Position numbers and translations under genes: made by a program. Shown here piece after piece: positions 1 through 64,000 of a DNA stretch of 64,000 nucleotides. Each line of letters opens with the position of its first letter. Position 1 is the stretch's first letter. This stretch comes from Pontiella sp. Its GTDB lineage: Bacteria > Verrucomicrobiota > Kiritimatiellia > Kiritimatiellales > Pontiellaceae. Under the pieces are notes generated by a model, which saw only the letters and a list, made by a program, of their open reading frames with translations, made no database searches and was not told the origin of the DNA. Location of the stretch: contig JBNKHE010000011.1 in the NCBI GenBank assembly GCA_050290185.1, positions 35,677 to 99,676 on the forward strand, written 5' to 3'.

Positions 1-2
1 GC

Positions 3-890
3 ACGCTCACGTTTTCCGGCGTGGTCATGCTCAATTCCATCCTGCGGATGGTCATGTTCAAATATTCCGAAGTGTTTTTCATCGCCGCGGTGGGGGGGAC
101 GACGCTGGCCGGCATGTACGACCTCGGCTATACCTTGCCCTATACGGCGGTGACCTTTATCCCGCTGGCCTTGATGCCCCTTTTTACTTCCGCTTTTGCC
201 GAGACCTATGTGCGCGACCACGAAAGTCTGGAACTGCTGATCTCGTCCTACTATAAGCTGCTGATGATGGTCTCGCTACCGATGGCGGTGCTGGGGGCCT
301 ATTTCGCGCCCGAGGCTTACCGGATCCTTTACCATGGCGAAATGGATCAGGCCGGCCGGCTGGCCTCCGCGTTCTGCCTGGTTCTATGCCTGCCCTTGTT
401 TTCCATGCCGCTGTCCGCGGCGATCAAGGCCAAGGAAAAAATGCTCAACATGGTGCCGATGCTTTTGCTTCAGATTGTCGTGAACCTGCTGCTGGACTGG
501 CTGTTGATCGTGCACCTTCGGCTGGGTGCATGGGGGGGCATCGGGGCCGTGCTGGGAACCTTTGTGCTTACGATTCCGGTGCGCATACGGTATGTGGGCT
601 CGATTATCGGTGGAGTGCACTTCCCTGTGCGTTTCTTCCTGCGCGTTATGGCCACGCTATTGATTGAGGGCGGCCTCCTGCTTTTGGTCGTCCGGAAGAT
701 TCACCTGTTCAGCCGGTTCGAGAGCCATCCCGTAAACATTATTTTGCTGATGCTGGTGGGGGTCATCTATGCGGCGCTGTTTCTGGTTCTTGTCCGCCTG
801 CACCGGGTGGTGCGCCAGGAAGATATCGAGGATTTTCACAACCTGGGGATCGAGCGCCTCAACAAGGTGCTGCGCTTTATGGTGCGGTAG
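3..890 (+). CDS. Polysaccharide/oligosaccharide flippase (Wzx/MurJ-like), 5'-partial
   Basis: The frame is open from the window edge and encodes about 8 hydrophobic helices; the 'AGMYDLGYTLP' and 'LLDWLLI..LGAWGG' patterns are typical of polysaccharide biosynthesis exporters. Confidence 0.75.
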   Translation, partial: TLTFSGVVMLNSILRMVMFKYSEVFFIAAVGGTTLAGMYDLGYTLPYTAVTFIPLALMPLFTSAFAETYVRDHESLELLISSYYKLLMMVSLPMAVLGAYFAPEAYRILYHGEMDQAGRLASAFCLVLCLPLFSMPLSAAIKAKEKMLNMVPMLLLQIVVNLLLDWLLIVHLRLGAWGGIGAVLGTFVLTIPVRIRYVGSIIGGVHFPVRFFLRVMATLLIEGGLLLLVVRKIHLFSRFESHPVNIILLMLVGVIYAALFLVLVRLHRVVRQEDIEDFHNLGIERLNKVLRFMVR

Positions 891-973
891 GGATTGCTGC
901 GGGGTTCCGTCGTCTGCAACCCGGGCTTCGCGCATGTTCTGTTTAATGTGACGGAAAGTTCGGTTGAAGGCGG

Positions 974-1026
974 GCAGGGACGGCTGTCCTCAGCCGTCCG
1001 CGGCGCTCCGGCCCTGGAGGGCCGGT
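974..1026. repeat. REP-like palindrome (GYAG-GGAC family)
   Basis: GCAG followed by GGACGGCTG-TCCT-CAGCCGTCC (perfect 9-bp stem) and a second hairpin CCGGCCCT-GG-AGGGCCGG, located between convergent genes. Confidence 0.65.
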
Positions 1027-1035
1027 CCAGATACG

Positions 1036-1275
1036 CTAGTCAGCATCAACTTCACTGAAGCCTTGAACCATTTTCAAGATATCTTGTTTGGCCTGCTCAT
1101 ATTCGGTGTCGTTGATGATTCTCTTCTCATGGGCTTCCTGAAGATCGATCAGCTCCTGTCCCACACTGATGTTGCGGACCGTTTTCATCTCAACCCGGTT
1201 GAATGCTGCTCCGGCGCAACCGGACAACAGAGCGACGATAGCGACCACCGAGCCATGCAATAGCGCTTTTTTCAT
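1036..1275 (-). CDS. Small lipoprotein with SHOCT-like C-terminal domain
   Basis: MKK start, lipobox LLSGC, C-terminal 'GQELIDLQEAHEKRIINDTEYEQAKQDIL'. Confidence 0.75.
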   Translation of the reverse strand: MKKALLHGSVVAIVALLSGCAGAAFNRVEMKTVRNISVGQELIDLQEAHEKRIINDTEYEQAKQDILKMVQGFSEVDAD

Positions 1276-1300
1276 ATGGATTCTCCGTTTCATGTAGTTC

Positions 1301-2038
1301 CTACAACCCCAGCTCCGCATAGAAGTCCGTAATGGTTTTCCATGCCTCCTCGGCCTTGTCGCAGAATGTAATCAGATCCAGATCCTTCGGGCTGATGAGT
1401 CCGCATTCGGCGAGATAGTCCCAGTCGACCATTCGCTTCCAATGCTCCGTGCCGAACAGGATGACGGGCATCGCTTCAATCTTGCCCGTCTGAATCAGGG
1501 TCAGCGCCTCGAACAGCTCGTCGAACGTGCCGAAACCGCCGGGGAAGATACAGACCGCTTTGGCCCGCAGCAGGAAGTGCATCTTGCGCATATGGAAATA
1601 GCGGAAATCAAAGTTGAGTTCCGGGGTCACGTAAGGATTGGCTTCCTGTTCGTGCGGCAGGGTAATGTTGAGAGAGATTGATTTGCAATCCGCTTCATGG
1701 GCTCCGCGATTGCCTGCCTCCATGATGCCGCCTCCGCCGCCGGTGACGATGACGTATTCGCACTCGTGGTTCGTCTGGCAGGTGGTGCTGACGATTTGTG
1801 CGAGCTTGCGGGCTTCTTCGTAGTAGGGGGCAAGACTGGCCAGCTTTTCGTTTCGGCATTCTTTCGCGGTTTCCGGCGAAGGGATGCGTGCGCTGCCGAA
1901 CAGGACGATGGTCGACTTGATGCCCTGTTCCTCCATCGTTACCTCCGGGTGGAGATATTCGAGCTGAAGCCGGATGGGGCGGCAGTAGGAGCTGTTGAGG
2001 AAGGGAATGTTCTCGTAGGCTTTGGGTGGTTTGATCAT
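1301..2038 (-). CDS. LOG family nucleotide monophosphate nucleosidase (TIGR00730-like)
   Basis: Motifs FGSAR, TGGGGGIMEAGNRGA and PGGFGTFDELFE; start set at MIKPP after a GGAGA RBS. Confidence 0.9.
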   Translation of the reverse strand: MIKPPKAYENIPFLNSSYCRPIRLQLEYLHPEVTMEEQGIKSTIVLFGSARIPSPETAKECRNEKLASLAPYYEEARKLAQIVSTTCQTNHECEYVIVTGGGGGIMEAGNRGAHEADCKSISLNITLPHEQEANPYVTPELNFDFRYFHMRKMHFLLRAKAVCIFPGGFGTFDELFEALTLIQTGKIEAMPVILFGTEHWKRMVDWDYLAECGLISPKDLDLITFCDKAEEAWKTITDFYAELGL

Positions 2039-2111
2039 ATGTTTTCTCCTTGGTCGCAGGATCGCCAAGATGATGGCGATACGTTGCGCCGGCTTCCGGC
2101 CGGCCTTGGGG

Positions 2112-2675
2112 TTAAGTGGTGAATGCGCCTTGAACGACAGGCGCTTCGCGGATGGCGGGGTCGACATTGAAAAAGTCGTTGGCTTCGAAGTTGAACATGG
2201 CGGCTATCATGCTGCTGGGGAAGCTTTCGCATTTATTGCGCATGTCACGCACGTTGCCATTGTAGAAACGGCGGGCGGCCTGGATGCGGTCTTCCGTATT
2301 GACCAGCTCGTGCTGCAGTTCCAGAAAGTTCTTGCTGGCCTTCAGGTCGGGATAGGCTTCGGCCACGGCCAGCAGTTTTTGAACGGCGCCGACCAGTTGC
2401 CGTTCCGTGCCCTCCTGATGCCCGACGCTGCCGTGGTCGGCCGCGCACTGGTTGCGCAGTTCGATCACCTGTTCGAGGGTTTCCCGTTCATGTTTTGCAT
2501 ATCCCTTTACGGTTTCCACCAGATTCGGAATCAGGTCGTAGCGGCGCTTCAATTCCGTATCGATGTTGCTCCACGCCTCGGCGATGTGGTTGCGCAGCGC
2601 CACCAGCGTGTTGTAGGTCGCAATCACGTAGATCAGCGGTACAAGCAAGGCGGCGATGCAAATTATAAGTCCCAT
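2112..2675 (-). CDS. lemA: LemA family protein
   Basis: N-terminal TM helix; 'WSNIDTELKRRYDLIPNLVETVKGYAKHE', 'EAYPDLKA' and 'RRFYN' motifs. Confidence 0.93.
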   Translation of the reverse strand: MGLIICIAALLVPLIYVIATYNTLVALRNHIAEAWSNIDTELKRRYDLIPNLVETVKGYAKHERETLEQVIELRNQCAADHGSVGHQEGTERQLVGAVQKLLAVAEAYPDLKASKNFLELQHELVNTEDRIQAARRFYNGNVRDMRNKCESFPSSMIAAMFNFEANDFFNVDPAIREAPVVQGAFTT

Positions 2676-2720
2676 GGCTGATCCTTTATACGTCAAATCC
2701 GACCGATTCGTCAGATCAAA

Positions 2721-3383
2721 TTAACTATCAAACAGGTAGTCGGGCATCAGTGAGCGGATCTCGACCAGCTGGCGCAGACGCGGCTCGATTTCCTCAACCT
2801 TCAGGCAACGGTTGAAGGCCAGCGCCAGCGAATTCGAATCCACCTCCAGCTCGATTTCCTGCGCCCCGAGCAGGTAGTCGATCATCTGCGCATTGCAGAA
2901 GTCGTAGGCAAACTTCTTGTCCTTGGACCGGACCACGAACCGTCGCGAGAATTCATGCGATTCAAAATCAATGTCATCGAAGCCCACCGCCTGGGCAATC
3001 TTGGAGAAAAAACCTTCCTTCGCAATGGTCAGCTCGGGAAACGATTTTTCCAGATTCAATATGAAGAATGAAAAATGGTGATGATGCGTCTGCCGGTTCC
3101 CCTTGGAGTCGGTGGAGTGGGTTTCGTAGTGATAGTCGAAAACCGCGATGTCGTGGTTTTGGAATTGGCCGGCCATGATGTTGTAAGCGTAGCGGTTATC
3201 GCCCTGTCGCAGTTTGTCGAGAAAGGCAAACTGTTTGGCCATGCCATAGTTTCGCTCCGCGTTAAACTGCAGACCCAGCCGTGCGGCCAGCTCGCCCATT
3301 TCGCTGCGCCGTTTCTTGCCGGCATTAAGACCCCAGATTAACGCCCCGATCATGCAAACCACGGCAATGATGACTCCGCCCAT
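2721..3383 (-). CDS. Membrane-anchored hypothetical protein (LemA-associated)
   Basis: N-terminal TM helix, 'DIDFESHEFSRRFVV' motif, RBS AAGGAGG. Confidence 0.75.
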   Translation of the reverse strand: MGGVIIAVVCMIGALIWGLNAGKKRRSEMGELAARLGLQFNAERNYGMAKQFAFLDKLRQGDNRYAYNIMAGQFQNHDIAVFDYHYETHSTDSKGNRQTHHHHFSFFILNLEKSFPELTIAKEGFFSKIAQAVGFDDIDFESHEFSRRFVVRSKDKKFAYDFCNAQMIDYLLGAQEIELEVDSNSLALAFNRCLKVEEIEPRLRQLVEIRSLMPDYLFDS

Positions 3384-3468
3384 ACAAACCTCCTTATAAA
3401 CTAAATACAGTTAAGCGAATTCGTCAACGATTGCCGATTATAAATTCAGGGGTTTGGTATAGCGTATG

Positions 3469-4671
3469 TTATTGGAACTTGGAGATGTCGATCTGATAGA
3501 CCTTGTCGTCCCTGATGTAGATTCTCAGACCTAGGTTGCGCCACAACATCATGGTTTCGGTGATTTTGACTTCTTTTTCCCCAACCGGCCTTGGGCGTCG
3601 GTTTTCCCAAATCGCCATTTCGGACGGTTGGCCATAAGCATCCAGTACTTCTTGTTCAGAACTCCCCATTTTAATGCCTTTGGAGGTTTGCCCATCGAAT
3701 TCGCTGTCGAAACTTATACCGATCACATGATGATCCTTGTTTACTGTGCATTTGATGGGCCATCGCGTCCATTGCAACCATGGTCGAGCGGGTATGCTCC
3801 AAGGGTTTGGCGTGCCAAGATACTCGGTCACCTTTTCGGCCGATGCGCCTAAGCGTACGACGCCCCATCCAACGCCCTCGGTAATAATCTTGGGTTCGCC
3901 TGGGTCGATGTACGAGCCGCGGATGAATACATAATAGCCAGGCTTTTTATCGTCGTTGAGCACGTCTCCAGACCGCCATTCCAGAAACAGGTATTCCCAG
4001 TTCCGGATGGTTACGATGCTGAAATTTGCCTGGGACTGGTCTCCACTGCGGAATAGTTGATTCCCTTTCCAGGTCCACCCTGGCTTGCTGGTGCTGCCGT
4101 CGGGACGGAAGACGAGTTCCTTCAGTTCAAGCGCGCCTTGCCATGTGTGTTGGTCTGGATCGAAGGCCTTGATTCCCGGAACAAAATCTATGCTGGTCCA
4201 AGGTCCGACTATGGGCGATCGGGCAGGGGGCTGTTCCACGGTGGGCGCTGATTCGGGGCTGGATTCAGGGTCAGCAGCATCCGTTTGATCCGGGCGAACG
4301 GCCTTGCCGGTCGTTGTTGATTTGTTCCAAAAGATGATAGCAACAACGCTCATGGCGATACAGGCCAGCACAACGACGGCGCATCCTTTAAGCAATCCTT
4401 TGGATGAGGATGGGGGAATCTTTCCCGACTGTTGTGCAAGGTTGAAATTACGTGGGCCGTACGATTCCGGGGGATCCAGTTCGGCAATGATGGCTTCCAG
4501 CAGATCCATGGTCGGTTCGCCTTCGGACCGGCTTTCCAGTGCATCGTGGATGTGTGTCTCGATGGATTCCAGGATTTCCCGCTGTTCGTCGGCGGGGAAC
4601 TCTCCGAGGTGGTTACGTACCTGGCCGATGTGCTCGTAGATGCGGGTCTTCAGTTCGATGGACAGATTCAT
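3469..4671 (-). CDS. HAAS/DUF1700-like signalling membrane protein with extracytoplasmic domains
   Basis: N-terminal 'EQREILESIETHIHDAL...IIAELDPPESY', single TM helix, overlaps the padR stop (ATGA). Confidence 0.75.
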   Translation of the reverse strand: MNLSIELKTRIYEHIGQVRNHLGEFPADEQREILESIETHIHDALESRSEGEPTMDLLEAIIAELDPPESYGPRNFNLAQQSGKIPPSSSKGLLKGCAVVVLACIAMSVVAIIFWNKSTTTGKAVRPDQTDAADPESSPESAPTVEQPPARSPIVGPWTSIDFVPGIKAFDPDQHTWQGALELKELVFRPDGSTSKPGWTWKGNQLFRSGDQSQANFSIVTIRNWEYLFLEWRSGDVLNDDKKPGYYVFIRGSYIDPGEPKIITEGVGWGVVRLGASAEKVTEYLGTPNPWSIPARPWLQWTRWPIKCTVNKDHHVIGISFDSEFDGQTSKGIKMGSSEQEVLDAYGQPSEMAIWENRRPRPVGEKEVKITETMMLWRNLGLRIYIRDDKVYQIDISKFQ

Positions 4672-5009
4672 GCTTCACCTCCGGGTTTCCCCTGTTTCAG
4701 TTTTTCGATGGCGGTCTGTAGATTGTTCCAATAGAGATTCATTTCCTGGACGCGTTGCCGGCCCAGTGCGGTCAGCGAGAAGTAGCGGCGGGGTGGTCCG
4801 GAACTGGAGGGTTTGACCTGAACCTTCAAATAGCCATCCTTGCGCAGGCGGCTGAGAATCGGATAGACCGTGCTGTCGGTCACCACCAGTTCTTCGATCT
4901 GCTGAAGCGACTGCAGGATTTCGTAGCCGTAGCTTTCCCCATGCTGCAGGAGGTTCAGGACGCTGAACTCGATCAGCCCTTTTCGTAATTGCGTAACCCA
5001 TGTGCTCAT
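4668..5009 (-). CDS. PadR family transcriptional regulator
   Basis: 'QLRKGLIE', 'YGYEI', 'STVYPILSRL' and 'GPPRRYFSLT' motifs. Confidence 0.93.
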   Translation of the reverse strand: MSTWVTQLRKGLIEFSVLNLLQHGESYGYEILQSLQQIEELVVTDSTVYPILSRLRKDGYLKVQVKPSSSGPPRRYFSLTALGRQRVQEMNLYWNNLQTAIEKLKQGKPGGEA

Positions 5010-5022
5010 AGAAATCCTCCGG

Positions 5023-5056
5023 TACTACGCATACTGGTATACCGCAATGCATAGTA
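5023..5056. promoter_or_regulatory. Probable PadR autoregulatory operator
   Basis: Inverted repeat TACTACGCAT-N14-ATGCATAGTA (9/10 match) with an internal GGTATACC, immediately upstream of the padR RBS. Confidence 0.55.
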
Positions 5057-5135
5057 GCGCAAGGAAAAACTTCATCAGGGATTTACATCGCACCGTGCCT
5101 GGGAAATATTTCCTGCCTTTGAAAGGGAATCAGGC

Positions 5136-5154
5136 CTCACGGCTCAATCGTCAC
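5136..5154. repeat. Heptamer-family element, right arm only
   Basis: CTCACGGCTCAATCGTCAC, identical to 6278-6296. Confidence 0.75.
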
Positions 5155-5159
5155 GTAAT

Positions 5160-6221
5160 ATGCATCTCAAGCCCCTACAATTTGGATCGGTTGAAATCGG
5201 ATTCCCGGTGGTGCTTGCCCCGATGGCGGGCTACACGGATGCGGCCATGCGTACGCTGTGCCTTGAGCACGGTGCCGGCGCGGTCTATACCGAGCTGACC
5301 AGCGCCGAGGGTATCCGCCGCGATTCGGAGAAAACCTTTGCGGTGCTCGATACCGCCAAAAACGAACATCCGATTGCCGGCCACATCTTCGGGCGCGACC
5401 CGAAGGCGATGGTGGCCGCTGCGAAATATGTCGAACGGACCGGCCAATTCGACTGGATCGATATCAACTGCGGCTGTCCGGTTAAAAAGGTCGTATCGCG
5501 CGGCGCCGGCGCAGCGTTGATGAAGGATCTGCCGCTGATGGGCGAGATCATTGAAAAGGTGAAAAAGGCGGTTTCATTGCCGGTCTCTGTAAAGACGCGC
5601 ATCGGCTTCAACAATGATTCGGCCTGCCACCTCGAAATCGCAAAGGTGGTGGAAGAGAGCGGGGCGGATATGATTGCCGTCCACGCGCGGTTGGCCAAGA
5701 ATTTCCATGGCGGTGATCCCGACTGGTCAGCGCTCGGCGAAATGAAACAGGAGCTTTCGATTCCCGTCATTGGAAACGGCGGCGTTTTCACGCCCGAAGA
5801 CGCGCGGCGCATGGTCGAGGTTTCCGGTGTCGACGGTGTCATGATCGGTCGCGGCGCCATCGGAACCCCGTGGATTTTCGAGCAGATCCGCGGATTGCTT
5901 TCTGGAGGGACGATGTCCCCATCGTCCGCGGACGACGAGGACGTTGCCCCTCCATCCCTGGATGCCCGTCGCAACATGATGGCCGAGCACCTGCGGCGGC
6001 TGGTGGAGCTGAACAAGTTGAAGCAAAATGGGGCGCGGCGACCGGCAAAATATTCGGCGGAGGAGTCGGCCTGCATCCAGTTCCGCACCCATATTCCCTA
6101 TTACGTGAAGGGAATGTTTGATAAAAAGCAGCTGTTGATGAAGCTGGCAGCGTTGATGACCGTCGAAGCGATCCTGGAAGAGGTCGATATTTTGGTGGAG
6201 AAGAATATGCGTGACGAGTGA
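5160..6221 (+). CDS. dusB: tRNA-dihydrouridine synthase DusB
   Basis: Motifs LAPMAGYTD, DINCGCPVKKV, VHAR, GNG and GVMIGRGA. Confidence 0.9.
   Translation: MHLKPLQFGSVEIGFPVVLAPMAGYTDAAMRTLCLEHGAGAVYTELTSAEGIRRDSEKTFAVLDTAKNEHPIAGHIFGRDPKAMVAAAKYVERTGQFDWIDINCGCPVKKVVSRGAGAALMKDLPLMGEIIEKVKKAVSLPVSVKTRIGFNNDSACHLEIAKVVEESGADMIAVHARLAKNFHGGDPDWSALGEMKQELSIPVIGNGGVFTPEDARRMVEVSGVDGVMIGRGAIGTPWIFEQIRGLLSGGTMSPSSADDEDVAPPSLDARRNMMAEHLRRLVELNKLKQNGARRPAKYSAEESACIQFRTHIPYYVKGMFDKKQLLMKLAALMTVEAILEEVDILVEKNMRDE
5903..5954. repeat. REP-like double-hairpin element inside the dusB coding frame
   Basis: TGGAGGG...CCCTCCA termini and GGACGATG-TCCC-CATCGTCC stem; related to the intergenic copies at 974 and 53103. 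Confidence 0.7.
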
Positions 6222-6297
6222 CGATTGAAACGTGATTTTCGGCTCACGGCTCACGGCTCACGGCTCACGGCTCACGACTCACGGCTCAATCGTCACT
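6210..6297. repeat. Palindromic element with 7 tandem CGGCTCA heptamers
   Basis: AGTGACGATTGA (6217-6228) pairs perfectly with TCAATCGTCACT (6286-6297); the heptamer array spans 6240-6288 and includes one CGACTCA variant. Confidence 0.9.
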
Positions 6298-6314
6298 TAT
6301 CGCGAAAGGAAAAA

Positions 6315-6575
6315 ATGACTGAAGAAATTGAAATGAACGTCGGCACCCAACCTTTGGATGCCATTATGACCGAGAAGAATATCAAGAACCACGACCTCGT
6401 CGAGATTGCCCCTCCGGGATTCCTGACACACAAACAGGTCCAGAAAGGCCGAAAAGGCCGCCGCCTGACGATGCATATGCAGCAGAAGATTCTCGATGCG
6501 CTAAACATTTACAGCGCCCCCGAGTCCTATGAATGGGAAGAGCTGTTTACCTATCGCGGTAAAAAGCCGTTATAA
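6315..6575 (+). CDS. Small hypothetical protein (possible HTH-like fold)
   Basis: RBS AAGGA then MTEEIEMNVGTQPLD...LTHKQVQKGRKGRRLT; the upstream ORF extension is only the repeat. Confidence 0.7.
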   Translation: MTEEIEMNVGTQPLDAIMTEKNIKNHDLVEIAPPGFLTHKQVQKGRKGRRLTMHMQQKILDALNIYSAPESYEWEELFTYRGKKPL

Positions 6576-6618
6576 TTAATGGCCTCGCCGAGGTGAAACT
6601 ACATAGGCTTCATGCATT

Positions 6619-9435
<2,817 letters not shown>

Positions 9436-9457
9436 CGGGAACAACGCGCAAGTGCAT

Positions 9458-10612
9458 TTACGGGTTGTGAACCACGAATCCCAAGGAATGGATTTTGTGT
9501 AGTAATCCGGGGGATGCGTTTTGGGCGTTCACGGTGGTGTTCATGAATTCGCGGCGCATGCGGTAGTTCTTGCGCAGGATGTCGAAGTTTCTGGCCCGGT
9601 CGATGTCGGAGTGGACGGCTGCCTCGCGGATGAGCCGGTCGTCCGTCTCGATATCGTATACTTGCTTAACAATGTCGTGGAGTACTTCCTCGTCGTCGCG
9701 TCCGGCGCAGTCGAGTTCAATTGCCGGTACTTCCGGGGCCGGGAGGGATGCGGCCATGTCCCAGCGCTTGGAGATCTCGAAAAAATTGCAGAGCTCGTTG
9801 TAGCAGGCGATGGTTCCGTTGAGCTTGCCTTCGTAGGAGTGTCCGGCAATGTGCGGCGAAGCGAGATCGGTGAGCTTGAGTACATCGTTGCGGAAGGCGG
9901 GTTCCGGGCTCCAGACATCGATGATTGATCTGGATACGGTTCCACCTTGGCGCGCTGCAAGCAGGGCGTCGTAGTCGCAGACACTGCCGCGGGCTGCGTT
10001 GATGAAGATGGCGCCGGGTTTGAGCTGCTCGAAGAAGAGGTAGTCGGCCATGTATTCCGTTGGCCAGGGTTTTTCTTTAATGAGCGGAACATGGATCGTG
10101 ACGATATCGGATTCGGCCAGCACATAATCGAGCGGATAGTAGTCCGGGTCGGCCGATACGGCGGCTAGCGGGGGGTCGTTGCGCAGGACGCGCATGCCCA
10201 ATTTCCCGCATTTTTTTACGACCCGGCTGCCAACATTGCCGCATCCGATGACGCCGATGGTTTTCCCTTCCAGGTCGAAGTTGTGGCGCCGGCCAAGAAC
10301 GAGCAGGGCGGATATCAGATATTCGGAAACGCTGTTGGCGTTACAACCGGGCGCGGCACATCCGTAGATTCCCTGCGAGTGCAGATAGGCCGCATCGATA
10401 TGATCCGTGCCGGCGGTTGCTGTACCGACAAACTTGACGGGGGTGCCATCTAGCAATTCGCGGCTGATTTTAGTTTTTGACCGGACAATAAGCGCATCGG
10501 TGTGGGCGAGGTCGGCCTTGGTAATTTCGCGGTCTGGAATGACGACCGTCTTCCCGATGGATGAAAAAGCTTCCTGACCCAGCAGGACCGTCTCTGCGCA
10601 GATAATCTTCAT
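9458..10612 (-). CDS. pdxB: 4-phosphoerythronate dehydrogenase
   Basis: Motifs 'FVGTATAGTDHID', 'APGCNANSVSEY', GCGNVG and 'PHIAGHSYEGK', C-terminal 'FDILRKNYRMRREF'. Confidence 0.92.
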   Translation of the reverse strand: MKIICAETVLLGQEAFSSIGKTVVIPDREITKADLAHTDALIVRSKTKISRELLDGTPVKFVGTATAGTDHIDAAYLHSQGIYGCAAPGCNANSVSEYLISALLVLGRRHNFDLEGKTIGVIGCGNVGSRVVKKCGKLGMRVLRNDPPLAAVSADPDYYPLDYVLAESDIVTIHVPLIKEKPWPTEYMADYLFFEQLKPGAIFINAARGSVCDYDALLAARQGGTVSRSIIDVWSPEPAFRNDVLKLTDLASPHIAGHSYEGKLNGTIACYNELCNFFEISKRWDMAASLPAPEVPAIELDCAGRDDEEVLHDIVKQVYDIETDDRLIREAAVHSDIDRARNFDILRKNYRMRREFMNTTVNAQNASPGLLHKIHSLGFVVHNP

Positions 10613-10665
10613 GCGCTCATTGTCCGCTCTTGGTCTGGCAGGCTCAAGTTCGAATACAGGGAAAG

Positions 10666-10995
10666 TCAGAGGCTCTTGCGGTATTCCCGGTTTTTTACGG
10701 AGGGATGGTGCTGGGAGTGCTGCTTATGCCGGGCGTGGGTGGAATTTTTTTTCCAGAGGTGGGGAAACCAAAACTTCGATGTTGCGAGGATCAGCTGGAA
10801 AAACATCAAAATACCCGTGATGATCAACGTAAGTATGCCGCGCTGCCGGAAGACTCCCGTGCCCTCCTCCTCGGCAAAGAAGGACAACGCGAGCAACATG
10901 CCGATGACCAGAGTCAGGATCATGGATCCTGTCAATACGGGATGCGGCCGCATCGTGAAGTGCGGGACCGTTCCTCTGGTCGGTTGAAATGCCAT
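10666..10995 (-). CDS. Hypothetical membrane protein (2 TM helices, His/Lys-rich tail)
   Basis: GGAG RBS and two hydrophobic helices, directly downstream of tRNA-Leu. Confidence 0.6.
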   Translation of the reverse strand: MAFQPTRGTVPHFTMRPHPVLTGSMILTLVIGMLLALSFFAEEEGTGVFRQRGILTLIITGILMFFQLILATSKFWFPHLWKKNSTHARHKQHSQHHPSVKNREYRKSL

Positions 10996-11009
10996 CAGTT
11001 TACTCCAAA

Positions 11010-11093
11010 TGGTGGGCGAGGCGGGACTCGAACCCGCACGCCAGTGGCACGAGAACCTAAATCTCGCGTGTATACCAATTTCACCACTCGCCC
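11010..11093 (-). tRNA. tRNA-Leu(UAG)
   Basis: Reverse complement reads GGGCGAG-TGGTGAAATTGGTATACAC-G-CGAGA-TTTAGGT-TCTCG, variable arm, GCGGGTTCGAGTCCCGC-CTCGCCC-ACCA. Confidence 0.95.
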
Positions 11094-11141
11094 TTTAAAA
11101 ATCGCGCCCGAATCTAGAGGGTGATGCGGGGGTGCTCAAGA

Positions 11142-11768
11142 TCAAAAAAGATGGTTTTTCCAAATCTTTTGCAGAGAGCCGATCGCGGCCGACGGATTGG
11201 ATGAATTATTCACGGCGCTTACGACGCAGAAGTTTTCGATTCCGCACTCCAGCAACTGCGGGAGATTGTCCGTTGTGATGCCTCCGATGGCCACCGAGGT
11301 GATCGGGGTGTTGTGCATAATGCGTCCGGTCTCCTCCGGTCCGATAGCCGGATCGGCATTGACTTTGGTCTGCGTTGGGAAAACGGGGCCGATACCGACG
11401 TAGTCGGGGTGGAGGGCGTGGGCCTGGGCCGCCTGTTCCATGCTGTGGGTTGAAAGCCCGAAGGTTTTTCCGGGGGTATTCCAGCGCTCCCGGGCATCGG
11501 CAATGGATAGGTCGGTTTGGCCGAGGTGGATGCCGTCTGCATCCACTTCCATCGCGAGATCGAGGTCGTCATTCACGATGAAACGCGTTGCAGTGCGGCT
11601 CGTAATTTCCCGGTACAGCCGGGCGGTCTCGCTCGCGGTTTTCCGCGGGGCATCCTTCATGCGCAACTGCAGATAACGCACGTTGCAATCAACCGCCGCC
11701 TGTGCAACGGCCTCGTAGCCAGCGACCGGATTCGTGGCAATTAAATATAGACCAAATCGTTCTCTCAT
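11142..11768 (-). CDS. thiE: Thiamine-phosphate synthase
   Basis: Motifs QLRMK, VNDDLDLA, GIHLGQTD, GLSTH, GPVFPTQTK and AIGGI. Confidence 0.93.
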   Translation of the reverse strand: MRERFGLYLIATNPVAGYEAVAQAAVDCNVRYLQLRMKDAPRKTASETARLYREITSRTATRFIVNDDLDLAMEVDADGIHLGQTDLSIADARERWNTPGKTFGLSTHSMEQAAQAHALHPDYVGIGPVFPTQTKVNADPAIGPEETGRIMHNTPITSVAIGGITTDNLPQLLECGIENFCVVSAVNNSSNPSAAIGSLQKIWKNHLF

Positions 11769-11911
11769 GCGCCTGAGCCTACTGAACTTGCCGTCCAAGG
11801 GAAGTCCCAATCCATCGCAAATCCGCTTGTGGCTGTTTCAGTTCTGCTATAAAACCTTAAGGATATTGTCAAAGAGACGAGGTTTTAATGTTCAATCGAA
11901 AGGATCGTGCC

Positions 11912-12763
11912 ATGTTTGGAAAGAGGAGGCTTCACTACGGAGGGTTTGGTGTTTGGATGCTGATCGGATTGCTATTCCTGGCCGCCTATTGCCGGGCGGA
12001 GATGCATATCTTTACCTCACCGAATGGTCAGGCGATCGAGGCCAAAATCGTGGGGTATGATGAGCGGGCCGGATTGGTGCAGGTGGAGCGCAAGGATGGC
12101 AAGCGCGTAAAGGTTAAGCCCTCGATTTTTGTGGAGGATGATCAGCGTTACATCCGGAATTGGGTAAGAAGCCAGGCCGTTCTTTCCAAACGTTCGCTCA
12201 GGATCGAAAGTACGGAGCGCACGGTGAAGGAATGGAAGGAAGAGGAATCGATGGACGTTACCTACTCCAACGGAAGCACGGAAAAGGATTTTATCTACAA
12301 CGAGATCGAATTTGAAAGCGTGGTGTATGACTTTACCTTCAAGAATGGGACGCGCAGTACAATCACGGATCTGGTGCTGGAGTATTGCATCTACTACGAG
12401 CAGTCCGGAACGACGTGGCAGAAAAAGCCGGAGCCTCAGATCAAGACCCGATATGGAAAAACCAAAATTGCCGTCATCAAGGCGGATGAACCACTGACTA
12501 TTTCAACCGAGCCGGTGATGATTTATGAAGATTCGCTTAATATGTTGCCGCAGGCCGGCGGCGATCAGCGCCGGGCGGGAGAAGGTGCCATGATTGGGGT
12601 TCATGCACGTATCAAGCTCGAGGTGGATGGGGAGGAAGTCTCTCGTGAATGGTCCTATCCAAAATCGCTCGATCAGGAAAAATATCCGTGGGTAGAAACC
12701 ACCTCGCCCAATGAACATGCACATTTCAAAGACCTGTTTGGAGTTCACCAAGGTCAGGAGTAG
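11912..12763 (+). CDS. Secreted SHD1-like domain protein
   Basis: Signal peptide followed by 'HIFTSPNGQAIEAKIV...VKPSIFVEDDQRYIRNW'; start position uncertain. Confidence 0.7.
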   Translation: MFGKRRLHYGGFGVWMLIGLLFLAAYCRAEMHIFTSPNGQAIEAKIVGYDERAGLVQVERKDGKRVKVKPSIFVEDDQRYIRNWVRSQAVLSKRSLRIESTERTVKEWKEEESMDVTYSNGSTEKDFIYNEIEFESVVYDFTFKNGTRSTITDLVLEYCIYYEQSGTTWQKKPEPQIKTRYGKTKIAVIKADEPLTISTEPVMIYEDSLNMLPQAGGDQRRAGEGAMIGVHARIKLEVDGEEVSREWSYPKSLDQEKYPWVETTSPNEHAHFKDLFGVHQGQE

Positions 12764-12921
12764 GCCTTCCGCAGAGCGCGCTGATTCCAGGGCGGATTGT
12801 CGCGGTTTATGCTTCATGTGAAGCTGCTTATGCGCCGTGGCGGGAGGGGTATTAGATTTTTTACGACAAGATTTTTTCGGGTTTCATTAACAAGATTCAC
12901 ATAAAGAAAGGTGGGGGAAGC

Positions 12922-13704
12922 ATGAAGCGATTGATTCTGTGGATGGTGGTGGTGGCGCTGAGTACGCACGTATGGGCGGACGGTGAATATCACGAGTTTA
13001 CCGACAACCAGGGACGTTCCATAAAAGGACGTATTGTGTCATGCGATGTGAAGAAGAAGATGGTCACGATCGAACTTGAAAATAAACACAAGGCGACTGT
13101 TTCCATCGTTGGGTTCTCCAAGGATGATCAGACGTATATTCTCGACTGGATGCGTCTCGACTCAGTGCGGTCCGAATCGAAGTTCAAGATATCCTTCGAC
13201 CGCCGCAGGCTGGATTCGTGGAATGAAGAAATTCTGGGAGCGATCTCCTATGCCAGCGGCGCTGTCGAAAAAGATCAAGTGGTCGGTAAGAACTCTTTTG
13301 AAAAAACCGGCTTCGAGATCACGCTGAACAACCGAAATGATGGTCCGGTGGATGGGCTTGTTCTGAAATACTGTATATTCTACCAGCAGGATGTAAATGT
13401 GGAGGGAGAGGCGGTTCCGGGGGTGTTGTACGGGGAAGTATCGCTCAACGTGATCGAGAAGTTTTCGAAACAGGTGATTACTACGGACCCCGTCGTGACC
13501 TTGAAGAGCGAATATGACTCAAGCTTTCTCGATGCAGAAGTGCTCAGCGGGGATGTGATCGGAATTGTGGTCCGGCTTTGCACCGCCGGAGAGGGCGGAG
13601 GCGAGGTGCTTCGCGAATTATCCATGCCGGATAGTCTCAGGGATGAGGGCAAATGGGTTGACGAAAGCAAACCGGTCGGGGCAAACGTTGTTGCGGGAGA
13701 CTAA
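12922..13704 (+). CDS. Secreted SHD1-like domain protein (paralog of the preceding gene)
   Basis: Signal peptide, 'HEFTDNQGRSIKGRIV...FSKDDQTYILDW', and an 'LVL.YCI.Y.Q' motif shared with the upstream gene. Confidence 0.75.
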   Translation: MKRLILWMVVVALSTHVWADGEYHEFTDNQGRSIKGRIVSCDVKKKMVTIELENKHKATVSIVGFSKDDQTYILDWMRLDSVRSESKFKISFDRRRLDSWNEEILGAISYASGAVEKDQVVGKNSFEKTGFEITLNNRNDGPVDGLVLKYCIFYQQDVNVEGEAVPGVLYGEVSLNVIEKFSKQVITTDPVVTLKSEYDSSFLDAEVLSGDVIGIVVRLCTAGEGGGEVLRELSMPDSLRDEGKWVDESKPVGANVVAGD

Positions 13705-14699
13705 GCTACTTCCGCAACGGAGTAACGGTCGAGCACCGCTCTTACTTCGGAAATGCTCTCGGTCTTCATGAGTTGTGCCCGCAGGTCGGCTGCACCGTGG
13801 AAGCCTTTTGAGTAGATGGAATAGTAGCGCCGCAGGATGTGGAAGTTTTTGGTCTTGCCCCATGTGCGGTCAAAAAGCTCGGTATGATTCCACAGCATAT
13901 CGAGCTTTTCTTCTTTCGTTCGCGCGTGTTGCTCGTTCTGGAAAAGCCATGGGTTCTCGAATATGCCACGGCCGATCATGGCGCCATCGAGTCCGAACTC
14001 GGCGCATTTTGAGCGGGCCTCCTGCAGCGATTGTATATCGCCGTTTCCCAGCACCGGGAGGTCCAGATCCATCTGGTCACGCAATCTCGCCGCCTTGGCA
14101 ATCTCGTTCCAGTCGGCCAGCCCGTGCGACATCTGTTTCTGCGTGCGCCCATGGATGGTCAGCGCCGCCGGGTTGGTTTCGAGCACGTGCCCGATCCACT
14201 CCTCGGTGGCGATCGACTTTAAGCCGATGCGTGTTTTGACGGACACGGGAAGATGTGTTGATTCCTTGGCGGCCAGGATGATTTCCTTGGCGAGCGCCGG
14301 ATTTCCGATCAATCCCGAACAGCAGCCGCGCCGGACCACTTTGGGTACGGGGCAGCCCATGTTGATATCGATGCCGTCGAAGTCCATCTCCTGGGAGATT
14401 TCTTTGATGACCTGCCGGTAGTTTTCTGGTGTGTTTCCCCAAATCTGGGCCACGATCTTGACGTTTTTTTCCTTGAGAAGCTTTCGTTCGTGCTCAGTCA
14501 CGTGCAACCGATGGGCAACGCGTTTGCGTCCCTTTTTGTGGAGGAGGCCATCGGTGGAAACAAATTCCGTCATGACCACATGGAGGCCGCCGGGATCGGC
14601 TACGCCCAGCAATAATTCGCGTAGCACGGTATCGGTCACATCCTCCATCGGCGCCAGCGCGATGATCGGTTTGTCGATGGATTTCCAGAAATTAGCCAT
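13701..14699 (-). CDS. tRNA-dihydrouridine synthase (second Dus paralog)
   Basis: Motifs LAPMEDVTD, DINMGCPVPKV, IHGRT, GNGDI and MIGRG. Confidence 0.9.
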   Translation of the reverse strand: MANFWKSIDKPIIALAPMEDVTDTVLRELLLGVADPGGLHVVMTEFVSTDGLLHKKGRKRVAHRLHVTEHERKLLKEKNVKIVAQIWGNTPENYRQVIKEISQEMDFDGIDINMGCPVPKVVRRGCCSGLIGNPALAKEIILAAKESTHLPVSVKTRIGLKSIATEEWIGHVLETNPAALTIHGRTQKQMSHGLADWNEIAKAARLRDQMDLDLPVLGNGDIQSLQEARSKCAEFGLDGAMIGRGIFENPWLFQNEQHARTKEEKLDMLWNHTELFDRTWGKTKNFHILRRYYSIYSKGFHGAADLRAQLMKTESISEVRAVLDRYSVAEVA

Positions 14700-14712
14700 G
14701 GGAATTCAAGGG

Positions 14713-14740
14713 GTAGGGACAACGGTTCTCAGTGGTCCGC
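14713..14740 (+). repeat. Degenerate REP-like palindrome
   Basis: GTAG-GGACAACGGTTCTCAGTGGTCC-GC, with the same frame as the copy at 974. Confidence 0.5.
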
Positions 14741-14767
14741 AGTGTTCTGAGACAGAGCTTCCTGTCT

Positions 14768-15760
14768 TTATGCCGGTTCGGATTCTGCAATCGCTATCAC
14801 GAAACCGGCGTCTTCGATCATGCGCTTGTCTTCGTCATAGCTTTGACCGCCGGTTGTCAGATAGCCGGCGGTAAACATGGAGTTGGCCGGATAGAGTGCG
14901 AGTGGTTGCAGGTCGCGCAGCGTGGTTTCGCGTCCGCCGGCAATCCTGACTTCGACGGAAGGCATGACGAAACGGAATAGGGCCAGGCTGCGCAGGCAGT
15001 CGTTAGGCGCAAGCGGATTGGGTTTGCCGTAAAACGGAGTGCCGGGGCGCGGGTCGAGAAAGTTCAACGGCACGGAGTCGACATCCAGGTCGGACAAGGC
15101 AAAGGCGAGGTCGACACGGTCCTGCAGGCTTTCACCCATGCCGAACAGTCCGCCGCAACAGAGATCAAGTCCGACCTTCTTGACAATCCTTGCCGTGTTG
15201 ACGCGGTCTTCGAAGTCGTGGGTCGTCACCACTTCCTTGAAATAGTTTTCAGAGGTTTCGAGGTTGTGGTTGAAGCGGTCGACGCCGGCATCCTTCAGCT
15301 TCAGGGCTTTTTCTTCGGTCAGCAGGCCGAGGGAGGAGCAGATTTCGAGGTTGGGGTGTTTCTGTTTGATCTGGATCGCGGCCTCGCAGATGGTTTCCAG
15401 CTCGTTGGGGTTGGGTGCGCGGGTGCTTGATACGACGCAATAGCGCTTGGCGTTGCGGTCGGCGGCAGCCTGTGCTCCCTCCACAATACTTTCGACCGTT
15501 TGCATATCGTAGCGCTCGACATCGTTGATGGCCGAGGTGGACTGCGAACAGAACGCGCAGTCTTCTGGACACTTTCCGCTCTTTACATTGCGCAGCAGAT
15601 GAAGCGAAACGGTGTTTCCGAAATACTTCTTGCGGATACGGTAGGCACCCTGTAGCACCTCCAGCAGCTCGTCGTCCGCCGACTCCACAATGGCCAGCGC
15701 CTCGGTCTCCGTAATCTTACCGCCGTCCAGTATGCGGTCGCTCAACGTTTTCCAGTCCAT
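14768..15760 (-). CDS. bioB: Biotin synthase
   Basis: Radical SAM motif CPEDCAFCSQS, NHNLETS, CCGGLFGMGE and RIAGGRE; start MDWKT after GGAGG. Confidence 0.95.
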   Translation of the reverse strand: MDWKTLSDRILDGGKITETEALAIVESADDELLEVLQGAYRIRKKYFGNTVSLHLLRNVKSGKCPEDCAFCSQSTSAINDVERYDMQTVESIVEGAQAAADRNAKRYCVVSSTRAPNPNELETICEAAIQIKQKHPNLEICSSLGLLTEEKALKLKDAGVDRFNHNLETSENYFKEVVTTHDFEDRVNTARIVKKVGLDLCCGGLFGMGESLQDRVDLAFALSDLDVDSVPLNFLDPRPGTPFYGKPNPLAPNDCLRSLALFRFVMPSVEVRIAGGRETTLRDLQPLALYPANSMFTAGYLTTGGQSYDEDKRMIEDAGFVIAIAESEPA

Positions 15761-15911
15761 GGTTTTCCTCCTGCACGTATAAAAACGGGCGTTTTTGATA
15801 GGGGGGCGGATAGTAGCGGGGTGCATTATGCCGATCAATCCGTAAAACATGATAATAATAATTGTTGTGAATTGACTCCTTCTAGCGGGCAGGTAGATTG
15901 CAACTCAATAT

Positions 15912-15988
15912 CGCTAGGGGTGCCCTGCAGTTTTGGGGCTGAGAAAAACCCTTGGAACCTGTCCGGATAATGCCGATGTAGGGAAGCG
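15912..15988 (+). ncRNA. TPP riboswitch
   Basis: GGGGTGC...GCTGAGA...ACCCTTGGAACCTG-TCCGGATAATGCCGA-TGTAGGGAAG matches the THI-box core and lies upstream of thiC. Confidence 0.9.
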
Positions 15989-15995
15989 CACCTAA

Positions 15996-18017
<2,022 letters not shown>

Positions 18018-18041
18018 GTCAAGGTCTGTAGCATGAGGAAT

Positions 18042-18078
18042 AAAACAACCCCGCTGTTGATTGCATCGGGGTTGTTTT
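18042..18078. terminator. Bidirectional intrinsic terminator
   Basis: AAAACAACCCCG...CGGGGTTGTTTT between convergent thiC and the vWA gene. Confidence 0.75.
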
Positions 18079-18096
18079 CATTTACACCTTACCGGA

Positions 18097-20280
18097 TTAG
18101 TTGCGGTATTGCCATTGTGGGTAGTTGGATTCCGTTGGCGTGCGCTTTTCGAGTTGCTTTGCCTGTTGCAGGAGGCGGATGAATTCGCGGCGGTAGCCGT
18201 AAGGATCCTCGCCAATAGCGCTTTCTGCCAGTTCCTGAATCTCTTCAAGAGCATAGTGAGTGAGGTGTTCCGACTGGCGGAGATATTGTCCGAACGCGGC
18301 AACGGAAGTTGCCCAGCGGAAGGATTCATCCATGGATTCGGACGGGGTCGCGGCCTTTAACGGGAAGCTCAACAGTTTACTGACGGAGCCTTCTGGCTCT
18401 TTGTAGCGTAACTTCAAGGTCAGCATTTCGTCGCTTCCGGTATACTGCTTTTCAGTCGGCTGGACATATTTCAGCGAAACGCCGTCCTGAGTGACCGGGG
18501 CATCGGTCAGGACCAGTTCATAGAGTGCGGTGACCTGATGGCCGGCACCGATCTCGCCGGCATCCTTCCGGTCGTCTGCAAAGTCCTGCGCCGCCATGAC
18601 GCGGTTTTCGTAGCCAATGAGCCGGTACGAACGGACGACGGCCGGATTGAATTCGATCTGGATTTTGACGTCCTTGGCGATAGTAACCATGTTGGCGGTC
18701 AATTGTTTGACGAGTACCTTGTCGGCTTCGCGCTCGGAATCGATGTAGAAATAGTTGCCGTTGCCTTTGTCGGCCAGCAATTCCATTTTGGAGTCCTTCA
18801 GGTTGCCGGTGCCGAAGCCCAGGACGCTGAGGAATACACCGGTCTGGCGCTTTTGCTCAATCAGCTTTTGCAGACCTTCGAGGTTGGATGTTCCCACGTT
18901 AAAGTCGCCGTCGGTGGCCAGGATCACGCGGTTGATGCCGCCCTTGATGTAGTGGTCGGCCGCCACGCGATAGGCCAGCTCGATCCCGGCACCGCCGGCG
19001 GTGGAGCCGCCTGCCGAAAGCCGCTCCATTGCGCGGATAATCGTTTCCTTGTCGGAGGCCGGGGTGGAGTCCAGTACAAGGCCGGAGGAGCCGGCATAAA
19101 CCACGATTGCCACGCGGTCCTGTGCGCCCAGCGTATTGACCATCATGGTGAACCCTTTCTTGAGCAACGGCAGCTTGTCCGGGCTGTTCATGGAGCCGGA
19201 GACATCCAGCAGGAATACCAGATTGGACGGTTTGGCGGATTCTTCATTCAGCCTGCGTCCCTGCAGTCCGACACGCAGCAGCTTATGGTCCCGGTTCCAC
19301 GGACAGGAGTGCAGGGCCATGGCTGTCGAGAAGGGGGTGGCGCCGGTGGGCGCGGCATAGTTGTATTCAAAATAATTGATCATCTCCTCAATACGCACGG
19401 CATCCGTCGGGGGCAGCTGGCCGTTGTTCAGGAATCGGCGCACATTGGCATACGACGCTGTGTCGACATCAATCGAAAAGGTGGAGAGCGGTTTGCCTGT
19501 CGTATTGATCCATCCGTTTTCTGCAACTGTCGCATAGGCTTCCGCCCTGATATCGGATGGTGCGGGGATTTTTGCACTACGCCCGTATGCATCATAGGAG
19601 TCGTTTGCGCCGAATTCGTCCATGGCATAAAGCCACATGAAGCCAACCTCGGATTTAGTCGGGGTTGAGGCTACAGTTGGGGCTGCACGAGTTGAATTGT
19701 CCATATCTGCGAGTGCATCGTTGATTCCTTCATCTACTAGCTCGGATGTTGGCTGAGCGCTTACGATTTGCTTTCTGAGCTTGGGTGCGGAAGATTTATT
19801 AATCGGGACCGGTACGGAAGGTTTCCTTAGTTTTACCTTGGGCCGTTCCGTCACGGGAACAGATGCCGGTTCGGAGGCGTTTTGATCCATCGCTTGCGAG
19901 CCTTCCTCGAATTCCGATACGGCACCGCCGATTTTCTGGCTGATCGAGCTTTTCATCACGGATCCGATGCCGAGGACCACGGCCAGCACGGCGGCGGTGC
20001 GGAGCAGTATCCTGTTCCAGCGAACGGGCCGGATGATTTTTGGCGAGTCCTTTTCCTTGATGCGCTTGAGCACGGCTTCGGCAATCGGGCTGGTGGCGCT
20101 TGCTTGTTGCTGGATTCTCAGCAGCTGTTCCATCTGTAGCTGTTTGCAGAACTGATCCAGTTTGTCCGAGTCGTTCTGAAGGATGTGCAAAAGCTGTCGG
20201 GCGGCTTCGGGTTGAATGGTGTCGTTCAGGTATTGCTCGACCCATTCCATGAATTGTTCGTTCGAGACATTATTTTTCAT
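18097..20280 (-). CDS. vWA-domain (YfbK-like) membrane protein, probable anti-sigma factor
   Basis: N-terminal cytoplasmic domain and TM helix, 'STFSIDVDTASY', MIDAS DVSGS, 'ATDGDFNVG'; overlaps the ECF sigma stop. Confidence 0.85.
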   Translation of the reverse strand: MKNNVSNEQFMEWVEQYLNDTIQPEAARQLLHILQNDSDKLDQFCKQLQMEQLLRIQQQASATSPIAEAVLKRIKEKDSPKIIRPVRWNRILLRTAAVLAVVLGIGSVMKSSISQKIGGAVSEFEEGSQAMDQNASEPASVPVTERPKVKLRKPSVPVPINKSSAPKLRKQIVSAQPTSELVDEGINDALADMDNSTRAAPTVASTPTKSEVGFMWLYAMDEFGANDSYDAYGRSAKIPAPSDIRAEAYATVAENGWINTTGKPLSTFSIDVDTASYANVRRFLNNGQLPPTDAVRIEEMINYFEYNYAAPTGATPFSTAMALHSCPWNRDHKLLRVGLQGRRLNEESAKPSNLVFLLDVSGSMNSPDKLPLLKKGFTMMVNTLGAQDRVAIVVYAGSSGLVLDSTPASDKETIIRAMERLSAGGSTAGGAGIELAYRVAADHYIKGGINRVILATDGDFNVGTSNLEGLQKLIEQKRQTGVFLSVLGFGTGNLKDSKMELLADKGNGNYFYIDSEREADKVLVKQLTANMVTIAKDVKIQIEFNPAVVRSYRLIGYENRVMAAQDFADDRKDAGEIGAGHQVTALYELVLTDAPVTQDGVSLKYVQPTEKQYTGSDEMLTLKLRYKEPEGSVSKLLSFPLKAATPSESMDESFRWATSVAAFGQYLRQSEHLTHYALEEIQELAESAIGEDPYGYRREFIRLLQQAKQLEKRTPTESNYPQWQYRN

Positions 20281-20863
20281 CAGACTGCTCCTTGATTTTG
20301 TTCTCAATGCAGGTGCGGAGCGCGCTGCGGACGCGATGCAGCGTGCTCGTTACCCAGGTTTTGGTGCGTCCTGTTTTCTCTGAGATTTGTTGGATGGATA
20401 GGGATTGCTTGTAGCGGTCGTTTATCAGTGTCTGGTTGTTGTCGCTTAAGCTTTTTGTACAGGCACTCAAATGGGTCAGCAGATCCTCGTTCGGGGAGGC
20501 GGTATCCGGCGTTGCAGCAAGGTGCTGGATGGCGATTGCGGTTAGCTGTTGTTTGTAGTCGTCGTGCTTGGTTTTTCGGCGGGTATAGGTCTTTACGCGG
20601 GAGAGGATCATGAAGCGGCAGATGGAGCGTAGCCAGGTTCCAAAATCCGCATCCGGCCTAAAGGTGGACAGTTGTTCGAAGGCGCGGACAAAGGTGTCCT
20701 GAACCGCTTCGGCGGCTTCATCGAAATAGGGAAGGCGATAGAGGGCAAAGGCGAGCAACATCGGTTCATGTAGTTTTACCAGTTCGGCAAAGGCCTGATG
20801 GTCGCCCTCCAGTGATGCCTGAATGTGTTCCTTCTCTTGCCCTATATTGGTCAGTGTCTGCAT
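20270..20863 (-). CDS. ECF-type RNA polymerase sigma factor
   Basis: 'GDHQAFAELVKLH', 'AAEAVQDTFVRAF', 'FGTWL' and region 4 'LHRVRSALRTCIE'. Confidence 0.9.
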   Translation of the reverse strand: MQTLTNIGQEKEHIQASLEGDHQAFAELVKLHEPMLLAFALYRLPYFDEAAEAVQDTFVRAFEQLSTFRPDADFGTWLRSICRFMILSRVKTYTRRKTKHDDYKQQLTAIAIQHLAATPDTASPNEDLLTHLSACTKSLSDNNQTLINDRYKQSLSIQQISEKTGRTKTWVTSTLHRVRSALRTCIENKIKEQSDEK

Positions 20864-21149
20864 AAGATCTCCATCCATTCACCCAATATAGGCCATCTAC
20901 AAAGATGCATCACAAAAAAATGTGCATGGGTTCCGGGTTGGACGAAATGCCATTGAACGACACGCGCGAAAATATTCCGTACCTCAGGGAGGGGGCGGCC
21001 TTTCGATGCCGGAAGGATACGGGATTTTCCGTGGTATATCGCGTTATTCCCGCTTTCTTTTGGTAATAAAAAACATAATATTGCCTAGTTGCATTACGTG
21101 CGAAAACTGATAGGTTTGCGCGCTTTTACAGAAATTAAGGAGAGCAAAC

Positions 21150-22004
21150 ATGATCGAAAAAGGCAGTACATATGTCGTGATGGGCCTGCTCAACACCGAC
21201 TCGATCGCCTATGCCGCCGGCAAGATGATCACTGAATTGGGTGGCAATGTCATCTACACCGTGCAAAGCGAACGTATGAAGCGCATCTTCTTCGATCGCA
21301 GTCCCGACCTGACCGACGAGGAAAAGGCCGCGATGCGGTTTGAATACTGCGATGTAACGGTCGAGAACGAAGTTCGCAACCTGTTCGCAAAAACGGGGCC
21401 GATCAACGGTGTGCTGCATTCCATCGGCTTTGCCAATCCAAAGACCTGTCTGGGGCCCAGCATGTATACCCCGGCATACGAAGACATCAAGCAAGCCTTT
21501 CACATCAGCTGCGCCTCGCTGGCGACCGTATCGCATTTCGCCCTCGAACAGATGGAAAAGGGCGGTTCGATCGTAACGCTTTCCTTCGAGTCGCAGGTGG
21601 CCTTCCCGTACTACAACTGGATGGGGGTCAATAAAGCGGCTCTTGAAGCGCTGGTGCGCGCCCTTGCCCGCGAATACGGTCGTGAGCACGTTCGCGTAAA
21701 CGCCATTTCCGCCGGCCCACTGGCCACCAAAGCCGCCAAATCGATCCCGCACTTCGCGCATCTGGCCAAAACCTGGCGTCAGATGAGCCCGCTGCCCTGG
21801 GATGTGGTGAACGATAAGAAGGAAGTCGCTAACGCCGTGGTCTTTATGCTCGGCATGTATTCCAAGAAGATTACCGGCCAGACCATCTATGTGGATGGCG
21901 GCGCAAACAATGTCGGCGGGGCTCTGCTTCCAAGCGAAAAGCCGCTGATGCGCACCCCGGCCAAGGTAGCGGCCAAGAAGAAGGCTGCTGCCAAGAAGCA
22001 ATAA
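21150..22004 (+). CDS. fabI: Enoyl-ACP reductase
   Basis: 'SIAY', 'HSIGFA', YNWMGVNKAALE (YxxMxxxK) and 'RVNAISAGPL' motifs. Confidence 0.88.
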   Translation: MIEKGSTYVVMGLLNTDSIAYAAGKMITELGGNVIYTVQSERMKRIFFDRSPDLTDEEKAAMRFEYCDVTVENEVRNLFAKTGPINGVLHSIGFANPKTCLGPSMYTPAYEDIKQAFHISCASLATVSHFALEQMEKGGSIVTLSFESQVAFPYYNWMGVNKAALEALVRALAREYGREHVRVNAISAGPLATKAAKSIPHFAHLAKTWRQMSPLPWDVVNDKKEVANAVVFMLGMYSKKITGQTIYVDGGANNVGGALLPSEKPLMRTPAKVAAKKKAAAKKQ

Positions 22005-22064
22005 GAAGAGTGACTGGTGATTCGTGAGGCGTGACGTTGTGTCACGGCTCACGTTTCATGTATC
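22005..22064. repeat. Heptamer-family palindromic element
   Basis: Left arm GAAGAGTGACTGGTGATTCGTGAGGCGTGA, right arm TCACGGCTCACGTTTCATGTATCA. Confidence 0.65.
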
Positions 22065-22076
22065 AGGGGATCATCC

Positions 22077-23177
22077 ATGGGATTGAGTGTAGGTATTGTC
22101 GGACTTCCGAACGTCGGGAAATCCACCATCTTCAACGCGTTGACGCGGGAGCAGAATGCCGAGGCGGCAAATTATCCGTTCTGCACGATCGAGCCGAACA
22201 AGGCCGTCGTGCCCGTGCCGGATAAGCGCCTCGACAAACTGGCGGAAATTGCCGGATCGCAGAGGATACTCCATGCCACGGTGGACTTCGTCGATATTGC
22301 CGGACTTGTAAAAGGCGCCAGTCAGGGCGAAGGGCTGGGAAACAAGTTTTTGACCAATATCCGCGAAACCGATGCGATTCTTCAGGTGGTCCGCTGTTTC
22401 GATAACGACAATGTCGTGCACGTCGATGGCTCTATCAATCCCGTTCGTGACGTTGAAATTATCGAAGCCGAGCTGATTATTGCCGACTTCCAGATGATGG
22501 AAAATCGTCTGGGTCGCGTGCAGAAGGCGGCGCGCGCCGATAAGGCCATTGCCGCAACGCTTCCGGTTTTTGAAAAATTGCTAGCCCACCTTGGTGAAGG
22601 AAAAATGGCCCATGATTTTGCGGAACGGGAATCGGAATCCGGAAAAAAAATCTTCAAGGAAATGCAGTTCCTCACCGACAAGAAGGTGATCTATTGCTGC
22701 AACGTCGATGAAGATGGGCTCCTCGAGGACAACGACTATGTTGCGGGCGTCAAGGCCTATGCCGCGGAGCGTGGGGCTGAAGTGGTGAAAATATGCGCCA
22801 AGATGGAAGAGGATCTCAATGGCATGACCGACGAGGAACGCAGCGAATTCCTGCATGAATTCGGGGTGGAGGAAAGCGGCCTGGACCAGATCATCCACAC
22901 CGGTTACCGAACGCTCGGCCTCATCAGCTATTTAACCCAGGGGCCGAAGGAAACGCGTGCATGGACCATTCATCGCGGTGACACGGCACCCAGGGCCGCT
23001 GGCGTCATCCATACCGATTTCGAGCGCGGCTTCATACGTGCGCAGGTGATGGCCTATGACGACTACGTCGCCAAGGGCGGCGAGGCGGCCTGCCGCGAAG
23101 CGGGGTTGCTGCGGACCGAGGGCAAGGAATATGTCGTCAAGGACGGCGACGTCATTGAATTCCTGTTCAACGTCTGA
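22077..23177 (+). CDS. ychF: Redox-regulated ATPase YchF
   Basis: Motifs GLPNVGKST, ANYPFCTIEPN, DIAGLVKGAS and a C-terminal TGS domain. Confidence 0.97.
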   Translation: MGLSVGIVGLPNVGKSTIFNALTREQNAEAANYPFCTIEPNKAVVPVPDKRLDKLAEIAGSQRILHATVDFVDIAGLVKGASQGEGLGNKFLTNIRETDAILQVVRCFDNDNVVHVDGSINPVRDVEIIEAELIIADFQMMENRLGRVQKAARADKAIAATLPVFEKLLAHLGEGKMAHDFAERESESGKKIFKEMQFLTDKKVIYCCNVDEDGLLEDNDYVAGVKAYAAERGAEVVKICAKMEEDLNGMTDEERSEFLHEFGVEESGLDQIIHTGYRTLGLISYLTQGPKETRAWTIHRGDTAPRAAGVIHTDFERGFIRAQVMAYDDYVAKGGEAACREAGLLRTEGKEYVVKDGDVIEFLFNV

Positions 23178-23231
23178 TTCCCGGATTGTCTTTGTCCAGC
23201 AAGCGCTGATCCCCCTTTTGCCAATAAGAAA

Positions 23232-23267
23232 CGGCGCATGGAAAGGGGGATCCATGCGCCGCCCTAC
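23232..23267 (-). repeat. REP-like palindrome with GTAG foot
   Basis: CGGCGCATGGA-N8-TCCATGCGCCG (perfect 11-bp stem) followed by CCCTAC, which reads GTAGGG on the minus strand. Confidence 0.6.
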
Positions 23268-23488
23268 ATACTCCCGCAACGGAAGTATGATTTGTTTGCT
23301 GTCTCTACATCTTTTGACCGTTTTCTTGAAATAGGTTCAAATATATCCGGCTTAAAGCTGGGCGGGGCGGCATATGCAGCCTGCGCGTGCCGGGAGGGGA
23401 AACCCGCCGGAAAACCGAACGAATTGTTTGTACGAGGCTGGCGCTTTGGGTAATCTCCCTCTCTGTTTTCCATAGAAAGGATAATGAT

Positions 23489-24097
23489 ATGAAAAGCTTT
23501 TTTGCGTTGATCTCGATGGCGATCCTGCTGATGGCTGGAAGTGTACAGGCGTCGGATGAAATTGTCTTTATCGATCTGCAGGAGGTTTTCAAGCAATTCT
23601 ATAAAACCCAGCTGGCGCAGGACAGGATCCGGCAGCAGGCTGACGACATCAAAATGGAACGCGACGCGATGGAATCCGAGGTTGAGGCGATAAAGGCCGA
23701 GATCGAGGTCCTTCGTGCTGATTCCCGCGATGAAACGTTCAGTGAGGAGGTCCGCGCAAACAAACGGGACCTGCTCGAGGAAAAGCTGGTTGCTCTTCAA
23801 AAGAAGGAGCAGGAGATGGCGGATTTCGAGAAGCTGCGCAGGGAACAGATCGAGGCGCAAAACCAGCGTCTGACCAGGAAACTATTCGACGAGATACATG
23901 ATGTTGTCGTCAATTATTCGAAGATGAAAGGCTATGCCGCGGTCATTGACCGGTCCGCCCAGAGCCGTATGGGTTCCGACACGGTACTTTTTGCCAGTGC
24001 GAAGTTCGATATTTCGGCCGAGGTGATCGAGGTGCTGAATCAGGGGCGCGTGACTGGCGATGCCGACGAAGAAGCTGCCGTGAATGTTGAGGAGTAA
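23489..24097 (+). CDS. skp: OmpH/Skp periplasmic chaperone
   Basis: Signal peptide, 'IVFIDLQEVF', coiled coil and 'DISAEVI'; upstream of lpxD. Confidence 0.85.
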   Translation: MKSFFALISMAILLMAGSVQASDEIVFIDLQEVFKQFYKTQLAQDRIRQQADDIKMERDAMESEVEAIKAEIEVLRADSRDETFSEEVRANKRDLLEEKLVALQKKEQEMADFEKLRREQIEAQNQRLTRKLFDEIHDVVVNYSKMKGYAAVIDRSAQSRMGSDTVLFASAKFDISAEVIEVLNQGRVTGDADEEAAVNVEE

Positions 24098-24098
24098 G

Positions 24099-25133
24099 AT
24101 GAAACTGTCAGAGCTTGCCGAACGTCTGGGCGGAGTCCTGGAAGGTGATGAATCCATTGAAATTACGGCGGTTGCCGGTCTGAAGGAGGCTGGGAAAGGC
24201 GACCTCAGTTTTCTTGCGAACCCTAAGTATGCTGCTCAGGTTTCCGCTACGGCGGCTTCGGCGGTCATCGTCCCGAACGAGTGGGACAGGCCTGCAAAAT
24301 GTGCGCTGATTCGAGTTGAAAATTCGGACGAGTCTTTCGCGATTGCCGCCGAGCTCTTTTATGAGCAGGTTCCTGCTCCGATGCCGGGGGTTCACCCGAC
24401 CGCTTGCGTGGCCGCATCGGTCCAGCTAGGAGATGGGGTGTCAATCGGAGCTCATTGCACGATTGAAGAAGGCGTGGTTATCGGTGCCCATACCGTGATC
24501 CAACCCAACTGCGTCATTGGCTACAAAACGACAATCGGTGAAAACTGCCTGCTATATTCGCTGGTCTCCACACGTGAGTTTACCGAAATCGGTGATCGCG
24601 TAATCATTCACAACGGCGCGGTTGTTGGTTCCGATGGGTTTGGTTATGCTGTCCAGAAGGATGGGTCGCGCACCAAAATTCCCCAGATCGGAAAAGTGGT
24701 GATCGAAGATGATGTGGAGATCGGAGCCAATGTGGCCATTGACCGGGCCCGGTTTGGCAAGACCAAAATCGGTAAGGGAACCAAGATCGATAACCTGGTT
24801 CAAATTGCGCACAATGTCGTGATCGGCGAGCATTCCGTCATGTGCGGGCAGGTGGGTATTTCCGGAAGCTCCACCATCGGCTCCCGCGTAATTCTTGCTG
24901 GGCAGGCTGGTTTGGCCGGACATCTGGAGGTTGGTGACGGTGCGATCGTCGGTGCACAGGCCGGAGTCATGAAGGATGTTGAGCCGAAGGCTTTTGTTAT
25001 TGGCTCGCCCGCCATGCCGCATTTACAGTTCAAAAAGATGATTGCGAATACGATTTTGCTGCCGAAGCTCAAGGATAAGATCAGGCAGGTTGAAGAACGC
25101 GTTGATACTCTTTCGAGTGATGAAAAAAAGTAG
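24099..25133 (+). CDS. lpxD: UDP-3-O-acylglucosamine N-acyltransferase
   Basis: 'LSFLANPKY', hexapeptide repeats, 'GSDGFGY' and 'KIDNLVQIAHNV'. Confidence 0.96.
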   Translation: MKLSELAERLGGVLEGDESIEITAVAGLKEAGKGDLSFLANPKYAAQVSATAASAVIVPNEWDRPAKCALIRVENSDESFAIAAELFYEQVPAPMPGVHPTACVAASVQLGDGVSIGAHCTIEEGVVIGAHTVIQPNCVIGYKTTIGENCLLYSLVSTREFTEIGDRVIIHNGAVVGSDGFGYAVQKDGSRTKIPQIGKVVIEDDVEIGANVAIDRARFGKTKIGKGTKIDNLVQIAHNVVIGEHSVMCGQVGISGSSTIGSRVILAGQAGLAGHLEVGDGAIVGAQAGVMKDVEPKAFVIGSPAMPHLQFKKMIANTILLPKLKDKIRQVEERVDTLSSDEKK

Positions 25134-25270
25134 GAGCTTGCACAACTATTCCATAAATGTATCGTCATGCGCAGCATGGTTACATAAATGTGTTTTGCTG
25201 TGGGTTTTTATGTGAGGGTTGTATAGTGTAACTTTTTGAATACGATGGGGATATATCGTGTTTGGTTGGT

Positions 25271-25286
25271 TGGTATGGAACGTGCG
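25271..25286 (+). promoter_or_regulatory. Candidate sigma-54 (-24/-12) promoter of the GSIII gene
   Basis: TGGTATGGAACGTGCG has GG-N10-GC spacing; repeated TGCRCA...CATAAATGT sites lie about 100 bp upstream. Confidence 0.45.
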
Positions 25287-25414
25287 TATCGCCAATCGAC
25301 TTCTAAGAACTCATCGTTTTCTAATTCCGGTGTTCGAGGTAGACAGCCGGATTTGTTTGAGTAGGGTGCATTGCCGCCGGATTCCGGAGGCAATTTAATT
25401 ATTAAGGAGATAAC

Positions 25415-27451
25415 ATGAAGAATACCATTGAAGGATTTGGCGAACTCGTATTTGGCCTTCCGGTCATGGAGACCCGTCTGTCGGCTCCGACTTTCGCCGC
25501 GTTGAAAAAAACCATTGAAACGGGCTCTGAGCTCGACGCAAGCATTGCCGACGAAGTGGCCGAAGCGATGAAGGAATGGGCCATGGAAAAAGGGGCCACG
25601 CATTACACCCACTGGTTCCAGCCGCTCACCGGCTCCACGGCTGAAAAACACGACTCCTTCATCTTTCCGGATTTCAAGGGTGGGGTCATCACCGCCTTTG
25701 GCGGAGAGGAACTCATTCAAGGTGAGCCCGACGCATCTTCCTTCCCGTCCGGCGGTCTGCGCGCCACCTTCGAAGCCCGCGGTTACACCGGGTGGGATCC
25801 GACCAGTCCGGCATTCATCAAATACGATTCCGTCAACGCGGCCACGCTTTGCATTCCGACTGTTTTCTGCGGCTATAATGGTGAAGCACTCGACAAAAAG
25901 ACTCCGCTCTTGCGTTCCATGAAGGTCCTCTCCGAGCAAACCGTTCGTCTTGGCAAGCTCTTCGGCATTGACTGCGGTGACACCATGGCGAAGGCCACGC
26001 TCGGATCCGAGCAGGAATACTTCCTGATTGATCTCGATCTCTATGAAGCCCGCCCCGACCTGCAACGTACCGGACGTACCCTGTTCGGCAAGGGCGCCAG
26101 CAAGCATCAGCAGCTTGACGACCACTACTTCGGGGCCATCAAACCGCGCGTAGCCGCATTCATGGCCGAGCTTGATGCCGTGCTCTGGCAGTACGGTGTT
26201 CCCGCCAAGACCCGCCACAACGAAGTGTGCCCGGCGCAGTTCGAAATCGCTCCGGTTTTTGAAACCCTCAACATTTCCGTCGATCACAACATGATCACCA
26301 TGGAAGTACTGCAGGCTACTGCAGAAAAGCATGGATTTGCCTGCCTGCTGCATGAAAAGCCGTTTGCTGCCGTTAACGGTTCCGGTAAGCACAACAACTG
26401 GTCGATCATGGGGCCGGACGGAAAGAACTGGCTGAAGCCTGGTGATACACCGCATGCAAATGCCAAGTTCATGACCATCGTTGTGGCCTTGTTAAAGGCG
26501 GTTGACACCCATGCCGACCTGCTCCGTGCATCGGTTGCCACCGCAGGTAACGACCATCGTCTCGGTGCCAATGAGGCCCCCCCGGCGGTGGTATCCGTCT
26601 TCCTCGGCGACCAGCTCACCGATATCATTGAGCAGATCGAAGCCGGTGGAGCAAAGAGCTCGAAGGAAGGCGGTCACATCCACCTCGGCGTTGATCTTCT
26701 TCCTAAGCTCCCGCGCGGCAATACCGACCGCAACCGGACTTCGCCGTTCGCGTTCGTCGGCAACCGTTTCGAGTTCCGCGCGGTTGGATCCAACCAGAGC
26801 CCGGCCGGTGCAAACATCGTGCTCAACACCATCGTTGCCGAAGCGTTCGACTACATCTGCACCGAAATTGAAACTGCAGTTGAAGGCGGCAAGGAATTCA
26901 ATGCGGCCCTGCAGGACGTTCTCGCGGCTGTCATCAAGGAGCACAAGCGCATTCTGTACAATGGCGACGGCTATACCGATGCATGGATTGAAGAAGCCAC
27001 GAAAGAGCGCGGCCTGCCGAACCTCGTTACCACCGAAGATTCGCTACCGGTACTTCAGACGCAGAAAGCCAAGGATCTCTTCGCTAAGTATGGCGTTCTC
27101 TCGAACGAAGAGCTGGAGTCCCGCTTCAACATCTACGAAGAGACCTATGAAACCATCATCGGTATCGAAGCAGCTACTGCATTGGATATTGCCAAAACGA
27201 TGCTGGTTCCGGCTGCAGTCACGGCGATCAACGAATACTCCTCCGTTCCGGCGGTTGCGGGTATCCACGCGGAAATGTCCAGCTTGCTGGAAGCTTCGGT
27301 CGCAGGCATTGCCAAGCTAGAAGCCGCTGGAAAGCCGGCGGATCAGATTGCAGCCATGAACGAGCTCCGGGCATCCATCGATGCTCTGGAAGCCATCGTT
27401 CCGGCGGATCTGTGGCCGCTTCCGAGCTACTCCGAGCTGCTGTTGGTCTAA
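25415..27451 (+). CDS. glnA: Glutamine synthetase type III
   Basis: Motifs '[21 protein letters not shown]', '[22 protein letters not shown]', '[10 protein letters not shown]' and '[10 protein letters not shown]'. Confidence 0.95.
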
Positions 27452-27471
27452 CCGACCCGCACGGATCACTG

Positions 27472-27504
27472 AAAAGACCTCGCATTATGCGGGGTCTTTT
27501 TTTT
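27472..27504 (+). terminator. Intrinsic terminator
   Basis: AAAAGACCTCGCA-TTA-TGCGGGGTCTTTT followed by a T-run. Confidence 0.85.
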
Positions 27505-27578
27505 CGCACGGGAGTTCTTACGCGTTGACTCAAAATATATGACGCCAAAGGGTCACACTGTGCTACTGTCATAAGCCT

Positions 27579-28532
27579 ATGAAACGAATCGGAATCACAA
27601 TAGGGGATGTCAACGGGATCGGACCGGAGGTGGCGTTTAAGGCCGTCGCTGAAGGCAACTGGCCCGACGATATGGAATTTATGCTGTATGGTCCCGTTAC
27701 GGCGATGAAGCAACAGATTCGGGAGCTGGAGTTTTCGCTGCCCGAGTCGGTCCATCTGCGCGATGTTGGAGTCGATGTGGCATGGACGCCCGGCAAGATC
27801 ACGGTCGATGCTTCGCGTGCGGCACAGGTGGCCATCCAGCGAGTGGTCGAGGCATGCCTTTCAGGAGATCTCGACGCCATGGTTACCGCGCCGATCTGCA
27901 AGGAAGGATTCCATAAGGCGGGAATCAACGTACCCGGGCACACTGAATATCTGGCCGAGCTCACCGGAACCAGCAATTTTGGTATGATGCTCATAGGCGG
28001 TGGTCTGCGCGTTATGTTGGTGACACGCCATGTTCCCCTTTCAGAAGTGCCTGCCGCCTTGACGTGCAAAAATATTGGCGAAGCGATCGAGCTGACCGGG
28101 CAGGCGTTGGAGCTCTTTGGCTTAACGAATGGAAAGATCGGCGTCTGTGGCCTCAATCCGCATGCAGGTGATGGCGGCGTCATCGGTCGGGAGGAGATCG
28201 AACTGATTAACCCGGCTGTTCAGACGGTGCGAAAAAAGGGATTCAATGTTTCCGATGCCGTGGCGGCCGATACGATCTTTTATCAGGCGCTGAATGGGCA
28301 GTATGATGCCGTAGTTGCCATGTACCACGATCAGGGGCTCGGACCCCTTAAGATGATTGGGTTTGACGAAGGTATAAACGTAACTCTTGGCCTGCCGATT
28401 ATCCGCACTTCGCCGGATCATGGAACCGCTTTTGGCATTGCCGGAAAAAACGAGGCTTCTCCCAATAGCATGAAAAGCGCAATATCCTTGGCCGTCGAAA
28501 TGGCTGGAAAATCCAACCCATGGAAAAGATAG
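27579..28532 (+). CDS. pdxA: 4-hydroxythreonine-4-phosphate dehydrogenase
   Basis: Motifs GDVNGIGPE, TAPI, GHTEYLA, GLNPHAG, AMYHDQG and RTSPDHGTAF. Confidence 0.95.
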   Translation: MKRIGITIGDVNGIGPEVAFKAVAEGNWPDDMEFMLYGPVTAMKQQIRELEFSLPESVHLRDVGVDVAWTPGKITVDASRAAQVAIQRVVEACLSGDLDAMVTAPICKEGFHKAGINVPGHTEYLAELTGTSNFGMMLIGGGLRVMLVTRHVPLSEVPAALTCKNIGEAIELTGQALELFGLTNGKIGVCGLNPHAGDGGVIGREEIELINPAVQTVRKKGFNVSDAVAADTIFYQALNGQYDAVVAMYHDQGLGPLKMIGFDEGINVTLGLPIIRTSPDHGTAFGIAGKNEASPNSMKSAISLAVEMAGKSNPWKR

Positions 28533-28616
28533 GCGGAAATATTCAAGGTAGGAAAATGCGCATGCTGCACGCGCATTTTTTGCCTGTCATTTTTCTGCCT
28601 GAAAACGAGATTTACA

Positions 28617-29447
28617 ATGTCTGACGAACCACGATTGACCAGTCCGAAGGAAGTGCGCGGTTTACTTGCGCAGTTGGGGCACCGGCCCAATAAGGGGTTG
28701 GGGCAAAACTTTCTCATCGACGCCAACATTCTCGACATCATCGCTGATGCCGCCGACATCCAGCCGGATGAGAACGTGCTCGAAATCGGGCCGGGACTCG
28801 GGGCGTTGACGGAACGGATTATTCCGAAGGCGAAATCGGTGACGTGCATTGAAAAGGATCCGACGATGGCCAGTTACCTGAAGTCGCGGTTCACGGGCTT
28901 TACGCTCATCGAGGAAGATGCGTTGGATGTAGATCTGGATGGGCTGTTCTCGGGAGGCATCACCAAGGTGGCGGCCAATCTGCCGTATTCCGTGGCGAGC
29001 CGTTTGATGGTCGACATCGCCGAGTGCGAACATCGTCCCGAGCGGATGTCGCTCACCATCCAGAAGGAAGTGGCCGATCGCCTGACGGCTCCGCCCGGCA
29101 ACAAGCACTATGGGGTGCTCAGCATTTTGACCGGCGTTTACTATGAAAACAGGATGATAAAAAAGATCAGCCCCACCTGTTTCCTGCCGCCGCCAAAGGT
29201 TTGGTCGGCTGTCGTCAAAATGGAACAGCGCGACGTGCCGCTCGTTGATGCGCAATCCTACCCGACTTTTAAGAAGCTGGTGAAGCATTGCTTCTCCCAG
29301 CGCCGGAAGCAGGTCGGGACTATTTTGAAACGAATGGAGATCTCGCCGGTCGATGAGTTGCTGGCTGATGCCGGCATTGCACATACCGAGCGGCCGGAAG
29401 TCATCGAGATCGAGCGGTGGGCCACATTGGCCAGGTTGCTTTCGTAA
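28617..29447 (+). CDS. rsmA: 16S rRNA adenine dimethyltransferase
   Basis: Motifs LGQNFLID, EIGPGLGALT, ANLPY, QKEVA and FLPPPKV. Confidence 0.95.
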   Translation: MSDEPRLTSPKEVRGLLAQLGHRPNKGLGQNFLIDANILDIIADAADIQPDENVLEIGPGLGALTERIIPKAKSVTCIEKDPTMASYLKSRFTGFTLIEEDALDVDLDGLFSGGITKVAANLPYSVASRLMVDIAECEHRPERMSLTIQKEVADRLTAPPGNKHYGVLSILTGVYYENRMIKKISPTCFLPPPKVWSAVVKMEQRDVPLVDAQSYPTFKKLVKHCFSQRRKQVGTILKRMEISPVDELLADAGIAHTERPEVIEIERWATLARLLS

Positions 29448-29465
29448 GGTTTCTTCCGGGTGTGG

Positions 29466-30206
29466 TTACCGTTTGGCTTTTGGTTTGCGGCGGAAGCCGT
29501 TGCGGACGGCGAGGGTCCATACCACCCATAGGGCTTCGTAGACAATGTTGCCGCTCATTTTGGAGGTGCCTTCCTTCCGGTCCTCGAATACGATCGGTAC
29601 TTCGCCAATGCGGAACCCCTTCATCCAGGCTTTGTGCGACATTTCAATCTGGAAGCCATAGCCGTTGGCTTTTACGGCATCGAAGTCATAGGCCTGAAGG
29701 ACTTCGCGGCGGAAGCACTTGAATCCACCGGTTGGATCAGAGATCGGCATGCCTGTGATCATGTGGACATAGATGGCCGCCCCCCGACTGAGAAGGAGGC
29801 GGTTCATCGGCCAATTCAGTACGCGGATGCCTCCACAATAGCGGGAGCCGATGACGAGGTCGTGACCGGCAATTATCTTATCGCGGAAATTAGGGATCTC
29901 CTTCGGGTCGTGCGAAAAGTCGCAGTCCATTTCCATCACGAATTCGTAGTCGCGCTCCAAGGCCCATTTGAAGCCGGCGATATAGGCGCGGCCAAGGCCG
30001 TCCTTCGACGTACGGTGCATGACATGGATGCGCTCATGTTTTTCAGAAAGCTCGTCCGCGATCTTTCCGGTGCCATCGGGAGAGTTATCGTCGACAAACA
30101 AAATATCGACATGCGGAGACGTGTCGAGTACGACCGCGGCCATCCTGCCGATGTTTTCCTTTTCGTTGTAGGTCGGTATGATGACCAGCGTGTCGATTTC
30201 TTTCAT
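29466..30206 (-). CDS. Polyprenol monophosphomannose synthase (GT2)
   Basis: Motifs IIPTYNE, VDDNSPDGTG, GLGRAYIAGF, MDCDFSHDP and GYGFQIEM. Confidence 0.9.
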   Translation of the reverse strand: MKEIDTLVIIPTYNEKENIGRMAAVVLDTSPHVDILFVDDNSPDGTGKIADELSEKHERIHVMHRTSKDGLGRAYIAGFKWALERDYEFVMEMDCDFSHDPKEIPNFRDKIIAGHDLVIGSRYCGGIRVLNWPMNRLLLSRGAAIYVHMITGMPISDPTGGFKCFRREVLQAYDFDAVKANGYGFQIEMSHKAWMKGFRIGEVPIVFEDRKEGTSKMSGNIVYEALWVVWTLAVRNGFRRKPKAKR

Positions 30207-30255
30207 AATAGGGGAATGTATGTTGAAAGGCTGTTCTTCTGCAAGTGTGCGGGTA

Positions 30256-33200
30256 TTAAAAAACAATGGGAAGTCGTTTGAGATCCCGGGAAGAAATTAC
30301 GATCAGTTCTGTGCGGGCTTCACCCGCATAGGGGAAGCATTTTTCTGCCGCGAGGCGGTAAATTTCCATCTGAGTCCGGTACTGCTCGACCAACTCGGTT
30401 TCGCTGGCCTCGGTGAATTTGTAGTCAAAGATTGCGAAGCCATGGGTGCTTTGGCATAGCAGATCGATCGTGCCATCGATGATTTTATCATCACCATGCA
30501 GAACAAAGGGGAACTCCGGGCGGATCGATGTCATCTCCGAGGTCAAAGAAACCATCAATTCCCGTGCCTGTTCGATACGGTTGACCATGGATGCAGCCTC
30601 CGGCTTGCCGATGGAAAACTCTTTTCGCAGGATCTCCATCCAGTTTCCCACCGATCCCTGCCAGTTGTTCAGCGCAAGCTGTTCGAGTACGGCATGGCCC
30701 AGGGAGCCCAGGGCGGCCGAGGTTGGTCCGGCTTGGAATACCGGAATCTCTGGTTCTTCATGATCGATTTCAATCTCATCCTGTTCTTTGGCCAGTCGAG
30801 TGGCAGGCATGCGTTGAAGGGTTGGTTGGGCAGGAGGTCGGTTAATCGACTCCAGAGCTGATGCAAGCCGGCTGGCCGATGGGCGTTTTGTATTTGCCAT
30901 TTGCGGTTTCCGGTCTGTTGCGCTGGAGAGGGTGGAGTAGGGGATGGCCGGAATATCGGTGCCGATCAGCGGTTCCATTTGACGGTACCATCCGGCGGGA
31001 CGCTGCCCCACTGATGCCGAGGTTACCACGAGGTCGCGCGCGCGGGTCATGGCCACATAAAACAGATTGTTCAACTCGTGCGTACGAACTGCGGTTGCCC
31101 GTTTGCTGGCAGCGTCAAAACCGGGCGACTTAACGCTGCTTCGGTCGGGAGCCGTAATGCGCAAGCCGAGGACAGGTGCCTTCTGCTGGTCATAAAAAAC
31201 CTGGGCAAAGCTTCGGTCGGCGTTGTCGGAAAAACTCAGGTCGGGCACGAAAACCACACGCTTGGTCAATCCCTTTGCCCCGTGGACGGTCATGATGGTA
31301 ACGGCGTTCTGCGCTGGATCGAGCAGGGCGGCTTCGGGAATCTGTGGCGGGTTGGCAATCTGTTCGGCCAGTTTCCTTGCGACGGTGGCCGGTGTAGTGT
31401 GAGCTCCGCGCTCGGCCTCGCGAAGCCAGTCCAGCACTTTGCGCAGATTCGCCAGACGTTGTATGCCCCGCGGCAGGCCGGCCAGGAGGGCATCGTATCC
31501 GGTTTCATCGATCAGCATGCGTACCAGCTCAGAGGCCAACTTCGTTCCGAGCATTCCGCGGTAGCGGTCGATTAGATCTGTTTTATCCGAATAGCGGGCC
31601 ATCAGGTGGTCGACCGAGAAACCGCCGTCATACCACGCCAGCTCGGCAATCTCCTCATCCGAAAGGCCGATCCACGGTGAACGGAGAAATCCGATCAGCG
31701 AATAGGCGTCTTTCGGGTTGTAAAGCACGTTTAGGAAGAGAGATACATCGCGTGTTTCCTGTCGTGTAAACAGGCCGCGGCCTTTTCCTCCGAGCGTGTA
31801 GGGGATGTCCGCATGCCGCAGCGCTTGCTCCAAAACCGACTGATGCGATGTGCGGCGCAGCAGGATCAGGATGTCGGAATAGCGGTAGCGGTTGGCATCG
31901 TTTGCGGGTTGGAATCCATCAAGCGCATAGCGATAGCCAGGTTTCCATTCAGGAGCGTCCTCGGTCAGCAGCCGGATGCGATTGGCCAACGCTTCCATTT
32001 CTTCCGCCACCTTCTCCTGCTTCGAGCGATCCTCGTCATCATCCGGCGCAAGGAATTCGATGCAGGGCTTTTCGTCTTCGGTTGCAAAACCGGCGTTGGG
32101 TTGGAGGTAGTCGTTGGCGGAATAAACGTCCCCGCCATAGACGGCGGCGAAGAGTTTGTTTACAACGTCGATGATCGGCGCCTTGCTGCGGTAGCTGGTT
32201 TGCAGGTGCTCGGGTTTTCCGCCGGAATCAAGTATGGCTTTCTCCAGGTCCGGCATCACCTGCGGGTCGGCACCGCGCCAGGTGTAGATGCTCTGCTTCT
32301 TGTCGCCGCAGATGACGAGGTTGGTTTCCTCGCCCTGCAACGCCTGGATTAAATTGCACTGTATACGGGAGGTGTCCTGCACTTCATCGACAATGACATA
32401 GCGGAATCCGGGCCTGGCTTTTCCGGTTTGTAGCAGGAGCGCTGCCATGCGGAGCTGATCATCGAAATCGACGGCATTCATCTCGTGCTTACATTGTTGA
32501 AAGCGTTGCGCCACCTTCTGCACATAACGGGCAAACGCCTTGGCCGCCGGAAAGCGTTCACGGTAGCGCCTGGCATCGGTCACTGATTCCTTCAGCATCC
32601 AGAAATCATCGGAAATCTCCTTGGCCCCTCTGCCGAATTTCTTTATCCCCAGTTGCTCCAACCGTTCCACGAGCGCTTCGACATCGTTGGTTTCATTCAA
32701 TGCCTGACGCATAAGGTCGAGTGCGGTTTGAACCGCAGGGGTGATCTTTGGCAGGTCGGTTATGCGGTTGCAGATGTGTTCGAAATCGATGCGCGATGCT
32801 CCGGGCTCGGGATCGGGCAACAGGGATTCGGCATTTTCGAGCGAGATCCCGAGACTGCCGGCCTGGGCGATCAGGTTGGGGAGCGTTTCGGTGATGCTGG
32901 TTCCAAATCCAGTGCCGGAGCCAATGATGTGAGCGCCGGCGCAGAACGCCTTGAAGTCGGGGTCGGATTCCAAGCCTTGCAGCAGTTCATCGCGACAGAT
33001 CTGATTCAACAATTCGTCGCGCTCGTCACCGACCAGTACCGTAAAGCCGGGAGACAGTCCCGCTTCGAGGGCATGTTCACGCAGAAGGCGGGTGCAATAG
33101 GAATGGATGGTTCCGGTCGGAGCCGAGGCTAATCTGGAGGATGCCAGAATGGCCCGTTCCATGCGCTCGTCATGACCGGCAACCTCGGCGTTGCGGCGCG

Positions 33201-33375
33201 CCTTGAGGAGTCGATGCGCCACGCGCATGCGCAGTTCGGCGGCGGCATTCTCGGTAAACGTCATCAGCAGGATTTCGCGTGGATCAATGCCGTCCTCAAG
33301 CACCAGCTTCTCATAAAGCTGGGTCACCTGGTAGGTCTTGCCCGTACCGGCCGATGCATTGTAGACGATATTCAT
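30256..33375 (-). CDS. UvrD-like helicase with C-terminal PD-(D/E)XK nuclease (AddA/RecB-like)
   Basis: Helicase motifs ASAGTGKT, TFTENAA, TIHSY, VDEVQDTS, GDKKQSIY, MTVHGAKGL and YVAMTRAR; nuclease motif 'GTIDLL...FDYK'. Confidence 0.9.
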   Translation of the reverse strand: MNIVYNASAGTGKTYQVTQLYEKLVLEDGIDPREILLMTFTENAAAELRMRVAHRLLKARRNAEVAGHDERMERAILASSRLASAPTGTIHSYCTRLLREHALEAGLSPGFTVLVGDERDELLNQICRDELLQGLESDPDFKAFCAGAHIIGSGTGFGTSITETLPNLIAQAGSLGISLENAESLLPDPEPGASRIDFEHICNRITDLPKITPAVQTALDLMRQALNETNDVEALVERLEQLGIKKFGRGAKEISDDFWMLKESVTDARRYRERFPAAKAFARYVQKVAQRFQQCKHEMNAVDFDDQLRMAALLLQTGKARPGFRYVIVDEVQDTSRIQCNLIQALQGEETNLVICGDKKQSIYTWRGADPQVMPDLEKAILDSGGKPEHLQTSYRSKAPIIDVVNKLFAAVYGGDVYSANDYLQPNAGFATEDEKPCIEFLAPDDDEDRSKQEKVAEEMEALANRIRLLTEDAPEWKPGYRYALDGFQPANDANRYRYSDILILLRRTSHQSVLEQALRHADIPYTLGGKGRGLFTRQETRDVSLFLNVLYNPKDAYSLIGFLRSPWIGLSDEEIAELAWYDGGFSVDHLMARYSDKTDLIDRYRGMLGTKLASELVRMLIDETGYDALLAGLPRGIQRLANLRKVLDWLREAERGAHTTPATVARKLAEQIANPPQIPEAALLDPAQNAVTIMTVHGAKGLTKRVVFVPDLSFSDNADRSFAQVFYDQQKAPVLGLRITAPDRSSVKSPGFDAASKRATAVRTHELNNLFYVAMTRARDLVVTSASVGQRPAGWYRQMEPLIGTDIPAIPYSTLSSATDRKPQMANTKRPSASRLASALESINRPPAQPTLQRMPATRLAKEQDEIEIDHEEPEIPVFQAGPTSAALGSLGHAVLEQLALNNWQGSVGNWMEILRKEFSIGKPEAASMVNRIEQARELMVSLTSEMTSIRPEFPFVLHGDDKIIDGTIDLLCQSTHGFAIFDYKFTEASETELVEQYRTQMEIYRLAAEKCFPYAGEARTELIVISSRDLKRLPIVF

Positions 33376-33528
33376 GGATCCACTATAAGTTGCGGGAAAG
33401 GAAGTCTAAAGGAGAAAGGGCTCCATCCTTGTGACGCACTCAAAGTATGTCATCCAAACATCACGATTGTGGTATTTGGATGGCATATATACTGGGTGTG
33501 GAGCAGTCGAGGAAAGGTGAGGGGAAGG

Positions 33529-34629
33529 CTATTTGTTCAGGAACTCGATGCAGATGGGGCTGCCATCGAAGGGGAACTTGGTGCCGGTGAATTCGATTAG
33601 ACCGGTGGTTGGATCGACCTTGAAGAGCGTTATGTTGTGCGACTGCTTGCCGCCGACGAGCAACCACTTCCCGGAGGGATCGATATTGAAGTTGCGCGGA
33701 ATCCACACTTGGGCTGGAATGGTTTGCAGGCGTTGGAATCCTTCCTCGAATCGGGAGAAGACGCTGATAGAGTCACGGCCGCGGTCCTTTAGGTCGCGGT
33801 TGGAGGCATAAAGGAATTTCCCGTTGGGGTGGATACGGATTTCGGCGCCGGTCATCTCCGCCTTGTCGTAGCCGTCAGGCAGGGTCGAAACGGTTTTTAT
33901 GAATTCAAGTTGCCCGTCATTTGCGGCCTTGAAGATGGATATGCTGAGATCCAGCTCGTTGAGCACATAGGCAAGTTGTCCGTCGTCCGACCATTTCATA
34001 TGGCGGGGTCCCATGGAACCACCGGGAACAACCGCGGCACCTGCCGGTGTGATCGATCCGTTTTCCGCGTCCAATTTGTAGATCATGATCTTGTCGGTTC
34101 CGAGATCGGGCGCATAGGCATAGGTGTTGGCCGGATTCGGAGCAATGGAGTGGGCATGCGGGCCGGTTTGACGCTGGGCATGTTCACCGGTTCCTGTGTG
34201 CTGGCGGAACGACTTGGCCGCGGATAGCGAACCGTCTTTCCGGATCTGAAACGATGCAACCGCCCCGCTGTCATAGTAGGCCGCCATCAGGCATTGTCCG
34301 GTTTGGTCGACACTGACGTGGCAACAACCGCGGCCCTCCACGGCCTGCGTGTTGAGGAGGGACAGTGTTCCGTTATCGTTGATCCTGAATGCCGAGACGC
34401 CGGTCGAATAGAGAAATCGTTTGTTCGGATGGATCGCGATGAAACCCGCCCCCGTTGCTTCGACCGCCAGTACAGGCATTGTCAATGCGCCGGTTTTCGT
34501 ATCCAGATCGGCAACATAGATGCCTTTGCTGTCGCTTGTCCCAAAGTATACCCGGGAGGTTTGTGCACATGCGGTTGTTGCAAGTATGCCGGTCGCAATT
34601 GCGGCATGAACGAGCGGGTAGGTTTTCAT
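33529..34629 (-). CDS. Secreted lactonase (6-phosphogluconolactonase/cycloisomerase family beta-propeller)
   Basis: Signal peptide, 'PHAH', 'DLGTDKI', 'GPRH', 'YASNR' and 'PRNFNID'. Confidence 0.88.
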   Translation of the reverse strand: MKTYPLVHAAIATGILATTACAQTSRVYFGTSDSKGIYVADLDTKTGALTMPVLAVEATGAGFIAIHPNKRFLYSTGVSAFRINDNGTLSLLNTQAVEGRGCCHVSVDQTGQCLMAAYYDSGAVASFQIRKDGSLSAAKSFRQHTGTGEHAQRQTGPHAHSIAPNPANTYAYAPDLGTDKIMIYKLDAENGSITPAGAAVVPGGSMGPRHMKWSDDGQLAYVLNELDLSISIFKAANDGQLEFIKTVSTLPDGYDKAEMTGAEIRIHPNGKFLYASNRDLKDRGRDSISVFSRFEEGFQRLQTIPAQVWIPRNFNIDPSGKWLLVGGKQSHNITLFKVDPTTGLIEFTGTKFPFDGSPICIEFLNK

Positions 34630-34643
34630 GGAGTGCTCCGGGC

Positions 34644-35186
34644 TCATTGATGGAAAGTGACTTTGGCGATGTGGGGGAGTTCGCGGTAGAGATTGTCGTA
34701 GTCGAGGCCGTAGCCGACGACGAAATGGTCGCCGATGGGGAAGCCGGCGAAGTCGGCTTCGAGCTCGACGGCACGATGCGCCTGCTTGTCGAGCAGGACG
34801 CAGGTCTTGACCGATCTTGCACCGCGCTTCAGCAGAAGTTCCTTGGTGAAAGCCAGTGTGCGACCGGTATCGAGGATGTCGTCGACCAGCAGAATGTCAG
34901 CCCCTTGGATGTCTTCGCGGATGTCGTGGATGATGCCAACCGTGCCGGAAGAAACCGTGCCGGATCCATAGCTGGAGAGGGTGAGAAAGTCGATGCGCGG
35001 ATGGACGTTGTGGCGGTGCAGGCTGCGCATGAGATCGGCTAGGAACATAAAGCTTCCCTTGAGGATGCCAATGACGACGAGATTGCGCGGTTGGGCAGTG
35101 GCTGCGATATCATCGACCAGCTCGTCGACGCGCTTCGCGATGGTTGTTTTATCGATCAGGATTTCTTTTACATCGTGCGCTCGCAT
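34644..35186 (-). CDS. hpt: Hypoxanthine phosphoribosyltransferase
   Basis: Motifs ILKGSFMFLADL, LSSYG, VDDILDTGRTL and FVVGYGLDY. Confidence 0.95.
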   Translation of the reverse strand: MRAHDVKEILIDKTTIAKRVDELVDDIAATAQPRNLVVIGILKGSFMFLADLMRSLHRHNVHPRIDFLTLSSYGSGTVSSGTVGIIHDIREDIQGADILLVDDILDTGRTLAFTKELLLKRGARSVKTCVLLDKQAHRAVELEADFAGFPIGDHFVVGYGLDYDNLYRELPHIAKVTFHQ

Positions 35187-35231
35187 GGGGTAGCCTCCGC
35201 GTTTTCGAAGAAGGTAGAACAATCGGAATGC

Positions 35232-35259
35232 CGACAAAATGATATTGGACAGAATAATT
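35232..35259. repeat. Half-copy of the 15-bp-period GACAAAATGATT family
   Basis: CGACAAAATGATATTGGACAGAATAATT resembles both arms of 55479-55555. Confidence 0.6.
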
Positions 35260-35260
35260 T

Positions 35261-35321
35261 CGTGATGAGTGACGATTGAGGCGTGAACGGAAGAATCACG
35301 GCTCACTCTTCTCGACTCACG
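35261..35321. repeat. Heptamer-family palindromic element
   Basis: CGTGATGAGTGACGATTGAGGCGTGA (23/26 identical to 6210-6235) followed by TCACGGCTCACTCTTCTCGACTCACG. Confidence 0.75.
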
Positions 35322-35344
35322 CATTCAAACCGGAGGTTTGACTC

Positions 35345-36652
35345 ATGAAGGTACGTACACGTTTTGCACCAAGCCCGACGGGCCATGTTCATATTGGCAA
35401 CATGCGCGCGGCGATCTACAACTGGCTGTTTGCCCGCCACCACGGCGGCGAGTTTTTGCTGCGGGTGGAGGATACCGACCGCGAGCGCTCGACGCCGGAG
35501 GCGATCCAGACGCTGCTCGAAGCGATGGAATGGCTGAAGCTGGACGTGGATGGCGAACCGCTTTACCAGAGCACCCGCATGGAGGCGCATCTGGCCGCTG
35601 CCGAGAAGCTTCTCGAAAAGGGGCATGCCTACAAGGAAGACAAAGGCGGTCTGGGGCAGGGCGAGTGCGTGATCTTCAAGATGCCCGGCAAGAACATTTC
35701 CTTCGAGGACGGTATTAAAGGCACGCTGACCAAGGCGACGGAAAACATGCAGGATTTCGTGATTGTCCGCTCGAACGGCACGCCGGTATTCCATCTGGCC
35801 AACGTACTCGACGATATCGAGCAGGGCGTGACGCATGTGATCCGCGGCGACGACCACGTGGAAAACACCTTCCGCCATATTGCCCTTTACGAAGCGCTCG
35901 GCGCCGATGTGCCGAAGTTTGCGCACCTTCCGATGATCGTAAATGCACAGGGCAAACCGTATTCCAAGCGCGATGGGGATGCCTTCGTGGGCGACTTCCG
36001 CGAAAAGGGGTTCCTGCCCGAAGCGCTGTTCAACTATCTGGCGCTGCTGGGCTGGTCGCCCGGCGATGATCGTGAAGTAATGGCTATCGAGGAAATGGTC
36101 GAAGCATTCGAGCTCGAACGCTGCCAGTCGTCGCCGGCGCAGGTCGACCTGAAGAAGCTGACATGGATGAACGGCGAATACATGGCCAAGCTGCCAATCG
36201 ATGAGTTCTCGGCCATTTGCTTTGGCGAGCTGGAAAAGGCGGGCATTGATGCGGAGCCTGAATATGCCGAAAAGGTGTTTGGACTGGTGCACGAGCGCGT
36301 GAAAACCGTCGCCGATGTGGTGCCGATGGTTTGCTACTTTTTTTCAGATGACTATGAGTACGACGCCAAGGCCGTCAAAAAGAAGCTGCAAAAGGACGGC
36401 GTTGTCGAAATGCTCGGAAAAGTTCGGGAAATATTTGAAGCGCTTCCGTCCTTCGACATCGCCAGCACCGATAAGGCTCTGCACGATTTCGTCGAACAGT
36501 CCGGTCTCGGTTTTGGCGCAGTCATGCCGCCGGTGCGTATCGCCGTGTCCGGTTCACAGTCCGGTCCCGACCTGTTTCCCATATTGGCGGTTCTCGGCCG
36601 CGAACAGGTGCTGAAACGTATTGACCGGACGGTGGAGCGTTATCTGGTCTAG
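35345..36652 (+). CDS. gltX: Glutamate--tRNA ligase
   Basis: RFAPSPTG-HIGN, LRVEDTD, THVIRGDDH and SKRDG motifs, plus an anticodon-binding domain. Confidence 0.93.
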   Translation: MKVRTRFAPSPTGHVHIGNMRAAIYNWLFARHHGGEFLLRVEDTDRERSTPEAIQTLLEAMEWLKLDVDGEPLYQSTRMEAHLAAAEKLLEKGHAYKEDKGGLGQGECVIFKMPGKNISFEDGIKGTLTKATENMQDFVIVRSNGTPVFHLANVLDDIEQGVTHVIRGDDHVENTFRHIALYEALGADVPKFAHLPMIVNAQGKPYSKRDGDAFVGDFREKGFLPEALFNYLALLGWSPGDDREVMAIEEMVEAFELERCQSSPAQVDLKKLTWMNGEYMAKLPIDEFSAICFGELEKAGIDAEPEYAEKVFGLVHERVKTVADVVPMVCYFFSDDYEYDAKAVKKKLQKDGVVEMLGKVREIFEALPSFDIASTDKALHDFVEQSGLGFGAVMPPVRIAVSGSQSGPDLFPILAVLGREQVLKRIDRTVERYLV

Positions 36653-36679
36653 CGGTATTGTATAAAAAGGGGGCGTGAT

Positions 36680-37561
36680 GTGAAAAAGGGATTGGTGGCT
36701 TCCGGGGTGGTGTTGCTGGTGGTCGCCCCGCTGATCGTAGTTATGGGAACAGTCTACACGCTGATGCTTCCCAATATATACTCGTCGAGCGCGACCATTG
36801 CCGTGACAGAAAGCCAGGACCTCGATCCCTTTAGCTCAGGAAACGGTAATTACCCCGCCTACAATCCTTATTATCTGCGCACGCAATTCGAGATTCTCCA
36901 ATCGAGACCCATACTGAACTCCGTAATCAACCGCCTCAATCTTCAGGAAAAATGGGGCATGGATGGGACAAAGCTTCCTCGCGAGGTTTCCCTTCAAATC
37001 CTCCAAAAAAGCATTACGGTTATCCAAGACCGGGATACAACGCTTATTAGGATAATCGCAAAACGGGACAATCCGGAAGAGGCGGCCGTGATTGCCAATG
37101 AATTGGCGGAAACCTATCGTGACTATCAACTAGATGAAATATCGAAGAAAAAACGCACGATGCTGGATCGTATTGATGCGGCGATGAAAGAACAGGCGCA
37201 ACGGGTTCTTGATGTGGAGCAGCGGGTTTCCGGGGTTCGCCAGAGCTATGAATTTCCTGCAAATCCTGAAAGAGAGGAATCAATAGAATTGCGCAAGGCC
37301 AAGGCCGACTTGGAGAATGAGCGTTTGATCTACGATCAGCTCAACAAGCGCATGAAGCAGGAAATCGCAATGATGGGCGTTCCTGGCAATCCGGTAGAGA
37401 TCATCGATGCGGCCGAACCCAACCGGCGTCCGGTGAGTCCCAATCTATTTATGAACACGATTTGTTCCGTTGTCGTTGCCGGGGGTGTCGGTCTAGTGGG
37501 CCTGGTGTTGCTATTGGTCGGATTGCGGCGAAAGGGTGTGCCGCCACCCATTCCTATGTAA
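36680..37561 (+). CDS. Wzz/GumC-like chain-length determinant domain protein
   Basis: TM helix - periplasmic domain - TM helix; 'TQFEILQS' and 'VEIIDAAEP..RPVSPN'. Confidence 0.7.
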   Translation: MKKGLVASGVVLLVVAPLIVVMGTVYTLMLPNIYSSSATIAVTESQDLDPFSSGNGNYPAYNPYYLRTQFEILQSRPILNSVINRLNLQEKWGMDGTKLPREVSLQILQKSITVIQDRDTTLIRIIAKRDNPEEAAVIANELAETYRDYQLDEISKKKRTMLDRIDAAMKEQAQRVLDVEQRVSGVRQSYEFPANPEREESIELRKAKADLENERLIYDQLNKRMKQEIAMMGVPGNPVEIIDAAEPNRRPVSPNLFMNTICSVVVAGGVGLVGLVLLLVGLRRKGVPPPIPM

Positions 37562-37567
37562 AGCAAA

Positions 37568-37987
37568 TCAGGGCCGGTTACGGCAGCGGTCGGCAGGGAC
37601 GGAGAGGCGTTTGAGCAGGAAATCCTTGAATTCCTGGGGATAGTCCTGCAGTTCGAGCGCTTTTTTCATGCAGAGCAGCCATGCTTCCTTTTCCGGGGTT
37701 CCGATGGGGATGTGCGCGTGGGCGGGGGCGAGCAGGATGGGGCCGTATTCCTCTTCATAGCGTTCCGGACCATTCATGTAGCCGCAAAGAAAGAGGCCCA
37801 GCTTTCGTCGTGATTCGGTTAGATCAGCCGGGTGCAGGGAAAGAATATGCTTCGCTTCCGGCAGGTTTTGCATTTGGTCGTAGAAATCGTTCGCCAGTTT
37901 CGCGCAGCCTTCTTCGCCGCCGGCTATCTGGAACTGGGTGTTGCCTTCGCGATAGTGCTCATGGAGCTTTTCAAGTGTTTCGGACAT
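37568..37987 (-). CDS. Group II truncated haemoglobin
   Basis: 'GGEEGCAKLANDFYD', 'FLCGYMNGPERY', 'HAHIPIG' and 'AWLLCM'. Confidence 0.88.
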   Translation of the reverse strand: MSETLEKLHEHYREGNTQFQIAGGEEGCAKLANDFYDQMQNLPEAKHILSLHPADLTESRRKLGLFLCGYMNGPERYEEEYGPILLAPAHAHIPIGTPEKEAWLLCMKKALELQDYPQEFKDFLLKRLSVPADRCRNRP

Positions 37988-38016
37988 GGATACCTCACTA
38001 ATTCAGTACTATATAA

Positions 38017-38313
38017 TCATTGATTGAGCAGTTGTTCAATGGTTTTAAGTATCTCCGGCACATCGGACTGCTTGACCTGAGTCAGCCATGTTCCCTGGGG
38101 GTAGATCATGACATTGGGACCGACGCCGCAAACGCCTAGGCATCCGGAGTCGGAAACACGAACCGAACCTTTCCACCCGCGGTCATTGATTTCATCCTTC
38201 AGCAAGGCTTTGATATCGGCGCTCTCGCCATCCCCGCAGGACTTGCGTTCTCCGCCGCGGGATTTGGTGCATACAAAAACATGGCATTTATAAGGGGGTT
38301 TTCTGGCTTTCAT
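38017..38313 (-). CDS. Thioredoxin-like [2Fe-2S] ferredoxin
   Basis: HVFVC...SC and GCLGVCGVGPNVMIYP motifs. Confidence 0.9.
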   Translation of the reverse strand: MKARKPPYKCHVFVCTKSRGGERKSCGDGESADIKALLKDEINDRGWKGSVRVSDSGCLGVCGVGPNVMIYPQGTWLTQVKQSDVPEILKTIEQLLNQ

Positions 38314-38542
38314 ACAAAGGGCTCCTTTTTGTTTTTAAAAACACGCCCAGACTGATAATCGATTACGGGAATTGAAAGCCTAAAAAACAAGACCTTGTTG
38401 AAAACCTGGACAGATGGGCAGAATGAGCTCCTATCCAACCGGAGATGGTTGACGGCAGTGCGGCATACAGGTAGATTGGCGCAAAACATGCGTCATATTG
38501 GCTGTGTTTTCGGATGGGGTATCCGATATCGAAGGGAGTTGC

Positions 38543-39871
38543 ATGTTTGGTTTTTCCAGCAAGGTAGATCATAAGGAAGTGAGTATTCCTCCGGGGGATA
38601 TTGACGAGGTTGTGTTCTGCGTTTTCGATGATAAACACCGATTGCTGCACCATTTTAGTTCGGGGGATGATTTTGCGGAAAGGACGGAATATTTTCGGTT
38701 TCTGAACGTCCCCGAACGGGCTTTCGAGAACTGTGTCGTGCGGGAAGCCGTTGAAACCGGCCGTCCAGCATGTGTTTCGGTGGATTACGGGGATGGAATG
38801 AAAAAATGCCTGCATGTTCTTCCATACGAACGGAAACATGGGAAACATCGCTATGCCTGTTTTCAGATAGGGAGCGGCAACACGGGGCAGGATAAAGCCG
38901 AATCTGGAAAGGGATGTACGCTGATTCAGGATCGCTTTTGCCTGCTGCTGGTCGATCCCTCCAACACAATCCATTCAGCGAGCTCCAACGTGCCCAAGTC
39001 TTTCGGGTATTCGTCTCCAAATCTGACCGGTATGAATCTGTCCGATCTTTTTTCCTTGGTTGATCTTGAGGTTATCAGGTCTTGTTCTACGGACACCAAC
39101 GACGCGATTTTCAGCTGTGTCTTCTATTGTCTCGATGGTGCAAGAAGAGAAGTGGAGATCAAAAAATACTCCGCGCCGGACCATTTTACGCTCTATACGA
39201 TTATTGATATTACGCCTCCACAGTTTACCGAGGAGATCTCGCAGATCGCGACCCGCGAACGCCGCCGCATCGGGCAGGACCTGCACGACTCCATCGGGCA
39301 GCTCCTCACAGGGATCAGCCTGTTGAGTCGCTCTCTGGCCAACAGCCTGAAGAGGGTGGGTAATGCAGGGGATGCCGATGCGTCCCAGATTTCGGCCTTG
39401 GCCGACGAGGCGAGCAACCAGATCAGGCAGATATCGCGCGGGTTGATGCCCTCGGAAATTGTTCAGAGGGGGCTGCTTGACTCGCTGCGCGAGCTGGCAC
39501 GCAACACCACCAGCAGTTGCGGCATTCTGTGCATGGCGCGTCTGGACGATACGGTTGAGTTCGCGGATGGTGCCGTGGAAACCCATCTCTACCGGATTGC
39601 GCAGGAAGCGGTCAACAATGCGGTCCGTCATGCAGAAGCATCGCGGATTGAAATTGTCATATCGAAACAGAATGATGCTTCCCGCTTGGAAGTCATCGAT
39701 AACGGGACCTGGAAGGGATTGCTCGAAAACACGGATGGAATCGGGATGAAAACCATGGAGTACAGAGCCTCGGCGATCGGCGCCCACTTGAAGGCGGGAT
39801 CGGATCCGAGCGGGGGATCCCGTGTGGTTTGTGTTCTGGAAACGGACGATCTAATGGCAGTAAGGGCGTAG
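38543..39871 (+). CDS. Cytoplasmic sensor histidine kinase (NarX/UhpB-type HisKA_3) with PAS-like input
   Basis: H-box ERRRIGQDLHDSIGQLL, LYRIAQEAVNNAVRHA and GIGM; no TM helix. Confidence 0.9.
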   Translation: MFGFSSKVDHKEVSIPPGDIDEVVFCVFDDKHRLLHHFSSGDDFAERTEYFRFLNVPERAFENCVVREAVETGRPACVSVDYGDGMKKCLHVLPYERKHGKHRYACFQIGSGNTGQDKAESGKGCTLIQDRFCLLLVDPSNTIHSASSNVPKSFGYSSPNLTGMNLSDLFSLVDLEVIRSCSTDTNDAIFSCVFYCLDGARREVEIKKYSAPDHFTLYTIIDITPPQFTEEISQIATRERRRIGQDLHDSIGQLLTGISLLSRSLANSLKRVGNAGDADASQISALADEASNQIRQISRGLMPSEIVQRGLLDSLRELARNTTSSCGILCMARLDDTVEFADGAVETHLYRIAQEAVNNAVRHAEASRIEIVISKQNDASRLEVIDNGTWKGLLENTDGIGMKTMEYRASAIGAHLKAGSDPSGGSRVVCVLETDDLMAVRA

Positions 39872-39874
39872 CAT

Positions 39875-40570
39875 ATGGGAACCGGGAAAAAGAAGAGTAC
39901 GGCGAGCCGTGAGCTAAAAAAACAGCAGGTTTATCTGGTGGATGATCATCCCATTGTTCGTCAGGGACTGGGCAAGCTGCTTGAGCAGGAAGAGAATCTG
40001 GAAGTCTGTGGAGAGGCCGGCAATGTTCCGGATGCGCTGGCCGATATCCGGAAGCTGGATCCCGATGTGATACTGGTCGACATCTCTTTGGAGGACTCCA
40101 ACGGCCTTGAGCTGATCAGGAAGATCGATGATCTGGGATTGCAGATTCCTATGCTGGTTCTGTCGATGCATGATGAATCGCTTTATGCTGAACACGCGTT
40201 GAGGGCGGGGGCTAGTGGCTATGTTATGAAGCAGGCGGCGGCCACGACCCTGATTCAGGCGATCGAAAAAGTACTTGAGGGCGAGATCTATGTGAGCAAA
40301 ACCATGTCTTCACAGATGCTCAAAATGGCTTTCCGGAGTGGTGGAGAAGATCCGAAAACCGGCGCGGAATTGCTGAGCTTGCGTGAGTTGGAGGTTTTTG
40401 AGCTGATCGGTAGAGGCAATTCCACGCGCGAAATTGCCGACCAGCTCAGCCTCAGTATTAAAACGATCGAAACCTACCGGGCGCATATCAAGGATAAGCT
40501 ACAATTGCGCAGCGGTACGGAACTGATGCAGCGCGCCATCCATTGGGTTGAAAACGATTCCCATCGATGA
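39875..40570 (+). CDS. NarL/LuxR family response regulator
   Basis: VDDHPIVRQG, VDISL, LSMHDE and GYVMK motifs; HTH LSLRELEVF...KTIETYR. Confidence 0.95.
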   Translation: MGTGKKKSTASRELKKQQVYLVDDHPIVRQGLGKLLEQEENLEVCGEAGNVPDALADIRKLDPDVILVDISLEDSNGLELIRKIDDLGLQIPMLVLSMHDESLYAEHALRAGASGYVMKQAAATTLIQAIEKVLEGEIYVSKTMSSQMLKMAFRSGGEDPKTGAELLSLRELEVFELIGRGNSTREIADQLSLSIKTIETYRAHIKDKLQLRSGTELMQRAIHWVENDSHR

Positions 40571-40574
40571 TGGA

Positions 40575-40600
40575 CGTGAAGAGTGACGATTGATCCGTGA
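40575..40600. repeat. Heptamer-family element, left arm
   Basis: CGTGAAGAGTGACGATTGATCCGTGA, just after the response regulator stop codon. Confidence 0.7.
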
Positions 40601-40867
40601 TCTTTTCTTGTCGGTAGGCAATGCCGGGCTGGACCATCGTAGCAACTGGCAATCCTCTATCCGCCTCTTATCGGGGATTCCCCTATAGAGCATTTCTGTT
40701 ATTCCCTCACCAAGGATCAGGGAATGGTGGATGAAACTTTCAGCCGTTACCCGTCTTGCGGAATTTCAATCCTCGAGCAACCCTATAAGCGTGCCGGGAA
40801 GAGGTATGGACGTACCTCAGTTTAAAAGGGCGATTAAAAAGAGTTAATAAGGATGGTCGACAATAAT

Positions 40868-40883
40868 TGGCATAAAGGTTGCT
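40868..40883 (+). promoter_or_regulatory. Sigma-54 (-24/-12) promoter of the pilus operon
   Basis: TGGCATAAAGGTTGCT is a near-consensus TGGCAC-N5-TTGCW site, about 33 bp before the secretin start. Confidence 0.7.
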
Positions 40884-40916
40884 AAACTGTGCGTGCGCTT
40901 AACCAATAAGGAGAAT

Positions 40917-42710
40917 ATGATGAAGAAGCAACTAAGCAATACCTATGCAATGGTCCTTATGATGGGGATCATCATAATGTTCACGCTCGGTGTTATGAAA
41001 GCATCGGCGCAGCAACCTGCGGCCTCGAACCCCAATTCAGAATTGATCGACCCCGGCGTTGACGTCAACTCCTCGGAATACGTAACGATTAACGTTAAAA
41101 ATGCGAACATATCTGAAGTTCTCAAGGCCTATTCCTTGCAGACCGGCCAAAGCATTGTCGTTGGGCCCGACGTGGTATCTGATAACGTAAACGTACGTCT
41201 CAACAATATTCCCTGGCAGGATGCCTTGGACGTAATCCTGAAGCCCTACGGTTTTGGTTACCGTGTGGTGGGCGACACTATTGTGATCAGCAAGCTGGAA
41301 AACATCGTAACGGTTGAAGGTATCGAACCCTTGGTGTCAAAGGTTTTCACCCTGCAATACGTGGATGCATATGACATCAAAGAAGTTTGCGAGGCGCAGC
41401 TCAGCAGTCGTGGAAAGCTCTCCATCATGAAGAATAAAGGGCTTCCCGGATGGGAGTTTGGCGGGGGAAGCGCCCAGGGTTCTGGTGCAAACAGCAGCCA
41501 GACCGGCTTGGGCGTGGTGAAGCGCGAAGAGCGTTCTTCGATCGAAAAGAGCAAAAAACTGATCATTACCGACGTGCCTTCCAACGTTTCCCAGATTGAG
41601 AAGGTTATAGACGCCCTGGATCTGGCACCTTCGCAGGTCTTGATCGAAGCACGGTTCATCGAGATCAGTACGGACGACCTTAAGGATATGGGGTTGGATT
41701 TCGCCACCGGAGTCAATGGTCTGAACACCGCCGGAGTGCAGGTTTCGAACGATGGCAATAATCGGTGGGGTGTGGAAAAGAATGATTCACTTGCTCTTTC
41801 TCCGCCGGCATTCGATCCGGCCTCTGAGAGCTTGAGCAGTTCGCTCCCTTACAATTCGGGGCTGCAACTCCTCTTTTCGCGCATTGGCGGCGAAAATTTC
41901 GAAGTCATGCTTCACGCCTTGGAGGAGAGCGGCGTTGCCAATGTTCTTTCCGCTCCGCGCGTGCTGACGCAGAACAACCAGGAAGCGGCCATTCTCGTTG
42001 GTGAAAAGTTCCCTATCATCGAGTCGCAAAGCAATTCGGGCGGATCGGGAAACAACGTAACCTCCACCACACTGAAGTACTACGAAAACATCGGAATTCA
42101 GCTCAATGTCATTCCGCAGGTCTGTGCCGACGGTCATATCAACATGATCGTCCATCCGGTGGTCAGCTCGATCGATGGTTTTGAGCAGGGCGTTGTCAGT
42201 ACCGGTGCGGATTCCGGTGCGCTGACGCGTTATCCTCGCTTGAAGGTCCGCGAAGCCCAGACGCAGATTCTTCTTAAAAGCAAGGATACCGTAGCTATCG
42301 GCGGATTGCAGAACGAAGTTTCGCGTAGTAGCGAATACAAGGTTCCGGTGCTGGGAAACCTGCCGTTTCTGGGACGTTTGTTCCGCCGTGAAACCCATAC
42401 CACCAAGAAGATTGATCTGCTGATTCTGATCAAAGCGACCACAGTTGATCGTGTTGCCTATGCCCAGGAGTCGATTGACGCCCAGCAAGCCAAAGAGCTT
42501 TCCATGGGCATGGCTGAAGAAATGCCTCTTACCGAAATGACCGAAGCAGACGCCGTGGTCGTGAAGGCGAAACCGGTCGAAGAGGTTGTGGTCACGGAGG
42601 CTTCCGACGAACCGGCGGCGATGCAGGATAACAGTTCCGTCGAAAACGATGAAATCCTGGCGATGGTTCGCAGCATGGATGCCCCGACGAACACGGTAGA
42701 CAGCGAATAA
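40917..42710 (+). CDS. Secretin (PilQ/GspD family)
   Basis: Signal peptide, N domains, 'QVLIEARFIE', 'LSAPRVLTQNNQEA' and 'KVPVLGNLPFLGRLF'. Confidence 0.92.
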   Translation: MMKKQLSNTYAMVLMMGIIIMFTLGVMKASAQQPAASNPNSELIDPGVDVNSSEYVTINVKNANISEVLKAYSLQTGQSIVVGPDVVSDNVNVRLNNIPWQDALDVILKPYGFGYRVVGDTIVISKLENIVTVEGIEPLVSKVFTLQYVDAYDIKEVCEAQLSSRGKLSIMKNKGLPGWEFGGGSAQGSGANSSQTGLGVVKREERSSIEKSKKLIITDVPSNVSQIEKVIDALDLAPSQVLIEARFIEISTDDLKDMGLDFATGVNGLNTAGVQVSNDGNNRWGVEKNDSLALSPPAFDPASESLSSSLPYNSGLQLLFSRIGGENFEVMLHALEESGVANVLSAPRVLTQNNQEAAILVGEKFPIIESQSNSGGSGNNVTSTTLKYYENIGIQLNVIPQVCADGHINMIVHPVVSSIDGFEQGVVSTGADSGALTRYPRLKVREAQTQILLKSKDTVAIGGLQNEVSRSSEYKVPVLGNLPFLGRLFRRETHTTKKIDLLILIKATTVDRVAYAQESIDAQQAKELSMGMAEEMPLTEMTEADAVVVKAKPVEEVVVTEASDEPAAMQDNSSVENDEILAMVRSMDAPTNTVDSE

Positions 42711-42765
42711 TGTTCGTACCGTGCAGAGAAGGTGAGAGACATACCAGCTTAAGAGATGATACGTT

Positions 42766-44478
42766 ATGATTACCGATCAACTAAGTGAAATGATGATCCG
42801 CAGCGGTCGCGTCGGCTCGGTGGAACTGGAAAAGGCCTTGACCATCCAGGAGAAAACCGGACAGGTGTTGACGGACATCCTGATCGAGGAAAAGCTGGCT
42901 TCGCCCGAAGACATTGCTCGCACCTTCTCTGAACTACTCAATATTCCCTTTTTGGAACTGGGCGAAGATTTCCACCTCAAGCGCGACGAATACGACATGA
43001 TTCCCGAATCGGTCGCCCGGCGCTACTGCTTGATACCGTTGAAAAAAGAAGAGGGCGTTTCCATCACACTGGTGATGAAGAATCCCCTCGATATGGATGC
43101 GGTAGATACGGTTCGGTCGCTTACTTCGTTTGAAATCCACAAGGCCGTCAGTACCGAAGACCGTATTTCAACCATCATAGATAAATGCTACCGGGAAGAA
43201 GCCTATGTGGAAGCCGGTTTGCAGGATATCGTGGATGTCGAGGCCGCGGAATCGCTCGGGATGTTGGGCGACGCCGACATAGGCGATGTCGATCAGTTGC
43301 TGGTTCATGCCAACGATGCCCCGGTGGTTCGATACGTCAATCTGCTCCTGATGGAAGCCGTACGCGACGGAGCGTCGGACATCCATTTTGAACCCGGTGA
43401 AAACAATTGTTCGGTCCGTTTGCGCGTAGACGGGGCATTGCGCCCGGTGACCCCGCCCCCCAAGAGTCTTTATTCGGCAATTGTTACGCGCATTAAGATT
43501 CTTTCGGAAATGGATATCGCGGAACGGCGCCTGCCGCTGGATGGCCGCTTCAAGTTTAAGTTTTCAGGCCGCGTGATCGATGTACGTGTATCCTCCATGC
43601 CGCTGGTGTTCGGCGAAAAGGTGGTCATGCGTATTCTCGACAAGCAGAGTCTGGTGGTCGATCTGGAAGATATTGGCTTTGAAGGTAAAAACCTGAAACG
43701 CTTCAAAGAGATTCTAGGTATGCCCAACGGCATCATCCTGCTGACAGGACCGACAGGTAGTGGTAAGACCACCACGCTTTACAGCGCCTTGAACATTCTG
43801 AAGAGTCCCACCCGAAATGTTCAGACGGTGGAGGATCCGGTGGAATACCTGATCGAAGGGGTCAACCAGATGCCGATTCGACCCAAGATCGGACTCAATT
43901 TTGCGGAATGCCTGCGCCACATCCTGCGTCAGGATCCGGATGCCGTGATGATTGGCGAAATTCGCGATGCGGAAACCGCGGAAATTGCTATGCGCGCTTC
44001 GCTGACCGGTCACATCGTATTGAGTACGCTGCATACGAACGATTCGACATCCTCGTTCAGTCGCATGCGTGATATCGGCATCGCACCCTATCTGACAGCG
44101 GCAACCATGCGTCTGATTATTGCCCAGCGCCTGGTCAGGAAAATCTGCCCGAACTGCAAAACCGAATACCAGCCTGACGCCGGTGAGCTGGAATGGGTTA
44201 AACCTCTTTTCCCGGATGCCGAACGCTGGACCTACTATCGCGGCACCGGGTGCAGCCAATGCCACAACCGGGGCACGAAGGGGCGTCGGGCCATTTTTGA
44301 ATTCCTGGAGGTCACCCCGGATATCCGGGAGCTGGTGCACGAGGAGGCCGACGATATGACGATGCGCCGGAAGGCGGTTGCAAACGGTATGCAAACATTG
44401 GCTGAAAATGGATTCAGCCGGGTGCGCAGCGGGGAAACCACGATCAGTGAAGCGATTAGCGTTTGCCAAATGGATTAG
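42766..44478 (+). CDS. pilB: Type IV pilus/T2SS assembly ATPase (PilB/GspE)
   Basis: ASDIHFEP, GPTGSGKTTTLY, LRQDPDAVMIGEIRD, STLHTND and a tetracysteine motif. Confidence 0.9.
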   Translation: MITDQLSEMMIRSGRVGSVELEKALTIQEKTGQVLTDILIEEKLASPEDIARTFSELLNIPFLELGEDFHLKRDEYDMIPESVARRYCLIPLKKEEGVSITLVMKNPLDMDAVDTVRSLTSFEIHKAVSTEDRISTIIDKCYREEAYVEAGLQDIVDVEAAESLGMLGDADIGDVDQLLVHANDAPVVRYVNLLLMEAVRDGASDIHFEPGENNCSVRLRVDGALRPVTPPPKSLYSAIVTRIKILSEMDIAERRLPLDGRFKFKFSGRVIDVRVSSMPLVFGEKVVMRILDKQSLVVDLEDIGFEGKNLKRFKEILGMPNGIILLTGPTGSGKTTTLYSALNILKSPTRNVQTVEDPVEYLIEGVNQMPIRPKIGLNFAECLRHILRQDPDAVMIGEIRDAETAEIAMRASLTGHIVLSTLHTNDSTSSFSRMRDIGIAPYLTAATMRLIIAQRLVRKICPNCKTEYQPDAGELEWVKPLFPDAERWTYYRGTGCSQCHNRGTKGRRAIFEFLEVTPDIRELVHEEADDMTMRRKAVANGMQTLAENGFSRVRSGETTISEAISVCQMD

Positions 44479-44493
44479 AGCGAAGGAATAGCC

Positions 44494-45762
44494 ATGGCTA
44501 CATTCAACTATATAGCGAAAAACAAGGAGGGGCAGGATATCCGTTCCTCTATGGAGGCCGCCACACGACTGGAAGCCTTGGAGTTCCTTCGGAAGAAAGG
44601 GCTGACTGTGGTTGACCTTGTCGGAGCTGAAACCATTCAGCCGAGAAAGATCGTTGCCACCGAGGCAGACCGGACAAAGTCCAACGCTGCAAAGGCAAAG
44701 AAAGGTAAAACCATATCCTTTGTTTCAAAGGTAAAAATGGGTGATTTGGCGGTGTTTTGCCGGCAGTTGGCCATTTCCGTAAACGCTGGCGTACCATTGC
44801 GTGATGCCCTTGAAACGATTGGAACCGAACTGGAGCAACCGGCGTTGCGGCATGCGGCGGTGGATATTGTGGCGCAGTTGAACGACGGAAAGAGCTTTTC
44901 CGAGGCCGCGGCCTCCCATCCCAAGATTTTCAACGTCATGTTCTGCGGTTTGATCAAGGTGGCCGAGGAATCGGGCAAGCTTCCCCAGACGCTGCGGCAA
45001 CTGGCTGAATACCTTGAACGGACCGACAAGCTACAACGCCGGATCAGGGCAATGTCGGCCTATCCTGTCTTTATCGGGATCTTTTTCATCATTGTCTGTT
45101 TGGTCATGACTCTGTTTATTCTTCCGCAATTTACCGATATTTTTGCCGGATTCGGTGCCGATCTGCCTGCGTTTACGAAGGTCGTATTCGCTACCAACAA
45201 TTTCTTCGTGGATTATTTTATTGAGATCTTCCTGGGCATTATCCTGCTGATCACGGCCTTGGTCTTCTATGGCCGCACGGATAGCGGGGCATATCGGAAG
45301 GATCGAATCAAGCTGAAGATTCCCTATGCAGGCGACCTCCTCAAAAAATATGTGTTGGCGCGTTTTTGCCGTAGCCTCTCGATCATGGTGCATAGCGGGG
45401 TCCCTATTTCCTCGGCATTGGAAATATGCGGCAATGCGGCCGGGAACCGGGTGATCCAGAAAACCATTGACGAGGTACGCGAAAGGATAATCACCGGGCA
45501 TCGCATTTCCAATAGTTTGGCCGAAAGCGGGGTTTTTCCGGGGCTCATTACGCGCATGGTTTCGGTAGGCGAGGATTCGGGACAGCTCCCGGAGGTGCTC
45601 GAGCGCGTTTCCGAACTCTACGAAGATCAGGTCGAGACCTCCATCATGACCACGATGGCGCTGTTCGAACCGTTGGTCATCTGTGTGTTTGGCGGATTTG
45701 TACTCACGTTGGTCATGGCGATTTATCTGCCGATCTTCTCGGTCTCGATGAACGTGAAATGA
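44494..45762 (+). CDS. pilC: Type IV pilus/T2SS platform protein (PilC/GspF)
   Basis: FCRQLA..VNAGVPL, EESGKL, GEDSGQL and MAIYLPIF motifs. Confidence 0.92.
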   Translation: MATFNYIAKNKEGQDIRSSMEAATRLEALEFLRKKGLTVVDLVGAETIQPRKIVATEADRTKSNAAKAKKGKTISFVSKVKMGDLAVFCRQLAISVNAGVPLRDALETIGTELEQPALRHAAVDIVAQLNDGKSFSEAAASHPKIFNVMFCGLIKVAEESGKLPQTLRQLAEYLERTDKLQRRIRAMSAYPVFIGIFFIIVCLVMTLFILPQFTDIFAGFGADLPAFTKVVFATNNFFVDYFIEIFLGIILLITALVFYGRTDSGAYRKDRIKLKIPYAGDLLKKYVLARFCRSLSIMVHSGVPISSALEICGNAAGNRVIQKTIDEVRERIITGHRISNSLAESGVFPGLITRMVSVGEDSGQLPEVLERVSELYEDQVETSIMTTMALFEPLVICVFGGFVLTLVMAIYLPIFSVSMNVK

Positions 45763-45899
45763 TGCATGGAAGGAGGGTGATGGATACTGACAATGGATGA
45801 TCCAATAAATTTTAGATGCGCATCCGGTGGGAGGCGCAGCACGGACGGGGTATCCGTGACGTGGTAAAGGAATGAAAAATGAAAGATAAGGAGACACAC

Positions 45900-46313
45900 A
45901 TGAAAACTAGAAAGCAGAAAAAAGCCGGTTTCACTCTGGTGGAACTGATGGTTGTAGCGATTATCGTTGCGATTCTCGCCGCAGTAGCCATCCCGTTGAT
46001 GTCGGGTAACCGTGAACGTGCGATCGCAACCGAGGCCCAGGCGGGATGCAGTACGATTGCCAATGCCATTAAGATGCAGTGGGTGCAGAGCGGTACGACC
46101 ACAAATACGACGCCGACCAGTTTGCCAGGCCTTTCTGCAGGCGATCTGAACGGCACGTACTTCGACGATGATAGCTATTCGTTCACGATGACGTCCAAGG
46201 ACAGCTACACCATTACGGCAACAGGTAAATCCGACGGCGATGCTGCAGGCCAGACCGTTGTCATGACGGTTACTTCCGGTGAAGCCAAATGGTCCGGTGA
46301 TCTGATTCAGTAG
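45900..46313 (+). CDS. Major type IVa pilin
   Basis: Own strong RBS; class III signal KKAG|FTLVELMVVAIIVAILAAVAIP. Confidence 0.88.
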   Translation: MKTRKQKKAGFTLVELMVVAIIVAILAAVAIPLMSGNRERAIATEAQAGCSTIANAIKMQWVQSGTTTNTTPTSLPGLSAGDLNGTYFDDDSYSFTMTSKDSYTITATGKSDGDAAGQTVVMTVTSGEAKWSGDLIQ

Positions 46314-46400
46314 TCGCGTTTGGTGGAATGCCTGGGCGGCCCATACCGCCCGGGAATTCCTGCTCTCTCACAATACGACGAGGACTGGAAGGAAATATCG

Positions 46401-47333
46401 ATGGTAGGTAATGAAAATATAGCGGGGCTCAATATTGGGGATGGATTTGTATGCGCATCCCGCACCGTACGGCGCGGTCGGAAAAAGATCCAGTTGACGC
46501 ATGCCGGTTGGCTGGAATATGCACCGGATGCCTCGGACGACGAGATTGTCCATACCATCCGCCGGTTGTGGAAGAAAACCGGCATGCCGACCCGCACGGT
46601 TTGTGTGGGCCTGCAGTCGCGCTCGCTTTGTTTGAAGTATTTTTCCTATCCTGATCTTACTCAGGGGGAACTCCACTCCGCCCTGAAACTTGAAGCGGAG
46701 GAATCGCTGCAGCTTCCTCCAGAACGTATCGTACTGGATTGGCACATCAATAGGCCCAAGAACGATCCCTACACGCAGATGGGTGAAAAGTTGCAGGGGG
46801 TCTTGGTCGCTGTTTCCAAGGAGCAGGCCACCCGCCAGCTGATGCTCGTGAAAAAAGCGGGGCTTTATCCGGTTGTGCTGGATGTAGGCTGCACCTCGCT
46901 TTGCAACCTGTTCCTTGCGCTTCGCGGAGAGAAAGTGAGCAGGGATAATGGGGTGTGTGTTGTCAATCTGTCGAGATACAGCGCCGACATCTCGATTCTC
47001 TACAATGCACACTATATCTATCCCCGTACCATTATTTCCCGATCAGCTGAATGGTCGAGCAAGGTGCAATACCTGATTGAGAACATTTCCGATGCTTTGC
47101 TCTACTACCACGTCAAGGTGGATAAGACGCCGGTCACTCAATTGATTCTAACCGGATTTGTGCCGGAGGACCCGGCGTTCGTTGGACAGATCCACGATAC
47201 CATCGGTCTCCCTACGGAAGTGTGGAATCCGTTGCGGGATGAGAACTTTGTTTTCGGCGGTAAGGTAAACGAGTCCAATGTCGTCCCGTCACTGATGACG
47301 ACGAGCCTGGGTCTCGGACTTAGGAGCGTATAG
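46401..47333 (+). CDS. pilM: PilM-like actin-fold assembly protein
   Basis: 'AGLNIGDG', 'LVAVSKE', 'AGLYPVVLDV', 'LILTG' and 'EVWNPL...GLGLR'. Confidence 0.75.
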   Translation: MVGNENIAGLNIGDGFVCASRTVRRGRKKIQLTHAGWLEYAPDASDDEIVHTIRRLWKKTGMPTRTVCVGLQSRSLCLKYFSYPDLTQGELHSALKLEAEESLQLPPERIVLDWHINRPKNDPYTQMGEKLQGVLVAVSKEQATRQLMLVKKAGLYPVVLDVGCTSLCNLFLALRGEKVSRDNGVCVVNLSRYSADISILYNAHYIYPRTIISRSAEWSSKVQYLIENISDALLYYHVKVDKTPVTQLILTGFVPEDPAFVGQIHDTIGLPTEVWNPLRDENFVFGGKVNESNVVPSLMTTSLGLGLRSV

Positions 47334-47334
47334 C

Positions 47335-47925
47335 ATGGCGGATTTCAATATCAATTTAGCCAAGGATGTGGTCTCTTCCTACGAGGAGCGGGTCAAGTTC
47401 TACAACCGGATGCTGATTTATTTGGTAGGGTGCGGAGCCGCCATGGTTCTGGTCGGCTATATCTCGGCCGTCAACATTCAGCGTTATTATGTGAACCATC
47501 AAGCCCTCCAGACCCAGATGTCCATCGCGGCCGCGGTTTCAGGCCTGAAGATCGATGATTTCAAAAATCCCGAAAAGATTTACGACGCGTTGGCTGAACA
47601 GTCGGTCCAAACCCGGACGCTAAAGAAGGCGTTGGAGCAACGGACCCAGCTCCTTCCCGTGATTCACAACCTCTTTGTCGATATCTCCGACGAAGTCACG
47701 TTGCAGAGTCTTTCCGCCAGCCGTGATAAAATCGTGTTTGGCTTGGTGATGCCATCCTCTACGGGTGAGTCGGGCGGTCTGGTACGTTCGTTGCGTGCGA
47801 CCTGGGAAAATAACGACGAACTCATGAAACGCGTTTCCAGCATACGCCCCGGAACGGCCGAACGGCGGAATGTTGGGGCCGGTCAGGTGCTGTTCGTACA
47901 ATTTGAGTGCACTCTCAACAAATAG
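47335..47925 (+). CDS. PilN-like protein
   Basis: N-terminal 'NINL' motif plus TM helix; follows pilM. Confidence 0.65.
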   Translation: MADFNINLAKDVVSSYEERVKFYNRMLIYLVGCGAAMVLVGYISAVNIQRYYVNHQALQTQMSIAAAVSGLKIDDFKNPEKIYDALAEQSVQTRTLKKALEQRTQLLPVIHNLFVDISDEVTLQSLSASRDKIVFGLVMPSSTGESGGLVRSLRATWENNDELMKRVSSIRPGTAERRNVGAGQVLFVQFECTLNK

Positions 47926-47932
47926 GTGGGTT

Positions 47933-48478
47933 ATGGATATCGGTAGATTCAAGGCAACGCGGACAAGGCTGGTTATGTGGCTGATGCTTCCTCCTTTGCT
48001 GATTGCGGGGATTGGGTTGAGCTCCTATGCGGTTCGATTGAAATCGGAATGGGAACTCACCCGAACCGAGGGATTGACGAGTGTCCTTCCGAAACTGGTC
48101 CGTGTCCGGAAGCAGGCTTTCCATCTGGTTGATGAATTCGAGGAAAACAGTCTAACCCTGCACTCGGAAGACGACCTTATCGTCTACCTTAGGAAGGCGG
48201 CGCAGGCTTCTGGATTCGACGTAGATGCGCTGAAGGTGAATCGCAAGAAAGACAAGGTCATGACGATCCTGACCGCATCGCTCACTGGAACGGGATCATT
48301 TGAATCAATTCAGCGTTTTCTCGGCAATGTTTCGGCGGGTCAGCATCTTTTATCCGAGCGTGAGTTGCAGCTGACACGGGTTTTTCAGTCAGGAGGGGCG
48401 CCCGCCTACAAGGCCGACCTTACGCTGAGTTTGGCGATGTTCGATACGGGAACCCACGAAGAGAGGACGTTGCAATGA
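47933..48478 (+). CDS. PilO-like protein
   Basis: TM helix, coiled region and 'GTGSFESIQRFL'; position in the operon. Confidence 0.6.
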   Translation: MDIGRFKATRTRLVMWLMLPPLLIAGIGLSSYAVRLKSEWELTRTEGLTSVLPKLVRVRKQAFHLVDEFEENSLTLHSEDDLIVYLRKAAQASGFDVDALKVNRKKDKVMTILTASLTGTGSFESIQRFLGNVSAGQHLLSERELQLTRVFQSGGAPAYKADLTLSLAMFDTGTHEERTLQ

Positions 48479-49017
48479 GCCTAAAAATCCAGGAATCGGC
48501 CAAGGCCGGTCTCACGTATCGTGAAGAGTCGGTGGGAATTCCGGTGCTGTCCACTGTGCTGGTCCTCGTGCTCGTTGCAGCACCGCTGTTTTGGACGCTC
48601 GTCCGGATCAATCGCGACGGGGTCAAATCGACAGACATTTCTAGATATGAGGGTTTGGCTCAAGCAGCGACCCTCACGGTCCAGACCGTCGATGCCATGT
48701 TGCGCAACGATGAGGCGGAGCTGGCCGCTATTCGTGCCGGGCAAAGCCCGGATAAGGTGACATTGATTATTCCTGAAATCGAGATCAAGGAAATCGCTCC
48801 GCACAATAAGACTAAACTGGATGTTGGTCTTATAAACATCTACTGGGATGTAGCGAATCCACTGGTGGGCATCGAGGGGGATACGTACGGCGTCGGTGAT
48901 AAGGTACAAGGATATGAGATTATCAATATCCTGAAAACCAAAGTATATTTCAGAGGCCCGGACGGGAAAACGGTAATCAAAGATATTAATGAAGACCTGC
49001 TCGACATCGTTGACTGA
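48475..49017 (+). CDS. PilP/GspC-like protein
   Basis: TM helix and C-terminal 'LVGIEGDTYGVGDKVQGYEIINI' beta module; ATGA coupling to the upstream gene. Confidence 0.6.
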   Translation: MSLKIQESAKAGLTYREESVGIPVLSTVLVLVLVAAPLFWTLVRINRDGVKSTDISRYEGLAQAATLTVQTVDAMLRNDEAELAAIRAGQSPDKVTLIIPEIEIKEIAPHNKTKLDVGLINIYWDVANPLVGIEGDTYGVGDKVQGYEIINILKTKVYFRGPDGKTVIKDINEDLLDIVD

Positions 49018-49330
49018 AGCATGCTCCTTCGAAGATGACAAACGAAAGAGTGGTCGAAGCGGCACAACCCTTATCGAGGTAATGCTTGCGGTACTACTCT
49101 TGGCCATTATATCGGGTGCCATAATCGTGGGATTACGCTTCCCCCGATTCCAAGTGGTCACGGCCGCCTACAAGCAGGAAGCCATCCATGCCGCCAACGA
49201 GGCGCTGGGACAGGCCTGTTCTAAGGTCTCAGTCCTGACATGGTCGATGCTACGGTACATCGCTGGGCGATCTTGGCGATCGATACAGCCTTCATGTTCG
49301 GCGCAAGAGCTTGGTATGAATAATGCGTAA
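48989..49330 (+). pseudogene. Truncated minor prepilin
   Basis: RSG|TTLIEVMLAVLLLAII followed by 'EAIHAANEAL', then sequence that does not resemble a pilin and a non-coding gap of about 200 bp. Confidence 0.55.
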
Positions 49331-49526
49331 AAATAGGCAGAATTGTGTGTTTATTCAGAGAGCTATTCATTATAGTTCTGCCATGCAGACAAGGAAACAG
49401 GAGACAAATGATCCGGTTTTGCGAGATAAGGTACCAGGGGGTTTCCCTAGGTAAAATCATGGGCTCCATCGTAGTTCTCGGTGGGTTGCTTCCGGGTAGT
49501 CTAGAAAAATGTGTCGGGAGGCGGGC

Positions 49527-49901
49527 ATGAAGCAAGAAGACCAATCGGGATTCACGCTCATAGAGGTCATGATTGCAATCCTCACCTTGGCAATTGTTGC
49601 GATCGGCGCCGCCGCATTGCTGAGTCAAACCGGAACATCGATTTGGAAAAACGCGCATTCGAGAACCTCGACAGTAGTTGCGAACGATATCCTTGAAGGC
49701 GCCTTGAAAGCGGACTATGACACGCTTTCTACTTCAACGGAAACCGTTGCCAGAAATGGTATCACATATACTGTCGCCACGGTTGTAAGCGAGCAATCAA
49801 TGCCCATCAACCACAAGGATGTCGTGGTCAGCGTGTCGCAAAATGGCGAAACCATTAGCGCACGAACCTATGTTATTAAGGGATTTGAAATCCAGAATTA
49901 G
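49527..49901 (+). CDS. Minor pilin (PilV/GspI-like)
   Basis: QSG|FTLIEVMIAILTLAIVAIG. Confidence 0.85.
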   Translation: MKQEDQSGFTLIEVMIAILTLAIVAIGAAALLSQTGTSIWKNAHSRTSTVVANDILEGALKADYDTLSTSTETVARNGITYTVATVVSEQSMPINHKDVVVSVSQNGETISARTYVIKGFEIQN

Positions 49902-49908
49902 ATCAACC

Positions 49909-50352
49909 ATGCGCAAAACAAAAACAAATGCAGGTTTTACACTGATTGAGTTGATGGTCGGCATGATCGCTGCGGCGATTCTGATGCTGGCCGTTGGTGC
50001 TGCGCTGGTTATGGTGACCAAGGGTTGGCGAAACTATTCATCCGGCGTCAATATGCAGCGCGATGCCCAGATAGCCATGAGGATCATGGACCGTGAAATT
50101 CGCAATTCGAACATCAGCGAAATCCATGACTATGATGATCGTATAGAATTTATTCCGAATGGCACAACGCGAACCAATGCCTACGTATATCAATCATCGG
50201 AAATAGCCAGTAGCCCTGATGTCCAGCTCGTCAGTTGGACGCGCCCGGTCTTAGGCAGCAATTCTGTGGAGATTGCATTTACTTTGAAAACTGCGGGAGG
50301 CGTCTACCAAAAGAATTACACGGCAACCATCCATCCGAGGAATGAGCCATGA
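49909..50352 (+). CDS. Minor pilin (PilW/GspJ-like)
   Basis: NAG|FTLIELMVGMIAAAIL and 'MQRDAQIAMRIMDREIRN'. Confidence 0.85.
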   Translation: MRKTKTNAGFTLIELMVGMIAAAILMLAVGAALVMVTKGWRNYSSGVNMQRDAQIAMRIMDREIRNSNISEIHDYDDRIEFIPNGTTRTNAYVYQSSEIASSPDVQLVSWTRPVLGSNSVEIAFTLKTAGGVYQKNYTATIHPRNEP

Positions 50353-51722
50353 AACTAGAAACCAAGCATAGCGAAAAGGCGGGCGGTGTGCTCGTCATGG
50401 TCACGATTGTCGTGGTCACCATCAGCATCATGGTTATAGGCTTGTTTCAATTGCAGGCACGATCTGGTGTCGAGTCGGTGTATCATCGGCAATCCGAACA
50501 AGCTTTTTGGCTGGCCGAGGCCGGCATCCAGTTGACGGTCGAGCGGCTGAACTGGTCGGAATCCTACAGGCAGAACCCCGCTTCGTTTACCACTAATCTA
50601 GCGTCCGGGCCGATCTCCAATTCGATCACGGTTTCCGTGACCAGCCAATCCGATTTTTTCTCACCCGGAACGACAAACTACACAATCACATCCGTCGGCT
50701 ATGCCGGCACATTCAACCGGCGTATTCGGCAAAAGGTAAGCACCTCGCCGGGGTCGAAGTTTGCGATCATTTCCAACGGAGGAAGTAGTTCTTTCCAATC
50801 TAATGCCGAGATCATTGATGGAAGTGTTGCTGTGTTTAATGGCTCGCTGGATACGGGGCAAAATGAAGGTGTCGTTTTAGGGGATAGTCTGTATGTGGAT
50901 TCGGATGTGACTGTGACAGGCAAGGGAGATTATTCGGAGTCGATGATTCCTTCCGGCCTTAGTGAGCCGAATTTCGATGCATCTGTTCATCAGAAAGAGA
51001 TTTCCGAAGTAGCTGTGAATTCCGCAAATGTAACTGTACCGACTCCGGTCACCATTTCCGATCGCTCGATTCCCTTAATCTCCAATTATACGAGCAACAA
51101 CATTACCTTCAGTAAAGGGCTCTCTGTCCCTTCCGGCGGAGCGGTCATCACATGCGATGGGAATATCTTATTTGATAAGACGGTCACCTTCAATGGTCCG
51201 GTAACGATCAAGGCGGGCGGATCGGTCACCTTCACACAAACGAGCGATTTGCCGGCCGGAAGCACAATCACTGCTGGCGGTAGCATCAGTTTAGCGCAAC
51301 AAACGGATATTGGCGAGGGGGTGACGATTAAATCCGGCGGTGAAGTGGAGTTCAAAAGCCAAACTACTTTTTACAATCATGTCTTGGTTTATGCTGAGGG
51401 AAATCTATCACTGGCTTCGGGAGCAACCGGACCGAGCTCGGGCGACGGCCTTGCATTTTTGTCTAATACAAGCATCACTATAAATTCCAATATGAACCCG
51501 TTTTGGGGCATCATGTATTCCAATGGAAGCATTACATTTGATTCCAATATGGATATCTATGGAACGGTCGTGGGTGAGTTCGGTTTTACGGCAAAATCAG
51601 AAGTGGATATGTATTTCAAACCGGAAGCCTACCAGTGGGCATTGCTTGAAGTCGGTGTTGGTATTAACTTTGGAGATGTCATTCTGACCAAGGGCACCTG
51701 GCAGGAACTTTCGCCGCTATAA
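50349..51722 (+). CDS. PilX/GspK-like minor pilin with large beta-solenoid C-terminus
   Basis: KAG|GVLVMV (no E5), 'QAFWLAEAGIQ', and repeated 'TIxAGGSI/V' turns. Confidence 0.8.
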   Translation: MKLETKHSEKAGGVLVMVTIVVVTISIMVIGLFQLQARSGVESVYHRQSEQAFWLAEAGIQLTVERLNWSESYRQNPASFTTNLASGPISNSITVSVTSQSDFFSPGTTNYTITSVGYAGTFNRRIRQKVSTSPGSKFAIISNGGSSSFQSNAEIIDGSVAVFNGSLDTGQNEGVVLGDSLYVDSDVTVTGKGDYSESMIPSGLSEPNFDASVHQKEISEVAVNSANVTVPTPVTISDRSIPLISNYTSNNITFSKGLSVPSGGAVITCDGNILFDKTVTFNGPVTIKAGGSVTFTQTSDLPAGSTITAGGSISLAQQTDIGEGVTIKSGGEVEFKSQTTFYNHVLVYAEGNLSLASGATGPSSGDGLAFLSNTSITINSNMNPFWGIMYSNGSITFDSNMDIYGTVVGEFGFTAKSEVDMYFKPEAYQWALLEVGVGINFGDVILTKGTWQELSPL

Positions 51723-51752
51723 AAAATGCGGTTTTGGATAAGCCCCGTCCAT

Positions 51753-53069
51753 ATGAAACAGAAACTCATTCAATGGTTCGCTATAGCATCCTCGGCAATC
51801 TCAGTTGCCGGAAATACGGTTTACGTATCGCCTACGGGTACGCATCAATTTCCATTTAATAGCGTAAGCACGGCAGCTACCAATATCCAGTCAGCAATCG
51901 ACGCCACATCAGCTGGCGATATTGTTGAAGTTTTACCCGGATGCTATGTTTTGTCTTCCCAAATTGATGTTTCAGAGGCCATTGAGATTGTGGCACAAAC
52001 CAAGGGTTCCGTAGTTGTTGATGGTCATGGAGTCGTGCGTTGCTTCAATCTCGACGATGTCGCATGTTCTTTGGATGGGTTGGTTATATCAAATGGTTTC
52101 TTGTCGGTAGGCGAAGGGGCAGGAGTGTATTGCCCCGGATATTCGGCGGTCCTTACCAATTGCGTTGTCGTGGATTGCTCTGCTCCAGCTGGAGGAGGAA
52201 TTTCCGGCACGACCGCGTATAACTGCGAAATTAGAGCAAACCATGCTGTGGATTACGGCGGCGGTGCTGAGACCGCCATTCTTCACTCCTGCCAAATTTT
52301 CAACAATACCGTAGTGAATGAAGGGGGAGGTATCGACTTCTCGACAGCCTATAATTGTCTGATCTACAGCAATTCCGTGACGGGGTCAGATTATGGCGGT
52401 GGAGGCGTTTCCTACGAGAGTATCTTGGTAAACTGTACCGTGGTGGATAATTTCTCAAATGGAAGTGGCGGCGGAATCGAAGGGGTGGGTGCGATCGTCT
52501 TAAATTCGATTGTGGCGAATAATTCGGCAAACGGATCAGGTATGAATTATATTGGGTCTATCAATTTCACCAACTCCTGCTGTCCGGATATTACGCATGG
52601 GGTGACTGGTAACATCACGAATGCTCCAGCATTCGTGGATGAGGTCAACGGAAACTACCACCTACTAATGAACTCGCCGTGCATCAATGCGGGGAACAAT
52701 GCCTATGTGGGCAACTCATCGGACTTGGATGGCCAACTCCGCATATCAGGTGTAGTGGTTGATATGGGGGCCTACGAATATCAATTTTCGGATACAGACG
52801 GAGATGGCATGTTTGATTTTCAGGAAGCGATTGCCGGAACCAATCCAAACGATAAACACTCCTTTTTTTCGATCACGAACTGGTCGGGGGGCAGTTTTTT
52901 CATTGAGTGGCCGGCATTCTCGAACCGGCAGTATCAGGTCTACCGGGCCGAAAGCCTGACGAATTCATTCAATCCCGTGGGGGCGGTGATCTATTACCCC
53001 CAGAACAGCTTTACCGATTCCGTGCTCAATGCATCCGGTTTCTACAAGGTCGAAGTGCAGTTGCAGTAA
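51753..53069 (+). CDS. Secreted right-handed beta-helix protein (choice-of-anchor Q-like) with C-terminal sorting-type module
   Basis: Signal peptide, 'AATNIQSAIDA', GGG/NC repeats, 'YHLLMNSPCINAG...VDMGAYE', 'DTDGDGMFDFQEAIAGTNP' and terminal FYKVEV. Confidence 0.8.
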   Translation: MKQKLIQWFAIASSAISVAGNTVYVSPTGTHQFPFNSVSTAATNIQSAIDATSAGDIVEVLPGCYVLSSQIDVSEAIEIVAQTKGSVVVDGHGVVRCFNLDDVACSLDGLVISNGFLSVGEGAGVYCPGYSAVLTNCVVVDCSAPAGGGISGTTAYNCEIRANHAVDYGGGAETAILHSCQIFNNTVVNEGGGIDFSTAYNCLIYSNSVTGSDYGGGGVSYESILVNCTVVDNFSNGSGGGIEGVGAIVLNSIVANNSANGSGMNYIGSINFTNSCCPDITHGVTGNITNAPAFVDEVNGNYHLLMNSPCINAGNNAYVGNSSDLDGQLRISGVVVDMGAYEYQFSDTDGDGMFDFQEAIAGTNPNDKHSFFSITNWSGGSFFIEWPAFSNRQYQVYRAESLTNSFNPVGAVIYYPQNSFTDSVLNASGFYKVEVQLQ

Positions 53070-53102
53070 TACCGTTTAAAGAATGGTTTGGTACATTCCG
53101 GG

Positions 53103-53127
53103 TGGAGGAGCAACGTCCTCGTTGCCC
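53103..53127. repeat. REP-like palindrome
   Basis: TGGAGGAGCAACGTCCTCGTTGCCC is 22/25 identical to the reverse complement of 5930-5954 inside dusB. Confidence 0.65.
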
Positions 53128-53342
53128 GGCTTCGCTTCGAGGGAACCATTTCGTTGAAGTTGAAAAATGAGCCAAGCCGATTATGGACGGCGATGCCTCT
53201 GGTTGCTCTCGTACTCAGTCTCCAAAATACTAAAACAAAACCACCTCGGGTATAGGGCAGACCGCCGGGCTGTCCGTCCTGTTGAGCGGTGTGCGTAAGC
53301 GGATTCCGCATGTGTCGCTTTCAGCGAAAGCGTCCTGGCTTT

Positions 53343-55424
53343 TTAGAGCAATACGCCGTCCGGTGCATCGTCTTCGGTCTTGTCCCACCAGCGGCCCGGC
53401 TCGGTGCCGATATATTTGATGCTCTTGGTGGTCATCCGGTTGCCGCGTGACTTGACCCCTTTGACGGCGATATCCGAGGGCTTGAATTTTTGCTGCTGGA
53501 TGCGCTGGTTCTTGGCGGGGTTGTATTTCACGAAGATCGAGTCCGGCGTTCCGTCGGTCAGCAGCTGCAGTTTCGATTTTTCGCCCTGGCTCATGTAATA
53601 CTCGCGGTTCATGATCGCGCCGCCGATTTTGAAACGTTTCAGGTAGGTGATACGCGCATCGGTGTAGATGCAGGTGTACTGCTTGTCGCGGTCGAAGATT
53701 TCGCAGCGTTCCAGACTGTTGTCGACAAACAGCTTATCCGGTGGCGGCATGACCATGTACTTGCCGTCGGTCCAGACCACCAACAGCTTGTCGAGCGAGG
53801 AGCATTCAAGGATGGTCTCGCCTTTGACGTTGGTGCCGATGAAGCCGTTTTCATCCTGCTTGATCTGCAGTTCGGTGGCCGTCAGTTCTCGGACTTCGAC
53901 CTCCTTGAAACCGGTAGCTTTGGTCAGGCGCGGATAGTCGGCCTTGTATTCCTTGATGAGTTTCTTCAGATAACGGATGGTATAGCCGTTTAACGCGCCC
54001 AGATCCTTTTCGACCTGCTCGAGCTCGGCGAGGATATCCTCAATATCCTTGCGGTTCTTGTTGATATCGAACAGCGAGATGCGCTTGATGCGCACGCCCA
54101 GCAGCATCTCGATATCTTCATCGACAATCTCGCGTTTCAGCTGCTTCTTGAAGGGGTCGAGCCCCTTGTAGATGGCGGCGATGACCGCCTCATAGGTTTT
54201 GCACTGCTCAATGTCCTTGTAGATTCGGTTTTCGACGAAGATCTGCACGAGGGTCTTACTGTGGAAATCGTCGAGCAGCTTGTTCCTCTTGAGGATCAGT
54301 TCTTTTTCGAGGATATCGAGCAGCTGTTTCGTGTTTTCGCGCAGAACTTCGTCGACCGTCATTTCGACCGGTCGGTTGTTGCGCAGGCAGATGAGGCGGC
54401 TAGAAACAGAGCTTTCGCACTTGGTGAAGGCATAGAGGGCTTGGATCGCCTTTTCCTGCGATGCCCCCGGCGAGAGGGTCATTTCGATTTCCACCTTTTC
54501 GGCGGTAAAGTCGTCGATGGCGCGCACCGGCACTTTTTTCTTCTTCACGGCATCTTCGATCGAAGCCATTGCGGCTTCCGTCGTAACTCCATGGGGCAGT
54601 TCGGTGATGACGAGCCGGTTGTTCTTTCGCTCCTCGATGCGGGCGCGGAGTTTTACCTTGCCGTTGCCCTTATTGTATTCCGTAACGTCCATCAAGCCGC
54701 CGGTCTGGAAGTCGGGCAGCAGGTTTAGTTCGGCGGGCGTACGCTTCTTTTCGCGCAGGATTTCGATCTGCGCTTCGAGCAGCTCGATAAAGTTGTGCGG
54801 CATGATACTGGTGGATAGACCGACGGCGATGCCTTCGGCACCGAGCATCAGCATCAGTGGAAGCTTGGAGGGGAGGGTGACGGGTTCCTTGTTGCGGCCG
54901 TCGTAGCTGGGGATCCACTCCGTCAGCTCCTTGTTGAAGATTTCATTGCGTGCGAGAGGCGTCAGCCGGCATTCGATATAACGCGAGGCCGCTGCGCGAT
55001 CGCCGGTGTAGATGTTGCCGAAGTTTCCCTGGCCTTCGATGAGGTAGCGCTTGTTCGTCAGCGTTACGAGCGCATCGGCAATCGAGGCATCACCGTGCGG
55101 ATGGTACTGCATGGTGTGGCCGATAATGTTGGCGACCTTGATGAAGCGCCCGTCGTCCTTTTCCTTCAGCGCATGCAGGATGCGGCGCTGCACCGGCTTG
55201 AGCCCGTCCTCGAGTGCGGGGATGGCGCGGTCGCAGATGACATACGAGGCATATTGCAGGAAGTTGAAATCCACCAGATGCTTCAGCGGGCCATGTTCCC
55301 GGCTCATGGGGTCGAACTCCTTATCCCCCTCTCCAGGCAGCAGCTCCATCGCCTCGGTTTCCTTTTCTTCAACCACCTCGCCGTCAAAAAGTTCCAGTTC
55401 TTCGTCGTGTTTGTTCTTCGTCAT
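53343..55424 (-). CDS. parC: DNA topoisomerase IV subunit A (short GyrA/ParC type)
   Basis: DGLKPVQRRIL, YHPHGDASI, catalytic AASRY and GIAVG motifs. Confidence 0.88.
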   Translation of the reverse strand: MTKNKHDEELELFDGEVVEEKETEAMELLPGEGDKEFDPMSREHGPLKHLVDFNFLQYASYVICDRAIPALEDGLKPVQRRILHALKEKDDGRFIKVANIIGHTMQYHPHGDASIADALVTLTNKRYLIEGQGNFGNIYTGDRAAASRYIECRLTPLARNEIFNKELTEWIPSYDGRNKEPVTLPSKLPLMLMLGAEGIAVGLSTSIMPHNFIELLEAQIEILREKKRTPAELNLLPDFQTGGLMDVTEYNKGNGKVKLRARIEERKNNRLVITELPHGVTTEAAMASIEDAVKKKKVPVRAIDDFTAEKVEIEMTLSPGASQEKAIQALYAFTKCESSVSSRLICLRNNRPVEMTVDEVLRENTKQLLDILEKELILKRNKLLDDFHSKTLVQIFVENRIYKDIEQCKTYEAVIAAIYKGLDPFKKQLKREIVDEDIEMLLGVRIKRISLFDINKNRKDIEDILAELEQVEKDLGALNGYTIRYLKKLIKEYKADYPRLTKATGFKEVEVRELTATELQIKQDENGFIGTNVKGETILECSSLDKLLVVWTDGKYMVMPPPDKLFVDNSLERCEIFDRDKQYTCIYTDARITYLKRFKIGGAIMNREYYMSQGEKSKLQLLTDGTPDSIFVKYNPAKNQRIQQQKFKPSDIAVKGVKSRGNRMTTKSIKYIGTEPGRWWDKTEDDAPDGVLL

Positions 55425-55478
55425 GTTTCAACAACTCTCAAATAATCTGTAGAGCAAGGCCTCTTTTGATGAATGGTT

Positions 55479-55555
55479 CGGCAAAATGATTTCGGACAAG
55501 ATAATTCTACGTGTCCTGGTTTTGAATAATCATTCTGTCCATAATTATTTTGTCG
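55479..55555. repeat. AT-rich palindromic insert (GRCAAAATGATT family) between parE and parC
   Basis: CGGCAAAATGATTTCGGACAAGATAATT is inverted relative to AATCATTCTGTCCATAATTATTTTGTCG. Confidence 0.65.
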
Positions 55556-55563
55556 ATATTCCG

Positions 55564-57387
55564 TTAAAGCATCTCCAGGTCGACGACCAGATGGTTCATG
55601 ATGTGTTCGCGGCGACGGGGCGTGTTCTTGCCCATGTAGAAGGAGAGGATTTCCGACACGGAATGGTCGCCTTCCACGCTTACATCGGTTAGCCGTGTGC
55701 CGTCCTTGCTGATGAAATCTTTGAATTCCTTGGGCGAGATTTCCCCCAGACCTTTGAATCGGGTGATCTCCGCACCGCGGCCAATCTTATCGAGTGCCTT
55801 TACTCGCTCCTCCTCGGAGTAGCAGTAGATCGTTTCCTTCTTGTTGCGCACGCGGAAGAGCGGCGTTTCAAGGATCTTCAGGTGGCCGCGTTTCACGAGC
55901 GGCTCGAAGAAGCGCAGGAAGAAGGTGATCATCAGGTTGCGGATGTGCAGTCCGTCGACGTCGGCGTCGGTGGCGAGGATGACGTGGTTGTAGCGGAGCC
56001 GGTCGGTGGTTTCCTCGATGTCGAGGGCGCGCATCAGGTTGTAGATCTCGACGTTCTTGTAGAGGGCGTCGCGCTTGAGATCGCAGACGTTGAGCGGCTT
56101 GCCCTTAAGCGTGAAGATCGCCTGGTTGTTGGCGTCGCGGCAACTGACCAGCGAGCCGGCGGCGGACTGGCCCTCGGTGATGAAGATCTGTGTTTCGAGG
56201 TGTTTGTTTTTTTCGCTGCTGAAATGGTTTTTGCAGTCCTTGAGCTGCGGGATGCGGATGGATACCGACTTGGAACGTTCGCGCGCCAGCTTCTTGACGG
56301 TGTTCAGTTCCTTGCGCAGTTTCTGGGTCTCCTCGATCTTGGAGATCAGCTTCTTGGCTTCGACCGGTTCGCGGTGCAGCGATTCGGCCACCGCCTGCGA
56401 AACCTTCGCCACAAGATCGGAGCGGATCTCCGTATTCCCGAGCTTATTCTTGGTCTGGCTCTCGAAGATCGGTTCCTTGAGGCGGACCGCGACAGCGCCC
56501 AGCACACCTTCGCGAACGTCGTCGCCATCGAATTTCTTGGAGGCGTAGTCGTTGATGCCGCGCAGCAACCCTTCGCGGAAGGCGGAGAGGTGGGTGCCTC
56601 CGTCGGAGGTGTACTGGCCGTTTACGAACGAATAGTATTCCTCCGAAAAGCGATTCGTATGTGTGAAGGCAAACTCCAGTGTCTGGTCGCTGTACTGGAA
56701 CGGCACATAGATTTTTTCGTATTGGCTTTCATCGCGGATCAGGTCGAGCAGGCCGCCCTTGCAATGGTACAGCTCGCCGTTGAACCAGATCTTCAGCCTG
56801 GCGTTGAGATAGGCATAGAAGCGTAGCCGCCGGGCCAGATGGTCCTCGTTGAACGCGAATTTCTTGAAGATATCCGGGTCGGGGCAGAAGGCGACGAAGG
56901 TGCCGTTGGCTTCATCGGTCTTTCCCTTCTCCTCGCGTACCAGGTTGCCGGTTTCGAATTCGGCTTCCACGAATTCCCCATCGCGATGGCTGCGGACGAG
57001 GAAGTAGGAGGAGAGGGCGTTGACGGCCTTTGTACCGACTCCGTTGAGGCCGACGCTGAACTGGAAGACATCGTCGTTGTACTTCGCGCCGGTGTTGATC
57101 TTGGAAACGCAGTCGACGACCTTGCCCAGCGGAATGCCGCGGCCATAGTCGCGGATCGTGACCATGTCGTCCTCGATCGTCACGTCGATCCGGTCGCCGT
57201 GCCCCATGATGAACTCGTCGATGCCGTTGTCGATGACCTCTTTGACGAGGATATAGATACCGTCGTCGTAGTGGGCACCGCTGCCGGTGCGTCCGATATA
57301 CATGCCCGTGCGCAGGCGGATGTGCTCGAGCGAGGAGAGCGTCTTGATCTTGTCTTCGGTGTATTCGTGTTTCTTCTTTGCGGCCAT
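55564..57387 (-). CDS. parE: DNA topoisomerase IV subunit B
   Basis: HIRLRTGMYIG, EVIDNGIDE, GLNGVG, EGQSA, TDADVDGLHI and RFKGLGE motifs. Confidence 0.9.
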   Translation of the reverse strand: MAAKKKHEYTEDKIKTLSSLEHIRLRTGMYIGRTGSGAHYDDGIYILVKEVIDNGIDEFIMGHGDRIDVTIEDDMVTIRDYGRGIPLGKVVDCVSKINTGAKYNDDVFQFSVGLNGVGTKAVNALSSYFLVRSHRDGEFVEAEFETGNLVREEKGKTDEANGTFVAFCPDPDIFKKFAFNEDHLARRLRFYAYLNARLKIWFNGELYHCKGGLLDLIRDESQYEKIYVPFQYSDQTLEFAFTHTNRFSEEYYSFVNGQYTSDGGTHLSAFREGLLRGINDYASKKFDGDDVREGVLGAVAVRLKEPIFESQTKNKLGNTEIRSDLVAKVSQAVAESLHREPVEAKKLISKIEETQKLRKELNTVKKLARERSKSVSIRIPQLKDCKNHFSSEKNKHLETQIFITEGQSAAGSLVSCRDANNQAIFTLKGKPLNVCDLKRDALYKNVEIYNLMRALDIEETTDRLRYNHVILATDADVDGLHIRNLMITFFLRFFEPLVKRGHLKILETPLFRVRNKKETIYCYSEEERVKALDKIGRGAEITRFKGLGEISPKEFKDFISKDGTRLTDVSVEGDHSVSEILSFYMGKNTPRRREHIMNHLVVDLEML

Positions 57388-57407
57388 TTGCCTAAATTCC
57401 TCTAAAA

Positions 57408-57454
57408 CCACAAGATATGGATGTGGATTGCCTTTAAACCACAAAATCTAGCAA
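57408..57454. promoter_or_regulatory. Tandem NrdR-box-like sites upstream of parE
   Basis: CCACAAGATATGGATG and CCACAAAATCTAGCAA, with starts 31 bp apart. Confidence 0.55.
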
Positions 57455-57614
57455 TTTGCTGGGAGGGCTTCAAGTGGTTCACCTATTTTTCGGTGGGATT
57501 GATCATTTAATCCCCTAAACAGGCGGGATTTCTTTACTTTGATCCCGACCCACTTATCATTGACTCTGGAAAAACCGACTATTGGGATTTTTAAGTGCAA
57601 GGGACCGGGTGAAC

Positions 57615-58349
57615 ATGGGCCGTAAAAAGAAAAACAGGAAATGGCTGAAGTGGCGGACGGCACTGATTTTTCTATTGCTGGTGTGGTTTGTGTTCGAAGG
57701 GCGATTCTATTTGCCCAAGCATATACGACCTCCCAAAGGAATTCAGCCGGTCGAGGTGATGATGCAGACCACGTCCTATTGCCATTGCCGAAAATGCTGT
57801 AGTTATCATTGGTTCCTGTTCGTTCCCTACCAGAAGATCGGTTTCATGAAATTTCGGCTCAAACATGTGGGGGAAACCTCATCCGGAGCCATCGTGCGGC
57901 CCGGAACCATCGCCGCCGACACCTCCATCTACCCCTACGGGACGGTCATGTACATCCCCGGCTACGGCTATGGACGCGTCGAAGATACCGGCGGCGCCAT
58001 CAAGGGCCGGCATATTGATCTGTATCGCCCAAACCACTTGTTTGCCCGGAAATGGGGGGTGCGCACAAAAAAAGTGAAAGTATGGCTGCCTGCCAACAGC
58101 CAGACCTGGTCCTTTAATCCTGCAAGCGAAACGGATCTTTCCACCCGTCTGCCATCTGTACCACCCCATTGTGACGAGACCCGGCCCGTACAGGAGTCTT
58201 CAACAACGAATGAATTATTGCTTCCTGTCGAGCCGGTAAAAACCAATGAATCTATTCCAAATCTGGACGCGATCGCGACCAATGGGGAGCCGCGGTTGGA
58301 GGACGGATCGGCGACAAACGAATCCCCGCTACAAATCCCCTTGCCATGA
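57615..58349 (+). CDS. 3D-domain (MltA-like) cell-wall protein
   Basis: TM anchor, 'TTSYCHCRKCC' and 'GTIAADTSIYPYGT...VEDTGGAIKGRHIDLY'. Confidence 0.85.
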   Translation: MGRKKKNRKWLKWRTALIFLLLVWFVFEGRFYLPKHIRPPKGIQPVEVMMQTTSYCHCRKCCSYHWFLFVPYQKIGFMKFRLKHVGETSSGAIVRPGTIAADTSIYPYGTVMYIPGYGYGRVEDTGGAIKGRHIDLYRPNHLFARKWGVRTKKVKVWLPANSQTWSFNPASETDLSTRLPSVPPHCDETRPVQESSTTNELLLPVEPVKTNESIPNLDAIATNGEPRLEDGSATNESPLQIPLP

Positions 58350-58392
58350 TGAGCCGGATTCATGTATTGCTACCGACCACTTTTAACCAAGC

Positions 58393-58469
58393 GGGCTCGT
58401 AGCTCAGTCGGTCAGAGCAGGAGACTCATAATCTCTTGGTCGGGGGTTCAAGTCCCTCCGAGCCCACCA
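58393..58469 (+). tRNA. tRNA with CAU anticodon, most likely tRNA-Ile2 (lysidine)
   Basis: GGGCTCG-TAGCTCAGTCGGTCAGAGCA-GGAGA-CTCATAA-TCTCT-TGGTC-GGGGGTTCAAGTCCCTC-CGAGCCC-ACCA; G1-C72 is paired and there is no GGG:CCC anticodon stem, so it is not fMet. Confidence 0.9.
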
Positions 58470-58583
58470 CCTTTTTTCCCTTTAAAAATCGCATTTTAAC
58501 CAATAAATACAGGGGTATTATGCGTTTTTTGTGTAGGATTTCGCTGGTATCGTCGTGTATGTCCACCATCTGTACAACCTCGG

Positions 58584-58608
58584 AATAACCCCACAATAAC
58601 CCCACAAT
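58584..58608. repeat. Direct repeat, candidate integrase arm-type sites
   Basis: AATAACCCCAC twice plus AAT, about 115 bp from the tRNA 3' end. Confidence 0.6.
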
Positions 58609-58779
58609 GGATTAGGATAGTCCCACGCTGAACTGTGGAGCATGTCATGCGCTCTTTCTTCACGGGTGAAAAACTATGCGAGCGGTGGAATCGTTGAGGG
58701 GAAGGATGCTGACCGGAGCATCGGGCAGGCTGGCCCTTGGCTTTCTGTGAGGTTCGCTTGCTGGTTGGTTCTTGCAGCG

Positions 58780-58916
58780 AGGAGGATTCCGCGTGACAGG
58801 TTCCTGTGATGGGATCGCGTCGCGGTCCTCAGGGTGACGCCAGCAGCGCGAGGCCCCCCGGCCCCCCTTTGGGTCCCATCCGCCATAGGGTGGGGTGAGT
58901 GGATCGTTCCTCTCAG
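58780..58916. repeat. Conserved 137-bp GC-rich element, copy 1
   Basis: Direct repeat of 60956-61098. Confidence 0.95.
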
Positions 58917-59006
58917 GATTCCTGTGTGCACGTTCACTGGATTGCTCGCGCAAGACTGTGATATATGTGCCTGTAGGAATCCTCGTAGATCGTGGGGATG
59001 ATCCTT

Positions 59007-59081
59007 ATATGTATAAAAAAATCGATTTTTTATACACATTGTCCCCTACATGTATATATTTCGGCTATAAATTAAACATGT
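59007..59081. promoter_or_regulatory. Tandem palindromic operators upstream of fic
   Basis: ATGTATA-N15-TATACAC and ACATGTATA-N16-TAAACATGT. Confidence 0.6.
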
Positions 59082-59101
59082 GCTGTAACTGATGAGGTCC
59101 C

Positions 59102-60181
59102 ATGGCATTTAAACTTAAACCTTTACCTCCCTCCTGCGAACTGGAAAGCAAGGCTGTGCTCAAGCAGGCTCTTGCGGCGAACCGTTGCCTGGCCGAATTG
59201 AAAGGGCTGTCTCCCTCGATCCCGAATCAGGGGATTCTGATCAATACCTTGGCCATGCAGGAAGCCAAGGACAGCTCCGCCATTGAAAACATCATTACAA
59301 CGCAGGATGATCTCTTCAAGGAAACCGCATTTCCGGAGTTTGCGCAAAATGCCGCAGCCAAGGAGGTGGCCAACTATGTATCCGCACTCCGTGTTGGGTA
59401 TCAGCGGGTTCGTGAAACCGAAATGCTGACCGCCAACCACCTGATTGAAATTCAGACAGAACTGGAACGCAACCGGGCGGGTTTTCGCAGGCTTCCGGGA
59501 ACCGAATTGAAGAACCTTGAGACCGGGGAAGTGATCTATACCCCGCCTCAGGATTCGGCTGAAATCATAGAGCTCATCAGCAACCTGGAACGTTTCATCA
59601 ACGACAATGACTATTTCAATGCCGATCCGCTGGTTAAGATGGCGATTCTGCACTACCAGTTTGAAAGCATCCACCCGTTCTATGACGGCAATGGTCGAAC
59701 GGGCCGTATCATCAACGTGCTATATCTGGTTTTGCAGGGATTGCTTGATATTCCCGTGCTGTATCTGAGCCACTATATCATCAGGACCAAGTCCGATTAT
59801 TATCGCCTGTTGCAGGACGTGCGCGAAAACGAAGCCTGGGAGGAATGGATTCTGTATATGCTGACTGCGGTAGAAAAAACCTCCATGTCAACCATCCGGC
59901 TGGTTAATGGCATCCGCGAGGCCATGCAGGACTACAAACACCGCATTCGGAGGGATTTCAAGTTCTACAGTCAGGACCTGGTCAATAACCTCTTTTTCCA
60001 TCCGTATACGAAAATCGGGTTTGTGGAAAAGGATCTGAAAGTCACTCGGCTGACGGCCACCAAGTATCTGGATACCCTCGCAGACGCCGGATTCCTCCGA
60101 AAGGAAAAGCTGGGTCGGTCCAACTATTTTATCAACCTCGCCCTCTACAACCTACTCAGTAAGGAAGAACAGAGTGATTGA
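59102..60181 (+). CDS. Fic family adenylyltransferase with C-terminal winged HTH
   Basis: Active site HPFYDGNGRTGR, N-terminal inhibitory motif SSAIEN, C-terminal 'VTRLTATKYLDTLADAGFL'. Confidence 0.93.
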   Translation: MAFKLKPLPPSCELESKAVLKQALAANRCLAELKGLSPSIPNQGILINTLAMQEAKDSSAIENIITTQDDLFKETAFPEFAQNAAAKEVANYVSALRVGYQRVRETEMLTANHLIEIQTELERNRAGFRRLPGTELKNLETGEVIYTPPQDSAEIIELISNLERFINDNDYFNADPLVKMAILHYQFESIHPFYDGNGRTGRIINVLYLVLQGLLDIPVLYLSHYIIRTKSDYYRLLQDVRENEAWEEWILYMLTAVEKTSMSTIRLVNGIREAMQDYKHRIRRDFKFYSQDLVNNLFFHPYTKIGFVEKDLKVTRLTATKYLDTLADAGFLRKEKLGRSNYFINLALYNLLSKEEQSD

Positions 60182-60189
60182 TGGGGTAT

Positions 60190-60699
60190 AGGAGCACGGG
60201 GCGGCTTGCCGTACGGCGTGACCGAAGCCGACTTTTTTGGCGGCTGCTCCGTTCCGCGCAACAAGGAGATCATGCGCGTTTTCCGCGATTTGGAAATTGT
60301 CGAGCACCTCGGTTCCGGTGTGCCCATATCCTGAAAGCCTATGGCCGGGATGCATTCGAAATCGGGGACAGTTATGTCCGCATCGTTTTCCGCTTTAAAA
60401 CGGTTTCGTCGGGCGAAAGTTCACCGAAAACGTCGGAGAAAACGGATGGTGCAATCGGTGGTGCAATCGGTGGTGCAGTCGGGTTGACAGACCGGCAGAA
60501 TCAGATTGTTCAGCTGATTGCAAGGGATTCAAAGATGACCTATAGGCAAATCGCTCAGGTTTTGAAGATTAATGATTCTGCCGTCATTAAGCACATCAAG
60601 GCGTTGCGCGAAAAAGGCGTTCTTAGGCGTGTAGGCGGAACCCGCGGACACTGGGAAGTCCTCGATACCGACAACGATCAACCATCAACCAACAACTGA
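60190..60699 (+). pseudogene. Remnant of an ATP-binding transcriptional regulator (HATPase_c_4/RecG-C-like plus HTH)
   Basis: One frame reads GLPYGVTEADFFGGCSVPRNKEIMRVFRDLEIVEHLGSGVP, then frameshifts near 60325 into HILKAYG...HTH...RVGGTRGHWEV; the N-terminus is missing. Confidence 0.75.
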
Positions 60700-60756
60700 T
60701 TCTATGAACCTGTCGCAATAACACCCGAAGTTCACATAGCTTTTGGTGATGTTGGC

Positions 60757-60927
60757 TCATGCCTCCTCATAGGGTTCCCCGCGTGCAAAAGCCTCTATCT
60801 CGGCCTGATCGTACCGAACCTTCCTTTGCGAAAAGTGGTATTGCTTGAAATTCCCTCTTTTCGCGTACCGCGATACTGACTTGGGGTGAACTTGCAGGAT
60901 TTCGGCGGCCTGCTTGATGGTAATCAT
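60757..60927 (-). CDS. Excisionase/AlpA-like small HTH protein
   Basis: MITIKQAAEILQVHPKSVSRYAKRG...KVRYDQAEIEAF, 56 aa. Confidence 0.8.
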   Translation of the reverse strand: MITIKQAAEILQVHPKSVSRYAKRGNFKQYHFSQRKVRYDQAEIEAFARGEPYEEA

Positions 60928-60955
60928 CCGCCTTTTAGGCTTCGGGTTGCGGTCA

Positions 60956-61098
60956 AGGAGGATTCCGCGTGACAGGTTCCTGTGATGGGATCGCGTCGCG
61001 GTCCTCAGGGTGACGCCAGCAGCGCGAGGCCCCCCGGCCCCCCCCCCCCTTTGGGTCCCATCCGCGATGGGGTAGGGTGAGTGGATCGTTCCTCTCAG
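60956..61098. repeat. Conserved GC-rich element, copy 2 (143 bp)
   Basis: Identical to copy 1 except for a C12 versus C6 tract and 3 substitutions. Confidence 0.95.
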
Positions 61099-61294
61099 TA
61101 GTCTCACGTACGCATGTTGGGTATTTTCCAAACCTCATCAGCCTGTCGAATCATCCAATTCGTTCGCTGCATCTTTCAAGGGTTCATCCTTGTTGATGTT
61201 CCCTGCTGTATATATTCTTTCATACCGTCTAATGCCGGGTGGCATGGGCGGTTGGTCCATGCCCAGCAGGAAGTTTTTTAAGGGTGGTTAGTTT

Positions 61295-62785
61295 ATGTCA
61301 GGGGATCAGATTACATTGCAGGCTTTGGAGCGTCATCTTTGGGAGGCGGCGCATATTATTACGGGACCGATCGACGCATCGGACTATAAGACCTATATCT
61401 TCCCGATCCTGTTCTTCAAGCGGGTCTGCGATGTCTACGACGAGGAGTTTGCTCAGGCCATGGAGTTTTATGGTGATGAGGAAATGGCCCGTTCTCCGGA
61501 ACAACATCGCATTCAGGTTCCGGAAGGCTGTCATTGGCGTGATGTCATCGAAACCACTTCGGATGTCGGGAAGACGCTAAAATCCGCCTTCATGGGCATC
61601 GAAAAGGCGAATGAACGGTTGTACGGAATATTCGGTGACGCCTCCTGGACCAACAAGGAACGCTTGCCGGATCATCTCCTTCTCCAGTTGCTCAACCATT
61701 TCAACAAGATGGACCTTAGCGTTCAGCATGTGCGCGTCGATGACATGGGCCGCGCCTATGAATACCTGATCAAGCGTTTCGCCGATAAAGCCAACAAGAA
61801 GGCCGGCGAGTTCTACACCCCGCGCTCCATTGTACGGCTGATGGTGAACATTCTTGATCCGCAACCCGGTGAGACGGTCTATGACCCCGCCTGCGGTACC
61901 GGGGGGATGCTGTTGGAAACCGTACACCATGTGAAAGAACAGGGCGGTGACCCGCGCCTGCTGACGCTCAAGGGGCAGGAGAAAAACCTGACCACCGAAG
62001 CCATTGCCCGCATGAATCTCTATCTGCACGGCATGGAGGATTTTGAAGTCCGGCGCGGCGACACCCTGCGCGATCCAAAGTTTCTGGTGGCCGACCGGCT
62101 GGAGCAGTTTGACTGCGTAATCGCCAATCCGCCATTCAGTCTCAAGGAATGGGGCTATGATTCATGGAGCTTGGACCCATTCAATCGGCATGGATTCGGC
62201 TTGGCTCCCAAGACCAATGGCGACTTTGCCTGGGTCATGCACATGTACTCCTCCATGAAGACTTCGGGCCGTATGGCGATTGTGCTGCCGCATGGGGTGC
62301 TGTTCCGTTCCGGGGCTGAGGCGAAAATCCGCAAAAAACTACTGGATCAGGGAGTCATCGAAGCCGTAATCGGCCTAGCCGGCAATCTGTTCTACGGCAC
62401 CGGCATTCCCGCCTGCATCCTAATCCTTCGCAAAACCGAACGGAATAAAGCACCCGTCCTCTTTATCAACGCCGAGGAAATCTACACCAAGGGCCGAGCC
62501 CAGAATACCATGAGTCTGGAGCAGTCCGATGAAATCTACGGCATCTACCAATCGCAGAACAAAAAAGCCCATGAGCAGGAAGGGGTCAGCCGCTGGGTGG
62601 AATACATCGAGCTCAAAGAAAACGACTTCAACCTGAACATTGCACGCTATGTCCAGAAGCCGCTGGAAGAGGAGACCATCACCGTCGAAGAGGCTCTGCG
62701 CGACTTTAAGGAAAAGCTTTCTGCTCTCGAAAAGGCTGAGGATGAGCTGGAGTTACTGCTGGAGCGGGAAGGATTCGAGCTATGA
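61295..62785 (+). CDS. hsdM: Type I R-M methyltransferase subunit M1 (NPPF type)
   Basis: LWEAA, GEFYTP, DPACGTGG, ANPPF and PHGVLFR motifs. Confidence 0.95.
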   Translation: MSGDQITLQALERHLWEAAHIITGPIDASDYKTYIFPILFFKRVCDVYDEEFAQAMEFYGDEEMARSPEQHRIQVPEGCHWRDVIETTSDVGKTLKSAFMGIEKANERLYGIFGDASWTNKERLPDHLLLQLLNHFNKMDLSVQHVRVDDMGRAYEYLIKRFADKANKKAGEFYTPRSIVRLMVNILDPQPGETVYDPACGTGGMLLETVHHVKEQGGDPRLLTLKGQEKNLTTEAIARMNLYLHGMEDFEVRRGDTLRDPKFLVADRLEQFDCVIANPPFSLKEWGYDSWSLDPFNRHGFGLAPKTNGDFAWVMHMYSSMKTSGRMAIVLPHGVLFRSGAEAKIRKKLLDQGVIEAVIGLAGNLFYGTGIPACILILRKTERNKAPVLFINAEEIYTKGRAQNTMSLEQSDEIYGIYQSQNKKAHEQEGVSRWVEYIELKENDFNLNIARYVQKPLEEETITVEEALRDFKEKLSALEKAEDELELLLEREGFEL

Positions 62786-63768
62786 TATGCAACGTGCCAC
62801 GAAAAGATTATTCCTCCATTTATCGCGCTTTACACGCTGGGATTTCTGAGGCGTTAAAGGACCCATCACAGGGGGAGCCCCAACTTGTTGCGAATTTGGT
62901 CCACCATATAGCATCCTCGATTAATGGTGTGGGCGCTCTTTCCAATGGGGCGAATGTGAAATCAGGCGGAGTATTCGTTCATGCCACTCCAAAGGTTATC
63001 TGTAATTCCTTCCCTGAGTCTTCCCCTGGATATGTAGAGATTGGTGATCTGTTGTTGTTGCGGACTGAAATTGTCAATGGGCAACTAAGGTCACGTTCAG
63101 CGTTGCTGCTTCAGGCGAAGCGTGAGTCGGGCCTTCCAGCTACTCCCGATAACGCCAATCAATTATATTTGTATGAATATTGGCCAGAGTTTGAATATCA
63201 TAAATCCGGACCTGTTTTAACTGGTAAGAAGAGAGCTGTAACTGGGCCGGACCTATATAATGCAGCTAAATATCTAGTTCTTGGGAATGATCCTTCAAAG
63301 TTGCTTTTGGTTGATCCGTGTTGTTGTTTTTATCCATTTCATTGTGGAATCAATGCTGTGACCGCGCAGCCAATTTCGCCCAGTCTTGGGCATCATGAGT
63401 GCTTTCTGTTTGAATTGATCAGGTTCATTTTCCACGATGCAGGGAAACCGTACCATTATCCAGTTCCGCCTCTGGACTGTGGATGGAGTCGCGTGATCGA
63501 CGACCTTGTTAAGGTTGCAGCTCCCAAGAAGATGCCCCCTAAAATCAAAAATGCAGGTTCCTTGCGTGGACAGGGTTTCTTTTTCGTAACAGGCAACTTT
63601 GATCATAGCGATGGCATGCTTAAAACATATGCTAATTATTCGTCGAATGAGCCTCCAGAGGATATTCCCGGAGAGTGGAGTGAAGGGGAAGAGTTCGGCC
63701 CGGTCGGGATTTCGACCATTGAGTTCGTTGTAGAATCAGAAGGCGAGCAGGACAGACGCAGGGATTAG
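62782..63768 (+). CDS. Hypothetical protein with a putative PD-(D/E)XK-like nuclease motif
   Basis: AT-richer than its neighbours, ATGA-coupled to hsdM1, contains 'EIGDLLLL...ALLLQAK'. Confidence 0.7.
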   Translation: MICNVPRKDYSSIYRALHAGISEALKDPSQGEPQLVANLVHHIASSINGVGALSNGANVKSGGVFVHATPKVICNSFPESSPGYVEIGDLLLLRTEIVNGQLRSRSALLLQAKRESGLPATPDNANQLYLYEYWPEFEYHKSGPVLTGKKRAVTGPDLYNAAKYLVLGNDPSKLLLVDPCCCFYPFHCGINAVTAQPISPSLGHHECFLFELIRFIFHDAGKPYHYPVPPLDCGWSRVIDDLVKVAAPKKMPPKIKNAGSLRGQGFFFVTGNFDHSDGMLKTYANYSSNEPPEDIPGEWSEGEEFGPVGISTIEFVVESEGEQDRRRD

Positions 63769-63776
63769 TGATTTTC

Positions 63777-63810
63777 CTAATAACCAATAACGATTAACTG
63801 ATAACGGATT
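63777..63810 (+). repeat. Degenerate heptamer array
   Basis: CTAATAA CCAATAA CGATTAA CTGATAA CGGATT. Confidence 0.65.
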
Positions 63811-63813
63811 TAC

Positions 63814-64000
63814 ATGAGCCTATCGCAACAACAACTGGAAACCATGCTTTGGGGGGCGGCGGAGCATCTGCGCGGGCAGATCGATGCGTCGGACTACAAG
63901 CAGTATATCTTTCCGCTGCTTTTCTATAAACGGCTGTCGGATGTGTATGCCGATGAATATGCCGAGGCGCTGGAGTTTTCCGACGGCGATTCCGAGTATG
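63814..64000 (+). CDS. hsdM: Second type I R-M methyltransferase subunit M2, 3'-partial (absent from the ORF track)
   Basis: MSLSQQQLETMLWGAAEHLRGQIDASDYKQYIFPLLFYKRLSDVY aligns with the N-terminus of M1. Confidence 0.9.
   Translation, partial: MSLSQQQLETMLWGAAEHLRGQIDASDYKQYIFPLLFYKRLSDVYADEYAEALEFSDGDSEY

Follow-up and report, generated by a model that had tools for sequence, protein, structure and literature searches.

What is the role of a sequence that is present twice, in copies of 137 and 143 bp, beside a tRNA gene of a Pontiella genome? Both copies lie in the 64,000-nt stretch of DNA analysed here (the window). A preliminary description had offered three answers: a cos-like phage packaging site in a satellite/PICI-like relic, a cis-regulatory or antisense RNA controlling the neighbouring xis-like gene, or an oriT. 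The evidence points to a signal that is conserved at one end of PICI-like islands, which form a new family, and that probably serves packaging.

The repeat pair in the window

Copy 1 (58780–58916, 137 bp) and copy 2 (60956–61098, 143 bp) are both located on the plus strand at a spacing of 2176. Their near-identity, claimed in the preliminary description, was confirmed: Copy 2 differs by six extra C residues in its C-tract and by three substitutions. As also claimed, the pair brackets a fic gene, a pseudogene and the xis-like gene (58780–61098). The flanks had been called dissimilar. This holds for most of their length, but a weak similarity extends about 10–20 bp beyond the right end and is part of the conserved consensus described in the next section.

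Upstream of copy 1, a tRNA gene with a CAT anticodon (58393–58469, plus strand) is found that ARAGORN assigns to Met and that we take to be probably tRNA-Ile2. An island probably has its attL at the 3' end of this gene, and the same tRNA site hosts att-bounded islands in two other genomes (G032 and G007). It is followed by a tandem 11-bp direct repeat (58584–58606, plus strand), a likely arm-type site of an integrase. Between the two copies, the SoFic-type fic gene (59102–60181, plus strand) forms a cargo cassette. A contig of run X2 joins 58940 to 60212 and represents a form without this cassette. Downstream of fic are a 5'-truncated and frameshifted fragment of a gene encoding HATPase_c_4 and winged-HTH domains (60200–60699, plus strand) and the xis-like gene (HTH_17, phrog_66; 60757–60955, minus strand). 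The cargo behind copy 2 comprises genes for a type I restriction-modification methyltransferase (61295–62785) and a 328-aa protein without family match (62782–63768), followed by the start of a second HsdM-like gene (63814–64000) that is cut by the contig end, all on the plus strand. Neither an integrase nor a replication module nor terS was found between 58470 and the contig end at 64000, where only the truncated xis is left. Elsewhere in the assembly, no attR for the window tRNA was detected except at a distinct tRNA copy on contig C107. By itself, the window locus does not belong to the PICIs; it is a relic.

Could copy 2 have arisen by misassembly? The stretch 60207–61043 is matched with zero mismatches by a contig of run X2, which bridges the junction between xis and copy 2, while the right junction is unspanned by the listed pieces (the X1 and X2 runs may be source samples). 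In addition, the left half of copy 2 equals that of copy 1, whereas its right half is closer to a copy on contig C9 (59/68 identical positions) than to copy 1 (54/68). Therefore, an artefact, one of the outcomes envisaged as a refutation in the preliminary description, is unlikely, and the mosaic of the two halves makes recombination among the copies likely.

The repeat had been described as rich in potential pairings. These are no more frequent than predicted by base composition: Compared with shuffles, the folding z-scores of the four strands are -0.78, -0.04, 0.08 and -0.06. An Rfam search evaluated by E-value and gathering score yielded only the tRNA and no family for the repeat. The consensus structure of 16 homologues consists of six pairs without a covariation term, and the covariation scores of the CCC/GGG hairpin, the CCCATC hairpin and the box-1/box-2 pairing were reached by 95, 297 and 437 of 500 shuffles, respectively. 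With folding at chance, no Rfam family and three helices not above shuffles, a structured ncRNA was rejected.

The specific proposal that such an RNA acts in cis or in antisense on xis drew on the close vicinity of the two elements. Indeed, the in-frame xis ATG (60927, minus strand) is 29 bp away from copy 2, in agreement with the roughly 30 bp given before. However, the xis gene has lost its 5' part where copy 2 begins: Its homologues carry about 43 extra N-terminal residues, and in the seven inspected ones at least about 40 residues precede the helix-turn-helix, compared to about 9 residues before copy 2 in the window gene. Therefore, the closeness of copy 2 and xis reflects a breakpoint and not a leader. 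In the four more complete islands described below, xis is located 7–25 kb from the site, at the opposite end. Together with the lack of covariation, this largely refutes the xis RNA, which is now most improbable.

A two-box site in the right half of the repeat

Homologues are known only for the right ~70 bp of the repeat. The left ~75 bp, which include the ACAGG/CCTGT and GATGGGA pairings, have no homologue beyond the two window copies, and BLAST searches of the repeat against phages and plasmids returned only short matches in this non-conserved half. The conserved core of copy 1 (58853–58925, plus strand), a putative pac-type site, starts with the C-tract and continues with box 1 (TTTGGGTCCCAT, 58868–58880), a variable spacer of 20 nt, box 2 (TGGATCGTT, 58900–58910) and a GGA.TC tail. 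In copy 2, the boxes occupy 61050–61062 and 61082–61092. Box 1 also occurs in the variants TTTTGGTTCCAT and TTTTGGTACCAT. The spacer is free in sequence and fixed in length: It comprises 19–20 nt in 14 of 16 aligned copies and 15 and 17 nt in the remaining two. This genome contains four copies of the site, two in the window and one each on contigs C9 (at 1320) and C10 (102107–102172).

A strict pattern of the site is present in 5 of 401 genomes of the class, every one in the genus, and a reversed control pattern gave 0. With a refined model, 10 of 53 genomes of the genus are positive. Among 36 other genomes of the order, the same model yielded one weak match within an ORF. Two model matches, G027:C314 (L091) and G055:C31 (L271), are located within ORFs and were rejected as chance. 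In GTDB, 4 of 9 pattern matches are real; the matches carry the labels Pontiella, Pontiellaceae, Kiritimatiellales and, in one case, unclassified Verrucomicrobiota. Among metagenome contigs, 2 of 10 are real. The resulting set of 19 loci includes a half site (L087) and a weak site (L090).

Since the core is conserved in 16 copies, the free spacer has a fixed length and covariation is missing, the sequence is best explained as a DNA site bound by a protein. Judged from sequence, it is very probably a cis-acting site of the island family to which the following section is devoted.

Islands with the site at the tRNA end

In 12 of the 19 homologous loci, a tRNA gene or tRNA 3' remnant is located on the same strand at most 1 kb upstream of the site. 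The chance of such a neighbour is about 0.8% per locus, for loci that are related and not independent. The tRNAs are of the CAT, Leu, Arg, Asn and Lys types, and their 3' ends precede the site by about 90–450 bp. Of the other seven loci, two are truncated by the start of their contig, and no tRNA precedes the remaining five (window copy 2, C9, L085, L087 and L090). At other loci, too, the interval between tRNA and site contains tandem repeats of 8–11 bp like those of the window, presumably arm-type sites of an integrase. They constitute a separate feature closer to the tRNA.

Four more complete islands of 10–28 kb share one layout: tRNA/att, site, first gene and defence cargo are followed by convergent replication genes, xis and the integrase with attR. 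G341:C2 (13.7 kb) and G032:C11 (18.9 kb) are bounded by att sites; the former encodes a primase and a DUF5906 helicase, the latter a DUF3987 protein, and G032:C11 is integrated at the tRNA of the window locus, whose chromosomal surroundings it shares. G002:C157 (about 10.3 kb, its left end being the contig start) encodes Rep and a primase-DnaB protein. The fourth, att-bounded island is located on contig C10 of the genome studied here (28.3 kb). Hence, a primase-replicase module is present in G002, G341 and G032, while C10 retains only a polymerase-like remnant. Integrase and attR were found in all four, as were xis-type genes (HTH_17/phrog_66). In the listed stretches of a further att-bounded unit (G007, 14.7 kb), the fifth of its kind, cargo is present and an integrase is not. 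Att remnants on C10 and in G007 point to stacked islands. Head, tail, lysis and terL genes had no match among the scanned island ORFs (one scan at E<=1e-12, ORFs below 90 aa excluded). The first gene behind the site in G341:C2 and G032:C11 is a conserved ORF of 147–154 aa to which no function was assigned, and tblastn did not find terS in these two islands.

This arrangement also suits the main rival of a packaging role, a rather unlikely one: The site might be a regulatory or recombination-accessory DNA element, that is, an operator or promoter of the first gene or a binding site for Xis, integrase or a host factor near attP. It is always situated near the att end just ahead of the first gene, be it terS, the 147–154-aa ORF or cargo. 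Furthermore, it displays an imperfect inverted symmetry (G..CCA-N-TGG..C), and in the circular form of the island it would be placed between the divergent starts of integrase and first gene. On the other hand, the distance to att varies over the range given above, the tRNAs differ, the integrases are divergent and the arm-like repeats are separate. In addition, a sigma-70-like promoter was not found in the repeat, where a promoter/terminator scan stayed at chance level, and an enrichment of box 1 was seen in phage genomes and ahead of terL (see below).

A role as part of the island replication origin is much less probable. It would be in line with an iteron-like block 160–185 bp downstream of the site in L019, L045, L050 and L087, which in another island forms an inverted repeat beside primase remnants. 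However, this block is absent from the genome studied here, and the site is common to islands with different replication modules, at the end far from them.

The small terminase and a candidate packaging signal

In two islands, terS is located right behind the site, namely in C10 (101542–102021) and G002 (C157:239–691), which are 2 of the 19 loci and 2 of the four islands. Its start follows box 1 at a distance of 138 nt in C10 and 228 nt in G002, and its product comprises 150–159 aa. The first-gene protein of C10 and G002 matches phrog_641 with an E-value of 1e-3. Two of 17 matches of the terS profile exceed the cut-off of PF03592 (Terminase_2) and four more fall below it; hhalign of the terS family to one profile match gave 95%. 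The predicted structure has a pLDDT of 73, and its top three fold matches in the PDB are SF6 small terminase, with many viral TerS proteins among the matches, all at E>0.01. A PDB sequence search with the terS alignment returned nothing relevant. By these profiles and the structure model, the island terS is of the Terminase_2/SF6-SPP1 type, i.e. the headful, pac type. As evidence against a pairing of site and terS, the site is absent near four further members of this terS family, each at the end of an operon, and near 14 terL and 5 terS matches in prophages of the genus. Word patterns detected no terS relatives in IMG/VR. A phylum search with the terS profile yielded two distant matches of the prophage type, neither of them with the site.

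Pac sites are located within or upstream of terS, and satellites can mimic the pac sites of their helpers, as far as described in the text available from PMC11417361. On balance, by this analogy and from its sequence, the two-box site appears to be a pac-type packaging signal. Of the earlier suggestion, the satellite/PICI-like relic with a probable packaging signal thus stood, supported by island layout and terS behind the site, and the analogy to lambda cosQ-cosN did not.

A lambda-type cos that hijacks a cos helper is quite improbable. Two boxes, fixed spacing and a partial two-fold symmetry are compatible with it; moreover, an HNH gene neighbours one box-1 match in IMG/VR, and another such match falls within a phrog_9 terL. 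However, compared with the lambda cos sequences as worded in the preliminary description, the heptamer that had been likened to cosQ varies (GGGTCCC, TGGTTCC, TGGTACC, GGCCCC), as does the CCTC at the end. Furthermore, the linked terS is SF6/SPP1-like, and neither HNH nor lambda-type terminase genes were seen in the islands.

An oriT used in trans by the relaxase of an ICE or plasmid also appears very improbable. A position near att at the island end resembles that in mobilisable islands, and one copy in G007 is preceded by an integrative element that contains ATPase genes. By contrast, terS lies behind the site, the core had no BLAST match among 72,556 plasmid records, and no relaxase-like ORF was noticed in the four islands, as judged with PHROGs, which are poor for relaxases, and with Pfam on some of the ORFs.

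For the pac-type reading, a mechanism can be drawn after the terS-bearing SaPIs and the pac-mimicking PLEs in the available text of PMC11417361. The site would mark the tRNA-proximal end of a tRNA-integrated PICI-like island, which would be excised by integrase and Xis and replicated by its own primase. A TerS ring, either encoded by the island or supplied in trans for members without terS, would bind both boxes, which are about two helical turns apart. TerL of a helper phage would then be recruited and cut the DNA, and headful packaging would begin. Pac sites are not easily identified in sequences; the two-box site and its cognate TerS could provide a compact testable system.

Do phages contain the same signal? 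The full two-box site has 0 matches in IMG/VR and was not found in INPHARED phages, and therefore, no helper phage was identified. A looser two-box pattern matched 14 times in IMG/VR, which was judged as chance. Box 1 alone occurs 10 times in IMG/VR compared to 0 for the reversed pattern, and five of these matches are located within about 1.5 kb of terL. Looser box 1 with the C-tract has 69 matches compared to 19 for the reversed pattern. No IMG/VR match to box 1 extends convincingly into box 2. After dereplication, and with proximity determined by local search and Pfam/PHROG checks, terL is found within 2.5 kb in 10 of 51 box-1 clusters and in 0 of 12 controls, a difference that is not significant (Fisher p=0.10); 41 of the 51 have no terL. 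In seven of the 51, two of which were the seeds of the local search, box 1 precedes the terL frame by 200–1220 bp on the same strand. The corresponding binomial p ranges from 8e-7 to 8e-4 if 1–3% is expected by chance, a level that is our own estimate. A broader hypothesis, which is tentative and doubtful, would be that satellites with terS, defence islands without it and miniature att-site-origin relics that use TerS in trans all have this site as their packaging signal throughout the genus, and that many uncultured pac phages carry box 1 (C-tract plus TTTGGGTCCCAT) near their terminase genes as a motif not remarked on before. If so, box 1 could serve as a sequence handle for predicting packaging starts.

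How do the islands compare with known satellites? With PICIs and SaPIs of type B, which have terS and no capsid-morphogenesis gene, they share integrase, primase-replicase and, in some islands, terS, and their xis-type HTH genes may correspond to the alpA/merR/stl regulators. In the scanned ORFs, neither terL nor structural genes were seen, and the islands are att-bounded, 10–28 kb long and loaded with defence cargo. Of the five core components of PICIs outlined in 10.1101/2022.09.14.508007, the intact islands contain three or four. They differ in that terS follows the site at the tRNA end and converges on the replication operon, and in that terS is missing from most members. The window locus, up to the contig end, no longer contains an integrase, replication genes or terS. 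In addition, the host here is a Kiritimatiellia-like genus, and Verrucomicrobiota hosts are not mentioned in the accessible text of that source.

Tycheposons of Prochlorococcus, according to the portion of 10.1101/2020.12.28.424599 used for comparison, likewise target tRNAs and have an inward-facing tyrosine integrase at one end, xis, a small replication module and either cargo or terS. Islands are built up there from degenerate fragments together with partial tRNAs. Nevertheless, according to that portion no cargo was observed in PICI-like tycheposons, while G002 and C10 have both terS and cargo, and no shared end motif is reported in it. Tycheposon membership is defined there by profiles of the lineage integrases and of hallmark genes; the layout of the islands agrees with the description. 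PLEs also have a short conserved cis sequence upstream of the satellite packaging genes. In contrast to the present site, of which only box 1 has phage look-alikes, the PLE site is proven and matches the helper ICP1, as stated in the available text of PMC11417361. Finally, the islands without terS resemble the PICMIs: These are small integrated satellites with int, an alpA-like gene, primase, defence cargo and no capsid genes, which, in the description given in PMC10803314 as far as available, integrate next to fis and have neither terS nor an identified pac site.

The islands are thus probably a new PICI-like family with the site as conserved end signal. In the literature searched, supplements being outside the search, no report was found on satellites or genomic islands in the Pontiella/Kiritimatiellia group. 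Similarly, none was found that ties GGGTCCCAT to terminase; supplementary motif lists could bear on this novelty. If the interpretation is true, a phage satellite family and a candidate packaging signal would exist in a marine genus of the PVC group for which no literature precedent was found. It would also explain the pile-up of restriction-modification and other defence cassettes behind tRNAs in this genus.

The locus in the window would have originated from two sister islands stacked at one tRNA. A deletion might have taken the integrase and attR of the first island together with the 5' part of its xis, so that the remainder of xis now abuts the site of the second one. The outcome would be two non-autonomous copies, and the duplication itself only a relic.

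Copies of the site in the source genome and away from tRNA genes

In the Pontiella sp. source genome (G000), the region G000:C10:73828-108239 consists of islands in a tandem array, with tRNA(CAT) 3' remnants between them. The second island of this array (from 102457) has an integrase, xis and a Rep-like gene, and its PF03592-positive terS differs from the site-linked terS and is not accompanied by the site; in this genome it represents a second type of satellite. A further copy of the site, the conserved two-box core, lies on another contig (G000:C9, 1320-14869 region). It has no tRNA upstream and faces a tRNA(CAT) 16.7 kb away. Behind it are SNF2 helicase and KAP-like NTPase genes as well as type III restriction-modification-like ones. 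Additional tRNA(CAT) copies with divergent sequences are found on the short G000 contigs C18, C36, C41, C43, C67, C98 and C107; these copies may belong to strain variants or to other organisms that share the bin.

At locus L085 (G422:C65:3257-3341), a rex-like regulator gene ends ~215 bp before a full site, and no tRNA is present. This might reflect integration at a protein-coding gene rather than a tRNA. Four other loci (L019, L045, L050 and the half-site locus L087) share an A-tract and an iteron-like block 160-185 bp downstream of the site, and their surroundings contain no mobility genes. The same block recurs in locus L104 as an inverted repeat adjoining primase remnants. The four loci may be miniature att-site-origin elements.

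Box 1 in uncultured phages

Among the IMG/VR matches (L174-L242), the C-tract plus TTTGGGTCCCAT is commoner than its reversed pattern and is frequently intergenic, ahead of terL. In raw, redundant counts, 12 of 69 matches were found <600 bp from a contig end compared to 1 of 19 reversed controls.

Genes and polymorphism in the islands

In two terS-less islands, a conserved ORF of 147-154 aa lies immediately downstream of the site (L287:629-1093 and L288:19436-19879). A Pfam/PHROG search yielded no match for it. In the ESM Atlas, it is matched to unnamed Verrucomicrobiota clusters at 0.96 and, as a lead only, at 0.89 to a viral cluster of the DNA polymerase III beta N-terminal domain. The cargo of the G032 island at the window's tRNA includes genes for a SMODS-domain nucleotidyltransferase, a small neighbour and AbiEii (L288:9447-11859). 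In the window, two HsdM-like genes, whose starts (61337-61469 and 63847-63979) are 71% alike, flank an ORF of 328 aa that belongs to no known family.

The window locus is polymorphic, since a form without the fic cassette (58941-60211) is present in another sediment assembly (X2) and one additional base is found at 60322, in the HATPase/HTH fragment, in sediment assemblies X4 and X6. A short 12-bp tandem repeat within the HTH pseudogene (60447-60481) has one unit more in a contig of run X6.
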